Assembly: GCA_964016885.1 (NCBI GenBank)
Contig: OZ024746.1
Location: forward strand, 91,388,001-91,452,000
Length of the DNA stretch: 64,000 bases
Reading direction: 5' to 3'
Origin: Eledone cirrhosa
Taxonomy: Eukaryota
Translations under genes and position numbers: made by a program
Notes under the pieces: model-generated
What the model was told of the DNA's origin: nothing
Database searches by the model: none
The model's input: only the letters and a program-made list of their open reading frames with translations
Part shown: positions 1-64,000 of the stretch, piece after piece
Position numbering within the stretch: the first letter of the stretch is position 1
Layout: each line of letters begins with the position of its first letter

Positions 1-173
1 ACCAATATCTGATCCCTCACAAAAGATGTACAATAGCAACTGGCAGATGGCAGTAAAAACTGGAATCTTTCAGAAAAATATTTACCTGGATTTTTATTTA
101 AATTATTTAAATATTTGTTGTTGTTGTTATTGTTGCTGATGTTGTTAAATGTGCTCCAAGATCCATAATAATG

Positions 174-372
174 GTTTCTTATATAGGCACAAGGCCAGCA
201 ATTTGGGGGAAGGGGAAAGTCAATTAAATCGACGCCAGTATATTACTGGTACTTTATTTTATTGAAAGGCAAAGCTAACCTCAGCAAGATTTGAACTCAG
301 AATGTAAAGGGCCTTAACTCTATGCCACAAAGCATGGTGTCTGACACTACCGATTCTGCCAATCCACCGCCC
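174..372 (-). mobile_element. tRNA-derived SINE family A copy
   Basis: Reverse complement of the GGGCGGTGGATTGGCAG...GAGTTCAAATC...CTTTGCCTTTC...GGCCTTGTGCC consensus seen more than 15 times in the window. A second partial copy follows at ~378-550. Confidence 0.8.
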
Positions 373-589
373 TAATAACTGATTTAGGTGCAAGGTCAAC
401 AATTTTGGGTGAAAGGGAAAGTTGATTAAATTTTCCCCAGTACTGGTACTTTATTCTTCTATCAACTCTGTAATGATGAAAGGCAAAGCTAACATTGGTA
501 GGATTTGAACTCAGGACGTAAAGGGACATAACTATATGCCACAAAGCATTTCACCTATTTCACCTTTTATTTTGTTCAGTTTATCTTTT

Positions 590-800
590 CTTATCTTCTC
601 TCTTTCTCTTCCCTCTTCCTCCCTCTCTCTTTCTCTCCCCCTCACTCCTCTTCCTTCCTCTCTCCTTCTCTGCTCCTCCCTCCTCTTCCTCCCTCTCTCC
701 TTCTCTGCTCCTCCCTCCTCTTCCTCCCTCTCTCCCCCTCCCATTCTTCCTCACTCTCTCCCCCTCCCATTCTTCCTCACTCTCTCTTCCTCTCCCTCTC
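590..800. repeat. CT-rich polypyrimidine low-complexity tract
   Basis: Degenerate (CT)n/(CCT)n sequence. Confidence 0.9.
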
Positions 801-934
801 ATTCTTTGTTTCTTTTATTTTTTCTCCATTGCTTATCTTCTATTATATTATATTCTATTATATTCTATCTTGTCCTTGTTGCTAGATGTATTATATCCTG
901 TCTTTGTTGCTAAGATGTATAAACCAGCTTCAGT

Positions 935-1072
935 TTAGTCCTTCCTTAATAGTTGACATTCCATCCTTGATTCATCTTCAGGATGACTCGAGTCAGATTC
1001 TTCTCTGTTTCTTAGATTAACCTCTGTCAAATCAGGCAACCAAAGATAGCTTTCAGCATGAAGTGGTTCTTC
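935..1072 (-). CDS. possible terminal coding exon (unassigned)
   Basis: AG acceptor after a T-rich stretch, then open frame EEPLHAESYLWLPDLTEVNLRNREESDSSHPEDESRMECQLLRKD* in non-repetitive sequence. No homology recognised. Confidence 0.2.
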   Translation of the reverse strand, partial: EEPLHAESYLWLPDLTEVNLRNREESDSSHPEDESRMECQLLRKD

Positions 1073-1454
1073 CTATCATTGGAAATATCACAGACAAACC
1101 ATCTACTCACAACAAACATCAGTCACGAACTAATCCTAACAGAGGCTAACTTATCCCTGACCTTTTCTTTGGACTCTCTCTCTCTCTCTAGCAAGTCTGA
1201 GTTATTTGTAGGAGATGACTTTTAATGGTGAACTACAACAGAATAAATAGTTGAGCAGATCAAGTGGTATGGCTGTATGGTACTTAGATTTGAACCAGAT
1301 ATTTCTGGGTAATCTCCTACACACAGTCTGGTATTATGGCCAAATAGTGTGTCACCATAGGGTCAGGTTGCTTTGGGAGTGAAATTGGGTTGACAGAAGC
1401 CTATCAGAATGTAGTGCGTGTGTTTTTGCGTTTACACACACACACATATATATA

Positions 1455-1628
1455 CAGTTGTCCCCGGTATTTGTGCGGGGTTACATGCCTAGAGCACTTG
1501 CGAAGAGTGAAAAACCGCGAATATTGGATATGGTTCATAAAAATGCCTATAAACGTCAAAACATAATGTAAAATATAGGCTGGAAAATTCGGCAAATAAC
1601 TGAGACCACGAATGCCAAGAGTACATTG
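1455..1628. mobile_element. Tigger/pogo-like MITE remnant
   Basis: Left end TA|CAGTTGTCCCCGGTATTTGTGCGG resembles Tigger-type termini. Decayed right end CCACGAATGCCAAGAGTACATTG. Confidence 0.4.
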
Positions 1629-1640
1629 TGTATATATGTA

Positions 1641-1671
<31 letters not shown>

Positions 1672-1701
1672 TAGTTTTGCGAGGTTTTTTATATGAAATC
1701 G

Positions 1702-2140
1702 TGTTATACTTGGGGAGGGTCATATTTGTGTAATATTGCCAGAATTAATAACAGAACACACTCACTGTTTGGTTGGTTTTTGGGGTTTTTTTTTCGCTTC
1801 TCGCTGTCTTTTATATCGGTAATCTAAATTACTCGGTCCTCAATGTTGCCATTGACTGACCGACGGTCAAAAATAATACAGATACAATATAGACACAAAC
1901 ACATATATATAGTTTATCATATGGTTGATAAACTATATATATGTGTTTGTGTCTATATTGTATCTGTATTATTTTTGACCGTCGGTCAGTCAATGGCAAC
2001 ATTGAGGACCGAGTAAATTAGATTACCGATATAAAAGACAGCGAGAAGCGAAAAAAAAACCCCAAAAAACCAACCAAACAGTGAGTGTGTTCTGTTATTA
2101 ATTCTGGCAATATTACACAAATATGACCCTCCCCAAGTAT

Positions 2141-2144
<4 letters not shown>
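1702..2144. mobile_element. ~218-bp-arm palindrome of the ribozyme-element (family H1) 3' segment
   Basis: Arms 1702-1919 and 1926-2144 are near-perfect reverse complements (about 1 substitution, 1 indel) around spacer TATGGT. Homologous to 19887-20060 and 45956-46145. Flanked by (TA)n. Confidence 0.85.
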
Positions 2145-2179
<35 letters not shown>

Positions 2180-2266
2180 GTATGTATGTAAACAGAAATA
2201 ACAACACAATCGGTATAGTATATGGAAGGTATATATTAGGTTAACGCTTGATATAGCAGGAAGAGG

Positions 2267-2304
2267 GTCTTAACGTTTCGGATGCTAGTCTTTCATCAAA
2301 AGAA
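2267..2304 (-). ncRNA. decayed minimal hammerhead ribozyme (family H3)
   Basis: RC: TCTT-TTGATGA-A-AGAC TAGC ATCC-GAAA-CG-TT-AAGAC, with a C3->U change in the core. Homologous to 5342-5378 including downstream sequence. Confidence 0.55.
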
Positions 2305-2396
2305 AGAATGAAAAATAAAATAGATTAAGGGGACGGGCAGGATGGAATTGGAAAAAATGTCTTTAGATAAAAATAATAGGTCCATTCATATATATA

Positions 2397-4892
2397 TCAT
2401 CATCATCATCGTTTAACGTCCATCTTCCATGCTTGCATGGGTTTGGACGGGAGTTTTCCCACTTGAGGCAAGATTTGTTGTCTTGCTCGCATAGAACTGT
2501 CTGGCGGGTTTTCTACGGCTGGATGCCCTTCCTAACACCAACCACGTTTACAGTGTGGACTGGGAGGTTTTTACCGTGTTACCTACACGGCCACATTACA
2601 GCGTGGACAGTGTGTTTTTTGTCGTGACACCTACACGACCTCATTTGTTTCGGACTGGATGATGTGGTACCAACATAACTTTACATTGAAAGGGGTGGTG
2701 TGGATGGGGTGGGGGTAGTGGGACGGAGGTGTATTTTGTTAGAGGTGCCTACTGACTGTAGTAGGTTTCACTTTGTACTTAAGTAAGGCGGGTCTTCTGT
2801 ATTACTGTGTAGCGCCAAAGATCTCGGTCCAGTGACATTGTCTTGGAGAGGTGTAAGTATGTGAGGTCGGAATTTATCAAGTCGTCCCAGGTTTTTCTGG
2901 GTCTACCTACTCCGTGGCTACCGTCTATTTTTATTGCCCTGCACTTTTTTATACAGCTGTCGTCTTTCATGCGCATCACGTGACCATACCAATGTAGTCT
3001 TCTCTTGAGTAAACAACATCTGATCACTCTTATTTCTAATTTTTCCCTTAGTTCGTTTATGCTTTGCCGTTCACGTGTATTACTATTACACATCCAGCGG
3101 AGCATGCAAGCTTCGTTCCTCTCCAGTCTGTATATCCTCTGCACACAATGCCCAGGTCTCACTGCCATGTAACATTGCTGTTCGTATGCAGGCATCACAC
3201 AGCCTACCTTACATTTTTAGAGAGAACCCTTTAGCGGCTAATAGTGGTATAAGCTCTCTGAACTTTTTCCATCCAGTTCTGACTCTAGCTACTGTACTTT
3301 CAGAGCACCCTCCACCACTGCTGATTTTGTCACCCAAGTAACAGAAGGTGTCCATTATTTCTATAGAACTATCTGTGCAATGGAATGAGCTAGTATTCTG
3401 TGGGCACTTGCTGCTACTTATTGCACCAGAGCACCGGCCACATATAAAATCTATATTCTTAGTTAGCTTACCTGTGATCCCACTACATCTTTTATGCACC
3501 AATACTTTGCATTTGGGACATAAAATGGAGTTTCTGCCTACTCCTTTCCTACACACTGAGCATGGCCATTTCCCAGATGGGACCGGTGCCCTATTTTCCT
3601 TCCTACAAACTAGAACTTTAGTCTTAGACAGGTTAATTTTAAGGCCTTTTGATTCTAGGCCATACTTCCATTTTTGGAATTTCTTCTCTAGTTCAGCCAT
3701 TGATTCAGCTATGAGCGTTAGATCATCTGCGTATAGGAATTCCCATGGGCAGCCGGTCTTGAACTCCTCTGTTATAGCCTGAAGGGCAATGATAAATAGT
3801 AGGGGGATAAGAATGGAGCCTTGATGGATGCCAACTTTTACGCTAAACTCTTCACTATGTTCGTTGTTAATTCTAACCTTGCTGACTGTTTCTTTATACA
3901 TGGCTTGTATAGCTCTCACAAGCCATTCATCAACACCTAGTTATCTAAGAGCCCACCAGATAATGGAACGGGGGACTCTGTCAAAGGCTTTCTCCAAGTC
4001 GACAAAAGCTAAGTATAGGAGTTTACTTTTAGCTAGGTACTTCTCCTGTAGTTGTCGTACAATGAAAAGAGCATCTGTGGTACTTTTACCTGACACAAAC
4101 CCGAACTGCATTTCATGTAGATCAATTTGCTCTCTGATTATTACTTTTTCTGTGACCTTCATGACCTGGTCGATTAATTTAATGCCTCTATAGTTACCCC
4201 TATCTAGGGCATCTCTTTTACCCTTGTAGCAGTTAATGATGATGCTGCTACGCTAGTCCTTCAGAACAACCCCATTCTGTATGACTTGGTTTACTATCCG
4301 GGTGACCATAGTGTGTCCCACCGTTCCAGAAGCTTTCAGCATTTCAGCAACTATTTCCGAAGGCCCAGCCGCCTTACCCGTCTTCATATCTTTAATTGCC
4401 TTACTTATTATACTACCTTTGACTAACACAGCTGGTCCCTCTATTGGATCGATGTGGGGGAGACTGTCTTTCTCCCATTTATTCTCCTCATTTAGTAGCC
4501 TTTCGTAGTGACACTTCCAAGCTACCTTCTTATCAGCATCAGTGATGGCAAGTACACCATCATCGTTAAGGACACACTTCTCCCCAACAATATCACGGTT
4601 TTCCTTGACACATTGCTTAGCAATCCTGAACACCTCACATTTTTGGTCCTCGCGTTGTAGAACATGCTTGAACTTTCTTTCCTCTGCTTCCCTTCTTGCG
4701 AAGTACATTTGTCTCCTAGATTCCCTCCTGGCCACTTGATAGTCTTCTCTACTTCCCCCATCCTACCATACTTTCCAAGCCTGCTTTCTGGCCTTAATTG
4801 ACTCCTCCACCTTACTGTTCCACCACCACGTTACTCTCCTCCTGCCTATAGGCCTGCTCCAGCCACAGTCTTCATCTGACGCCATCAGCAGG
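2397..4892 (-). mobile_element. 5'-truncated RTE-clade LINE
   Basis: Broken ORF with TWWWN, QFGF..GKSTTDA, FVDLEKAFDRVPR, VGIHQGS, LYADD, YLG and RLHWYGHVMRM/GRPRKTW motifs. ~380-bp 3' UTR ending in (GAT)n at ~2397-2410. Confidence 0.95.
2779..4890 (-). pseudogene. RTE reverse transcriptase ORF, disrupted (stops/frameshifts)
   Basis: ORF-track pieces 4253-4735, 3941-4162, 3209-3919 and 2779-3198 are colinear parts of one RT polyprotein. The endonuclease domain is missing. Confidence 0.92.
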
Positions 4893-4932
4893 TATATATA
4901 TATATATATCTATATATATATATATATATATA

Positions 4933-5272
4933 TAAGTAGAAGTTATATTTAATTTGTTGGAAGTCCGACAAACATAAATGTTTATAACTGATTTAGAGCA
5001 CTCAACAGATACTGGAGTAAATATTCAATGATATTAAATAAATGGAAACTATATTTATAAAACCATATTTATTTTATTATATATATTTCAAGGGTACCAA
5101 GACAACATTGGTAGTCACTGGATAGTCACTATCCAGTGAATTTCCAACCGATAAGGTATGTTTTTCATGGGTACGTCTCTATTTATAAAACAAACTTTGT
5201 ATTTTATCTGATGAAAGCACACCAATGTTGTCTTGGTTGCCCTTGAAATATATATAATAAAATAAATATGTT
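4933..5272. mobile_element. hammerhead-bearing short element, family H2, inverted arrangement
   Basis: Inverted arms 5064-5112 / 5221-5270. 4933-5085 is the reverse complement of 29900-30055. Abuts (TA)n. Confidence 0.75.
5200..5264 (+). ncRNA. type-I minimal hammerhead ribozyme (intact core)
   Basis: Stem I TATTTTAT/ATAAAATA; core CTGATGA; stem II AAG..ACCAA/TTGGT..CTT; GAAA; stem III T-ATAT-A (palindromic); cleavage triplet AUA after 5256. Confidence 0.8.
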
Positions 5273-5341
5273 TTTCTCATTCTATTTCCTGTTCCTTCCT
5301 CTCATCACTCTTTACTTTCTATTTATCTTCTATTTCTTCTC

Positions 5342-5378
5342 TGTCTTCTGAAGGACTAGTGTCCGAAATGTTAAGACA
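5342..5378 (+). ncRNA. decayed minimal hammerhead ribozyme (family H3)
   Basis: TGTCTT-CTGA(core 3 nt short)A-GGAC TAGT GTCC-GAAA-TG-TT-AAGACA. Stems I and II intact. Confidence 0.55.
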
Positions 5379-6142
5379 CTTTTTCTGCTATTTCAAGCAT
5401 TAAACTAATATATTTCTTCAATGTACTGTCTTGTTTGCTTTGTTATTTCTCTTTACACACACACATATGGTGAATGCCAGTTTATTTTAAGTAACATTCT
5501 CTTTTGATATAATAACTTTTATTGACAGTTTGTTAAAGTGAAGCACATAAAATGAAGTGTAATTCTAAAATACAGTGAAATGTCTGCTGTGGATTGGAAG
5601 AGGTAAAAAAAAGACAAGAAAACAAATCTGTAATCTGTTCAACATTATATCTACTTATGCGGTCCTGTTGTGGTTTCATCAATATATAAGTGGTAGCCTC
5701 TGTTATATCTTCTCTAATAAGGTAACACATGACAAGTTTATACATGAGCTGTTTTCACTCTATTCTTATTCTTCCATCTTTCTAAATTATCAGATAAACT
5801 AATTTGACAATAATCCTATATAGAGAACTGCCAAAAAGTAACACTGAGATTTTTCTCTTTCGATATTGTGAGTCCTTCTTTCCAACAAGGAAACCTGGTT
5901 TTAATTCATTGTTGTATGTAGAATAGATTTGTTTAGTTAGTGGTGTCTGTTTTGGCAGAATGTTAGCTTTTTCTTGTGGTTTATTGTTCAGCAAGTTTCA
6001 GACAATAACCTTTGTTCACAGATTTGACCTGGCAAATATTTTCACATCAAATTTTCTGTTTATTCTTTCATTCCTAAAATCTTTTGTTGTGGAGATGGCA
6101 TGGTCGAATGATTCTGCAGTTCCCTTCAAAAACATTAGATCC

Positions 6143-9112
6143 TGAGTACAGCTCACATTAGGTCCTGAGTTCACCTCACATTAGGTCCAGAGTTCACCTC
6201 ATATTAGGTCTAGAGTTCACCTCATATTAGGTCCGGAGTTCACCTCACATTAGGTCCGGAGTTCACCTCACATTAGGTCCGGAGTTCAACTCACATTAGG
6301 TCCAGAGTTCACCTCCTGAGTTCACCTCACATTAGTTCTGGAGTTCACCTCACATTAGTTCTGGAGTTCACCTCACATTAGTTCTGGAGTTCACCTCACA
6401 TTAGTTCTGGAGTTCACCTCACATTAGGTCCCGAGTTCACCTCACATTGGGTCCCGAGTTCACCTCCTGAGTTCACCTCACATTAGGTCCTGAGTTCACC
6501 TCACATTAGGTCTGGAGTTCACCTCACATTAGGTCTGGAGTTCACCTCACATTAGGTCTGTGGTTCACTTCACATTAGGTCCCGAGTTCACCTCACACTA
6601 GGTCCGGTGTTAACCTCACATTAGGTCTGGAGTTCACCTCACATTAGGTCTGGAGTTCACTCATATTAGGTCCTGAGTTCACCTCACATTAGGTCTGGAG
6701 TTCACCTCACATTAGGTCTGGAGTTCACCTCACATTAGGTCTGTAGTTCACTTCACGTTAGGTCCCGAGTTCACCTCACACTAGGTCCCGAGTTCACCTC
6801 ACACTAGGTCCCGAGTTCACCTCACACTAGGTCCCGAGTTCACCTCACATTACGTCCCGAGTTCACCTCACATTACATCCAGAGTTCACCTCACATTACA
6901 TCCAGAGTTCACCTCACATTAGGTCCCGAGTTCACCTCACATTAGGTCCCGAGTTCACCTCGCATTACGTCCAGAGTTCACCTCACATTAGGTCCGGAGT
7001 TCACCTCACATTAGGTCCGGAGTTCACCTCACATTAGGTCCGGAGTTCACCTGACATTAGGTCCGGAGTTCACCTGACATTAGGTCTCGAGTTCACCTGA
7101 CATTAGGTCCCGAGTTCACCTAACATTAGGTCCCGAGTTCACCTCACATTAGGTTCGGAGTTCACCTCACATTAGGTCCGGAGTTCACCTCACATTAGGT
7201 CCGGAGTTCACCTCACATTAGGTCCGGAGTTCACCTCACATTAGGTCCCGAGTTCACCTCACATTAGGTCCCGAGTTCACCTCACATTAGGTTCGGAGTT
7301 CACCTCACATTAGGTCCGGAGTTCACCTCACATTACGTCCAGAGTTCACCTCACATTAGGTCCGGAGTTCACCTCACATTACGTCCAGAGTTCACCTCAC
7401 ATTAGGTCCGGAGTTCACCTCACATTACGTCCAGAGTTCACCTCACATTAGGTCCCGAGTTCACCTCACATTAGGTCCCGAGTTCACCTCGCATTACGTC
7501 CAGAGTTCACCTCACATTAGGTCCGGAGTTCACCTCACATTAGGTCCGGAGTTCACCTCACATTAGGTCCGGAGTTCACCTCACATTAGGTTCGGAGTTC
7601 ACCTCACATTAGGTCCCGAGTTCACCTCACATTACGTCCAGAGTTCACCTCACATTAGGTCCCGAGTTCACCTCGCATTACGTCCAGAGTTCACCTCACA
7701 TTAGGTCCGGAGTTCACCTCACATTAGGTCCCGAGTTCACCTCACATTAGGTCCGGAGTTCACCTCACATTAGGTCCCGAGTTCACCTCACATTAGGTTC
7801 GGAGTTCACCTCACATTAGGTCCCGAGTTCACCTCACATTAGGTCCCGAGTTCACCTCACATTAGGTCCGGAGTTCACCTCACATTACGTCCAGAGTTCA
7901 CCTCACATTAGGTCCGGAGTTCACCTCACATTACGTCCAGAGTTCACCTCACATTAGGTCCGGAGTTCACCTCACATTACGTCCAGAGTTCACCTCACAT
8001 TAGGTCCGGAGTTCACCTCACATTACGTCCAGAGTTCACCTCACATTAGGTCCGGAGTTCACCTCACATTACGTCCAGAGTTCACCTCACATTAGGTCCG
8101 GAGTTCACCTCACATTACGTCCAGAGTTCACCTCACATTAGGTCCCGAGTTCACCTCGCATTAGGTCCCGAGTTCACCTCACATTAGGTCCGGAGTTCAC
8201 TTCACATTAGGTCCGGAGTTCACCTCACATTAGGTTCGGAGTTCACCTCACATTAGGTCCGGAGTTCACCTCACATTAGGTCCGGAGTTCACCTCACATT
8301 AGGTCCGGAGTTCACCTCACATTAGGTCCGGAGTTCACCTCGCATTAGGTCCGGAGTTCACCTCACATTAGGTTCGGAGTTCACCTCACATTAGGTCTCG
8401 AGTTCACCTTACATTAGGTCCCGAGTTCACCTCACATTAGGTCCCGAGTTCACCTCACATTAGGTCCCGAGTTCACCTCACATTAGGTCCCTAGTTCACC
8501 TCACATTACGTCCCTAGTTCACCTCACATTACGTCCCGAGTTCACCTCACATTACGTCCCGAGTTCACCTCCCATTACGTCCCGAGTTCACCTCACATTA
8601 CGTCCCGAGTTCACCTCCCATTACATCCCGAGTTCACCTCCCATTACATCCCGAGTTCACCTCACATTAGGTCCCGAGTTCACCTCACATTAGGTCCCGA
8701 GTTCACTTCACATTAGGTCCCGAGTTCACTTCACATTAGGTCCCGAGTTCACCTCACATTAGGTCCCGAGTTCACCTCACATTAGGTCCCGAGTTCACCT
8801 CACATTAGGTCCCGAGTTCACCTCACATTAGGTCCCGAGTTCACCTCACATTAGGTCCCGAGTTCACCTCACATTAGGTCTTGAGTTCACCTGACATTAG
8901 GTCTTGAGTTCACCTGACATTAGGTCTTGAGTTCACCTGACATTAGGTCTTGAGTTCACCTGACATTAGGTCTTGAGTTCACCTGACATTAGGTCTTGAG
9001 TTCACCTGACATTAGGTCTTGAGTTCACCTGACATTAGGTCTGGAGTTTACCTCACATTAGTTCTGGATTTCACCTCACATTAGGTCCAGAGTTCACCTC
9101 ACATTAGGTCCA
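6143..9112. repeat. 23-bp minisatellite (~128 copies) inside a CORE-type SINE
   Basis: Unit GAGTTCACCTCACATTAGGTCCN. Followed by SINE body ATCTTGAGCAAGTGTC...CCTTGTGAGTGAAATTTGGTAGACAGAA (9150-9250). Confidence 0.95.
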
Positions 9113-9771
9113 GGGTTTGTTTTACAGTCATTAGGCCTGGAGTTTGTCCACACAGTGTGGTATCTTGAGCAAGTGTCAATTTATCATAGCATCAAGTAGA
9201 CCCTTGTGAGTGAAATTTGGTAGACAGAATCTGAGTGGAAACCTGTCAAATGGACTATAGCTTGTGACACATTGTGTCAAGCTGAATCTCCCTGAGAATT
9301 ACTTTACATATGTCTGTGGAATACTCAACCTCTTATTTTGTTAACCCCGTCTGTTCCATTAACCAAGTTACTAGAATACTTGAAACCGAGGTCCACTCCA
9401 TTATTCTGTTTCAGTCACTCCAGACATGGTACTTTTAACAGTTAACCCTTTACCATTACATTACTCTATATATACTATAGTAACCCTTTACCACTACATT
9501 ACTCTATATATACTATAGTAACCCTTTACTATTACATTACTCTATATATACTATAGTAAACCTTTACTATTACATTACTCTATATATACTATAGTAACCC
9601 TTTACCACTACATTACTCTATATATATACTATAGTAACCCTTTACTATTACATTACTCTATATATACTATAGTAACCCTTTACTATTACATTACTCTATA
9701 TATACTATAGTAACTTTCGTTTCTGAATTTGTTTAGCAAGATTCTTTATCTGAAAACGTGTGTTGAAACCG

Positions 9772-10131
9772 ATATTGTTATGCTTTGGGAGGGTCATGTT
9801 GCCAATAAGAAACACACGCACCAGTTGCTTTCACTTCAATTTATTATAAATTAAATTTATAAACACACACAAAAACAAGATGGCGTAGAACAGAACAAAG
9901 GAGAGGCACAAAAACAAAGAAAATAATCCCCAGTCACTGAAGAGGTCACAGAATGTGTGACGAAAGAACTTTGACAATATATGAACAATCGTCTGGTTGT
10001 GGAACCAACCAGCCAACCGGAAATTTATAAATTCCTAAATTTATAAATTTAATTTATAATAAATTGAAGTGAAAGCAACTGGTGCGTGTGTTTCTTATTG
10101 GCAACATGACCCTCCCAAAGCATAACAATAT
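9772..10131. mobile_element. hammerhead-bearing element family H1b with 92-bp perfect inverted arms
   Basis: Arms 9772-9863 / 10040-10131. The interior is homologous to 49645-49885. Confidence 0.8.
9933..9975 (+). ncRNA. type-I minimal hammerhead ribozyme
   Basis: GTCA-CTGAAGA-G-GTCACA GAATG TGTGAC-GAAA-G AA C-TT-TGAC. Stems I, II and III pair; CUU triplet. Confidence 0.75.
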
Positions 10132-10941
10132 ACTATAGTAACCCTTTACCACTACATTACATATACTATTATATTTTCACAGTTAAGGTTTTACCTCACA
10201 TAATTATCTCACTTAATATCGAATCTATGAGATTTTGATATTATTTATTTTGAGAACAATACCTTAACATCAGTATGAGTGGCTAATTACAGCCGGTTTG
10301 AACAGAAAGAGGTGAGAGAATTCTGGCCAGATAGGGCCGGTTTAAATGCTAAAGTGTTAAGTTGATTATATTGATCCCAGTTCTTATTTCAATTGATTAC
10401 GTACTAATTTTATTGATTTCCATTTGTCAGACTGCTTAAATAGAAAGACACACAGCGTAAACAATACTAGTTTTTTTTCTAAGACTGGCATAAACATAAA
10501 CACACACAGTTGCTCTCTCTCTCTCACACACACATACACACACTCTCACACACACACATACACACACTCTCACACACACATATATACACTTCAACACACG
10601 TATATACACTCACACATACATATTATACTCTCTTTCACACACACTTCTGCCTAGTCTCCATCATCTCGCTGGATATTGGTCAACCTAACGCTATAGATAC
10701 TCCCTCAGACATGTATCGAATTCTATATTATCCTATATGGCTTTCCTTTTTTGGAGACACTAAGTCTTCATTTGACATCAGTTTGGTTACCATTTCCAAG
10801 AGGTTAAAACACCGAAGCTTCCCTAGTTACTGTTCTGTTCTACTGAAATGGAAATATTTCTTTCAGCAATTTAACAGAAATCTAAGGTTTATACTCAGAA
10901 TGTTAGAACAAACCTTTTCAGTTAGGACTTTAGGTTTTTTT

Positions 10942-11379
10942 TTTACCCTTTAGCATTGGAACCGGGCATATCCAGCCAGAATTCCCTCACCTCTTTCTTT
11001 TCAAACCACCTGTAACTGGTCACTCATACTGACATTAAGGTATTGTTCTCAAAATAACAGCATCAAAATCTCGTTGGTTCCATATTATGTTAGGTAAAGC
11101 CTTTACCATGAAAATATAATAGTAATGTTAAAAGGTTAAAGTTAGGTAGGTTTTTATTCAACCCTTTTATTGAAACATTTAAACCAGTCATATCCGTCCA
11201 GAATTCTTTCACCCTTTGCTGTTCAAACCAGCTGTAACTGGCCAATCATACTGGCATTAAGGTATTGTTCTCAAAATAAATATCATCATCATCAAAATAT
11301 CGTTGATTCGATATTATGTGAGATAAAGCCTTTACCATGAAAATACAATTGTAGAGTAATGCAAATGTTAAAGGGTTAA
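10942..11379 (-). mobile_element. two adjacent M1 MITE copies
   Basis: ACCCTTTAGCATT...AAAGGTTAA (10942-11139) and ACCCTTTT...AAAGGGTTAA (11158-11379) with M1 internal sequence. Confidence 0.75.
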
Positions 11380-11547
11380 ATATGATTTCTACCATAAAAC
11401 ACAAGACCAGAATTTTGTAGAAAGGAACAGTCAATGATATTAACTTGAGTACTTGACTTTATTTGATTGATTCTGGAACGATGATCTTGGTGTGGTTTTA
11501 ATTTGGATTTTTTGTCTGATGCTCCAACAAATATTTTCAGCAGCTAT

Positions 11548-11736
11548 TTAACCCTTTCAATATCAACATAGCTAAAACCAGCTCTAGTTCTATGAAATGA
11601 AACCTTCCATGTTAAAGGGTTCCTATTTAAATTAAAATCTTCCAACATGATTTTATATAAGAACCAAATGTTAAGTTACTATATTGGTAGTGAAATACAG
11701 AATATTTCATTAGAAAAATAGTCATGAAAAGGTTTT
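11548..11736 (+). mobile_element. TTAA/CCCTTT MITE family M2
   Basis: TTAACCCTTT...AAAACCAGCTCTAGTTCTATGAAAT. Homologous to 40095-40337 and 56112-56350. Confidence 0.6.
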
Positions 11737-12146
11737 AATAAAAATGTGAACAATTTATTTTAAATGATCACGTATGATAAAATGAATGTTTCAGGTGGAT
11801 TTGTATTTAAAGTGGTTTTGTATTTAAAGTGGTTTTTAAAGAGTTTCACCTTAACATTTATTGACTCAGTTGAGAGAGAGGGGGATAGATAGAGAGAGAG
11901 AGAGGAGGGAGATAGTGAGTGGGGGGATAGATAGATAGAGAGGGGGATAGGTAGAGAGAGAGAGAGAGGTGATATATATATAGAGAGAGGGGGAATAGAG
12001 AGAGTGGGAGGGACAGATAGAGATAGAAAGAGAAAGGGGTAGAGTGAGAGCTACAGAGAGAGAGAGAGAGAGAGAGACAAGGTCTGCTATATTTGAAATC
12101 CAATTTCTAGAATCAGACATTATCAATTGTGTTATCAACTATCAAC

Positions 12147-13066
12147 TGTCATCTGCTGTACAACATAACACTCCACTATCATCTACTGTACAACATAACA
12201 CTCCACTATCATCTGCTGTACAACATAACACTCCACTATCATCTGCTGTACAACATAACACTCCACTATCATCTGCTGTACAACATAACACTCCACTATC
12301 ATCTGCTGTACAACATAACACTCCACTATCATCTACTGTACAACATAACACTCCACTATCATCTACTGTACAACATAACACTCCACTATCATCTACTGTA
12401 CAACATAACACTCCACTATCATCTACTGTACAACATAACACTCCACTATCATCTGCTGTACAACATAACACTCCACTATCATCTGCTGTACAACATAACA
12501 CTCCACTATCATCTACTGTACAACATAACACTCCACTATCATCTACTGTACAACATAACACTCCACTATCATCTGCTGTACAACATAACACTCCACTATC
12601 ATCTACTGTACAACATAACACTCCACTATCATCTGCTGTACAACATAACACTCCACTATCATCTACTGTACAACATAACACTCCACTATCATCTGCTGTA
12701 CAACATAACACTCCACTATCATCTGCTGTACAACATAACACTCCACTATCATCTGCTGTACAACATAACACTCCACTATCATCTACTGTACAACATAACA
12801 CTCCACTATCATCTACTGTACAACATAACACTCCACTATCATCTGCTGTACAACATAACACTCCACTATCATCTACTGTACAACATAACACTCCACTATC
12901 ATCTACTGTACAACATAACACTCCACTATCATCTGCTGTACAACATAACACTCCACTATCATCTGCTGTACAACATAACACTCCACTATCATCTGCTGTA
13001 CAACATAACACTCCACTATCATCTGCTGTACAACATAACACTCCACTATCATCTGCTGTACAACAT
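12147..13066. repeat. 30-bp minisatellite (~30 copies)
   Basis: Unit CTATCATCT(G/A)CTGTACAACATAACACTCCA with a single polymorphic site. Confidence 0.97.
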
Positions 13067-13069
13067 GCT

Positions 13070-13820
13070 GTACAGTACCTAGTAGTGCTATCTTGTGTAT
13101 ATTGTATATATTTGTGGTACTCTATATAATATATATACAGTACCTAGTAGTGCTATCTTGTGTATATTGTATATATTTGTGGTACTCTATATAATATATA
13201 TACAGTACCTAGTAGTGCTATCTCTTGTATATTGTATATATTTGTGGTACTCTATATAATATATATACAGTACCTAGTAGTGCTATCTTGTGTATATTGT
13301 ATATATTTGTGGTACTCTATATAATATATATACAGTACCTAGTAGTGCTATCTTGTGTATATTGTATATATTTGTGGTACTCTATATAATATATATACAG
13401 TACCTAGTAGTGCTATCTCTTGTATATTGTATATATTTGTAAGTCCTGTGGTACTCTATATAATATATATACAGTACCTAGTAGTGCTATCTTTTGTATG
13501 TTGTATATATTTGTAAGTCCTGAGGTACTCTATATAATATATATACAGTACCTAGTAGTGGTATCTTTTGTATATTGTATATATTTGTAAGTCCTGAGGT
13601 ACTCTATATAATATATATACAGTACCTAGTAGTGCTATCTTTTGTATATTGTATATATTTGTAAGTCCTGTGATTTTGGTCATGTATTTGTCTGGTTTTT
13701 TTTTATCATTCGTAGAGCACCTATTATTATAGGTATTGTTTCTGTCTTCAACATCCACATAAGGGTTATTTCTATCTCTAGATCTTTATATTTGGAGAGT
13801 TACTCCATTTCCTTTGAGGA
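13070..13820 (-). mobile_element. R4/Dong-like non-LTR retrotransposon RLE C-terminal fragment with tandem amplification
   Basis: RC translates KEME*LSKYKDLEIEITLMWMLKTETIPIIIGAL...GLTNIYNIQKIALLGT. The last 65/74 bp are repeated ~9x (13070-13670). Confidence 0.8.
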
Positions 13821-14327
13821 GGAAGATGAGGGTGGAGAGAAAAGTGGGTCAAGTGATGCTCTTGAGCTTGTAGAGTGGAGGAGTACTGAGACAGGGCACT
13901 TACCCTAAAGATCTGGGCATCTGTGGTTTTATGGGGTTTTTTCCATGAATGACCCTTGAATGGCCCTAGCGAGGGACCTTCTTTGTTTTAATTTAATTTT
14001 TTTTTTTTACAATGTTAAAATTTGTTTTCATGCAAATCCCACACACCAACACACACACATACACACACACACACACACACCCACCAACACACACACACCA
14101 ACACACACACACCAACACACACACATATACACACACCAACACACACACATATACACACACCAGCACATTCATATATACACACAGCAACACACACACCAAC
14201 ACACACACACACACACACATCAACACACACACATACACACACCAACACACACTCTGTTTTCATCCTGTGTCATAATGTTTTTCTTGATGTAAACCCTTTG
14301 TGGTTAATAAATAAACCATTGTAGTAC

Positions 14328-14459
14328 AGTTACGTCCCTTTACGGACTGAGTTCAAATCCCGCCGAGGTTGACTTTGCCTTTCATCCTTACGGGGTCGAT
14401 AAAATAAAGTACCAGTAATGTACTGAGTAATTGCTGGCCTTGTGCCTAAAGTAGAAACA

Positions 14460-14509
<50 letters not shown>

Positions 14510-14510
14510 C
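14328..14510 (+). mobile_element. SINE family A, 5'-truncated, with (ATT)n tail
   Basis: GAGTTCAAATCCCGCCGAGG...GGGGTCGATAAAATAAAGTACCAG...GTAGAAAC(AAT/ATT)n. More copies at ~15155-15300(+), 15768-15960(-), 15985-16211(-), 18983-19170(+), 25982-26175(-). Confidence 0.85.
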
Positions 14511-15499
14511 TTTATTATCGTTTAATTAATTAATTAATTAATTAATTAATTAATTAATAGGCACATCAATGAATAAACATCAATTTCAGGTTGTAAATTA
14601 GTATTAATTTCAAATAGTCATGAAAGTAACCCCCTCTCTCTCTCCACAACCCCCTCCCCATCTCCACAACCCCCTCCCCATCTCACCCCTCCCCATCTCA
14701 ACACCCCCTTCCCATCTCAACATCCCCTCCCCCTATCACCATTTATTATTTATTTCTATTATTTTGTTGGCAATACTTTTATTTTTATTTATATTTGTTT
14801 TTGGTTTTCGATAGTTTTTTTCTGTGTTTTTTATTAGAGGTTAACATTCTGCATTATAAATGACTCCCTTTATTATATTATGACTGTGTGAAATGAACCT
14901 AAAAGTTCCCTTATGTAGTCACTTGACCATCATGAAATAGCAGCCAAATCTTCCTCAGATTACACACTCAACATTGTAACATTGTATAATGTAGTCACTT
15001 CTAAACATGTAATGCCTAAGAAAATGATGAGTTGCGATGGTCATAATTGGAAGATTTTTATTATAGGCCTTGCTTAGTCAGGATTAACCCCTTTGAAACG
15101 AGCCCTGGAGTTATGTAGCAACACAGTTTATATTAAAGGGTCATAATTTGCAGGCAATGAATTGGCAGTATTGTTCTGAGTTCAAATCCTGCCTCTCATC
15201 CTTACAGGTTGATAAAATAAAGTACCAGTAATACACTGAGGTTGATATAATAGACTTTCCACTCCCCCAAATTACTGGCCTTGTGCCTAAAGTAGAAATC
15301 TAAACTGTAATAAAGGGAGGAGTGCGGGAGAGCATCTAGAATATATTTTTTTACCCAGTTTGTAAAATAAGTTGGATTACTTTGAATAAATAATGAATGA
15401 ATATTACATAATTTATCTACGAAATTTCATTATTCTTGAATATATATAAATAATTATGTCGCTGGTTTTTAAGATTCACTTCTTTAAAATTTTCAAATG

Positions 15500-15570
15500 T
15501 CAACACTTCCGGTTAGCAATGGCTTCAATAAACATTTATATATTTCCGTCAATGGACTACGTTACTGATT
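15500..15570. promoter_or_regulatory. possible promoter-like segment (ETS site)
   Basis: CACTTCCGG at 15504-15512 and GACTAC at 15555 in unique, locally CpG-retaining sequence. Confidence 0.2.
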
Positions 15571-16329
15571 ACAGAAGACAGTGTAACGCAGTCTTCATTC
15601 AATTTCTGTGTATATTGTCAATTTTATTTGATGTATCATATCTACATGTATATATATTTGTGTTTAATATCAATATACACACTACACATACCAGCAGAAA
15701 ACCACCCCAAGTCATTATAATTTTAGTAAAAACTTTTGTTATCTTCCAAACACCAGCACAATAATTGCTTCTACTTTTGACACAAGACCAGCAATTTAAA
15801 GGGAAGGGAAAGCTGATAAATCGACCCCAGTCCATTACTGGTACTTTGTTTTATTGACTGCGTAAGGATGAAAGATAAAGCTAACCTTGGCAGGATTTGA
15901 ACTCAGAATGTAAAGGGATGTAACTATATGCTGCAAAGCATGTTGTCTAACTCTCTACTGCTCTCAAACATCAGCTTAATAATAATTTCAAATTAAGGCA
16001 CAGTTCCAACAATTTGTGGTGGGGGGGGGGGTAATTAGGTCGACCCCCCACCCACTCCAGTATATGACTGGTTCATTATTTTATTGACCTTTGAAGTATG
16101 AAAGGCAAAGTTGACCTCAGCAGGATTTGAGCTCAGAACATAAAGAGCCATAATTAAATGCTGAAGAGCATGTTGTCTGATGCTCTACCAATTCTGCTGA
16201 TCCACCGCCCTAATTATGAAAATCAAAAACATTATTTTACTAGACATTGTGTTTCATTAGAAATCGGGTAAGAAAAGGGTTAAATCACATCTAAAAAAAA
16301 AAAAAAAAGTTGGTCCTCAACTGTGAGGC

Positions 16330-16585
16330 ACTTCAGACTGGAGCATATCCGAGTTTCCATGGTATTAAGTGATTGAGAGTTCAACACCCCACCCACCCCT
16401 CCCTGGATAGAACACCAGTCCACCACAGGGTTAATCTCCCTGCTATTACTGGTACTCATTTGAGTATACTGGAGCAACATGAAATAAAGTGTTTTGCTCA
16501 AGAACAGAACACACATCCCAGTCCAGGAATCAAACCCACGACATTATGATCGTAAGTCCAACACCCTTACCACTAGGCCATGGAC
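16330..16585 (-). mobile_element. tRNA-derived SINE: family-B head with a distinct 3' body
   Basis: RC has A box TGGCCTAGTGG, B box GTTTGATTCC and TTGAGCAAAACACTTTATTTCA, then GGTGGACTGGTGTTCTATCCAGGG body. Confidence 0.7.
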
Positions 16586-17576
16586 CTTTACTTTGTAATA
16601 AGCTTTGTAAAAATATGAAGCGGTGACTTTCTCTGATGTGTCTAACCAGCTGTCTTTGGTACACACATATTTCTGCTTCCCATGTTGACTACTGTGAAAA
16701 AGGTTGTTATAGTATTTCTACTATTTCTACTATTTGTTTAGTATTAATATATAAGAGCTCATCAGCCAACATCTAGCAGACATGGTTAGTACCCCACATG
16801 ATGAATTTTCTGAGTAATCTGCCATCTCAGGGATCAATCATACTTGACATAGATGTCAGCTGATGTTTACAGCACCAGTTGACATAGATGAATATTTCAT
16901 TAGAGAAACTACTCTTGTATAAACTTACATTCTCTCTCACCTCTCACTCTCTTATCTCTCTCTCTTACCTTTCCCACCTCTCTTTCACCTCTCCCTCACT
17001 TCTCCCACCTATCTTTCACTTCTCCCACCTCTTTCTCTCCTCTCCCACCTCTTTCTCTCCTCTCCCACCTCTCTCTCTCTCCTCTCCCACCTCTCTCTCT
17101 CTCCTCTCCCACCTCTCTCTCTCTCCTCTCCCACCTCTATCTCTCTCACTTCTCCCACCTCTTTCTCACTTCTCCCACCTCTTTCTCTCTTCTCCCACTT
17201 CTCTTTCTCCACCCCCTCACCTGTCTTCTCCTCCTCTCTCTATCTCTCTCTCCACACACACATCTCCCCCTCTCTCATTGCCAATTCAACTTCTCATCTA
17301 TTTTCCATACTAAATGGCTTCCACTGTTAACTCTGCTCAAGTGAACATTTTTATTACACATTTGAAAAAAAAAAAACTCTCTCTTTCTCCTCTCTCTCGT
17401 TCCTTTATGGTTGGATGCCTTCTTAAACAAGAGCTCTTCTGTCGGAAAGGAACATTCTCTCTCTAGACCCTATATTTTCTTTACATATATATCCCTATCA
17501 GTCTGTCGTTTCTCACTGCTTTCTAATTAACTTCCACTTCTTTGAAGACAGTTTAAATATTTTTTCTCAGGCTAAT

Positions 17577-18420
17577 AATGTTCTTGATTTCAACTCTGAA
17601 TACCACATGTTCACTCCATGGTTACCTCTCTATTACACTATTTCACCTCAGAATACCACATGTTCTCTCCATGGTTACCTCTCTATTATTACACTATTTC
17701 ACCTCAGAACACCACATGTTCACTCCATGGTTACCTCTCTATTATTACACTATTTCAACTCTGAATACCACATGTTCACTCCATGGTTACCTCTCTATTA
17801 TTACACTATTTCACCTCTGAATACCACATGTTCTCTCCATGGTTACCCCTCTATTATTACTTGATTTCACCTCTGAATACCACATGTTCACTCCATGGTT
17901 ACCTCTCCATTATTACATTATTTCACCTCAGAATACCACATGTTCACTCCATGGTTACCTCTCTATTATTACACTATTTCACCTCAGAATACTACATGTT
18001 CACTCCATGGTTACCTACCCCCTCTATTATTACTTGATTTCACCTCAGAATACCACATGTTCTCTCAATGGTTACCTCTCTATTATTACACTATTTCACC
18101 TCAGAATACCACATGTTCACTCCATGGTTACCTCTCTAATATTACATTATTTCACCTCTGAATACCACATGCTCACTCCATGGTTACCCCACTATTATTA
18201 CTTGATTTCACCTCTGAATACCACATGTTCGCTCCATGGTTACCTCTCTATTATTACACTATTTCACCTCAGAATACCACATGTTCGCTCCATGGTTACC
18301 TCTCTATTATTACACTATTTCACCTCTGAATACCACATTTTCACTCCATGGTTACCTCTCTATTATTACTTGATTTCACCTCATAATACCACATGTTCAC
18401 TCCATGGTTACCTCTCTATT
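17577..18420. repeat. 56-bp minisatellite (~15 copies)
   Basis: Unit ATTTCACCTCAGAATACCACATGTTCACTCCATGGTTACCTCTCTATTATTACACT. Confidence 0.95.
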
Positions 18421-18495
18421 ATATTATTACTTGCAATGCAGCAGACACTACTTCAATCTTATGTTTCATGTAATTAAGGGAGAAGGAAGGAAGAG

Positions 18496-18760
18496 GTGAC
18501 CTGTGGCAGTGGATACCTCTGGTGTTCTTGTGTCTGTGACAGTGGGTACCTCTGGTGTTCTTGTGTCTGTGACAGTGGGTACCTCTGGTGTTCTTGTGTC
18601 TGTGACAGTGGGTACCTCTGGTGTTCTTGTGTCTGTGACAGTGGGTACCTCTGGTGTTCTTGTGTCTGTGACAGTGGGTATCTCTGGTGTTCTTGTGTCT
18701 GTAGCAGTGGGTACCTCTGGTGTTCTTGTGTCTGTAGCAGTGGGTACCTCTGGTGTTCTT
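18496..18760. repeat. 36-bp minisatellite (~7 copies)
   Basis: Unit CAGTGGGTACCTCTGGTGTTCTTGTGTCTGTGA-type. Confidence 0.9.
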
Positions 18761-19349
18761 GGCCTCCTGCCCACATTCCTACTCCTATCAGAGTGGAGGT
18801 GGTTATCTGCAAGTGTGAACGCGAAGAGGTGGAGTGGTTGTTCTAGCACCCCTCTCATCATCCTGTCTTCTGGGACCACAGCACGTCTCTCAGCCTACTG
18901 TCTTCTGGGACCACAAGACAGACAGACCCTTCATGATGATCCAGTATAAAGCCCTTCCTCACTATACCATCATGCACAGGAATGGTGGTTTGGCAGTATT
19001 GATAGAGCAGCAGACGCCATGCTTTGAAGCATAGAGTTGCATCCCTTTATGATCTGAGTTCAAATCCCGTCCAAGTTAACTTTGCCTTTCATCCTTACGG
19101 GGGTCGATAAAATAAAGTAGCAGTAATGCACTGGGATAATTGCTGGCCTTGTGCCAAAAGTAGAATCAATTATTTGATGTCATGGGATCTTTGAATGATG
19201 TGAATGGCTGACTGTAGCCTTAAAAGGTGACATGATAGCAAAACACTGTAAGTTACTTGCTGGCCTAAAACCATATCCAACACACACAAGACTTAAGCTG
19301 ATGTTTGATAACTATGTATGTATAATCTGTCTATGTATATATATATATA

Positions 19350-19380
<31 letters not shown>

Positions 19381-19385
19381 TGTGA

Positions 19386-19817
19386 AGGCGCATGGCTTCG
19401 TGGTTAGAGCATTGGACTTGCAATCGAAAAGTTGTGAATCAATTCTTGGACCGGGTGAAGTATTGTTTACTTGAGCAAAACACTTTATTTCACATTGCTC
19501 CAGTTTACTCAGCTGTAGAAATGAGATGATAGGACTGGGGTCCATATCATTCCACTGCAAAGTGGTCGTGGAGGTGCCACGGCAAAAAAGCACCCAGCCC
19601 ACACTGTAAAAGTGGACATATAGGCACACGGAAGAAAAGCACCCAGCACTGTAAATGAGGTTGGAGTTAGGAAGGGCATCCAGCTGTAGAAATCAAGCCA
19701 GAATCAGTTCCCGTATGAGCAAGACAAGGTTAGCCAACCGGACACTGCCCATAACAGGACAACCCGTCTAACCCATGCTAGGATGGAAGAACGGACGTAA
19801 AATGATGATGACGATGA

Positions 19818-19820
<3 letters not shown>
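19386..19820 (+). mobile_element. SINE family B with RTE-1-type tail
   Basis: tRNA-like head GGCGCATGGCTTCGTGGTTAGAGC, TTGAGCAAAACACTT domain, and tail GTTAGGAAGGGCATCCAGC...CCGTCTAACCCATGCTAG...ACGTAAAA(TGA)n matching the 3' UTR of the LINE at 2397. Confidence 0.85.
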
Positions 19821-19886
<66 letters not shown>

Positions 19887-19891
<5 letters not shown>

Positions 19892-20160
19892 ATACTTGAG
19901 GAGGGTCATATTGTTATAATATTGCCAGAAATAATAACAGAACACACTCACTGTTTGGTTGGTTTTCGCTTCTGTATCTTTTATATCTCCATAGTTAATT
20001 TATTTGGCAATCAATGTTTATCTGTGGTTAAAAATACAGATATAAATATACATATAGAGTGTAAGAAAGTTCTTTTGTCACATATTTGCAACATCATCAG
20101 TGGTACTATTATGTTTCCTCCCATTGTATTGTAAAGTCTATGCCATTTTTATTTAATTAT
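19887..20160 (-). mobile_element. ribozyme-element family H1 copy with inactivated hammerhead (20062-20105)
   Basis: RC: TACCA-CTGATGA-TGTTGCAAATATGTGAC-AAAA-GAAC-TT (GAAA->AAAA). Colinear with 45870-46145. Lies between (TA)n tracts. Confidence 0.7.
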
Positions 20161-20227
20161 TTATATATATATTAGTCTAACCTATGCAAACATGGGAAAG
20201 CAGATGTAAAAACGATGATGATGATAA

Positions 20228-20279
<52 letters not shown>

Positions 20280-20405
20280 ATGTGTATATATATATGTATA
20301 TGTATATATGTGTGTATATATATATATGTATATGTATGTATATGTATATATGTATGTATGTATGTATATATGAATATATATGTATGCATGTAGATATATG
20401 TATGC

Positions 20406-20442
<37 letters not shown>

Positions 20443-20786
20443 AAATAGAAAGCAGCTGGTACTTAGATCAGTGATTCCATTTCTGTTTTTCTTCTAATTA
20501 TTGTTGTTGTTCTGATTAAGGAGAGTTATAGTTTGAGAAAACAATATGAGTTAGTCTAACGACAGGGTATGTTTTGCTTTGGCTGCAGTTATTGATAAAA
20601 GTAATCTAGACACTGACAAACGTTGGTGGTCATGGGGGGGGGGGGGGGGGCAGTACTCCTTCCAGTAGGTCCTGTCAGAAGCCACAGCTCCAATTAATCT
20701 GGTTGGATCCACAAACAAAATTGAGTTCATGGATGTTAGCCAACCATCTTGCTCGGGGTCTACTCCTGGCTCTCCTGCTAGTTGGT

Positions 20787-21014
20787 TTAACCTTTTACCA
20801 TTTACATTACTCTATATATACTATTGTATTTTCACAGTAAAGTCTTTACCTCACATAATATCTCACATAATATTGAATCTATAAGATTTTGATATTATTT
20901 ATTTTGAGAACAATACCTTAATATCAGTATGAGTGGCCAGCTACAGCTGGTTTGAACAGAAAGAGGTGAGATAATTCTGGCCAGGTATGGCTGGTTTAAA
21001 TGCTAAAGGGTTAA
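20787..21014 (+). mobile_element. complete M1 MITE with TTAA flanks (piggyBac-like ends)
   Basis: TTAA|CCTTTTACCATTTA ... TAAATGCTAAAGGG|TTAA. Confidence 0.8.
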
Positions 21015-21211
21015 CCAAGCTTGCATGATAAATGAAGATTGAGACCGTTACTTCTGAGTTGGAGGGGTTAGGGACAGAAGAAGAATCTGCCTGTAAAAAC
21101 TGTTGCTCCCAAAGTCTACATACATTGCAGTGTACAACAACAACAACAACAGCCATGCAACTGTCGACAAATTGATGGACAACCTTAAAGAAAATCAATT
21201 ATCAAATAAGA

Positions 21212-21712
21212 ATCACCATCATTATCACTACCAACAACACTATCATCATCATTATCATCATCAACACTGCCATCACCATCACCATCATCATCACCACCAA
21301 TACCACCACCACCACCACTATCACCACCACCACCATTATCACCACCACCACCACCTCCATTATCATCATCACCACCACCACCACCACCATTATCATCACC
21401 ACCACCATCATCACCACCAAAACTACCACCACTCCATCACCACCGCCACCACCATTATCATCAACACCACCACCATCATCATTATCATCGCCGCCAACAT
21501 CACCACCACCACCATCATCACCACCACCACCATTATCATCATCATCATCACCACCACCACCACCACCACCATCATCATCATTATCATCACCACCATCACC
21601 ATCATCACCACCACCTCCATTATCCCCGGCACCACCATCATCATCATTATCATCACCACCATCATCACCACCACCACCATTATCACCACCACCACCACCA
21701 CCATTATCATCA
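21212..21712. repeat. (CAC/CAT)n trinucleotide low-complexity tract
   Basis: Direct inspection. Confidence 0.95.
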
Positions 21713-21860
21713 TTGTTTTTATAAACACATGGGACTTCTCCAGTTTTACAGACAAATGCCGTTCCTGATTTCACCCTATTTAGTCACCTTTTATGATGTC
21801 TCTATTCTGAAATAATAATACAACCCCTCAGATGATATATCAAACAATTACTACCCAGAA

Positions 21861-22345
21861 TCATCATCATCATCACCGTTTTACGTTCATTTTTCCATGC
21901 TAGCATGGGTTAGACGAGTTGTCCTGTTGTGGGCTTTGCTAGGTCAGGTGACCTTGTCTTGCTCATATAGAACTCATTTTGGCTTGGTTTCTGCAGCTGA
22001 TGCCCTTCCTAACACCAACCTCATTTACAGTGAGTACTGGGTACTTTTTGTCGTGACACCTACATGACCCCTCTACAGAGTGGACTTGGTGCTTTTTGTT
22101 GTGACACCTAAATGACCCCTCTACAGAGTGGACTAGGTGCTTTTTGTCGTGACACGTACATGACCCCTCTACAGATTGGACTAGGTGCTTTTTGTCGTGA
22201 CACCTACATGACCTCTCTACAGAGTGGACTTGGTGCTTTTTGTTGTGACACCTACATGACCCTCTACAGAGTGGACTTGGTGCTTTTTGTTGTGACACAT
22301 ACATGACCTTCTACAGAGTGGACTTGGTGCTTTTTGTCTTGACAC
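21861..22345 (-). mobile_element. RTE-1 3' UTR / SINE-B tail fragment with 48-bp internal tandem repeats
   Basis: (CAT)n-CGTTTTACGTTCATTTTTCCATGCTAGCATGGGTTAGACG...TGCCCTTCCTAACACCAACC, then ~6 copies of GTGACACCTACATGACCCCTCTACAGAGTGGACTTGGTGCTTTTT. Confidence 0.75.
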
Positions 22346-22562
22346 TTATAGTATATATGAAACACAATCATCACCACTACTTAACACAGTGTATAGTATA
22401 AAATAACAACACATCATCAACACAGCTTGTATTCTATATATATATATATACACCTGCCATCCAATATTATTTCACCATCCAACACAGTATGTACTATTAC
22501 ATAATCAACACATCATAAACATCCACACAGCTTGCATTCTTTGCAGTTACCCTCCAATATTA

Positions 22563-25500
22563 TTACACAACTCACACACCAGATACTCTACACAAACACC
22601 ACCTGTCACTCTAATGCATTACACAACTCACATACCAGATACTCTACACAAACACCTCCTGTCACTCTAATGCAATACACCAATCACACACCAGATACTC
22701 TACACAAACACCTCCTGTCACTCTAATGCAATACACCAATCACACACCAGATACTCTACACAAACACCTCCTGTCACTCTAATACAATACACCAATCACA
22801 CACCAGATACTCTACACAAACACCTCCTGTCACTCTAATACAATACACCAATCACACACCAGATACTCTACACAAACACCTCCTGTCACTCTAATGCAAT
22901 ACACCAATCACACACCAGATACTCTACACAAACACCTCCTGTCACTCTAATACAATACACCAATCACACACCAGATACTCTACACAAACACCACCTGTCA
23001 CTCTAATACAATACACAACTCACACACCAGATACTCTACACAAACACCACCTGTCACTCTAATGCAATACACCAATCACACACCAGATACTCTACACAAA
23101 CACCTCCTGTCACTCTAATGCAATACACCAATCACACACCAGATACTCTACACAAACACCTCCTGTCACTCTAATACAATACACCAATCACACACCAGAT
23201 ACTCTACACAAACACCTCCTGTCACTCTAATACAATACACCAATCACACACCAGATACTCTACACAAACACCTCCTGTCACTCTAATGCAATACACCAAT
23301 CACACACCAGATACTCTACACAAACACCTCCTGTCACTCTAATACAATACACCAATCACACACCAGATACTCTACACAAACACCACCTGTCACTCTAATA
23401 CAATACACAACTCACACACCAGATACTCTACACAAACACCACCTGTCACTCTAATGCAATACACCAATCACACACCAGATACTCTACACAAACACCACCT
23501 GTCACTCTAATGCAATACACCAATCACACACCAGATACTCTACACAAACACCTCCTGTCACTCTAATGCAATACACCAATCACACACCAGATACTCTACA
23601 CAAACACCTCCTGTCACTCTAATGCAATACACCAATCACACACCAGATACTCTACACAAACACCACCTGTCACTCTAATGCAATACACCAATCACACACC
23701 AGATACTCTACACAAACACCTCCTGTCACTCTAATACAATACACCAATCACACACCAGATACTCTACACAAACACCTCCTGTCACTCTAATACAATACAC
23801 CAATCACACACCAGATACTCTACACAAACACCACCTGTCACTCTAATGCAATACACCAATCACACACCAGATACTCTACACAAACACCACCTGTCACTCT
23901 AATACAATACACCAATCACGCACCAGATACTCTACACAAACACCACCTGTCACTCTAATACAATACACCAATCACACACCAGATACTCTACACAAACACC
24001 ACCTGTCACTCTAATACAATACACAACTCACACACCAGATACTCTACACAAACACCTCCTGTCACTCTAATACAATACACCAATCACACACCAGATACTC
24101 TACACAAACACCTCCTGTCACTCTAATGCAATACACCAATCACACACCAGATACTCTACACAAACACCTCCTGTCACTCTAATGCAATACACCAATCACA
24201 CACCAGATACTCTACACAAACACCTGTCACTCTAATACAATACACAACTCACACACCAGATACTCTACACAAACACCTCCTGTCACTCTAATACAATACA
24301 CCAATCACACACCAGATACTCTACACAAACACCTCCTGTCACTCTAATACAATACACCAATCACACACCAGATACTCTACACAAACACCTCCTGTCACTC
24401 TAATACAATACACAACTCACACACCAGATACTCTACACAAACACCTCCTGTCACTCTAATACAATACACCAATCACACACCAGATACTCTACACAAACAC
24501 CACCTGTCACTCTAATACAATACACCAATCACACACCAGATACTCTACACAAACACCACCTGTCACTCTAATACAATACACAACTCACACACCAGATACT
24601 CTACACAAACACCACCTGTCACTCTAATGCAATACACCAATCACACACCAGATACTCTACACAAACACCACCTGTCACTCTAATGCAATACACCAATCAC
24701 ACACCAGATACTCTACACAAACACCACCTGTCACACTAATACAATACACAACTCACACTCCAGATACTCTACACAAACACCACCTGTCACTCTAATGCAA
24801 TACACCAATCACACACCAGATACTCTACACAAACACCTCCTGTCACTCTAATACAATACACCAATCACACACCAGATACTCTACACAAACACCACCTGTC
24901 ACTCTAATACAATACACAACTCACACACCAGATACTCTACACAAACACCACCTGTCACTTTAATGCAATACACCAATCACACACCAGATACTCTACACAA
25001 ACACCACCTGTCACTCTAATACAATACACCAATCACACACCAGATACTCTACACAAACACCACCTGTCACTCTAATACAATACACCAATCACACACCAGA
25101 TACTCTACACAAACACCACCTGTCACTCTAATACAATACACCAATCACACACCAGATACTCTACACAAACACCTCCTGTCACTCTAATACAATACACAAC
25201 TCACATACCAGATACTCTACACAAACACCTCCTGTCACTCTAATACAATACACCAATCACACACCAGATACTCTACACAAACACCACCTGTCACTCTAAT
25301 ACAATACACAACTCACATACCAGATACTCTACACAAACACCTCCTGTCACTCTAATACAATACACCAATCACACACCAGATACTCTACACAAACACCTCC
25401 TGTCACTCTAATACAATACACCAATCACACACCAGATACTCTACACAAACACCACCTGTCACTCTAATACAATACACAACTCACATACCAGATACTCTAC

Positions 25501-25930
25501 ACAAACACCTCCTGTCACTCTAATACAATACACCAATCACACACCAGATACTCTACACAAACACCACCTGTCACTCTAATACAATACACAACTCACATAC
25601 CAGATACTCTACACAAACACCTCCTGTCACTCTAATACAATACACCAATCACACACCAGATACTCTACACAAACACCACCTGTCACTCTAATACAATACA
25701 CCAATCACACACCAGATACTCTACACAAACACCACCTGTCACTCTAATACAATACACAACTCACATACCAGATACTCTACACAAACACCTCCTGTCACTC
25801 TAATACAATACACCAATCACACACCAGATACTCTACACAAACACCTCCTGTCACTCTAATGCAATACACCAATCACACACCAGATACTCTACACAAACAC
25901 CTGTCACTCTAATACAATACACAACTCACA
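22563..25930. repeat. 56-bp minisatellite (~60 copies)
   Basis: Unit CACCAGATACTCTACACAAACACC(T/A)CCTGTCACTCTAAT(G/A)CAATACACCAATCACA. Confidence 0.97.
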
Positions 25931-26209
25931 CAACACTTACCCAATGCAGCAGGAAAATATAACTAACATGATAATAAATTCTTTTCACTTTAGGAACAAG
26001 GCCAGAAATTCTGGGGGAGGGGAAGTCGATTAAATTGACCCTAGTGTATTACTGGTGCTTTATTTTATCGACCCTGTAGAGATGAAAGACAAAGCTAGCT
26101 TCAGGGATTTGAATGCAGAACGTAAAGGGACGTAAATATATGCTGCAAAGCATGATGTCTGGCCCTCTACCAATACACCATTATAATAATTGTTTCTACC
26201 TTTGGCACA

Positions 26210-27035
26210 AGGTGGTGCTGGTAGTGGTGGTGGTGGTGGTGCTGGCAGTGGTGGTGGCGGTGGTGGTAGTCGTGGCGTTGGTGGTGGAGGTGGCAGTGGA
26301 GGTGGTGGTGGCGGTGGTGGTGGTGGTGGCGGTGGCGGTGGTGGTAGTCGTGGCGGTGGTGGTAGTGGCGGTGGTAGTGGTGGTGGCAGTGGTCGTGGCG
26401 GTGGCAGTTGTGGTGGTGGTGGTGGTGGCAGTTGTGGTGGCAGTTGTGGTGGTGGTGGCAGTTGTGGCGGTGGTGGTAGTCATGGCGGTTGTGGCAGTGG
26501 TGGTGGTGGCAGTGGCGGTGGTGGTGGTGGTAGTCGTGGCGTTGGTGGTGGTGGTGGCAGTGGAGGTGGTGGTAGTGGTGGCGGCGGTGGTAGTGGTGGT
26601 GGCAGTGGTCGTGGCGGTGGCAGTTGTGGTGGTGGTGGCAGTTGTGGTGGCAGTTGTGGTGGTGGTGGCAGTTGTGGCGGTGGTGGTAGTCATGGCGGTT
26701 GTGGCAGTGGTGGTGGTGGCAGTGGCGGTGGTGGTGGTGGTAGTCATGGCGTTGGTGGTGGCAGTGGAGGTGGTGGCAGTTGTGGTGGTGGTGGCAGTTG
26801 TGGCGGTGGTGGTGGTGGTGGCAGTTGTAGTGGTGGTGATGGTGGCGGTGGTGGTAGTCGTGGCGTTGGTGGTGGCAGTGGAGGTGGTGGCAGTTGTGGC
26901 GGTGGCGGTAGTGGTGGTGGTGGCAGTTCTGGGGGATGTGGTGTTAGTGGCAGTTGTGGGGGTGGTGGTGGTGGTGTATGTTGTAAGGTGGTGGTTGTGG
27001 CAGGGGGGGGGGAGTTGTGGTGGAGGTGGTGGTGT
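26210..27035. repeat. (GTG/GGC)n degenerate trinucleotide tract with internal duplication
   Basis: Direct inspection. Confidence 0.9.
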
Positions 27036-27360
27036 ATATTTTTCTGTCATTAGTTTTACTCTGTAGTAAGTTGTATGTGTGTATGTATATAATTTGGAAT
27101 CACATGACTGTAGAAGTTAAAGTATGTGTATGTATATATATGTGTGCATATATGCGTATATATGTGTGTATATATGTGATTGTTGTAACATAATGTATAT
27201 ATATTAATGTCCATTTGTTTTGGGGAATACGTTTGTATATTGTAGTATATATAAGTGTGTGTATATATATATATATGTTAGTTAGGTGTGTATATATACA
27301 TACATACATATATATGTACATTTATATATATATATATATATATATAAATACGTATGTATG

Positions 27361-27391
<31 letters not shown>

Positions 27392-27399
27392 ATAGATAG

Positions 27400-27722
27400 A
27401 TTTCTTTATTTACCATAAAGGCATAAAAAGAAGGGACAAATACAAAGGGGGAGTTTACATATAATCGAGTAAAAAGGGTGTAACATGAAAATAATCGAAA
27501 ATAACCTCAAAAGGGAGGGGACGTGATGGGGGTTGCACACACCCCCGAAAAAGTGTGCAATCCTTTGCCCGGGGAGCACATGGAGAAGGTGCTCCCCTCT
27601 CCTTTACTTCTTTACCTACAGGATGGTATACAGAGAAGGCCCATTTACACGAGCCATTCTCGCCACTATCACCCACCTTTCATAAAACTGCCTGTGACCA
27701 AGCACCTCTCTCTCCATTCTTA
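27400..27722 (-). mobile_element. Tx1/L1-like LINE 3' end
   Basis: RC reads RMEREVLGHRQFYERWVIVARMARVNGPSLYTIL* (stop ~27616), then ~200-nt UTR ending GGTAAATAAAGAAA. TATATAGATAGAT present on both flanks. Confidence 0.6.
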
Positions 27723-27895
27723 TATAGATAGATAGATAAATATACACGGGTGTGTATGATTGTGTATAGAAGATTATATTAATAAATGGAATTCCAACTT
27801 TGTCTGATTTACTCGTTTTATTTACAATCCTTTAAAATGTTATAATGGTATTAGAATGAAATAGTATGGCAGAATATTAAATGTTAAGTGTTAAT

Positions 27896-27934
27896 TGAAC
27901 AAGTACTTTCATGCTTTCGCAATCTTCAGGTTCA
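27896..27934 (-). ncRNA. type-I minimal hammerhead ribozyme (family H4)
   Basis: RC: TGAAC-CTGAAGA-T TGC GAAA GCA T-GAAA-G TA C-TT-GTTCA. 5-bp stem I, GNRA-capped stem II, palindromic GTAC stem III. Confidence 0.75.
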
Positions 27935-28195
27935 TAATGTGTGGTGACAGTCAAGTTTGCAATTTTCAACTGACAGTTATATATACAGTATATGTATCTA
28001 TATAGATATATATGTGTATGTGTATATATATATATATATGCAAGCATGGAACATGGACGTTAAACGATGATGATGATATATATATATATATACACATATA
28101 TGCATGTATATAGATATATATGTGTATATATATATATATATACACACATATATATATGTTTGTATATGTACATATGTATGTGCATATATATACAT

Positions 28196-28757
28196 CCACA
28201 CCTCACCACACCACACCACACCACAACACACCACACCACAACACACCACAACACACCACACCACAACACACTACACCACAACACAACACAACACACCACA
28301 CCACAACACACCACACCACACCACACCACACCACACCACACCACACCACACCACACCACACCACACCACAACACACCACACCACACCACACCACAACACA
28401 CCACACCACACCACAATACACCACACCACACCACACCACAACACACCACACCACACCACACCACAACACACCACACCACACCACACCACAACACACCACA
28501 CCACACCACACCACACCACACCACACCACACCACACCACACCACACCACACCACACCACACCACACCACACCACACCACACCACACCACACCACACCACA
28601 CCACACACAACACCACACCACACCACAACACACCACACCACACCACACCACACCACACCACACCACACCACACCACACCACACCACACCACACAACACAA
28701 CACAACACAACACAACACAACACACCACACCACCACACACAACACCACACACCACAA
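28196..28757. repeat. (CACAC)n pentanucleotide satellite
   Basis: Direct inspection. Confidence 0.97.
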
Positions 28758-29081
28758 GCATGGTGTTTTTTTTTAAAGAATAAGTAAATGAACTGTCTTC
28801 CTGTGTCAGCTGCTTGGAGAATATTTTAACACAGCCAACATCTCTTTTGATGTCTTGGCTTAGCTCCCCTTTTGTTTTCTTCTTTGTTGCTTTCTCTTGT
28901 TCAGGGAGCCATGTGGGTTGATTTTGTTTCATCTTTATATCATCATCATCATCATCATGTTCGTTTAACGTCCATCTTCCACGCTAGCATGTGTTATATA
29001 TATCTATATATATATATCTATATATATAAATATATATATCATCATCATCATCATCATCATTTAACGTCCATCTTCCATGCT

Positions 29082-29112
<31 letters not shown>

Positions 29113-29118
<6 letters not shown>

Positions 29119-29477
29119 GGCTTAGTCGTTAGAGCATTGGCCTTGCAATCGAAAGGTTGTGAGTTCAATTCTCAGACCGAGTGATGTGTTGTTTCCTTGA
29201 GCAAGACACTTTATTTCACATTGCTCCAGTTTACTCAGCTGTAGAAATGAGATGATAGGGACAGGGGTCCTTATCATTCCAGTGGAACGTGGTCATGGAG
29301 GTGCACGCCAAAAAGCACCCAGCCCACACTGTAAAGTGGACTTGGAGGTGCCACGGCAAAAATGCACCCAGCACTCACTGTAAATGAGGTTGATGTTAGG
29401 AAGGGCATCCAGCTGTAGAAAGCAAGCCAGAATCAGTTCCCGTCCCACCCTTGCAAGCAAGGAAAAAGAGGACGTAA
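29113..29477 (+). mobile_element. SINE family B with RTE-2-type tail
   Basis: Same head and body as 19386, but ends CCGTCCCACCCTTGCAAGCAAGGAAAAAGAGGACGTAAAA(TGA)n. Confidence 0.85.
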
Positions 29478-29493
29478 AATGAAATGATGATGA

Positions 29494-29532
<39 letters not shown>

Positions 29533-29738
29533 AATATAAATTATCGAGAATCGTATTTCGGCCCACGAAATAACGAAAAACAACCTCCGAGATGTGTGGC
29601 AAGTGCTCAATGATTCAGATGAACCAGAGCTATAACAAACGTTAAAGGCCAAACACTGAGACGATGGTTAAACAATCATCCGCACAACCAAAAAAACGAT
29701 CAAGTAATTCGGGTCAAACAAATAAAAATATGTGATTT

Positions 29739-29773
<35 letters not shown>

Positions 29774-29852
29774 TACACACACATTCATTTATATGAACAT
29801 ATATATATGTATGTGTGTGTATATATATATATATGAATGTATGTATATATAT

Positions 29853-30055
29853 ATATATATTTCAAGGGTACCAACATTTTGGTACGCTCTTATCAGATAA
29901 ATATATATAATACAATAAATATGGTTTTATAAAGATAGCTTCCATTTATTAATATTATTGATATTATACTCCAGAAGAAACTTGTTGAGTGTTTCTAATA
30001 TGTTATAAACTAAATTTGTTGAATAACCAACAAATTAAATAACTCATTGCTTATA
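29853..30055. mobile_element. ribozyme-element family H2, inverted arrangement; decayed hammerhead on minus strand (29853-29901)
   Basis: RC: TTTAT-CTGATAA-GAGCGTACCAA AATG TTGGTACCCTT-GAAA-TATATA, joined to the plus-strand 3' segment homologous to RC of 4933-5085. Confidence 0.7.
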
Positions 30056-30069
30056 TATATATAATGGTC

Positions 30070-30900
30070 ATATACACACCTCTGCTACAGACCTCTGCTA
30101 TATACACCTGCTATATACACCTGCTACACACCTGCTATGCACCGCTGCTACACACCTGCTATACACACCTGCTACACACCTACACCCCGCTGCTACACAC
30201 ATCTGCTATACACACCTCTGCTACACACACCTGCTACACCCACCTGCTACACACATCTGCTATACACACCTCTGCTATCCACACCTGCTATACACACCTG
30301 CTATACACACCTGCTACACACCTGCTACACCTCTGCTATGCACCTCTGCTACACACCTGCTATACACACCTGCTACACACACCTGCTACACACACCTGCT
30401 ACACACACCTGCTACACACACCTGCTACACACCTCTGCTACACACCTCTGCTACATACACCTGCTACACACCTCTGCTACACACCTCTGCTACACACACC
30501 TGCTACACACACCTGCTACACACACCTGCTACACACACCTGCTACACACACCTGCTACACACACCTGCTACACACACCTGCTACACACACCTGCTACACA
30601 CACCTGCTACACACACCTGCTACACACACCTCTGCTACACACACCTGCTACACACACCTGCTACATACACCTGCTACACACACCTGCTACACACCTCTGC
30701 TACACACACCTGCTACACACCTCTGCTACACACACCTGCTACGCACACCTGCTACACACACCTGCTACACACACCTGCTACACACACCTGCTACACACAC
30801 CTGCTACACCCACCTGCTACACACACCTGCTACACCCACCTGCTACACACCTCTGCTACACACACCTGCTACACACACCTGCTACACACACTTGCTATCC
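30070..30900. repeat. ~14-bp minisatellite
   Basis: Unit CCTGCTACACACAC. Confidence 0.95.
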
Positions 30901-31176
30901 ACAGTTTGTCCTCTGTTGCTGAGTTAAACACCTTTCCTCTTCTCCAGGAATACCAAATACAATTGTTCTACTATTGTTGTTTACTTTTTCTATTGAATCA
31001 TCATCATCTTCATCATCGACATCATCATCATCATCACCTTCATCATCATTGACATCATCGACATCATCTTCTTCATCACCATCTTCATCATCATTATCAT
31101 CACCATCATCGTCATCATCGTCATCTTCATCAACATCATCTAACGTCTATTTTCCATGTGGGTTAGAGGGATTGTT

Positions 31177-31822
31177 AGATTGTGAGATAAACCAGGTGGG
31201 GTGACCATATCTTGCTCCTGCAGTCAGATTGTGAGATAAACCAGGTGGGGTGACCATATCTTGCTCCTGCAGTCAGATTGTGAGATAAACCAGGTGGGGT
31301 GACCATATCTTGCTCCTGCAGTCAGATTGTGAGATAAACCAGGTGGGGTGACCATATCTTGCTCCTGCAGTCAGATTGTGAGATAAACCAGGTGGGGTGA
31401 CCATATCTTGCTCCTGCAGTCAGATTGTGAGATAAACCAGGTGGGGTGACCATATCTTGCTCCTGCAGTCAGATTGTGAGATAAACCAGGTGGGGTGACC
31501 ATATCTTGCTCCTGCAGTCAGATTGTGAGATAAACCAGGTGGGGTGACCATATCTTGCTCCTGCAGTCAGATTGTGAGATAAACCAGGTGGGGTGACCAC
31601 CAGTCAGATTGTGAGATAAGCCAGGTGGGGTGACCACCAGTCAGATTGTGAGATAAACCAGGTGGGGTGACCACCAGTCAGATTGTGAGATAAGCCAGGT
31701 GGGGTGACCATATCTTGCTCCTGCAGTCAGATTGTGAGATAAACCAGGTGGGGTGACCACCAGTCAGATTGTGAGATAAGCCAGGTGAGGTGACCATATC
31801 TTACTCCTGCAGTCAGATTGTT
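31177..31822. repeat. 49-bp minisatellite (~14 copies, with shorter deletion variants)
   Basis: Unit AGATTGTGAGATAAACCAGGTGGGGTGACCATATCTTGCTCCTGCAGTC, directly after a (CAT)n RTE-type tail remnant. Confidence 0.93.
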
Positions 31823-32299
31823 TTCTCTATAGCTTACATATGTTAAAATATGAAACTAAACCAATGAGAATAAAGTACCTTACCAGTGGTTCAGATATTG
31901 TACCCTTTCTCTAACTCAACTACTTTTGATTCTCACCTTAACCCTTTAGCGTTTAAACCAGATGTATCTGTCCAGGAATCTCTTTAAATTCTTCATGAGC
32001 TCTGGAATGATTTAGCAGAAAATATTGCACAAACCTTTAACAATTTGTGTGAAATAATAAGATTTGTACGATGTCTGATGAAGTTTCTAGGGTCATAACA
32101 GTCCGCACATATATATTGGTGTGAAATAAGGTTTGTACGATGTCTAATGAAGTTTCTAGGGTCATAACAGTCCACACATTTATATTGGTGTGAAATAATA
32201 AAGTTTGTACGATGTCTGATGAAGTTTCTAGGGTCATAACAGCCCACACATTTATATACATTTATCTTTCTCATATTTATATCAATAAATATGTATATA

Positions 32300-32344
<45 letters not shown>

Positions 32345-32365
32345 ATATGACAGTATTTTAATGTA

Positions 32366-32917
32366 TTTGGTTGGTGCATAATTATTGCGGCAAATTGGTA
32401 AAAATTCGGACATGTTCGGCTTTGTTGTTATCGGAGAGTTCGTGGGGGACCCACCCAGCCAATTTCTATACTTTTCCGAGTTTTTTGAGACGACGAACGA
32501 TGGTCGAATGGTCCATATTGAAGTCTTCACCCAACATTCTCGTTGTCAAGCTTCCGTCCACTTCCACGGCTGCCAAAAGTGCCTGGTCGTTGAAATTTGA
32601 TAGTCGACCTCTTCCTTCTTCATCTGCGAGGTTTGTATCGCCCGATTTAATCTTCCTGAACCATCTTTCAACTTGGCTTTTGCTGATTGTTCCTTCACCA
32701 AAAAGTTCATTGAGATCGCGAAATGACTGAGGCTGCATTCCAACCTTTTTCGAATTGGTAGAGCATAATATGACGAATGTGGATATGATTTTCGATACGC
32801 ATTCTGAAAAGAGAAAAACCCGACCGTCATTTAAAGATGTTTTTGTTAAATATTGTTATTGTTTTTGTTAAATAAAATTTGTTGAAAAAAAGCCGCAATA
32901 ATTATACACCAACTCAA
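32366..32917 (-). mobile_element. internally deleted mariner (Hsmar1/cecropia-like TIRs)
   Basis: 26-bp TIRs TT(T/G)(G/A)GTTGGTG(C/T)ATAATTATTGCGGC with TA flanks. Encodes the HTH region (…RWFRKIKSGDTNLADEEGRGR…HSTIVRRLKKLGKV) and WVPHEL; the DD34D domain is absent. Confidence 0.9.
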
Positions 32918-33126
32918 TATATATGTGTTTTTATGTCGTTGTTTGTTTATGTAATTTTGTGTGTGTGTATGTTGTGCATTTTCACTTTTAAATAAATATT
33001 ATGTGTGTGTATAAATGTATGTGTATATATATGTATGTATGTATGTGTGTGTGTGTATATATATATGTGTGTGTGTGTATGTATGTATGTGTATATATAT
33101 GTATTTATGTATGTGTGGGTGTGTGT

Positions 33127-33157
<31 letters not shown>

Positions 33158-33203
33158 CGTGTGTGTATATGTATGCGTGGGTATGTGTATATGTATGTAT
33201 ATA

Positions 33204-33255
<52 letters not shown>

Positions 33256-34004
33256 ATGATGTTGGTTAGCTAGAGTAATTAATTTGCTGAATTCTCTCTA
33301 TTTCAGTAATTATCTCTCCTAAATCATCTTTGTTCCAGAAGCTTCAGGCTATTAACTCTATATTATTCTAGCTCTTTCAAAATATTTCATTTTCATTTTC
33401 AATGAAAAAATCTCCCCACTGCGATTCCTGAACAACTTGCCTTCAACATTACACAGGTTTCGCTGTTTCTATTCCAAAAGCCTGCAGAATATTTTTACTG
33501 TTTCTAAAATAAGTTACAGTCTGAAGGAAATGAAATATCATAAAATCAAATCAAATAAAATGAAATAAAATGAAATAAAATGAAGATGAGAAGTTTAGTA
33601 TGGTATTTTCCTGAAAGGAAGCAAAAAACCCATCAACAAAGAAAAGAAAATATTATTTCCATGGTTTTTAATTAATTTTCATTTGTCATTACTTATAACT
33701 GTTGAAAGGCAACAGTTTGTGTTATTGTTAGCAGACGATCTACAAGCTGTGTTTCACATTTACACAGTTGCAGTCTTTGAGAAGGGGTGACCATATATCT
33801 ATAGAGGGAGAGGAAGTATCTTAGATTGTCAGTAGCACCCAAGTAGAATCTCTGCAGCTGCTGTAACTTCATCTGCCAGGTTTTTTTTTTTTATGTATGG
33901 AGTTTCAGTTTTTAAATTTCATTATTATATAATAAAATATATTATTTTACTTCAGAATAGACTCAGACATTCTTTCAATTTGGCGGAGATACATAGTATT
34001 GATT

Positions 34005-34605
34005 TGATGGTGGCGGTGGTGGTGGTGGTGGTGGTGGTGGTGGTGGTGGTGGTCTGGTGTGGTGTGATGGTGGTCTGGTGTGGTGTGATGGTGGTGGTGG
34101 TCTGGTGTGGTGTGATGGTGGTCTGGTGTGGTGTGATGATGGTGGTGGTTGTGGTGGTGGTCTGGTGTGGTGTGGTGGTGGTGGTCTGGTGTGGTGTGAT
34201 GGTGTGGTGATGGTGGTGGTTGTGGTGATGGTGGTCTGGTGTGGTGATGGTGGTGGTGTGGTGTGGTGGTATGATTGTGTGGTGGTGGTGGTGGTTGTGG
34301 TGATGGTGGTTGTATGGTGTGGTAGTGGTGGTGGTGGCCTGGTGTGGTGTGGTGGTGGTGGTTGTGGTGGTGGTGGTGGTAGTGGTTGTGGTGATTGGGA
34401 TGGGGTGGTGGTGGTGGTGTGGTGTGGTGGTGGTGGTGGTGGTCTGGTAGTGGTAGTGTGGTGGGTGATTGTGATGGGGTGGGATGGCGGTGTGGGTGTG
34501 GTGGTGTGGTAGTGTGGTGGGGGTTGTGATGGTGGGGTGGGGTGGCTGTGGAGGTGGTGGTGTGTGGTGGTTGTTGTGGTGGTGGTGGTTGTGGTTGTTG
34601 TTGTT
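34005..34605. repeat. (GTG)n/(TGTGG)n low-complexity tract
   Basis: Direct inspection. Confidence 0.9.
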
Positions 34606-34713
34606 TTGGAGTATTTTTATGGTATTTAAAAGACAGAAATCAATCTTGATCTGGTAATGTTAGTTGTTCAAGGAACATATTTTGTTTATATTAATATCAG
34701 AATATAACTGAAA

Positions 34714-34759
<46 letters not shown>

Positions 34760-35036
34760 ATGCATACACAAAAACACATACATACAGACACACACATACA
34801 CACATACACACATTAATTTAGAGACAGGAAATGAAGTGGCAAGCACCAGGTGTTATAGTAAAAATGTTTTAATATAAACCTTTCAATCAATTACTAACTA
34901 CATGTCACTCCCCCCTCCTCTCTCCCCTCTCGCTTTCTTTCTCCCCCTCTCTCTCTCTCTTTCCTATCTCCCCCCTTTCACCTCTATCTCCCCCTCTCCC
35001 TTTCCCTTCCATCACCCCTACCATACTATTATATAA

Positions 35037-35225
35037 TTGTTTCTACTTTTGGCACAAGGCCAGCAATTATCTCAGTGTATTACTGGTACTTTATTTTATC
35101 GACCCTGTCAGGATGAAAGGCAAAGTTAACCTCAGCGGGATTTGAACTCAGACCATAAAGGGACGTAACTCTTTGCTGAGACCCATGGCGTCCGACCTTC
35201 TACCGATACTGCCAATCCACCGCCC
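35037..35225 (-). mobile_element. near full-length SINE family A
   Basis: Complete consensus from head GGGCGGTGGATTGGCAGTATCGG to GTAGAAACAATT. Confidence 0.9.
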
Positions 35226-35451
35226 ATACTGTATAATGGTGCTGTCTAACACATGAAATAGCTGAAGGAACCATATTTGCTCAGTCTCTCTATTTGGGAA
35301 ATCTACATCATGTAAAGTTTTATCTTGCCCTTAACTGAAGTTGTTTAGCCCCAGGTCAGCCCTGAGGTCACCTATAATCAAAAGCAGTTCAGTAATGATC
35401 ATCCATTTTTTTTTTTTCTTTTTGTAGAAGTACATTATCTAATATGTCCTT

Positions 35452-37888
35452 CCCTTGTTTAAACTGGCCATGTCTGGCCAGAATTCTCTCACCTCTTTCT
35501 CTCAAACTGGCTGTAACTGGCCACTCTTACTGATGTTAAGGTAGCGTTCTCAAAAGAAATAATATTAAAATCTCATAGATTCAATATTATGTGATATATT
35601 ATGTGAGGTAAAGCCTTTACTGTGAAAATACAATAGTATATATAGAGTAATGTAAATGTTATGTGAGATATTATGTTAGGTAAAGCCTTTACTGTGAAAA
35701 TACAATAGTATATATAGAGTAATGTAAATGTTATGTGAGATATGTGAGGTAAAGCCTTTACCGTGAAAATACAATAGTATATATAGAGTAATGTAAATGT
35801 TATGTGAGATATTATGTGAGGTAAAACCTTTACTCTGAAAATACAATAGTATATATAGAGTAATGTAAATGTTATGTGAGATATTATGTGAGGTAAAGCC
35901 TTTACTCTGAAAATACAATAGTATATATAGAGTAATGTAAATGTTATGTGAGATATTATGTGAAGAAAAAGAATTTACTGTGAAAATACAATAGTATATA
36001 TAGAGTAATGTAAATGTTATGTGAGATATTACGTGAGGTAAAACCTTTACTCTGAAAATACAATAGTATATATAGAGTAATGTAAATGTTATGTGAGATA
36101 TTATGTGAGGTAAAGCCTTTACTGTGAAAATACAATAGTATATATAGAGTAATGTAAATGGTATGTGAGATATTATGTGAGGTAAAACCTTTACTGTGAA
36201 AATACAATAGTATATATAGAGTAATGTAAATGTTATGTGAGATATTATGTGAGGTAAAACCTTTACTCTGAAAATACAATAGTATATATAGAGTAATGTA
36301 AATGTTATGTGAGATATTATGTGAGGTAAAGCCTTTACTGTGAAAATACAATAGTATATATAGAGTAATGTAAATGGTATGTGAGATATTATGTGAGGTA
36401 AAACCTTTACTGTGAAAATACAATAGTATATATAGAGTAATGTAAATGTTATGTGAGATATTATGTGAGGTAAAGCCTTTACTGTGAAAATACAATAGTA
36501 TATATAGAGTAATGTAAATGGTATGTGAGATATTATGTGAGGTAAAACCTTTACTGTGAAAATACAATAGTATATATAGAGTAATGTAAATGTTATGTGA
36601 GATATTATGTGAGATAAAGCCTTTACTGTGAAAATACAATAGTATATATAGAGTAATGTAAATGTTATGTGAGATATTATGTGAGGTAAAGCCTTTACTG
36701 TGAAAATACAATAGTATATATAGAGTAATGTAAATGGTATGTGAGATATTATGTGAGGTAAAACCTTTACTGTGAAAATACAATAGTATATATAGAGTAA
36801 TGTAAATGGTATGTGAGATATTATGTGAGGTAAAGCCTTTACTGTGAAAATACAATACTATATATAGAGTAATGTAAATGGTATGTGAGATATTATGTGA
36901 GGTAAAACCTTTACTGTGAAAATACAATAGTATATATAGAGTAATGTAAATGGTATGTGAGATATTATGTGAGGTAAAGCCTTTACTGTGAAAATACAAT
37001 AGTATATATAGAGTAATGTAAATGTTATGTGAGATATTATGTGAGGTAAAGCCTTTACTGTGAAAATACAATAGTATATATAGAGTAATGTAAATGTTAT
37101 GTGAGATATTATGTGAGGTAAAACCTTTACTGTGAAAATACAATAGTATATATAGAGTAATGTAAATGGTATGTGAGATATTATGTGAGGTAAAGCCTTT
37201 ACTGTGAAAATACAATAGTATATATAGAGTAATGTAAATGTTATGTGAGATATTATGTGAGGTAAAACCTTTACTGTGAAAATACAATAGTATATATAGA
37301 GTAATGTAAATGTTATGTGAGATATTATGTGAGGTAAAACCTTTACTGTGAAAATACAATAGTATATATAGAGTAATGTAAATGTTATGTGAGATATTAT
37401 GTGAGGTAAAACCTTTACTGTGAAAATACAATAGTATATATAGAGTAATGTAAATGGTATGTGAGATATTATGTGAGGTAAAACCTTTACTGTGAAAATA
37501 CAATAGTATATATAGAGTAATGTAAATGTTATGTGAGATATTATGTGAGGTAAAACCTTTACTGTGAAAATACAATAGTATATATAGAGTAATGTAAATG
37601 GTATGTGAGATATTATGTGAGGTAAAACCTTTACTGTGAAAATACAATAGTATATATAGAGTAATGTAAATGGTATGTGAGATATAATGTGAGGTAAAGC
37701 CTTTACTGTGAAAATACAATAGTATATATAGAGTAATGTAAATGTTATGTGAGATATTATGTGAGGTAAAACCTTTACTGTGAAAATACAATAGTATATA
37801 TAGAGTAATGTAAATGGTATGTGAGATATTATGTGAGGTAAAACCTTTACTGTGAAAATACAATAGTAAATATAGAGTAATGTAAAGG
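35452..37888 (-). repeat. 72-bp satellite (~32 copies) amplified inside an M1 MITE
   Basis: M1 body at 35452-35590 runs into unit TGTGAGGTAAAGCCTTTACTGTGAAAATACAATAGTATATATAGAGTAATGTAAATGTTATGTGAGATATTA. Confidence 0.95.
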
Positions 37889-38249
37889 ACATGATTTAAG
37901 AAGGATTTGGCTGCTATTTTTAGTAGTTTGAGAAACTATGTTGTGGCTCAGTAGTTTTTATAAAGTCATTTGTTACCAATAACTCCTTGCTCCTATATAT
38001 GTCTGCTTTATGTGAAATATCTAAACATATGTATTTGATACTGTATAAAGATCAACTCCCTATGTTTGTATCTTTATTTTAAAATTTAATTCTGCTTCTT
38101 AGCAGTCCAACATCCAAGTCCAAAATCCAGGGTCACACTTGTTGGAGGAACCTCTCCCTGTTTGACCTCCACTGCTTTCTGGCCATATCGGGCCATGTGA
38201 ACCTGAGGTATCAGATCAGATCATAGCACCATTTGGATCTTGACCACTC

Positions 38250-38612
38250 TCTGGTTCTTCTCCACTACCTTGGTGTCCACTCTATCACTCTGTCCACCTG
38301 TTGTCTCTGAGACAAGAGGTGTGGTCATCTTACCTTTGGTCATCCATGATGGTTCTTCTCCACTACCTTAGTGTCCCCTCTATCACTCTGTCCACCTGTT
38401 GTCTCCGAGACAAGAGGTGTGGTCATCTTACCTTTGGTCACCCATGGTCCTTCTCTACTCCCTTGGTGTCCACTCTATCACTCTGTCCACCTGTTGTCTC
38501 CGAGACAAGAGGTGTGGTCATCTTACCTTTGGTCACCCATGGTTCTTCTCCACTACCTTAGTGTCCCCTCTATCACTCTGTCCACCTGTTGTCTCTGAGA
38601 CAAGAGGTGTGG
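38250..38612. repeat. ~93-bp tandem repeat x4
   Basis: GGTTCTTCTCCACTACCTT...GAGACAAGAGGTGTGGTCATCTTACCTTTGGTCA repeated. Confidence 0.85.
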
Positions 38613-38920
38613 CCTGGTCATCTATGTTTGCCCTTCTTAATGGTCTTGATTATGTCTTTCACTCCAGTCTGCTGTCAAATCTAGTTGTTGCTCTTCCTGT
38701 CACATAAGGTGATACCAAGCATAATTCACTCCATTGAGCCACTGCAAGAGTCTCAGCAATGGTCGTGTTGACTACCCATGTCTCACTTCCATATGTCATT
38801 ACTGACTATATTGATTAAACATCAAAGTATCTTAGATCATATTGGATATATCCAGCTTTTCTATGAAAGTCTTCAGGAAAGCAGGTGTGATCATCATTAT
38901 TTTATACCTGTTGGTGAAAA

Positions 38921-39100
38921 GGGCGGTGAATTGGCAGTATCGGTAGAGGGTCGGGCGCCATGTTTTCCAACATAGTTACGGTCTGAGTTCAAATCCCGCC
39001 GACGTTAACTTTGCCTTTCATCCTTACGGGGTCGATAAAATAAAGTACCAATAATGTACTGGGTAATTGCTGGCCTTGTGCCAAATGTAGAAACAATTAT
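38921..39100 (+). mobile_element. full-length SINE family A
   Basis: A box TGGCAGTATCGG, B box GAGTTCAAATCC, central GCCTTTCATCCTTACGGGGTCGATAAAAT domain, tail GTAGAAACAATTATT. Confidence 0.9.
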
Positions 39101-39196
39101 TTTATACCTGTTGTTCAAGTTGAAATAGGTTTGCTAGGTTGTTATAATCTGAGTCATTTCTTATTCAGGGTTACTGTCATCTTAGCGAGGTTGGAC

Positions 39197-39564
39197 CACT
39201 GGTTCCCAACCTTTTTTAGCTCATGGTCCACTTTGAACCCAGAATTTTTCTGTGGCCAATGAAATTATTATAGTGTAAAAAATTACTTCCATTTTCCATA
39301 GAATATATCCAATAAAGATACAACTATGTCTTGGAAACAATTTCACAAGATAGAATATATCCAATAAAGTTACAACTATGTCTTGGACACAATTTCTCAA
39401 ACATCTAAAATATTTCACATCTCCAATGAAACGACCATTAATTATCAATATTTATTTTTACAATTTTTCCTAAATATGGCAGTAAAGATTATAAAATTTC
39501 TGTGGCCCTACTGAAATTTGCCATGGCCCATTTTAGCCATGTGGTCACAGGTTGGAGAACCATG
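39197..39564. mobile_element. decayed hAT-type MITE
   Basis: CACTGGTTCCCAACC ... GGTTGGAGAACCATG termini. TSD not recognisable. Confidence 0.55.
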
Positions 39565-40094
39565 TCTCGTATGTTCCAATTTTTGACAAAACGTTTCTAT
39601 GACTGGATGCCATTCTTAAATCAACCCAGTGTACTGGGTGCATTAGATCGTGGCACCAACAGAAAGATTATGTACTACAATCTGGTTGGAAATTGTTTTT
39701 GATGAACAACAAAAGGATGAAATTAACATCAAAAATCCTAACATGAAAGACAAATTTCAAAAACTTGTGTTTATCAATAAAACAAAAAATGACGTAATAG
39801 AATTAATGAGTTACTGCAAAAAATTAAAACTTTTAAACTAAGCTTGCAGCATATGAATAAAATGAAAATATAATTAGTTTATTTCAGCTGTTAACATTAA
39901 ATAAATTACATAAAAGAAACATGTTGAAAACTGGGAATTATTTGATTCTTAACATGTACTTATTTATAGAATATAACATGTTATAAAAAATGTTTCTCTT
40001 CTAAAATGTGTGTAGCCTATTTTGAAATCTTTAGTTACCAACCTGGCCAAAACCAGCTCTGGTTCTATGTGTGTAGGAATGTATATCTTGGCTA

Positions 40095-40337
40095 TTAACC
40101 CTTTAGTTACCAACCCAGCCAAAACCAGCTCTGGTTCTATGAAATAAAACCATCCATTTTAAAGATTACCAATTTAAATTATTAAATCTTCTAACATGCT
40201 CTTATACAAGAACCTTACTTTAACTTACTATTTTAGTAATGAAATAATTAATAATCTTAATAAACTCCTCAAAAATTCTTCTTCAATTAATTAAAATATA
40301 GTGTATTTCATTAGAAATATGGTGATGAATGGGTTAA
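40095..40337 (+). mobile_element. M2 MITE with TTAA flanks
   Basis: TTAA|CCCTTTAG ... GAATGGG|TTAA. Confidence 0.7.
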
Positions 40338-41699
40338 AACATATTGGAGCTGATTCCTTTCCAGAATTATTTACAAATAAAAATGATATATGAGCTTTTA
40401 TAGTATTTGTATTAGTTGAAACATGCTTGTGGTTTGCTCCTACTACATATAATGTATGACACAGTTTGTGTTTTTTATGTGTTTGTGTGTGTGTGTTTTT
40501 ATGTGTGTGTTTGTGTGTATGTGTTTTTAATGTTTTTATCTGTTTGTGTGTGTTTTTATGTGTTTGTGTGTGTGTTTTTATGTGTGTGTTTGTGTGTGTG
40601 ATTTTTTAATGTTTTTATGTGTGTGTGTGTGAGATTCAGTAAAATATTATTATTAAGCAGATGTCTGGACGATGAATATTTTAAAATTGGAGATTTTGTA
40701 TCGAAACTAGCAATGGTCACGTGCAAGTTGATATGTAGAGAATGAAAGGCAACATTCAAGATCTTTGTCTTCTGAAGAAGAGAGAACATTATCTATAGAC
40801 TTGGTCTGAATTATTGCAACAGAATCGACTTTATTGAAGGAGCTGGCTGATGGTGCTGTTAAAACAATTCACAAATTTAGTATACCAACTGAACATAAAA
40901 ATATTTTTCCTCCAATTAACTTCCACAATTTTGTTTGGGAGTTAGTGAACTCCAGGTCATACTAAAAAACAAAAAAAAAACACTTGCCCAAGCTGAATTG
41001 AACTGCAAAATATATAATTGCAAAGAATATTTCATAACCACAAAGCCATGTTTTTGCCTCGCTGGCATTATAGCTAATAATAATTACCAATTTCAGATTT
41101 AAATCTAACATTTACAGCATATATTAAAAAAAAGAATATTAAATAGAAAACTGGGAGGAAAAAAATCTGTCTTCATATTTTATAGGGTATTTCACAAAGA
41201 TATATTTTAATTATATGAATGTGAACAAAATTTACATTTTTAGTTTTTAGTTTTTTTTCTTACTTTTATTTTTTGCTATTTCTACCTGTAAAATAGAAGA
41301 GATTTCTTGAAATAGATCTTTTGAAAGAAATACTTTGAAATATCTTGAAAATTATAACATCTGATTGCTTATTAAAATTCTGAACAGGTATATTTTAGTT
41401 ACTAAATATGTACATGTTGGTAAATAATGCAAGGAAATAAGAAAAAGTGAGTAAAACTGCCTGTTGATGCTGATGAAGATGCTAATTGGCGCGTACTAAT
41501 TGAGCTGTTCTCAATTATTTTTTTAGTTCTTCTTCATGAAAGAATATGAAGGTTATAATAGACTTTGAAATTCTTCTAAAGCAGTAAGATGCTGGAATTA
41601 GTTGAGATGTAGTTAGTGTTTGATTTAAATATCAATAATGTGTACATATCGTTAGTACTGGTTTATATTGTAATCCTATACATGATAATCAAATGTAGT

Positions 41700-42965
41700 A
41701 GTGCTATTATTATTATTTCCATTATTATTTTGATTGTGCATCATTACTACTTTATCGAGCACAGCTCTGCGCCTTGGATATGTGCAGTGTAGTTTTTGCT
41801 GATGTTGTTTCTGTTATATTGATAGTACTCTATATAATATATATACAGTACCTAGTAGTGCTATCTTTTGTATGTTATATATATTTGTGATACTCTATAT
41901 AATATATATACAGTATCTAGTAATGCTATCTTTTGTATGTTGTATATATTTGTAAGTCCTGTGGTACTCTATATAATATATATACAGTACCTAGTAGTGC
42001 TATCTTTTATATGTTGTATATATTTGTAAGTCCTGTGGTACTCTATATAATATATATATATATACAGTACCTAGTAGTGCTATCTTTTGTATATTGTATA
42101 TATTTGTAAGTCCTGTGGTACCCTATATAATATATATATACAGTATCTAGTAGTGCTATCTTTTGTATATTGTATATATTTGTAAGTCTTGTGATACTCT
42201 ATATAATATATATACAGTACCTAGTAGTGCTATCTTTTGTATGTTGTATATATTTGTGATACTCTATATAATATATATACAGTACCTAGTAGTGCTATCT
42301 TTTGTATGTTATATATATTTGTGATACTCTATATAATATATATACAGTACCTAGTAGTGCTATCTTTTGTATGCTGTATATATTTGTGATATTCTATATA
42401 ATATATATACAGTATCTAGTAATGCTATCTTTTGTATGTTGTATATATTTGCAAGTCCTGTGGTACTCTATATAATATATATACAGTACCTAGTAGTGCT
42501 ATCTTTTGTATGTTGTATATATTTGTGATACTCTATATAATATATATACAGTACCTAGTAGTGCTATCGTGTGTATGTTGTATATATTTGTAAGTCCTGT
42601 GGTACTCTATATAATATATATACAGTACCTAGTAGTGCTATCTTTTGTATGTTATATATATTTGTAAGTCCTGTGATACTCTATATAATATATATACAGT
42701 ACCTAGTAGTGCTATCTTTTGTATGTTATATATATTTGTAAGTCCTGTGATACTCTATATAATATATATATACAGTACCTAGTACTTTTGTATGTTGCAT
42801 ATATTTGTGATACTCTATATAATATATATACAGTACCTAGTAGTGCTATCTTTTGTATGCTGTATATATTTGTAAGTCCTGGGGTTTGGTTATGTATTTG
42901 TGTTTTTTTATCATTCCAAGAGCACCTATTATTATAGGTATTGTGTCAGTTTTCATTTTCCACAT
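41700..42965 (-). mobile_element. R4/Dong-like 3' end with 65/74-bp tandem array and (TAA)n tail
   Basis: RC: ..IPIIIGALG..KYITKPQ..NIYNIQKIALLGT..RVLSI*, short 3' UTR, then AATAATAAT. ~15 repeat units at 41823-42880. Confidence 0.8.
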
Positions 42966-43734
42966 TATTATTATTAATATGAATTGGCAGTTTCTGTAGA
43001 GGGTCGGACGCCATGCTTTTTTGCATAGTTACGTCCCTTTACGGTCTGAGGTCAAATTTCACTGGTTAACTTTGTCTTTCATCTTTACGGGGTCAATAAA
43101 GTACCAGTGATGCACTGGGGTAATTGCTAGCCTTGTGCCAAAAGTAGAAAATAAAATACTAGTCACACACACTGGGGACGATTTAATAGACTTTCACATA
43201 GAATGCTTTGTGGTGTTCATTTCAGCTCTCTGCTCTCCGAGTTCAAATCCCAACAAGGTCAACTTTCATCCATTTGAGGTTGATAGAAATATTCCATTCT
43301 CTCACTCTCTATCTTACTCTGGAAGAAATCTGCTGTATTCAGACCTGGAGAAGAGAGGGGCTCCACCAGGTGTTTAAAACAAAAAGTTCCCTAGAAGCAC
43401 TATTTGTCAGGAGTTATGGAACCATACATGCAAACCCACTCATAATCTTTGATCATTTTGAAACTTGAAAATAAAATATGGTGTGAAATGGGTTAATTCT
43501 GGTTTTAAAGTACTTGAGATATGGTAAAAGATGAGATGGGGGTTAGTTTCAAATCTAGAACATCTGGAAATGAAACCTTACACGTGTTTTTTGTTGATTG
43601 AAGAAATATCTCACATTTTCTAATGACATCTTGTCTTTAGTTCCTTTTGTTTTCTGTTATTATCAGCAAAAAACGGTGGAAGTTAGCATTCAAGGAGAAA
43701 CAATATCAAAATGACAGGATAAGAGAACATTATA

Positions 43735-44010
43735 TATGACTACGGGCCATGCTGGGGCACCACATTGATTCGGTCATAAGACTACGGTCATGCTGGGGCA
43801 CCACATTGATTCAGTCATAAGACTACGACCATGCTGGGGCACTGCATTGATTCAGTCATAAGACTACAGCCGTACTGGAGCAGCACATTGATTCAGTAAT
43901 GAGACTACGGCCATGATGGAGCAGATTTAGTCGATCATATCAATCCCAGTGCTTATTTTCAAGTCTACTACATATTTTATCTCTTTCTGTTGAACTGCTA
44001 AGTTACACAA
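43735..44010. repeat. 41-bp repeat x5 within a SINE-like remnant
   Basis: Unit GACTACGGTCATGCTGGGGCACCACATTGATTCAGTCATAA, followed by TTAGTCGATC...GAACTGCTAAGTTAC. Confidence 0.7.
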
Positions 44011-44159
44011 CCTACTACACTCACGCAAACAGACACACACATACACACACCCACAGACACATACAAACACACCCACAGACACACACTCACTCAATCAGAC
44101 ACACACTCACGCAAAAAGACACACACACACTCACGCAAAGAGACACACACAAACACACC

Positions 44160-44492
44160 CACAGCCACACAGTTGTGAACCAAACAACTTAACCACACAA
44201 CCACACAGCCGTGAACCAAACAACTTAACCACACAACCACACAGCCATGAACCAAACAACTTAACCACACAGCCACACAGCCGTGACCCAAACAACTTAA
44301 CCACACAGCCACACAGCCATGACCCAAACAACTTAACCACACAGCCACACAGCCGTGAACCAAACAACTTAACCACACAGCCACACAGCCGTGACCCAAA
44401 CAACTTAACCACACAGCCACACAGCCGTGAACCAAACAACTTAACCACACAACCACACAGCCGTGAACCAAACAACTTAACCACACAGCCAC
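44160..44492 (-). repeat. 36-bp minisatellite (~9 copies) resembling a tRNA-SINE head
   Basis: RC unit GTGGCTGTGTGGTTAAGTTGTTTGGTTCACGGCTGT contains A-box-like TGGCTGTGTGGTTAAG. Confidence 0.85.
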
Positions 44493-45061
44493 ATGTTTAC
44501 CTGTGGGATTTCTGCTTTTATTTATTTTGTTCTTCTTTGTGATGTATAGGAATTAAATCTTAGTTGCGGGGTGAAATTGCAATATATTATAAACAGAATT
44601 AAAGAGAACTGATTATATTACAAGGAAACGGTAAACTGGAACAACATCATGTCTGCGAAAGACCTAAAGTAATTTTACGATTCCTTCAGGCTGATATTAA
44701 ATCATTGAGGTAAACTAGGAATAAATGGAATGAATGAGGTGGAGGGTAGAGTGTGAGGGTTAAGTGGGGTTGGGGCTGGAGAAATTCTTGTAGATATTTC
44801 CGAATCAATCATGGAACAAGGTGGAGGGGAAGGGGTTACACATGGGATGATGGTTTAGGAAGGAGATTTATATATGCCATGGTTACTTGTTGCTAGGACA
44901 CAAGAGAATAATTCCTTGCAGTGTAAATAATGAATATGGAGGATTCTAGAATAAAGTAGCTGTTAGATATGTGATAAGATAAAGAAGGGGGCCTATTGCA
45001 ATTCATATCCTCTGCCAATCCCCAACACACATATTGGGATATATATATATATATATATATA

Positions 45062-45560
45062 CATGATGATGATGATGGCTGCCTCCTCGATATCGAGTAT
45101 GGCCATTGCATTACAGAAAAAACAAGAAAAAAACAACATATATTAACAATTAACAGTGCTGTGATTGAATGTGGCTTTTTAGCCTAGCCAATGATCTAAA
45201 ATGTCTTGCACAGAGTTGCCAATCAAAACATTCACTGGCAATAGCTGGCTGTGGTTGGAGTTCATGTACTTTTGCATGTGGTTTGACCCCACCTGCTGAT
45301 CTAGATTCTCTTCTGTTTGGCAGGCATGATGAATAGCATCTCCGACAGCAGCCTGGTAGTCAACCACTGGTCTTACTTTATGACTGCGAAGATGATTTTT
45401 CGAGTCCAGCTTTGCTGAGGCAGAGTCTTGCACAGATGCTGCAAATTAGCGCCATAGGAGGACCTTTGCTGTCTGGAAATGCAACAGCAATGCCCTTCCT
45501 CACATCCCTTTTTACTTTCTTGTATACAATTCAAGATGCTTCAAAAGCAACTTTCCCCTT
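45062..45560 (-). mobile_element. LINE (RTE-like) 3' end with degenerate C2H2 zinc fingers
   Basis: RC: LICSICARLCLSKAGL/KNHLRSH ... QLCARHFRSLARLKSHIQSQH*, then GGCCATACTCGATATCGAGGAGGCAGC(CAT)n tail. Confidence 0.65.
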
Positions 45561-45599
45561 ATGTACATACATACATATATGTATGTATGTATGAGGCAA

Positions 45600-46141
45600 A
45601 CCAGAGAAGCAACTGAAATAGAACTAAGAAAACCAAAGTTGAACAGAAAGAACAAATGGAATAACAACAACAGCCATACCCAAACAGACAATACTGACCT
45701 AAGCGAAATATAAATATATGCGCAAGTACAAAAACAACAAACCCACATAAACACACACTAGTGAACAAAGATAGAATACAAAAACACATACAGTCAAACC
45801 CGAACACACACACAAACAGGAAACACACACGCAAATGCAGGCACGGAGACAGAGACAAGAATAAATAAAATAAAAATGGCGTAGGCATTACAATACAACG
45901 GGAGGAAACATAATAGTACCACTGATGATGTCCCAGATGTGTGACGAAAGAACTTTGATAGACTATATATATATTTATATCTGTATTTTTAACCGTTGGT
46001 CAATCAATGATCAACATTCATTGCCAGATAAATTAACTATGGAGATATAAAAGATACGGAAGTGAAAACCAACCCAAACCAAAGAGTGAGTGTGTTCTGT
46101 TATTATTTCTGGCAATATTATAACAATATGACCCTCCCCAA

Positions 46142-46145
<4 letters not shown>
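45600..46145 (+). mobile_element. ribozyme-element family H1, longest copy
   Basis: A/C-rich 5' region, AAAATGGCGTAG motif, hammerhead, then ~190-nt 3' segment ending ATGACCCTCCCCAAGTAT-(AT)n. Confidence 0.7.
45917..45960 (+). ncRNA. minimal hammerhead ribozyme (family H1)
   Basis: TACCA-CTGATGA-T-GTC..GAC-GAAA-G AA C-TT-TGATA. Predicted cut after 45955. Confidence 0.65.
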
Positions 46146-46177
<32 letters not shown>

Positions 46178-46198
46178 ATATGAATATACATACATACA

Positions 46199-46244
<46 letters not shown>

Positions 46245-46330
46245 CACACATAATATATACATATATATACATACATATATATATATATATACACATATAT
46301 ATATATACATATATATATATACATATATAC

Positions 46331-46451
<121 letters not shown>

Positions 46452-46560
46452 CACACATATATATATATATACACACATATATATATATACACATATATAT
46501 ATATACACATATATATATATACACACATATATATATGCATACACATATATATATACACAC

Positions 46561-46620
<60 letters not shown>

Positions 46621-46625
<5 letters not shown>

Positions 46626-46834
46626 ATAGAAGGAGCTTCTACAGGACTAGTACTGTTTCATTCAGATGAAATCTTCAGGAAGCTGGGTGTCATATTAAGA
46701 TCTGGTATTTATACATTTAGGTAGTGGTCTTCTAGTCCTGTAGAAGCTCCTTCTATACAATAAATATATTTTACTCTGCCATGTATTGAGTACCTTACTT
46801 ACTGTGGTTATCCCCGACTCAACCCGGGACCTAC

Positions 46835-46835
<1 letters not shown>
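46621..46835. mobile_element. ribozyme-element family H5 in (TA)n, 30-bp inverted arms
   Basis: Arms 46621-46650 / 46732-46761. Long (TA)n on both sides. Confidence 0.75.
46634..46684 (-). ncRNA. type-I hammerhead ribozyme (intact core)
   Basis: RC: AGCTTC-CTGAAGA-T TTC ATCT GAA T-GAAA-CAG TACTAGTC CTG-TA-GAAGCT. 6-bp stem I, 3-bp stem III, GUA triplet. Confidence 0.8.
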
Positions 46836-46893
<58 letters not shown>

Positions 46894-46986
46894 TATACAC
46901 ATATATATATATATACATATACATATACATACACACATATATATATACACACATATATATATACATACACATATATATATATACAT

Positions 46987-47117
<131 letters not shown>

Positions 47118-47520
47118 TTTATTAAGCGAGCCCTCTTTGGATTTTAGTCTTCAATTTTATTATTATTACTATATATACATATATATATATATAATAAAGA
47201 TGCCTACATTCTACCAACCTATTTTTAACTACCTTTTTACAAACCGTATCTCTATATGATATTGTTGTTTAACCATGGAAAGTGGATGTTAAACAACACA
47301 GTGATGAAGATGAGAGTCTGGTATAATGGACATGGCTGCTATTTCTAGCCTCTCAAATGACTATGTAGAAGCTTCCTTGTTTTGAAGTCATGATCTACAT
47401 TTTAATTTGACAGGCAAAATTCACTTCATTCTGATGATTGGCATTGGAATGTGTTAATCTTCTTGTAAATAGTTCACTGTTATCTGAGTCAGCTACCTGC
47501 AAGTTTGAGCCCCCGTGAAA

Positions 47521-48705
47521 TGGTGGCTGTTCCAGCATCTCTCCCTCACCATCCTCTGGGACAATGTCTTCTCCATCATGTCAGCCAAGACCACAAGGTG
47601 GAATGGCTGTTCCAGCATCTCTCCCTCACCATCCTCTGGGACAATGTCTTCTCCATCATGTCAGCCAAGACCACAAGTTGGAGTGGCTGTTCCAACATGT
47701 CTCCCTCACCATCCTCTGGGACAATGTCTTCTCCATCATGTCAGCAAAGACCACAAGGTGGAATGGCTGTTCCAGCATCTCTCCCTCACCATCCTCTGGG
47801 ACAATGTCTTCTCCATCATGTCAGCAAAGACCACAAGGTGGAATGGCTGTTCCAGCATCTCTCCCTCACCATCCTCTGGGACAATGTCTTCTCCATCATG
47901 TCAGCCAAGACTACAAGGTGGAATGGCTGTTCCAGCTTCTCTCCCTCACCATCCTCTGGGACAATGTCTTCTCCATCATGTCAGCCAAGACCACAAGGTG
48001 GAGTGGCTGTTCCAGCATCTCTCCCTCACCATCCTCTGGGACAATGTCTTCTCCATCATGTCAGCCAAGACCACAAGGTGGAGTGGCTGTTCCAACATGT
48101 CTCCCTCACCATCCTCTGGGACAATGTCTTCTCCATCATGTCAGCCAAGACCACAAGGTGGAATGGCTGTTCCAGCATCTCTCCCTCACCATCCTCTGGG
48201 ACAATGTCTTCTCCATCATGTCAGCAAAGACCACAAGGTGGAATGGCTGTTCCAGCATCTCTCCCTCACCATCCTCTGGGACAATGTCTTCTCCCTCATG
48301 TCAGCCAAGACCACAAGGTGAAATGGCTGTTCCAGCATCTCTCCCTCACCATCCTCTGGGACAATGTCTTCTCCATCATGTCAGCCAAGACCACAAGGTG
48401 GAGTGGCTGTTCCAGCATCTCTCCCTCACCATCCTCTGGGACAATGTCTTCTCCATCATGTCAGCCAAGACCACAAGGTGGAGTGGCTGTTCCAACATGT
48501 CTCCCTCACCATCCTCTGGGACAATGTCTTCTCCATCATGTCAGCCAAGTCCACAAGGTGGAGTGGCTGTTCCAACATGTCTCCCTCACCATCTTCTGGG
48601 ACAATGTCTTCTCCATCATGTCAGCCAAGACCACAAGGTGGAATGGCTGTTCCAGCATCTCTCCCTCACCATCCTTTGGGACAATGTCTTCTCCATCTTG
48701 TCTAG
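47521..48705. repeat. 80-bp minisatellite (~15 copies)
   Basis: Exact 80-bp period TGGCTGTTCCAGCATCTCTCCCTCACCATCCTCTGGGACAATGTCTTCTCCATCATGTCAGCCAAGACCACAAGGTGGAA. Confidence 0.97.
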
Positions 48706-49229
48706 TCAAGACCATGAGGTAGACTGACCCCTAAGTTTGTTGTAGAATAGATTTACTTCTATAAGCATGAGTAGGTTGAGAAATGAAACATAGACATACT
48801 TCTATTGAAAACTTTCATTTTTGTTCTTTTGTAAAGAAAAGAAAAATGTTTCACACAAATCTTGTAGTATTTAGGTTACACTATATATCTACCTGGTCCC
48901 ATAACACCTGAGGGAGTCGCAAGGCTGCCGTTTTGTCATCTATCTACCTATCTTTGTAAATCGTGTGGGAGTTGTATGAGTGTAGTATCTACAGATCTTG
49001 GTAACTGTTGGTGCAGTCTTAGGGGCGCCATATTGACATATAGCATTTCTAGGGCGTTTTTTAGACCTGGCGGAGCCCATCTCCTTTCCAGGTCTGAATA
49101 CGACAAATTGCTTCCAGAGAAGGATAGAGAGGGAGAGAATGAAAGTGAGAAAGAGATATAGAGGAAGAATTGACCTCAGTACTTGACTGGTACTTTTTTA
49201 TCAACCTTAAATGGATGAAAGGCATGTGT

Positions 49230-49620
49230 ATCATCATCATCATCATCATTTTACGCCCGCTTTTCCCTGCTTGCAAGGGTGGGTCGGGTCCTATTCAGCA
49301 CAACATCTCTCCACTTGTCACGGTCCTTCGTCATCTCCACCGTGAGCTTCAGCGATCTGAGGTCTGTTCTCACCACCTCTGCCCATGTTTTTCGTGGTCT
49401 ACCTCTACCACGTCTTCAACTGGAATTTCCTGGCACTTCTACACCCATCAGTCATCCTCCATGCGCATCACATGTCCATACCACCGCAGTCTCCTCTCTC
49501 ACACACTACATTCTATCCCTCTCAGACAAAGTTTCTCTCTCAACACATCCATGCTGAGTCTTTCACGCACATTGACATTGAACATCCAACGGAGCATGCT
49601 TACCTCATTTCTCTGAAACC
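49230..49620 (-). mobile_element. second RTE LINE family (RTE-2), 3' fragment
   Basis: RC: FQRNEVSMLRWMFNV...RRLRWYGHVMRM...[21 protein letters not shown], immediately followed by (TGA)n. Confidence 0.85.
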
Positions 49621-49718
49621 ATATATATATATTTCGTTTCATATACAACACACACACAGAAACAAAATGGCGTAGGACAGAAGAAAGGAAAGGCACAGAA
49701 ACAAAGAAAGGAATCCCC

Positions 49719-49763
49719 AGTCACTGAAGAGGTCACAGGGTGTGTGACGAAAGGACTATGACT
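49719..49763 (+). ncRNA. type-I minimal hammerhead ribozyme (family H1b)
   Basis: AGTCA-CTGAAGA-G-GTCACA GGGTG TGTGAC-GAAA-G GA C-TA-TGACT with CUA triplet, inside element ~49645-49885 flanked by (TA)n. Confidence 0.78.
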
Positions 49764-49877
49764 ATATATAAACAACCAGAAATTTATAAGTTTATAAATT
49801 TATAAATATATAATAAATTGAAGTGAAAGCAACTGGTGCGTGTGTTTCTTATTGGCAACATGACCCTCCCAAAGTAT

Positions 49878-49920
<43 letters not shown>

Positions 49921-50217
49921 TTAAACCATATACGTATATACCATCATCAACATCATCATTTTTTAACGTCCATCTTCCACACTTGCATGGGTTAGACGTG
50001 TATATATATATACACATGTACATAAGCCACACATATATATATATATACACATGTACATAAGACACACATATATATACACGTGTACATAAGCCACACATAT
50101 ATATATATATACACATGTATATAAAGCCACACATATATATATATACATATACATAAGCCACACATAAATACATACATGTACATAAAGCTACACATATATA
50201 CATATATACATATTTAT

Positions 50218-50667
50218 GGAGGCACATGGTTTAGTGGTTAGAGCATTGGCCTTGCAATTGAAAGGTTGTGAGTTCAATTCTCAAACCGGGTGATGTGTTG
50301 TTTCCTTGAGCAAGACACTTTATTTCACAGTGCTCCAGTTTACTCAGCTGTAGAAATGAGATGATAGGGACTGGGGTCCATATCATTCCACTGCAAAGTG
50401 GACATGGAGGCACCACAGCAAAAAAGCTCCCAGCACTCACTGTAAAAGTGGATGTGTAGGTGCCACGGCAAAAAAGCACCCAGCCCACACTGTAAAGTGG
50501 ACATGTAGGCACCATGGAAAAAAAGCACCCAGCACTCACTGTAAATGAGGTTGGTGTTAGGAAGGGCATCCAGCTGTAGAAATCAAGCCAGAATCAGTTC
50601 CCGTCCCACCCTTGCAAGCAGGGAAAAGGCGGACATAAAATGATGATGATGATGATGTTGATGATGA
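50218..50667 (+). mobile_element. SINE family B with RTE-2-type tail, inserted in a CA/TA-rich minisatellite (49995-51155)
   Basis: Head GGAGGCACATGGTTTAGTGGTTAGAGC...GAGTTCAATTC; tail CCGTCCCACCCTTGCAAGCAGGGAAAAGGCGGAC..(TGA)n. Confidence 0.85.
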
Positions 50668-50685
50668 TATACGTGTATATAAAGC

Positions 50686-50732
<47 letters not shown>

Positions 50733-51155
50733 GTACATAAGCCACACATATATACATACATGTACATAAAGCTACACATATATACATATATATATACATA
50801 TGTATACATAAGCACACATATATATACATGTACATAAGCCACACATATACATACATGCACATAAAGCTACACATATATACATATATATATACACGTGTAC
50901 ATAAGCCACACACACACATATATATATATATATACACATGTATATAAAGCCACACATATATATACATGTACATAAGCCACACATATATACATGTATATAT
51001 ACACGTGTACATAAGCCACACATATATATATATATATATATACACATGTATATAAAGCCACACATATATATAATTATATATACATGTACATAAGCCACAC
51101 ACATATATATATATATATATATATACACATGTACATAAATCACACATATATACAT

Positions 51156-52334
51156 GTTTAGCCTTTTAATGTTCAAACCGGCCAGAATTCTCTCACCTCT
51201 TTCTGTTGAAACTGGCTGTAACTGGCCACTCATACTGATGTTAAGGTATTGTTCTCAAAATAAATACTTTCAAAATCTCATAGATTCGATATTATGTGAG
51301 GTAAAACCTTTACTGTGAAAATACAATAGTATAGGTAATAGTGTAGGTAACACGGTAAAAAGTTGCTAGTTCCACACTGTAAATGTAGTTAGTGTTAGGA
51401 AGGGCATCCAGCCGTAGAAAACCTGCCAGATAGTCCTATATGAGCGAGACACGGTCACCCGACCAGCCTTGCCTCAGTGGGACAACTCCCGTCTAACCTA
51501 TGCTAGCGTGGAAAGTGGACGTTAAACGAGGATGATGATGATGATATATAGAGTAATGTAAATGTTATGTGAGGTAAAGCCTTTACCATGAAAATACAAT
51601 AGTATATATAGAGTAATGTAAATGTTATGTGAGGTAAAGCCTTTACCATGAAAATGCAATAGTATATATAGAGTAATGTGAATGTTATGTGAGGTAAAGC
51701 CTTTACTGTGAAAATACAATAGTATATATAGAGTAATGTAAATGTTATGTGAGATAATTATGTGAGGTAAAGCCTTTACTGTGAAAATACAATAGTATAT
51801 ATAGAGTAATGTAAATGTTATGTGAGATATTATGTGAGGTAAAGCCTTTACTGTGAAAATACAATAGTATATATAGAGTAATGTAAATGTTATGTGAGAT
51901 AATTATGTGAGGTAAAGCCTTTACTGCGAAAATACAATAGTATATATAGAGTAATGTGAATGTTATGTGAGATATTATGTGAGATAAAGCCTTTACTGTG
52001 ACAATACAATAGTATATATAGAGTAATGTAAATGTTATGTGAGATATTATGTGAGGTAAAGCCTTTACTGTGAAAATACAATAGTATATATAGAGTAATG
52101 TAAATGTTATGTGAGATATTATGTGAGGTAAAGCCTTTACTGTGAAAATACAATAGTATATATAGAGTAATGTAAATGCTATGTGAGATATTATGTAAGG
52201 TAAAGCCTTTACTGTGAAAATACAATAGTATATATAGAGTAATGTAAATGTTATGTGAGATATTATGTGAGGTAAAGCCTTTACTGTGAAAATACAATAG
52301 TATATATAGAGTAATGTAAATGCTAATGGGTTAG
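51156..52334 (-). mobile_element. M1 MITE with nested RTE-1 tail (51343-51545) and 60/72-bp satellite (51546-52320)
   Basis: M1 termini at both ends; same 72-bp unit as 35590-37885. Confidence 0.8.
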
Positions 52335-52429
52335 AGTTTTCTTTGTTCTGCTACACAAAGTTATTTTGTATTAACATTAAGAAAACAATGAATTGGTTGG
52401 GAATTTTCTAGGTTGGAGAATGAATATAT

Positions 52430-52439
<10 letters not shown>

Positions 52440-52462
<23 letters not shown>

Positions 52463-53630
52463 TATATATATATATATATGTGTGTATGTGTGTGTATATA
52501 TATATGTGTATGTGTGTGTATATATATGTGTATGTGTGTGTATATATATGTGTGTATATATATGTGTGTGTACGTGTGTGTATATATATATATGTGTGTG
52601 TGTGTGTATATATTTGTGTGTGTGTGTATATATATACTGTATATATATATATATTCCATTCTTCCAGCTACAATTAACCCAACTTATGTTACGTTCATTC
52701 TGTGCTACGTTAATTGCCATATTACTTCCTGAGTTACATGTATGTGTCAGTGTGTGTATATGTGTGTGTGTATATGTATGTGTGTGTGTGTGTGTCAGTG
52801 TGTGTATATATGACTGTGTGGCAGTGTGTGTATGTGTGTGTGACAGTGTGTGTGTATATGTATGTGTGTGTGGCAGTGTGTGTATATGTATGTGTGTGTG
52901 TGTGGCAGTGGGTGTGTATGTGTGTGGTAGTGTGTGTATGCGTGTGGCAGTGTGTGTATATGTATGTGTATGTGTGTGGTAGTGTGTGTATGTGTGTGTG
53001 GCAGTGTGTGTATGTGTGTGGCAGTGGGTGTGTATGTGTGTGGTAGTGTGTGTATGCGTGTGGCAGTGTGTGTATATGTATGTGTATGTGTGTGGTAGTG
53101 TGTGTATGTGTGTGTGGCAGTGTGTGTATATGTATGTGTGTATATGTGTGTGTGTATATGTATGTGTGTGTGTGTCAGTGTGTGTATATATGACTGTGTG
53201 GCAGTGTGTGTATGTGTGTGTGACAGTGTGTGTGTATATGTATGTGTGTGTGGCAGTGCGTGTATATGTATGTGTGTGTGTGTATGTGTGTGTGGCAGTG
53301 TGTGTATGTGTGTGGCAGTGGGTGTGTATGTGTGTGGTAGTGTGTGTATGCGTGTGGCAGTGTGTGTATGTGTATGTGTGTGGTAGTGTGTGTATGTGTG
53401 TGTATATGTATGTGTGTGTGTGTGGCAGTGTATATATGTATGTATGTATGTGTGTATGTGTGTATATTGTATATGTATGTAGGTGTGTGTGGCAGTGTGT
53501 ATATGTATGTATGTGTGTGTGTGGCAGTGTGTATATGTAGGTGTGTGTGTCAGTGTATATGTATGCATGTGTACCTCTACCAGTGTATGTGTGTGTGTGT
53601 GAGTACCTGTACCTATGTATGTGTGTGTGG
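52440..53630. repeat. (TG/TA)n-derived complex microsatellite with higher-order duplications
   Basis: Direct inspection; GTGTGGCAGTGTG motif recurs. Confidence 0.9.
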
Positions 53631-53664
53631 TCCAGAAATGCCCCTCCATACTTAATTTTTCTAC

Positions 53665-54647
53665 TTAGCAATTTATCCAGTGTATTACTGGTACTTTATT
53701 TTATCGACCCCGTAAGGATGAAAGGCAAAGTTAACCTCAGCGGGATTTGAACTCAGATCATAAAGGGCCGTAACTCTATGCTGCAAAGCAATGTGTCCGA
53801 CTCTCTACTGATATTGCCAATCCAACGCCCTCTACCAATCAACCACCCTTAACCACTGCCCTTAACCAATCAAGCACCCTTAACCACTGCCCTTTACCAA
53901 TCAAGCACCCTTAACCACTGCCCTTAACCAATCAACCACCCTTAACCACTGCCCTTTACCAATCAACCACCCTTAACCACTGCCCTTAACCAATCAACCA
54001 CCCTTAACCACTGCCCTTAACCAATAAACCACCCTTAACCACTGCCCTTTACCAATCAACCACCCTTAACCACTGCCCTTAACCAATCAACCACCCTTAA
54101 CCACTGCCCTTAACCAATCAACCACCCTTAACCACTGCCCTTAACCAATCAACCACCCTTAACCACTGCCCTTTACCAATCAACCACCCTTAACCACTGC
54201 CCTTTACCAATCAACCACCCTTAATCACTGCCCTTTACCAATCAACCACCCTTAATCACTGCCCTTAACCAATCAACCACCCTTAACCACTGCCCTTTAC
54301 CAATCCACCACCCTTAACCACTGCCCTTAACCAATCAACCACCCTTAACCACTGCCCTTTACCAATCCACCACCATTAACCACTGCCCTTTACCAATCCA
54401 CCACCATTAACCACTGCCCTTTACCAATCTACCACTCTTAACCACTGCCCTTTACCAATCTACCACTCTTAACCACTGCCCTTTGCCAATCCACCACCCT
54501 TAACCACTGCCCTTTACCAATCCACCACCCTTAACCACTGCCCTTTACCAATCCACCACCCTTAACCACTGCCCTTTACCAATCCACCACCCTTAACCAC
54601 TGCCCTTTACCAATCCACCACCTTTAACCTCTGCCCTTTACCAATCC
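53665..54647 (-). repeat. SINE A (53665-53830) whose 5' end seeds a 31-bp minisatellite (~26 copies)
   Basis: Unit ACCAATC(C/A)ACCACCCTTAACCACTGCCCTT(T/A) matches the SINE head complement GCCAATCCACCGCCC. Confidence 0.85.
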
Positions 54648-55382
54648 ATATATATATGCGTAATGTATGTATAGTTTTGTGTGTGTGTGTATATATGCAC
54701 ACATTCATAATCATACACACATACACTCACACTCACCCCTCTCCCCCTCCATATATGAAATTACAGTTTGGTATATAATTACTTGTATGGTTCCTGGTGG
54801 CTTCTTCTAGGACTAAGTTCTAATAGGATTGTTAACTGCAGTGGTGGTCATATTAGGAACCACCCGAAGGTACAGTTGCTTTGATAAGAACACCTGCACA
54901 CCTCCATAATAGAACAAAACAGAAAGAAGAAAGGAATTGGTAAGGAAGAAATTAATTATTGAGACATTGGAAAGAAACAATTATTTTGGACAACATGTCT
55001 TTTAGGAATTATTCCATAGATTTAACCCATTTGTGATGAAATGGCTAATGAAATATTCTTCATAACTTGTTCTAGCGTGGGAAAATGGATGTTAAGTGGT
55101 GATGGTGGTGGTGGTGAGAGTGGTGGTGGTGATGATGATGGTGGTGGTGGTGGTGATCGTGATCGTGGTGGTGGTGATGCTGGTGGTGGTGATGCTGGTG
55201 GTGGTGGCGGTGGTGGTGGTGGTGGTGGCGGTGATGGTGGTGGTGGTGGTGGTGGCGGTGATGGTGGTGGTGGTGGTGATCGTGGTGGTGGTGGTGGTGG
55301 TGGTGATGCTGGTGGTGGTGATGATGCCTATGTGAGTTTATTTTATAGTGTAGGAATTTAGTTATTTAGAAGCATTTTCTTA

Positions 55383-55830
55383 AAGTGTTTGTCACTGTTA
55401 ACACTTCCATGACACTGTTACCACTTCCATGACAGTGTTTGTCAGTGTTAACACTTCCATGACTGTTTGTCACTGTTAACACTTCCATGACACTGGTTGT
55501 CACTGTTAACACTTCCATGACACTGTTTGTCACTGTTAACACTTCCATGACAGTGTTTGTCACTGTTAACACATCAATGACACTGTCACTGCTAACACTT
55601 CCATGACACTGTTTGTCACTGTTAACACTTCCATGACAGTGTTTGTCAGTGGTAACATTTTCATGAGAGTGTTTGTCAGTGTTAACTCTTCCATGACACT
55701 GTTTGTCACTATTAACACTTCTATGGCAGTGTTTGTCAGTGTTAACACTTTCATGACACTGTTTGTCAGTGTTAACACTGCCATGGCAGTATTAACACTC
55801 CCATGACAGTGTTTGTGACTATTAACACTT
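55383..55830. repeat. 30-bp minisatellite (~15 copies)
   Basis: Unit TGACACTGTTTGTCACTGTTAACACTTCCA. Confidence 0.92.
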
Positions 55831-56111
55831 GGTGTCTTTGCATCACATTAAAAATTGAAGTCATTATTCTCTATAACAGCAAATGTTTACAATGGTCTGT
55901 CCACTAGTAAAGATATTATAAACATTTGAATTAATAAAGTTTTTTTTTGCAATATTTTCTGCTAAATCATTCCAGATGTTACGAGCTAATCAAGAATTTA
56001 AAGGGGGCTACTTATAGTATTATTTTATTATTATGAGAGTATTTACAACATAATTTAACAAAGGTTTCTATATAAAATTATGTTGGAAGATTTTAATTTA
56101 AGCAGAGATCC

Positions 56112-56350
56112 TTTAGCCCTTCCATGACTGCATTTCTAATGAAATACACTCTATTTTAATTAATTAATGTAGAATTTTGAGGGATTTACTGAAATTATTA
56201 AATATTTCATTACTAAGATAGTAACTTAATGTAAACTTCTTGTATAAAATTGTTGGAAGATTTTAATTTAAATTGAAAACCTTTAAAATGAGTGGTTTTA
56301 TTTCATAGAACCAGAGCTGGCTTTAGCCAGGTTGGTAACTAAAGGGTTAA
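56112..56350 (-). mobile_element. M2 MITE
   Basis: Reverse complement of 40095-40337; ends AACTAAAGGGTTAA. Confidence 0.7.
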
Positions 56351-57063
56351 AATGGAAGATTTTGTTTTGTAGAAGGTATTGTTTTGGATGGGTTGGTATC
56401 AAAAAGGATACACTTTTATTTTGAACATAATTTCATAAAAAATAAAAAAAACCCATAAATTATAATGGTAGGTTTTAAGTTAAATCTGAAAAACTTTGCA
56501 CTTTAAAGTGGGAAGTTTTGTATGATGGAACTAGAGCAAGACTGAGGCTGTATGGAAAATATTAATCTGCTGAAACAGGCCAATAAAATCTTACAGTTAA
56601 AAGTTTCTTTTTTTTATTGGGTTCAAAGTTTTGTCTTTATTTCTTTATAATATTTAGGAAGCATTCATGCAAAACATTAGTGATAAAATACCCCCCCCCC
56701 CCCCATCTTCTTCCTTTTCTTATTCCCTTTCCTGTCTTTTGATATCAGGAATATATTTTGATATCTCTTCACACACCACTGCAATTCTATAAGAAGTAAT
56801 GGATGAATTGGAGGTTATTGATGGCGGCAGTGGAGAACACCTCTTTGCTTTCATCTTCATTGTCATCGTTGCTTTTATCTTTTCTTTGTTGGCATGGGTT
56901 GGACAAGACTTTTGAAAGTAGTATCCTTCCTGCAGTCAACTGAGACTATTTTGAAGTATGGTATTTACTATTGACCTTGACTAAACTCCTTGATGTTATG
57001 TCACCAATAGCTTTTAAAGAAGGCTAACACAAAGACACACACACACACACACATACACATATA

Positions 57064-57232
57064 CATTTTATTAAGGCTACATAGTGAGTCTTATTACTCT
57101 GGAGTTTCACCTGTCTATAAGCAGCCGAAACTCCAGAGTAACAAGACTCACTTTTTAGCTTTAATATAAATGAATATTAAAACTCTACTTCAGTATTGAG
57201 TACTCCTATTTTCTCAGCCATCAACCACATAT
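57064..57232. mobile_element. ribozyme-element family H6: inverted arms carrying a hammerhead 3' half
   Basis: Arms ~57064-57108 / 57127-57173. The right arm starts CC-GAAA-CTC CA GAG-TA-ACAAGAC (GAAA + stem III + GUA). Flanked by (CA)n/(TA)n. Confidence 0.55.
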
Positions 57233-57249
57233 GTATATATATATATATA

Positions 57250-57502
57250 TCATCATTATCTTCGTTTAACGTCCATCTTCCATGCTAGCATGGATTAGAC
57301 GGGAGTTGTCCCACTTGAGGCAAGGCTGGTCGGGTGACCGTGTCTCGCTCGTATAGGACTGTCTGGCAGGTTTTCTACAGCTGGATGCCCTTCCTAACAC
57401 CAACCACATTTACAGTGTGGAACTGGGAACTTTTTACCGTGTTATCTACATGGTCACATTACAGTGTGGACTGTGTGTTTTTTTGTCGTGACACCTACAC
57501 GA
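57250..57502 (-). mobile_element. RTE-1 3' UTR / tail fragment
   Basis: Closely matches 2400-2637. Another copy at ~59440-59710(+). Confidence 0.85.
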
Positions 57503-57631
57503 TCATATATATATATGACTGGGTCATGGTTCTGACACTCCACCTTGCATTCTGCACTGCCATGCAATCAAGGCAGATGGCCATGACTGGCCCATGAAAC
57601 CTAAGGTAACAATTTCTTGTTCTGTGTATAA

Positions 57632-57883
57632 CAGGGGTCCCCAACCCCCGGCCCGCGAGGGTTCTAAAAAGGGTACATTTTACAATAAATTTGCACCCAA
57701 TATATCGATATTGCTGAATAAAACAATGTTTAAATGTATTTTTCTGCTTGGGACAGCTCTAAGTATCAATATTGAATTTTGTTTCAAATCTAACATAAGG
57801 GGTAAATAAATGATTACTTATTTGTATATAAGTAGTATTAACTGCACATCCAGCCCGTGGACCCAAAAGGTTGGGGACCCCTG
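57632..57883. mobile_element. hAT (Charlie-like) MITE with perfect TIRs and 8-bp TSD
   Basis: GTGTATAA|CAGGGGTCCCCAACC ... GGTTGGGGACCCCTG|GTGTATAA. Confidence 0.95.
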
Positions 57884-58261
57884 GTGTATAAATAATATAT
57901 CAGCTCTCTCACACTAGATTGAGCTCCACTTTTTGCTGTACACACACACACACACACACACACATAATTGTTTCTACTTTTGGCACAAGGCCAGCAATTA
58001 CCCAGTACATTACTGGTACTTTATTTTATCGACCCCGTAAGGATGAAAGGCAAAGTTTACACACACACACATATATAATGTACACATGATGGGCTTCATC
58101 ATAGTTTCTGTCTACCAAATATACTTACAAAGAATTAATTGGCCTGAGGTTATAACAGAAGGTACTTGCCAGAAAAGTGAGGTTGTCGGATCAAACCTAA
58201 AGTATTTGATTGCAAAGTAAATTTCTTCACCACACTGTCATACCTGCCTCATTCTGTGAGT

Positions 58262-59030
58262 GTGTGTCTAGACAGCACACAGTCACACCTGTGTGTATCT
58301 AGGCACCACACAGTCTCACCTGTGTGTATCTAGGCACCACACAGTCTCACCTGTGTGTATCTAGGCACCACACAGTCTCACCTGTGTGTATCTAGACACC
58401 ACACAGTCATACCTGTGTATGTATCTAGGCACCACACAGTCACACCTGTGTGTATCTAGGCACCACACAGTCTCACCTGTGTGTATCTAGACACCACACA
58501 GTCACACCTGTGTATGAATCTTTACACACACACACACACATAGTAACACCTGTGTATGTATCTAGACACCACACAGTCACACCTGTGTGTATATCTAGAC
58601 ACACACACAGTCACACCTGTATGTATCTAGGCACCACACAGTCACACCTGTGTATGTATCTAGACAGCACACAGTCACACCTGTGTATGTATCTAGACAG
58701 CACACAGTCACACCTGTATGTATCTAGACACACAGTCACACCTGTATGTATATAGACATACACAGTCACACCTGTATGTATCTAGGCACCACACAGTCAC
58801 ACCTGTGTATGTATCTAGACACTCACACAGTCACACCTGTGTATGTATCTAGACACCACACAGTCATACCTGTGTATGTATCTAGGCACCACACAGTCAC
58901 ACCTGTATGTATCTAGACACCACACAGTCACACCTATGTATGTATCTTGACACCACACAGTCACACCTGTGTGTATCTAGACACACAGTCACACCTGTAT
59001 GTATCTAGACACACACACAGTCACACCTGT
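58262..59030. repeat. ~31-35-bp minisatellite
   Basis: Unit ACACAGTCACACCTGTGTATGTATCTAG(A/G)CACC. Confidence 0.92.
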
Positions 59031-59710
59031 CATATCAAGGTGGCAGAGTTCAACTTATCTGTGCAACCATAATGAACCATCGATTATACTCTGCTCCCGT
59101 ATTGATTAATGTTTGACCTTAGCTCAGTCCTGATTGATCTATAATCAAACATGAATCACTAATCTTTTTATTTTCAAGTTTATATTTAAACCTACTATTC
59201 CACCCCATTCCCTCTTTTTTAAGATGGTAGGGTGTAAAGTGAGGGGGATTTGGCTGCTACTTCTACCAGGTTGAATGACTTCATAGAGGTTCCTTCGTTG
59301 ATGTACTTTTGTAAATTTAACTGTAGTGAACGAATCTGTCTTGTTTTTAAGCCTAATATATCTAATGGGGAACTAAAGTGGAATTAATGTTTTTACAAGC
59401 CGAAGCTGAAGCATATAGACAATATGCCCCCACACCCTCCCACTGCAAAGTGGTCATGTAGGTGCCACGGCAAAAGATCACCCAGCCCACACTGTAAAGT
59501 GGACATGTAGGCGCCACGGAAAAAAAGCACCCAGCACTCACTGTAAATGAGGTTGGTGTTAGGAAGGGCATCCAGCTGTAGAAATCAAGCCAAAATCAGT
59601 TCCTGTATGAGCAAGGCATGGTCAGCCGACCAGAAACTGCCCACAACAGGATAACCCGTCTAACCCATGCTAGCATGGAAGAACGGACGTAAACGGTGAT
59701 GATGATGATG

Positions 59711-59936
59711 AACCCTTTAATGTCCAAACCGGCCAAAACCGGCCAGAATTCTCTACCTTTTTCTGTTGAAACTGGCTGTAACTGGCCACTCAAACTGATA
59801 TTAAGGTATTGTTCTCAAAATAAACACTTTCAAAATCTCATAGATTCGATATTATGTGAGATAATTATGTGAGGTAAAGCCTTTACCATGAAAATATAAT
59901 AGTAAACATAGAGTCATGTGAATGTTAAAGGGTTAA
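59711..59936 (-). mobile_element. M1 MITE
   Basis: AACCCTTTAATG ... TGTTAAAGGGTTAA with M1 interior. Confidence 0.8.
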
Positions 59937-61298
59937 GCCTAATATATCTAACAGGGAACTCAAGTGGAATTAATGTTTTTAAGCCTAATATATCTAACAG
60001 GGAACTCAAGTGGAATTAATATTCATTGATGCAGCCTATGCAGAAAGGAATGTAAATCCTTGACAGAGCTAAAAAGTCATGTTCATGTGCAAGAGGGTAG
60101 TGGAGGGGTGGCAATTCTTGAAATTGAGATGCAGCCGTCATGTGTGTGTGTGTGTGTGTGTGTGTGTTTGTATGTATGTCTATATGTATCTATGTATGTC
60201 AGTCTGTGTGTATGTATGTCAGTCTGTATGTATGTCTGTATGTGTGTGTGTGTTTTCCAATGTGCTGAGTTGTAGTCCCCTGACCAAGATACTCTCATGG
60301 AATGACCAAATGAGTTTTATTTTTCAACATAGTCCCAGGACAGAAACAATGCAGTTATTAATAAGATTTGAAATTAATGCATGCAAGATTTTACAGCTTT
60401 AGCATCATTCCGTCCTAGGCTGACCAAGATCCACCCTCACTGGTACTTTATTTTATCGACCTTGTAAGGATGAAAGGGAAAGCTAGCTATGATAGGACTT
60501 GAACTCAGAATGTAAAGGGACATAACTATGTGTTGCACAGTATGTTGTCTGACGCTCTACCAACCACTACTAACCCTAACCCACATTATATTGCCTATTG
60601 TTAATAAGAGGTACAATAAGTTGATAGAGCTTATTGTTGTGGCATCGTGGGAGCAGTGTATTATCAATGTTGTTGTTATGGTGCTGTGTTCTGCCTCCAA
60701 AAGTCAGAGGAAAGAAGTCTGTTGTTTTCTACCCTAGAGAATCTAAAAATAGCAAGATCACTCAAGTTCACTCTTTCCGGTAATACCTTCAAATGTATAA
60801 AAGAGACAACAAGGACAGCAACAACAACAACATGTTATCCACCAAACTTTGTCTTTGATATATTATTGATGAGATAGTTAATTTTTTTTGTTTCTTTGTC
60901 TATTTTTCTTATTAATATATTTTTCATTTAATTTTATTTTATTTTTATATGAATGTATAGTTTTGGAAATTTTAAATGACCTCAAAATCTGAATTCTTAC
61001 TTCAAAGGATTATTATGGTCTGAAGTAAACTAGAAATACTATTATGTTTCAGTTTTATAATCAGAGATTTAGATGAAAAATAAAATAAAATAAATAAAAT
61101 AAAAAGAAAAATATGAAAATAAAAGAAAAGAAAGATTGTTTGATGCTTTGATTCAATTGTTTTATTAGATAAGGTCACATTTCATGGCACTTTAGACTTC
61201 AAAACAGAGAAGATTGATGAGCTCGACAACTGTTGACTAATGACTTTAATAGCAATACTATTATACTGTTAAATTCTTTGAAATGTAAAACAAATGAT

Positions 61299-61406
<108 letters not shown>

Positions 61407-62284
61407 ATGTATGTTTATAGAAAGGAATACACACTCACACATATATGATAATAAGAATATATATAATTTCAAAGCAATAAATAGCTTGTTTCACTCTCTG
61501 TGTTTATATATATATATATATCCACACACATATGATGATGATGATGATGGGGGGATATATAATTTCAAAGCAGTAAATAGCTTGTTTCACTGTGTGTGTG
61601 TGTGTGTGTGTGTGTATATTTATACAAACACATGATGATGATTATGGGGAGATATATATAAACTGAAAGCAGTAAATAGTGTTTCACTTGGAATCTGATA
61701 ATTAGGAGTAAGATGTAAGTGTAGTTACCTCCCCCAACTTGGAACTGTTTGATGTAGTTGACAATGGTAGTTTTGTTTACCAATGTGTTAGGGGCAACAC
61801 TAACTTTTGCTGTAATATGATCTTCATGGTTGCAATGAAGCTGATCAAATTTGATATACAAATTAGAGAACTGTAAAATAAATCAGTTAATGGCTACTAT
61901 GTGTGAAATGAAGACAGCATTGTGTCTAAGATTTGAACATGGTGGGGTGAAAACTCATCATCTTATGTTTTGTTAAATTGATATCTTCTTTAGCAGCTGC
62001 TCTGATCTGCCATTGTAAACATCTTCAGAGGCAGAGCTCTCTAGTCTAGCAATTGGCTTTCTATATTGCAATGGAAACTTTATTTCACTATTTTTCTTTG
62101 TTAGTAAGTATATGAGAGTGTGTGTATGGCTCTGTGTGTATGACTGTGTATGTGAGTGTGTGTATGTATGACTGTGTGTGAGAGTGTTTGTATGACTGAG
62201 TGTGGATGAGAGTGTGTGTTTTGGGAAGGTTAGTGATAATGTCTTTGTGATTTAAAGTTCTTTGATTATCTCAGCAGATTACAA

Positions 62285-62930
62285 ATTGGCAGTCATTAGA
62301 ATGTTGAATAGACTGCCTTGTGGTATTTGTTTCAGCTCTCTGAGTTCAAATCCCACCGAGGTCAACTTTGCCTTTCATCCATTCTAGGTCGATAAAAATA
62401 GTACCAGTTTAGTACTGAGGGTCGATTATTCCAGTAGATTGGCAGTATCGGTAGAGGGTCGGATGCCATGCTTTGACACATAGAGCTACGGCCCTTTCCA
62501 TCATTCTGAGTTCAAATCCCGCCGAAGTTAACTTTGCCTGTCATCCTTACGGGGTCGATAAAATAAAATACCAGTAATGTACTGGGGTCAATTATTCCAG
62601 TGGATTGGCAGTATCGGTAGAGGGTCGGACGGACGCCATGCTTTGACGCATAGAGCTACGGCCCTTTCCATCATTCTGAGTTGAAATCCCACAGAGGTTA
62701 ACTTTGCCTTTCATCCTTACGGGGTCGATAAAATAAAGTACCAGTAATGTACTGGGGTCAATTATTCCTTTATTTCTCTTTCCCACTTCCATTCTCTCTC
62801 TCCTTTTCTGGAAGAAATCTGCTGCATTCAGACTAGGGCAGGAGAAGATCTCCACCAGGTTTTAACATGTCCTTGAAATACCATATATCAATACAGCCTA
62901 CAACTCCCTCAGGAGTTATGGGGCCTTGCC
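62285..62930 (+). mobile_element. three tandem SINE A copies followed by an extended 3' body
   Basis: Heads at ~62285, 62437, 62600. The extension CTGGAAGAAATCTGCTG..TTCAGAC is also seen at 43320(+) and ~48900-49120(-). Confidence 0.75.
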
Positions 62931-63390
62931 ATATTATCAAAACAGTTTCTAACTATTTTCATGTTGATGTGTGTGCTGCTATTTCATTGCCATATTTCTA
63001 ATGAAAGACATTCCTTATGATTTTTAATTAATTTGGAAAATAATTAAAACTTTGGACAGATTTAGTAACATAATTCTCTCGTTAATAAGCTGAGGTTTAG
63101 AACTTAAAGGTTCTTACAAAAAATTATGATGATACTTAGATAAATATAAACCCTTGAAAACACAGTTTGGTTGACCAGAGCTGGCCTTGGGCTAAATAGC
63201 AATATCTATTAGATTTATTCCTAAGGCTCAGAGGTTAAAAACCCACTGGTGGTGTCATGTGGTTATTGAAATGGTTAATTACTTTCCACCTTTCCACCTG
63301 GCTTTCATATTTTCTGTTAATTTAGGCCATATTTTTGTTAACCTTGTTTCTTTTTTTTTTTCCTTTAAAATTAATTTCAAGAGTAACCCT

Positions 63391-63736
63391 GAACCCTTTA
63401 ACATTCAAACCAATCATATCCAGCCAGAATTCTCTCACCTCTTTCTGTTCAAACCAACCATAATCAGCTGCTCATACTTATGTTAAGGTATTGTTCTCAA
63501 AATAAATATCAAAATTTCATAGATTCAATATTATGTGAGGTAATTATGTGAAATACAGAGTTTACTGTGAAAATAGAATAATTGTTTCTACTTTTGGCAC
63601 AAGGCCAGCAATTATCTCAGTGTATTACTGGTACTTTATTTTATCGACCCCCCATAAGGATGAAAGGCAAAGTTAACCTTGGCGGGATTGAACTCTGAAC
63701 ATAAAGGGCCGTTCAATGTGAATAGTAAAGGGTTAA
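63391..63736 (-). mobile_element. M1 MITE interrupted by SINE A (63580-63711)
   Basis: M1 left part to 63578, then SINE A RC, then terminal GTAAAGGGTTAA. Confidence 0.7.
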
Positions 63737-64000
63737 TCCCCTGTCATTGAATTTACTGTTCATGCTCCCTTATTTCTAGAGTAACCCTTCATACCTTCCC
63801 AGTTGGCTCACTATGTGTGTGTGTGTCTGTGTGTCTGTAGTGTGCTTGTGTGTGTGTGTCTGTAGTGTGCTTGTGTGTGTGTGTCTGTCAGTGTGCCTGT
63901 GTGTGTGTATGTATGTGAGTGTGTGTATGTGTGTCTGTGTGTCTCCCTGCCTGTGTGTATCTGTGTGTATGCTTGTGTGTGTGTCTGTATCTCTGTGTGT

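Follow-up and report, generated by a model that had tools for sequence, protein, structure and literature searches.

Head-to-head insertions of a Penelope-like retrotransposon in Eledone cirrhosa and an excess of 5' junctions at a predicted hammerhead cut

The palindrome described here consists of two copies of a Penelope-like retrotransposon inserted head to head. Both the element and its layout are ordinary, and the new point is the excess of 5' ends, across copies of the family, at the cut predicted for the element's hammerhead ribozyme. The palindrome lies in a window of 64,000 nucleotides (contig OZ024746.1 of assembly GCA_964016885.1, positions 91,388,001 to 91,452,000), the whole stretch of DNA that was analysed; genome-wide counts come from searches of the 3.0-Gb assembly. 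The starts of the arms, taken with the excess of other copies at the cut, are likely to be the genomic trace of a ribozyme that sometimes cuts in living cells. The favoured reading, to which we give a probability of about 0.55, is that a minority of insertions was copied from self-cleaved RNA and that cleavage is a minor source of templates.

The initial annotation had described arms of about 218 bp sharing the same start. This is borne out by alignment: the arms (Table 1) measure 218 and 219 nt, are 99.1% identical and share their first 15 nt; they differ only by a substitution (1828/2017) and by an additional base in a run of A. As had been proposed, each arm copies the sequence that follows the predicted cut, and the two copies stand head to head. 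By their diagnostic bases the arms belong to the subfamily in which the last base of the NUH triplet is A, so that the two spacer bases beside the left arm agree with the uncut element as well. The right arm therefore starts exactly at the predicted cut, as had been claimed for both, and the left arm starts either at the cut or 2 nt before it. A tail of about 32 nt (1701 to 1670) is present on the left arm only, which makes the palindrome asymmetric at its outer ends. A target-site duplication is not distinguishable within the (TA)n flanks. The start of the open reading frame (ORF) in the arms was placed from two tandem loci, L124 and L120.

Table 1. Features of the palindrome and of related copies in the window
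Feature	Position	Strand	Description
(TA)n target, left side	1631..1669	.	sequence
Optional tail of left arm (ORF continuation)	1670..1701	-	17-nt deletion between short direct repeats
Left arm	1702..1919	-	inverted equivalent of right arm; starts at the predicted cut or up to 2 nt before it
Junction spacer	1920..1925	.	6 nt; 2 nt possibly element-derived, other 4 unlike the upstream sequence of either arm
Right arm	1926..2144	+	from predicted hammerhead cut through 197-nt leader to first 22 nt of ORF; without tail
ORF start codon and first codons in right arm	2123..2144	+	mirror copy 1723 to 1702, minus strand
(TA)n target, right side	2145..2177	.	sequence
Third, diverged family copy	19888..20158	-	ribozyme region kept, core damaged
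Diverged 3' family fragment keeping ribozyme	45601..46146	+	ends in (TA)n
Minimal type I hammerhead in diverged copy	45913..45966	+	inspection and cross-family covariation; predicted cut after 45955

The palindrome is real in the assembly and is young, though not unusually so. Its arms differ by 1 substitution, the 67 close pairs average 3.1 and many of them have 0. Since both arms arise together, their identity alone says little about the recent event first deduced from it.

The parent is an autonomous, endonuclease-containing (EN+) Penelope-like element (PLE), of Neptune/Nematis type by the linker criterion given in the consulted part of PMC8557442. In longer linked copies the ORF encodes YVDD, a CX4CX2C linker and a GIY-YIG-type C-terminus, all read directly as motifs. 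The linker precedes the nuclease and agrees with the CX2-5CxxC pattern of the Neptune clade, a pattern common to Neptune and Nematis. The profile matches are weaker: Pfam RVT_1 is matched at E 0.012-0.014, below the cut-off, by retrieved copies that have broken frames, a 35%-identical homologue matches Pfam GIY-YIG at E 0.003, and a PDB search gave weak reverse transcriptase (RT) matches only (E 0.02-0.14). The N-terminal part of the ORF holds a long asparagine-rich insert (L120:3417-5408, minus strand; L124:3264-5060, plus strand), and such inserts have likewise been reported in rotifer Penelopes (PMC3846280, in part). Locus L124 holds a partial tandem whose unit measures 4119 bp, and here as expected of PLEs the partial tandem forms a pseudo-LTR that takes in the start of the ORF. 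Because the 3' repeat of this tandem stops 22 nt into the ORF, each arm of the palindrome amounts to the 197-nt leader followed by the first codons, and the optional tail is what extends the left arm. The insertion target is a (TA)n repeat. The family is abundant, one 21-nt anchor having 4278 exact matches genome-wide and a young subfamily, D, at least 2846 copies more. In a sample of 110 adjacent head-to-head pairs, enriched for short structures, exactly one arm bears the tail in 95 of the 97 that could be classified.

The compared parts of earlier descriptions of Neptune/Nematis-type EN+ PLEs (PMC8557442, PMC3846280) show the same features throughout: an RT with a C-terminal GIY-YIG-type nuclease and a CX2-5CxxC linker, partial tandems, an inverted 5'-truncated copy, a tail of 30-40 bp on one end, a pseudo-LTR over the first codons, a (TA)n target and an asparagine-rich insert in the ORF. 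No structural difference from them was found. As inverted 5'-truncated copies, one-sided tails and junction palindromes have thus been described for PLEs, the palindrome as such is known anatomy, namely the inverted pseudo-LTR layout; a link between 5' junctions and the ribozyme cut is absent from the descriptions compared.

A hammerhead cutting after 45955 had been proposed for the copy at 45.9 kb, in which the core starts at 45922 and stems I-III can be placed. Its similarity to the arms is only about 77%; copies far nearer to them (92-94%) have the same minimal type I hammerhead just before the arm start, and its predicted cut precedes the same base. In stems I and II there is covariation between the arm family and its sister family, H2, and the cut predicted for each precedes the same two bases, which confirms the register first proposed. 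Among the loci examined, the motif was found in the pseudo-LTR in 168 instances with covarying stems. Rfam returned no hammerhead among its 129 matches in the window. Self-cleavage at the NUH site is a prediction on which the genomic junctions bear indirectly. The metazoan PLE minimal type I hammerheads of PMC4209133 are alike in their extra base before stem II, 5-bp stem II, tiny quasi-palindromic stem III and pseudo-LTR location. The compared part of that work reports low activity in vitro and no evidence in vivo, and it is with respect to the latter that the genomic excess of ends at the cut is a new hint. Further hammerheads occur in the window: two of the sister family H2 with a 5-bp stem I (about 9925-9975 and 49712-49770, both plus strand), and a degenerate minimal one of a third family just to the right of the palindrome (about 2262-2303, minus strand), relatives of which have an intact first core box in a contig of a public sequencing run.

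From the palindrome it had first been suggested that the 5' end of retrotransposed RNA is generally set by self-cleavage. The copies contradict this: among the matches listed (100 of 4278), 98 keep upstream ribozyme sequence, with at least about 29 nt upstream of the cut retained, and 94 keep all 41 nt shown. Breaks at the 5' end are scattered along the whole element, including its upstream part (matches listed, 100 of 233). A route through cut RNA would be a minor one, accounting for roughly 1-2% of copies.

The excess appears when head-to-head structures are considered. Within 25 nt of the cut there are 14 of them genome-wide and none with the reversed control pattern, which excludes chance; the spacer is of at most 2 nt in 6 of the 14, and both arms reach the 3' end of the element in 7. 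An anchor placed 30 nt downstream of the cut retrieved 106 head-to-head junctions whose gaps did not exceed 130 nt. Those with a gap of at most 80 numbered 73, from which 71 rows were mapped and 65 kept, the 6 others being 2 duplicates and 4 badly mapped rows (3 of these, by eye, with an arm at 1-2 nt). In 21 of these 65 near-symmetric junctions an arm lies 0-2 nt from the cut, against 1-12% under a null run at 24 settings of microhomology and symmetry bias (p <=2e-5). Both arms fall within -2..+3 in 14 of the 65, and few end just upstream of the cut. Even in three junctions with filler DNA (L132, L163 and L040) both arms end exactly at the mapped site.

The same tendency is seen across all junction types in subfamily G, where 27 of 39 lie at 0-2 nt (null 32-48%) and 13 of those 39 coincide exactly with the cut (null 8-9%), as counted from the matches listed (100 of 236) after exclusion of rows with indels or point changes as non-junctions. 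Stem III of this subfamily pairs poorly (AGAACU-type duplex, +1.4 kcal/mol), so that G is not the predicted best cutter. The subfamilies of the window type, counted over all junction types and with loci from the targeted palindrome searches excluded, give 8 of 16 at 0-2 (p 0.06-0.09). In at least one subfamily, and among near-symmetric junctions, there is a real excess of 5' ends at the predicted cut; across subfamilies it is uneven. A peak at the NUH site in a map of all 5' ends had been proposed as a check; it emerges in these two sets, is weak in the window-type subfamilies, and H2 behaves as chance. A separate locus, L335 (G000:C1:400,323,300-400,327,600), holds two near-identical short copies 2.7 kb apart and tail to tail, each starting exactly at the cut and with (TA)n on both sides.

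A single event could account for the palindrome, and the scheme that we propose builds on what is read directly from the assembly (family identity, layout, target, one-sided tail, recurrence and the junction enrichment at the predicted cut). The element would insert once into a (TA)n repeat, its endonuclease nicking both strands, and reverse transcription would start at two sites about 35-45 nt apart, at the end of the tail on one strand and at the base of the tail on the other. Two cDNAs primed on opposite DNA strands would then be joined head to head. In the normal case each cDNA would stop at a scattered point of uncut RNA, giving inverted arms of unequal length. Were the template instead the short 3' fragment left by cleavage in the downstream pseudo-LTR, the two cDNAs would end at one and the same base. 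End-joining, with 0-13 bases of filler, would then leave a near-perfect palindrome, which would account for the enrichment being strongest among near-symmetric junctions. A biochemical counterpart exists in Poseidon PAc of Anolis, for which the compared part of PMC11167929 reports that the PLE protein nicks and extends both strands, from two RT start sites bounding the tail and at an AT-rich target, and that the ribozyme is protein-assisted. Its cut is inside the ORF, whereas the cut discussed here lies 197 nt upstream of the ORF.

The alternative that survives best, although we consider it unlikely, is twin insertion on uncut RNA, the hot spot being produced by RT stalling at the folded ribozyme or by end-joining favoured by sequence 8-9 nt upstream of an internal (TA)5 run. 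According to the same part of PMC11167929, cleavage is dispensable in vitro and no RNA reads end at the cut. Nine arms that cluster beside the peak, 2 nt downstream of the cut, also suit this alternative, as does the sister family H2, whose ribozyme is normal, whose downstream context is different and whose peak is slight. At least 250 H2 head-to-head junctions exist genome-wide. The scripted set has 7 of 24 at 0-2, the same as chance; by eye there are about 35 at 0-2 against about 43 at 3-9 (matches listed, 100 of 231), and 1 structure has both arms at the cut among the matches listed (50 of 250 head-to-head structures). A stall, on the other hand, would be expected at the 3' foot of the helix and not at the scissile bond, and the G peak (13/39 exact) holds with different upstream bases and in the absence of TA microhomology.

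Subfamily D can be argued either way. It has a 9-nt duplication at the ribozyme cut in all 100 matches listed, which yields two candidate cut sites and a long self-complementary stem. Once 11 of 63 rows were left out as non-junctions, 23 of 52 junctions fall at the second site and 10 of 52, equal to chance, at the first (two-sided p 0.035); the null for the second site is 18-20% at mild microhomology weights, and at strong weights there is no excess. D also supplies 11 of the 21 near-symmetric matches, the remainder (10 of 48, hand count) being about twice the null and borderline. The first site has canonical spacing and a good stem I. The D peak lies 9 nt from this canonical cut and tracks the downstream sequence, as a context effect would; against this, the long stem III of D (duplex -9.0 kcal/mol) could, in a model whose active register needs a bulge, have shifted the cut to the second site. 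D thus represents either a moved cut site or a sign that sequence context, and not catalysis, makes the peak. Its use as a clean decoy control was dropped, since stem I pairing allows either site as the cut.

It could also be supposed that one cDNA primed itself by folding back, or that a hairpin was repaired, the first arm thus serving as template for the second; the centre would still mark the stop of the first cDNA. Self-priming has been proposed for junction palindromes (PMC3846280, in part). The two arms have an A/C homopolymer expansion in common (1778-1802, minus strand; 2043-2067, plus strand) of which the assembly contains 2 matches, the arms themselves, and the search of the assembly gave no source copy with this private variant. 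Close pairs also have rare substitutions in common somewhat more often than distant ones (0.54 against 0.17-0.19 per pair). The private variant may reflect copying between the arms, yet its presence in both is accounted for equally well if the source locus lay on the other haplotype or if gene conversion followed later. Contrary to a fixed order of copying, either arm can be the longer one: the tailed arm in 37 pairs, the untailed in 27 (p 0.26 for 37 vs 27), with 31 equal. The one-tail pattern with either arm longer fits two-strand priming better than fixed-order fold-back, which we regard as improbable, and provides numbers in favour of two-strand priming as the source of inverted repeats.

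Coincidence is very improbable. The short region does contain 106 head-to-head junctions, others among them cluster at self-complementary motifs and the window-type subfamilies alone are not significant, so that the palindrome could be one match among about a hundred scattered junctions; the proportions of 21/65 against an expected 12% at most, and of 27/39 in G, speak against it. A fold-back read or assembly artefact is the least credible explanation, for although contigs from public runs (4 runs, 2 samples, 1 study) cover the left flank and none bridges the spacer, in samples that may lack the allele, the flanks differ, the tail is on one arm only, the arms differ at 2 places, the one-tail anatomy recurs in 95/97 pairs and an artefact would not be expected to be centred on the cut at locus after locus. 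A microRNA reading of the palindrome was rejected, Rfam giving sub-threshold hairpin matches only.

Genomic 5' junctions at a cut have served before as evidence of cleavage in vivo, for the HDV-like ribozyme of R2 (PMC3774820) and the twister of Perere-3 (PMC8501958). In the parts of these reports compared, the ribozyme sits on the downstream side of its cut and determines where elements of full length begin; the hammerhead considered here, in contrast, is destroyed by its own cut, and the copies that bear its mark are a small minority. Non-LTR retrozymes (bioRxiv 10.64898/2026.07.22.740005, in part) likewise have a type I hammerhead and are akin to PLE pseudo-LTRs, but they are head-to-tail arrays that keep the ribozyme. 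The palindrome is head-to-head, its arms are without ribozyme and its parent is coding, and its identification as a non-LTR retrozyme was therefore ruled out. The literature consulted, in part, gave no report of PLE junctions at the hammerhead cut, and an earlier mention elsewhere is possible.

Whether PLE hammerheads cut in vivo, and to what purpose, is the open question on which these observations bear; cutting is poor in vitro, the single reconstituted system can do without it, and the single search reported turned up no RNA ends. In the junction excess one would have evidence at base resolution, obtainable from any good assembly, that cleavage occurs and that its product is reverse-transcribed, and the excess would favour a damping role, through short dead copies, over an obligatory step. 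We propose, tentatively and at somewhat less than even odds, that germ-line self-cleavage of hammerheads is recorded in 5' junctions, cut RNAs giving short insertions devoid of ribozyme and perfect palindromes to an extent that differs by subfamily. Junction maps could then rank the activity of ribozyme variants in vivo, and the 9-nt duplication would have moved the cut in D.

The remainder of the window is a TA-rich repeat landscape, and the repeat-finder output is dominated by minisatellites, among them a long 23-bp array from 6014 with at least 120 registers listed. A broken LINE RT with a cysteine-rich insert (2779-4762, minus strand) is presumably RTE-like, and a fragment at 32466-32855 (minus strand) resembles what we take to be the N-terminus of a mariner-type transposase.

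Follow-up and report, generated by a model that had tools for sequence, protein, structure and literature searches.

The Hydra clade of C-terminal EN+ Penelope-like elements (PLEs) was defined by motifs (Craig et al. 2021, PMC8557442), and the accessible part of that paper already describes inverted 5′-truncated copies, one-sided tails, (TA)n targets, hammerheads in the pseudo-LTRs (pLTRs) and a short palindromic stem III. Pairs of hammerhead motifs on opposite strands, 100–700 bp apart, have likewise been published, in the sections available of the work on minimal PLE hammerheads (Cervera and de la Pena 2014, PMC4209133). For the PAc Poseidon element, a member of a different clade, the accessible portion of Frangieh et al. 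2024 (PMC11167929) reports two internal RT starts in vitro that bound the tail, cutting and extension of both strands, AT-rich targets and an uncleaved RNA template. R2-mediated insertion yields snap-back 5′ junctions, especially after full-length cDNA synthesis (PMC11371274, in its available part). Where they could be consulted, both PMC8557442 and PMC11167929 call the route by which PLEs produce inverted, tailed insertions open.

The locus described here lies in a 64-kb window, the whole stretch of DNA analysed, and on its sequence features is the 3′ pLTR end of a Hydra-clade PLE. It is a damaged, truncated passenger copy of a known and very abundant mobile element, and its layout is known too. 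We think it quite probable that it arose as a truncated head-to-head insertion of a hammerhead-bearing pLTR, in which both strands of a cut (TA)n run primed RT and one of the two cDNAs folded back.

Exact-pattern searches of the genome (3.0 Gb) returned 766 matches to a 35-mer of this hammerhead, 3,406 to a pattern of core plus stem III and 5,086 to a 37-mer of the tail, all three being lower bounds across several subfamilies; the reversed controls returned none. Individual copy loci of the family carry labels beginning with L. Translations of longer copies (L044, L031, L084) contain an RT with LYRDD followed by a C-terminal GIY-YIG nuclease with FNYVGST/YVGATST, and the ORFs are broken in all copies seen. 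Pfam assigned no family to any of three ORF fragments, so the RT and GIY-YIG assignment rests on motifs. The Hydra placement rests on the following motifs, with similarity to Hydra proteins judged by eye: RLRWHAF (the RWK motif) and KSDKTNN (DKG changed to DKT) in the RT; CNCRIKSNC (CxCX5C) and VYKCTVKT..YVGST, with one cysteine and no CCHH, in the linker and nuclease; and CKLCVEE...N..CRH, that is, CxxC and CxH around conserved E and N. The family thus has in common with the Hydra clade, as characterized in the accessible text of PMC8557442, the domain order, RW(K/H), DKT, CxCX5C, the lack of CCHH, CxxC/CxH, (TA)n targets, a hammerhead near the 3′ end with a 3–4-bp palindromic stem III, an inverted 5′-truncated copy and a one-sided tail. 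It differs in the length of the tail (94 nt versus the 30–40 bp stated there), in that of the unit (roughly 3.5 kb by our estimate versus generally <3 kb), and in stem III, which is AU-only here, with the triplet AUA, but ends in GT in each of the 26 Hydra rows of that paper's File S2, so the AU-only form is a small variant.

In most parsed loci the arms end against TA runs, and the family shows the layout of EN+ Penelope-like insertions: a pLTR or partial tandem, an inverted 5′-truncated copy and a one-sided tail. L032 and L084 span an upstream pLTR, the ORF and a downstream pLTR, with an ATG about 200 nt past the cut site; master transcripts therefore hold two hammerheads. Two other classes were rejected: non-LTR retrozymes, which form head-to-tail tandem units with a hammerhead in each, the copies here being dispersed and single or head-to-head; and Naiad PLEs, which have an N-terminal nuclease and lack a canonical hammerhead, the nuclease here being C-terminal and the hammerhead canonical in order. 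ORF fragments of other Hydra-type families, with the same WxxPP and CxCX5C motifs, adjoin copies of this family at L039:2523–3473, L072:3–1436 and L128:2092–3030, which suggests shared TA targets.

Element coordinates are given below as signed numbers relative to the predicted cut site (window 5256 = 0) on the sense strand of the element. The features are:

4893–4933, no strand: (TA)n target run in the left flank; family copies terminate in (TA)n at both fixed ends
4934–5113, minus: left arm, antisense element end from +146 (long end) to −36, with the 3′ half of the hammerhead
4934–5025, minus: 94-nt tail from the short end (+52, window 5026) to the long end (+146)
5000–5018, minus: small hairpin ACTC...GAGT starting 8 nt past the short end (folding predicted)
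5114, no strand: one-nucleotide filler base at the junction
5115–5126, minus: short folded-back piece, reverse-complementary to −128 to −117 (the initial 12 nt of the sense arm), making the hairpin 5115–5139
5127–5275, plus: right arm, sense, opening at the 5′ hotspot (CACTATCCA motif, −129), spanning the hammerhead and cut short at +16 to +19
5130–5173, plus: leader hairpin (predicted) whose inner loop is of the GNNAA type; structure retained between subfamilies, with compensatory changes
5200–5264, plus: type I hammerhead motif (descriptor scan and comparison), cut predicted after A5256
29852–30053, no strand: sister copy of another subfamily, antisense arm 29852–29901 joined to sense arm 29899–30053

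Against L044, a longer natural copy, the locus can be parsed from left to right as a (TA)n run, element antisense from +146 to −36, a single filler nucleotide, further antisense from −117 to −128, and sense sequence from −129 to about +19, after which unrelated flank begins; the long end is on the left, and the right end is shortened. The inverted arms noticed in the preliminary description of this DNA are present (5044–5112 against 5221–5289 reversed, 89% match), with two corrections: the right arm ends 16–19 nt past the cut site, and the arms of the junction hairpin themselves derive from the element, the 12 nt with which the sense arm opens having been copied in reverse. Antisense element sequence continues in the left arm as far as 4934. 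Stem II differs between the two arms, each having its own family variant; by hand count, the indel that sets them apart (window 5095–5102 versus 5233–5241) agrees between arms in all but one (L106) of 37 other multi-arm loci, so the locus may be a two-template or converted composite. The distal strand of stem I is absent.

The evidence for two primed strands comes from the outer ends. Among 98 arms from 83 chromosome-1 loci picked by the exact 35-mer, 3′ ends fall in two clusters, +52/57 and +143–146, the +52 end being read as +57/+60 through TA microhomology, so that the outer ends are fixed 94 nt apart (+52 and +146). Head-to-head pairs combine one long and one short arm in 44 of 47 scorable rows, or in 43 of 45 once a mis-paired row (L084) and a duplicate (L106) are removed, leaving one long+long and one short+short pair; ten rows with a non-canonical end were left unscored. 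A single cDNA that folds back cannot yield a second arm extending past its own start, and both cut strands therefore most likely prime, at two internal sites. The snap-back origin that had been suggested for the inversion thus fails for the large arms, whose outer ends are two different fixed sites, and survives at the centre of the junction, where 30 of 45 examined family junctions hold a short inverted piece. Predicted twin hairpins follow the two ends: ACTC..GAGT starts 8 nt past +52, and in the ORF-proximal copy L084 GCTC..GAGC starts 8 nt past +146, the latter position being altered in L032. Separately, arms of L082, L084, L132 and L040 stop at +67/+68, in the loop of the first twin hairpin, which possibly reflects a block by a protein bound there.

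The sister copy had been placed with its inversion near the cleavage site. It is indeed inverted; the implied link to cleavage did not hold, and copy ends are not clustered at the cut site. Its sense arm runs from about −10, some 10 nt before the cut site, to the long end, and its arms are joined through AAA/TA microhomology. By sequence its hammerhead core is dead, being mutated to CTGATAA (G8 lost) with the 3′ strand of stem I missing.

The 11-bp junction hairpin at 5115–5139 is real, whether drawn as 11 bp with a 3-nt loop or as 12 bp with a 1-nt loop, and the 64-kb window holds only one other hairpin of at least 11 bp that is not low-complexity. Genome-wide, in the survey of junctions that the preliminary description had proposed, 56 palindromic centres fall at the hotspot: 37 have the intrinsic CACT-ATCC-AGTG as their centre, and the other 19 include 7 with the exact centre of this locus. 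A control site 16 nt off has 2. The hairpin centre at this locus does not use the intrinsic CACT/AGTG mini-hairpin. In 30 of the 45 junctions examined among these 56 (hand count), an inverted piece breaks before −60. The piece then jumps forward to the partner arm in this locus and in L213 and L214, its exact analogues; it jumps backward, making a duplication, in at least 5 junctions and joins the flank directly in 8. Among arms that merely cross the hotspot, 1 of 47 is broken there; this control is biased to intact arms, most of them having been picked up by patterns that lie downstream of the break zone. Neither a backward jump nor a direct flank join can arise without folding back, which supports snap-back at the level of the family. 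The central hairpin likely records a new DNA copy folding back at the probable start of the element's RNA. At this locus the 1–3-nt loop means that the turn was not simply base-paired, and a plain base-paired snap-back is insufficient to explain it. Taken with the outer ends, the junctions suggest that twin priming and fold-back both act, at different ends.

The hairpin could instead be the remaining centre of a full palindrome, in which both cDNAs ran to −128/−129 and were joined, about 80 nt of the left arm (−116 to −37) being deleted afterwards or in the course of joining, with no snap-back at this locus. Three copies, L201, L202 and L211, are full palindromes with exactly this centre, a 1-nt spacer is too short for base-paired fold-back, and the copy is damaged elsewhere too, its right arm being truncated. 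We nevertheless regard such a history as unlikely: the hotspot junctions with short inverted pieces are frequent, their backward jumps and direct flank joins (L052 and L127 included) cannot be deletions and are not expected from deletion of a long palindrome, which favours fold-back, and there is no microhomology at the ends of the supposed deletion.

Fold-back at the centre raises the question of what the hotspot is. In the chromosome-1 set, the 5′ end falls at −129 to −116 in 35 of 98 arms and between −130 and −204 in only 3; in a second set, selected by the tail, some 10 arms were mis-scored past −178 (antisense parts matched other inverted loci), so that the hotspot count there is a lower bound. 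The motif CACTATYCA at −129, 129 nt upstream of the cut site, and the leader hairpin of about 45 nt that follows it are kept across diverged subfamilies, the hairpin with covariation. The simplest reading, and a likely one given these sequence features, is run-off at the 5′ end of an RNA that would start at an internal promoter; the Penelope element of D. virilis has an internal, LINE-like promoter. If the hotspot were, instead of a transcription start, an RNA-processing site, or a site of RT pausing or of annealing created by the leader hairpin together with the CACT-ATCC-AGTG mini-palindrome, this would accommodate the CACT/AGTG microhomology used by 37 junctions, the joining of L073 through the arms of the leader hairpin, and the covariation of the hotspot structure, which is expected of an RNA function rather than of a DNA promoter. 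To us this is doubtful, since the edge is sharp upstream (−129), at the 5′ base of the hairpin, while a hairpin in the template should stall RT at its 3′ base, and since the hotspot recurs in subfamilies without the CACT/AGTG pair; the D. virilis precedent also speaks for a promoter.

Under twin priming with fold-back, the insertion would have proceeded in six steps, read from DNA copies and built on what the copies display directly, namely the family, the fixed ends and their pairing, the −129 hotspot, the inverted pieces and the lack of a pile-up at the cut site. An internal promoter in the pLTR would start RNA at about −128; the element nuclease would cut the TA run on both strands; and, on RNA that had not been cleaved, an RT dimer would begin cDNAs at +146 and +52, in both cases 8 nt before a small hairpin of the template. 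One cDNA would then run off the RNA 5′ end and fold back, adding 12 nt, and the folded-back end would be joined to the other cDNA, stopped at −36. The right end may have been lost later, or have ended abnormally, at +16 to +19.

Several of these steps have counterparts elsewhere. L1 twin priming, reportedly described by Ostertag and Kazazian in 2001, has two target ends priming on the RNA. Two internal starts bounding the tail, extension of both strands, AT-rich targets and an uncleaved template are common to this family and PAc Poseidon in vitro, whereas the strict long+short pairing, the 5′ hotspot and the fold-back pieces are not described in the accessible part of PMC11167929. Priming of a short antisense stretch by the cDNA 3′ end before joining is shared with R2 (available text of PMC11371274). 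R2 and L1 belong to different retroelement classes, and in the present family the two arms frequently cover overlapping stretches of the RNA and have two fixed starting sites. The open literature searched, in the portions accessible, contained no fixed 5′ hotspot with a covarying leader hairpin, no three-piece junctions, no strict pairing and no AU-only stem III, and a search of it by title and start of abstract returned no PLE junctions with twin priming, snap-back or fold-back. For testing, the family supplies exact coordinates of both start sites, of the 5′ run-off point and of the fold-back.

The ribozyme itself was called at 5200–5264, and a descriptor scan of both strands places the window's single perfect type I hammerhead there, on the plus strand. 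Stem I is TATTTTAT/ATAAAATA (8 bp, 5200–5207/5257–5264), the core comprises CUGAUGA (5208–5214) and GAAA (5245–5248) around a 30-nt stem II region (5215–5244), and TATATATA after GAAA gives U16.1 at 5255 and A17 at 5256, hence the triplet AUA. Stem III (5248–5255) is the palindrome AUAUAUAU, spanned by A15.1–U16.1, and the type I core positions C3–A9, G12–A15.1, U16.1 and H17 are all present. Rfam found no hammerhead family in the 64-kb window or in a 321-nt stretch of the sister copy, and gave only repeat-driven microRNA matches under the gathering score; the call therefore rests on the descriptor and on comparison. A type III hammerhead with the upstream hairpin as stem I was rejected by hand, as its stem III would mismatch.

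Comparison drew on the tail-selected set, whose 97 rows are 96 real arms and one spurious match, 79 of them including the hammerhead. An intact core with a stem I of at least 7 bp is found in 61 of these 79, and, although loss of stem I complementarity in other copies had been named as evidence against the ribozyme, 77 of 79 keep at least 7 of its 8 pairs. The TA run does belong to the predicted ribozyme fold, as a palindromic stem III with AUA; what does not stand is its likeness to a microsatellite, for its length is identical in 73 of 79 arms, which makes it a fixed structural element and rules out a live or expanding repeat. In 18 subfamily rows, hand-picked by a pattern that includes stem III, pairing is kept at 98% in stem I, 91% in the base of stem II and 100% in stem III. 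Two-sided changes affect two pairs of the leader hairpin, one of the distal stem I extension and one of the stem II base, and none in stems I and III of these rows. Pair 10.1–11.1 is G-U in 11 of the 18 and A-U in 5, so that the highly conserved (though not absolute) G10.1–C11.1 is replaced in these rows.

The motif shares with minimal PLE hammerheads, in the accessible text of PMC4209133, the type I form, a palindromic 15.2–16.2, a predicted dimer, low expected activity and the pairing of motifs on opposite strands; it departs from them in a longer stem I with a predicted distal extension and in A-U or G-U, not G-C, at 10.1–11.1. Folding models put the closure of stem III in the monomer at a cost of about 1.9 kcal/mol, which agrees with the dimeric mode proposed from its palindromic loop, and predict a weak 8-bp intermolecular AU duplex (only −3.2 kcal/mol) and a stem I populated to only about 0.27 in the monomer. 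The closure cost and the weak duplex would fit the dimer-only, low-activity class of PMC4209133, as far as its available part describes it. Cutting is thus predicted to be dimer-only through the AU-only stem III, weak and likely to need protein help, and to occur in tandem master transcripts. Short-helix-III PLE hammerheads of the same type as the minimal class were reportedly studied by Lunse et al. in 2017.

In this stub the hammerhead is a passenger. A cis dimer from the inverted arms is impossible, because each ribozyme half is on a different strand, and in read-through RNA of the locus the 3′ half of the ribozyme is predicted to pair with the left arm in a duplex of about 50 bp that would sequester it. 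Of the 96 tail-selected arms, 4 at most have their start 5 nt or less from the cut site, in every case within or beside the TA run, and copy ends in that set show no clustering there as a cleavage footprint; genomic copies therefore derive from uncut RNA, as in the anole element of PMC11167929, and in L032 RT read through an uncut hammerhead.

That the hammerhead is a vestige, kept by recent common descent or as a protein-binding fold and inert even as a dimer, seems to us unlikely: the weak predicted folding, the scarcity of arms starting near the cut site and the dispensability of cleavage for insertion in an anole element (accessible part of PMC11167929) would suit it, but core positions are 97–99% conserved while the free position 7 is the most variable (with a change at subfamily level), a common A-to-G change in stem I retains pairing as G-U, and the stem II loops differ freely among subfamilies.

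The AU-only stem III with AUA is a natural variant absent among the published Hydra hammerheads in the accessible part of PMC8557442, and is simple to assay. More tentatively, and with somewhat less than even confidence, Hydra-type insertion may be a record of three signals, namely dimer starts at two sites, run-off at a fixed 5′ end and snap-back, with stem III perhaps serving as a (TA)4 nuclease target; if so, the dimer interface of the ribozyme would be where new copies nest in old ones. In L037, L105, L163 and at window 29852 the break falls exactly on the TA run of stem III, either through TA slippage or through the element nuclease cutting its own ribozyme DNA.

PLEs retain introns. A splice-donor-like AG|GTATGA lies at −101 (window 5155–5161) and an acceptor-like CTCCAG at +61 to +66, with the hammerhead between. 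An intron containing the hammerhead is unsupported: no spliced genomic copy was found, the sister subfamily does not preserve the donor, and no joint skipping the candidate intron appeared in four runs (all contigs of one study), a result silent on expression.

Other mobile DNA surrounds the locus. Immediately left of the TA run, window 4300–4890 on the minus strand holds a LINE fragment, which we take to be RTE-like, whose 169-aa frame is similar to long RT ORFs in L094 and L136. A second fold-back at window 1814–2030, with arms of about 57 bp and a TA-rich centre, surfaced as a spurious MIR4208 match and is probably a different mobile element.
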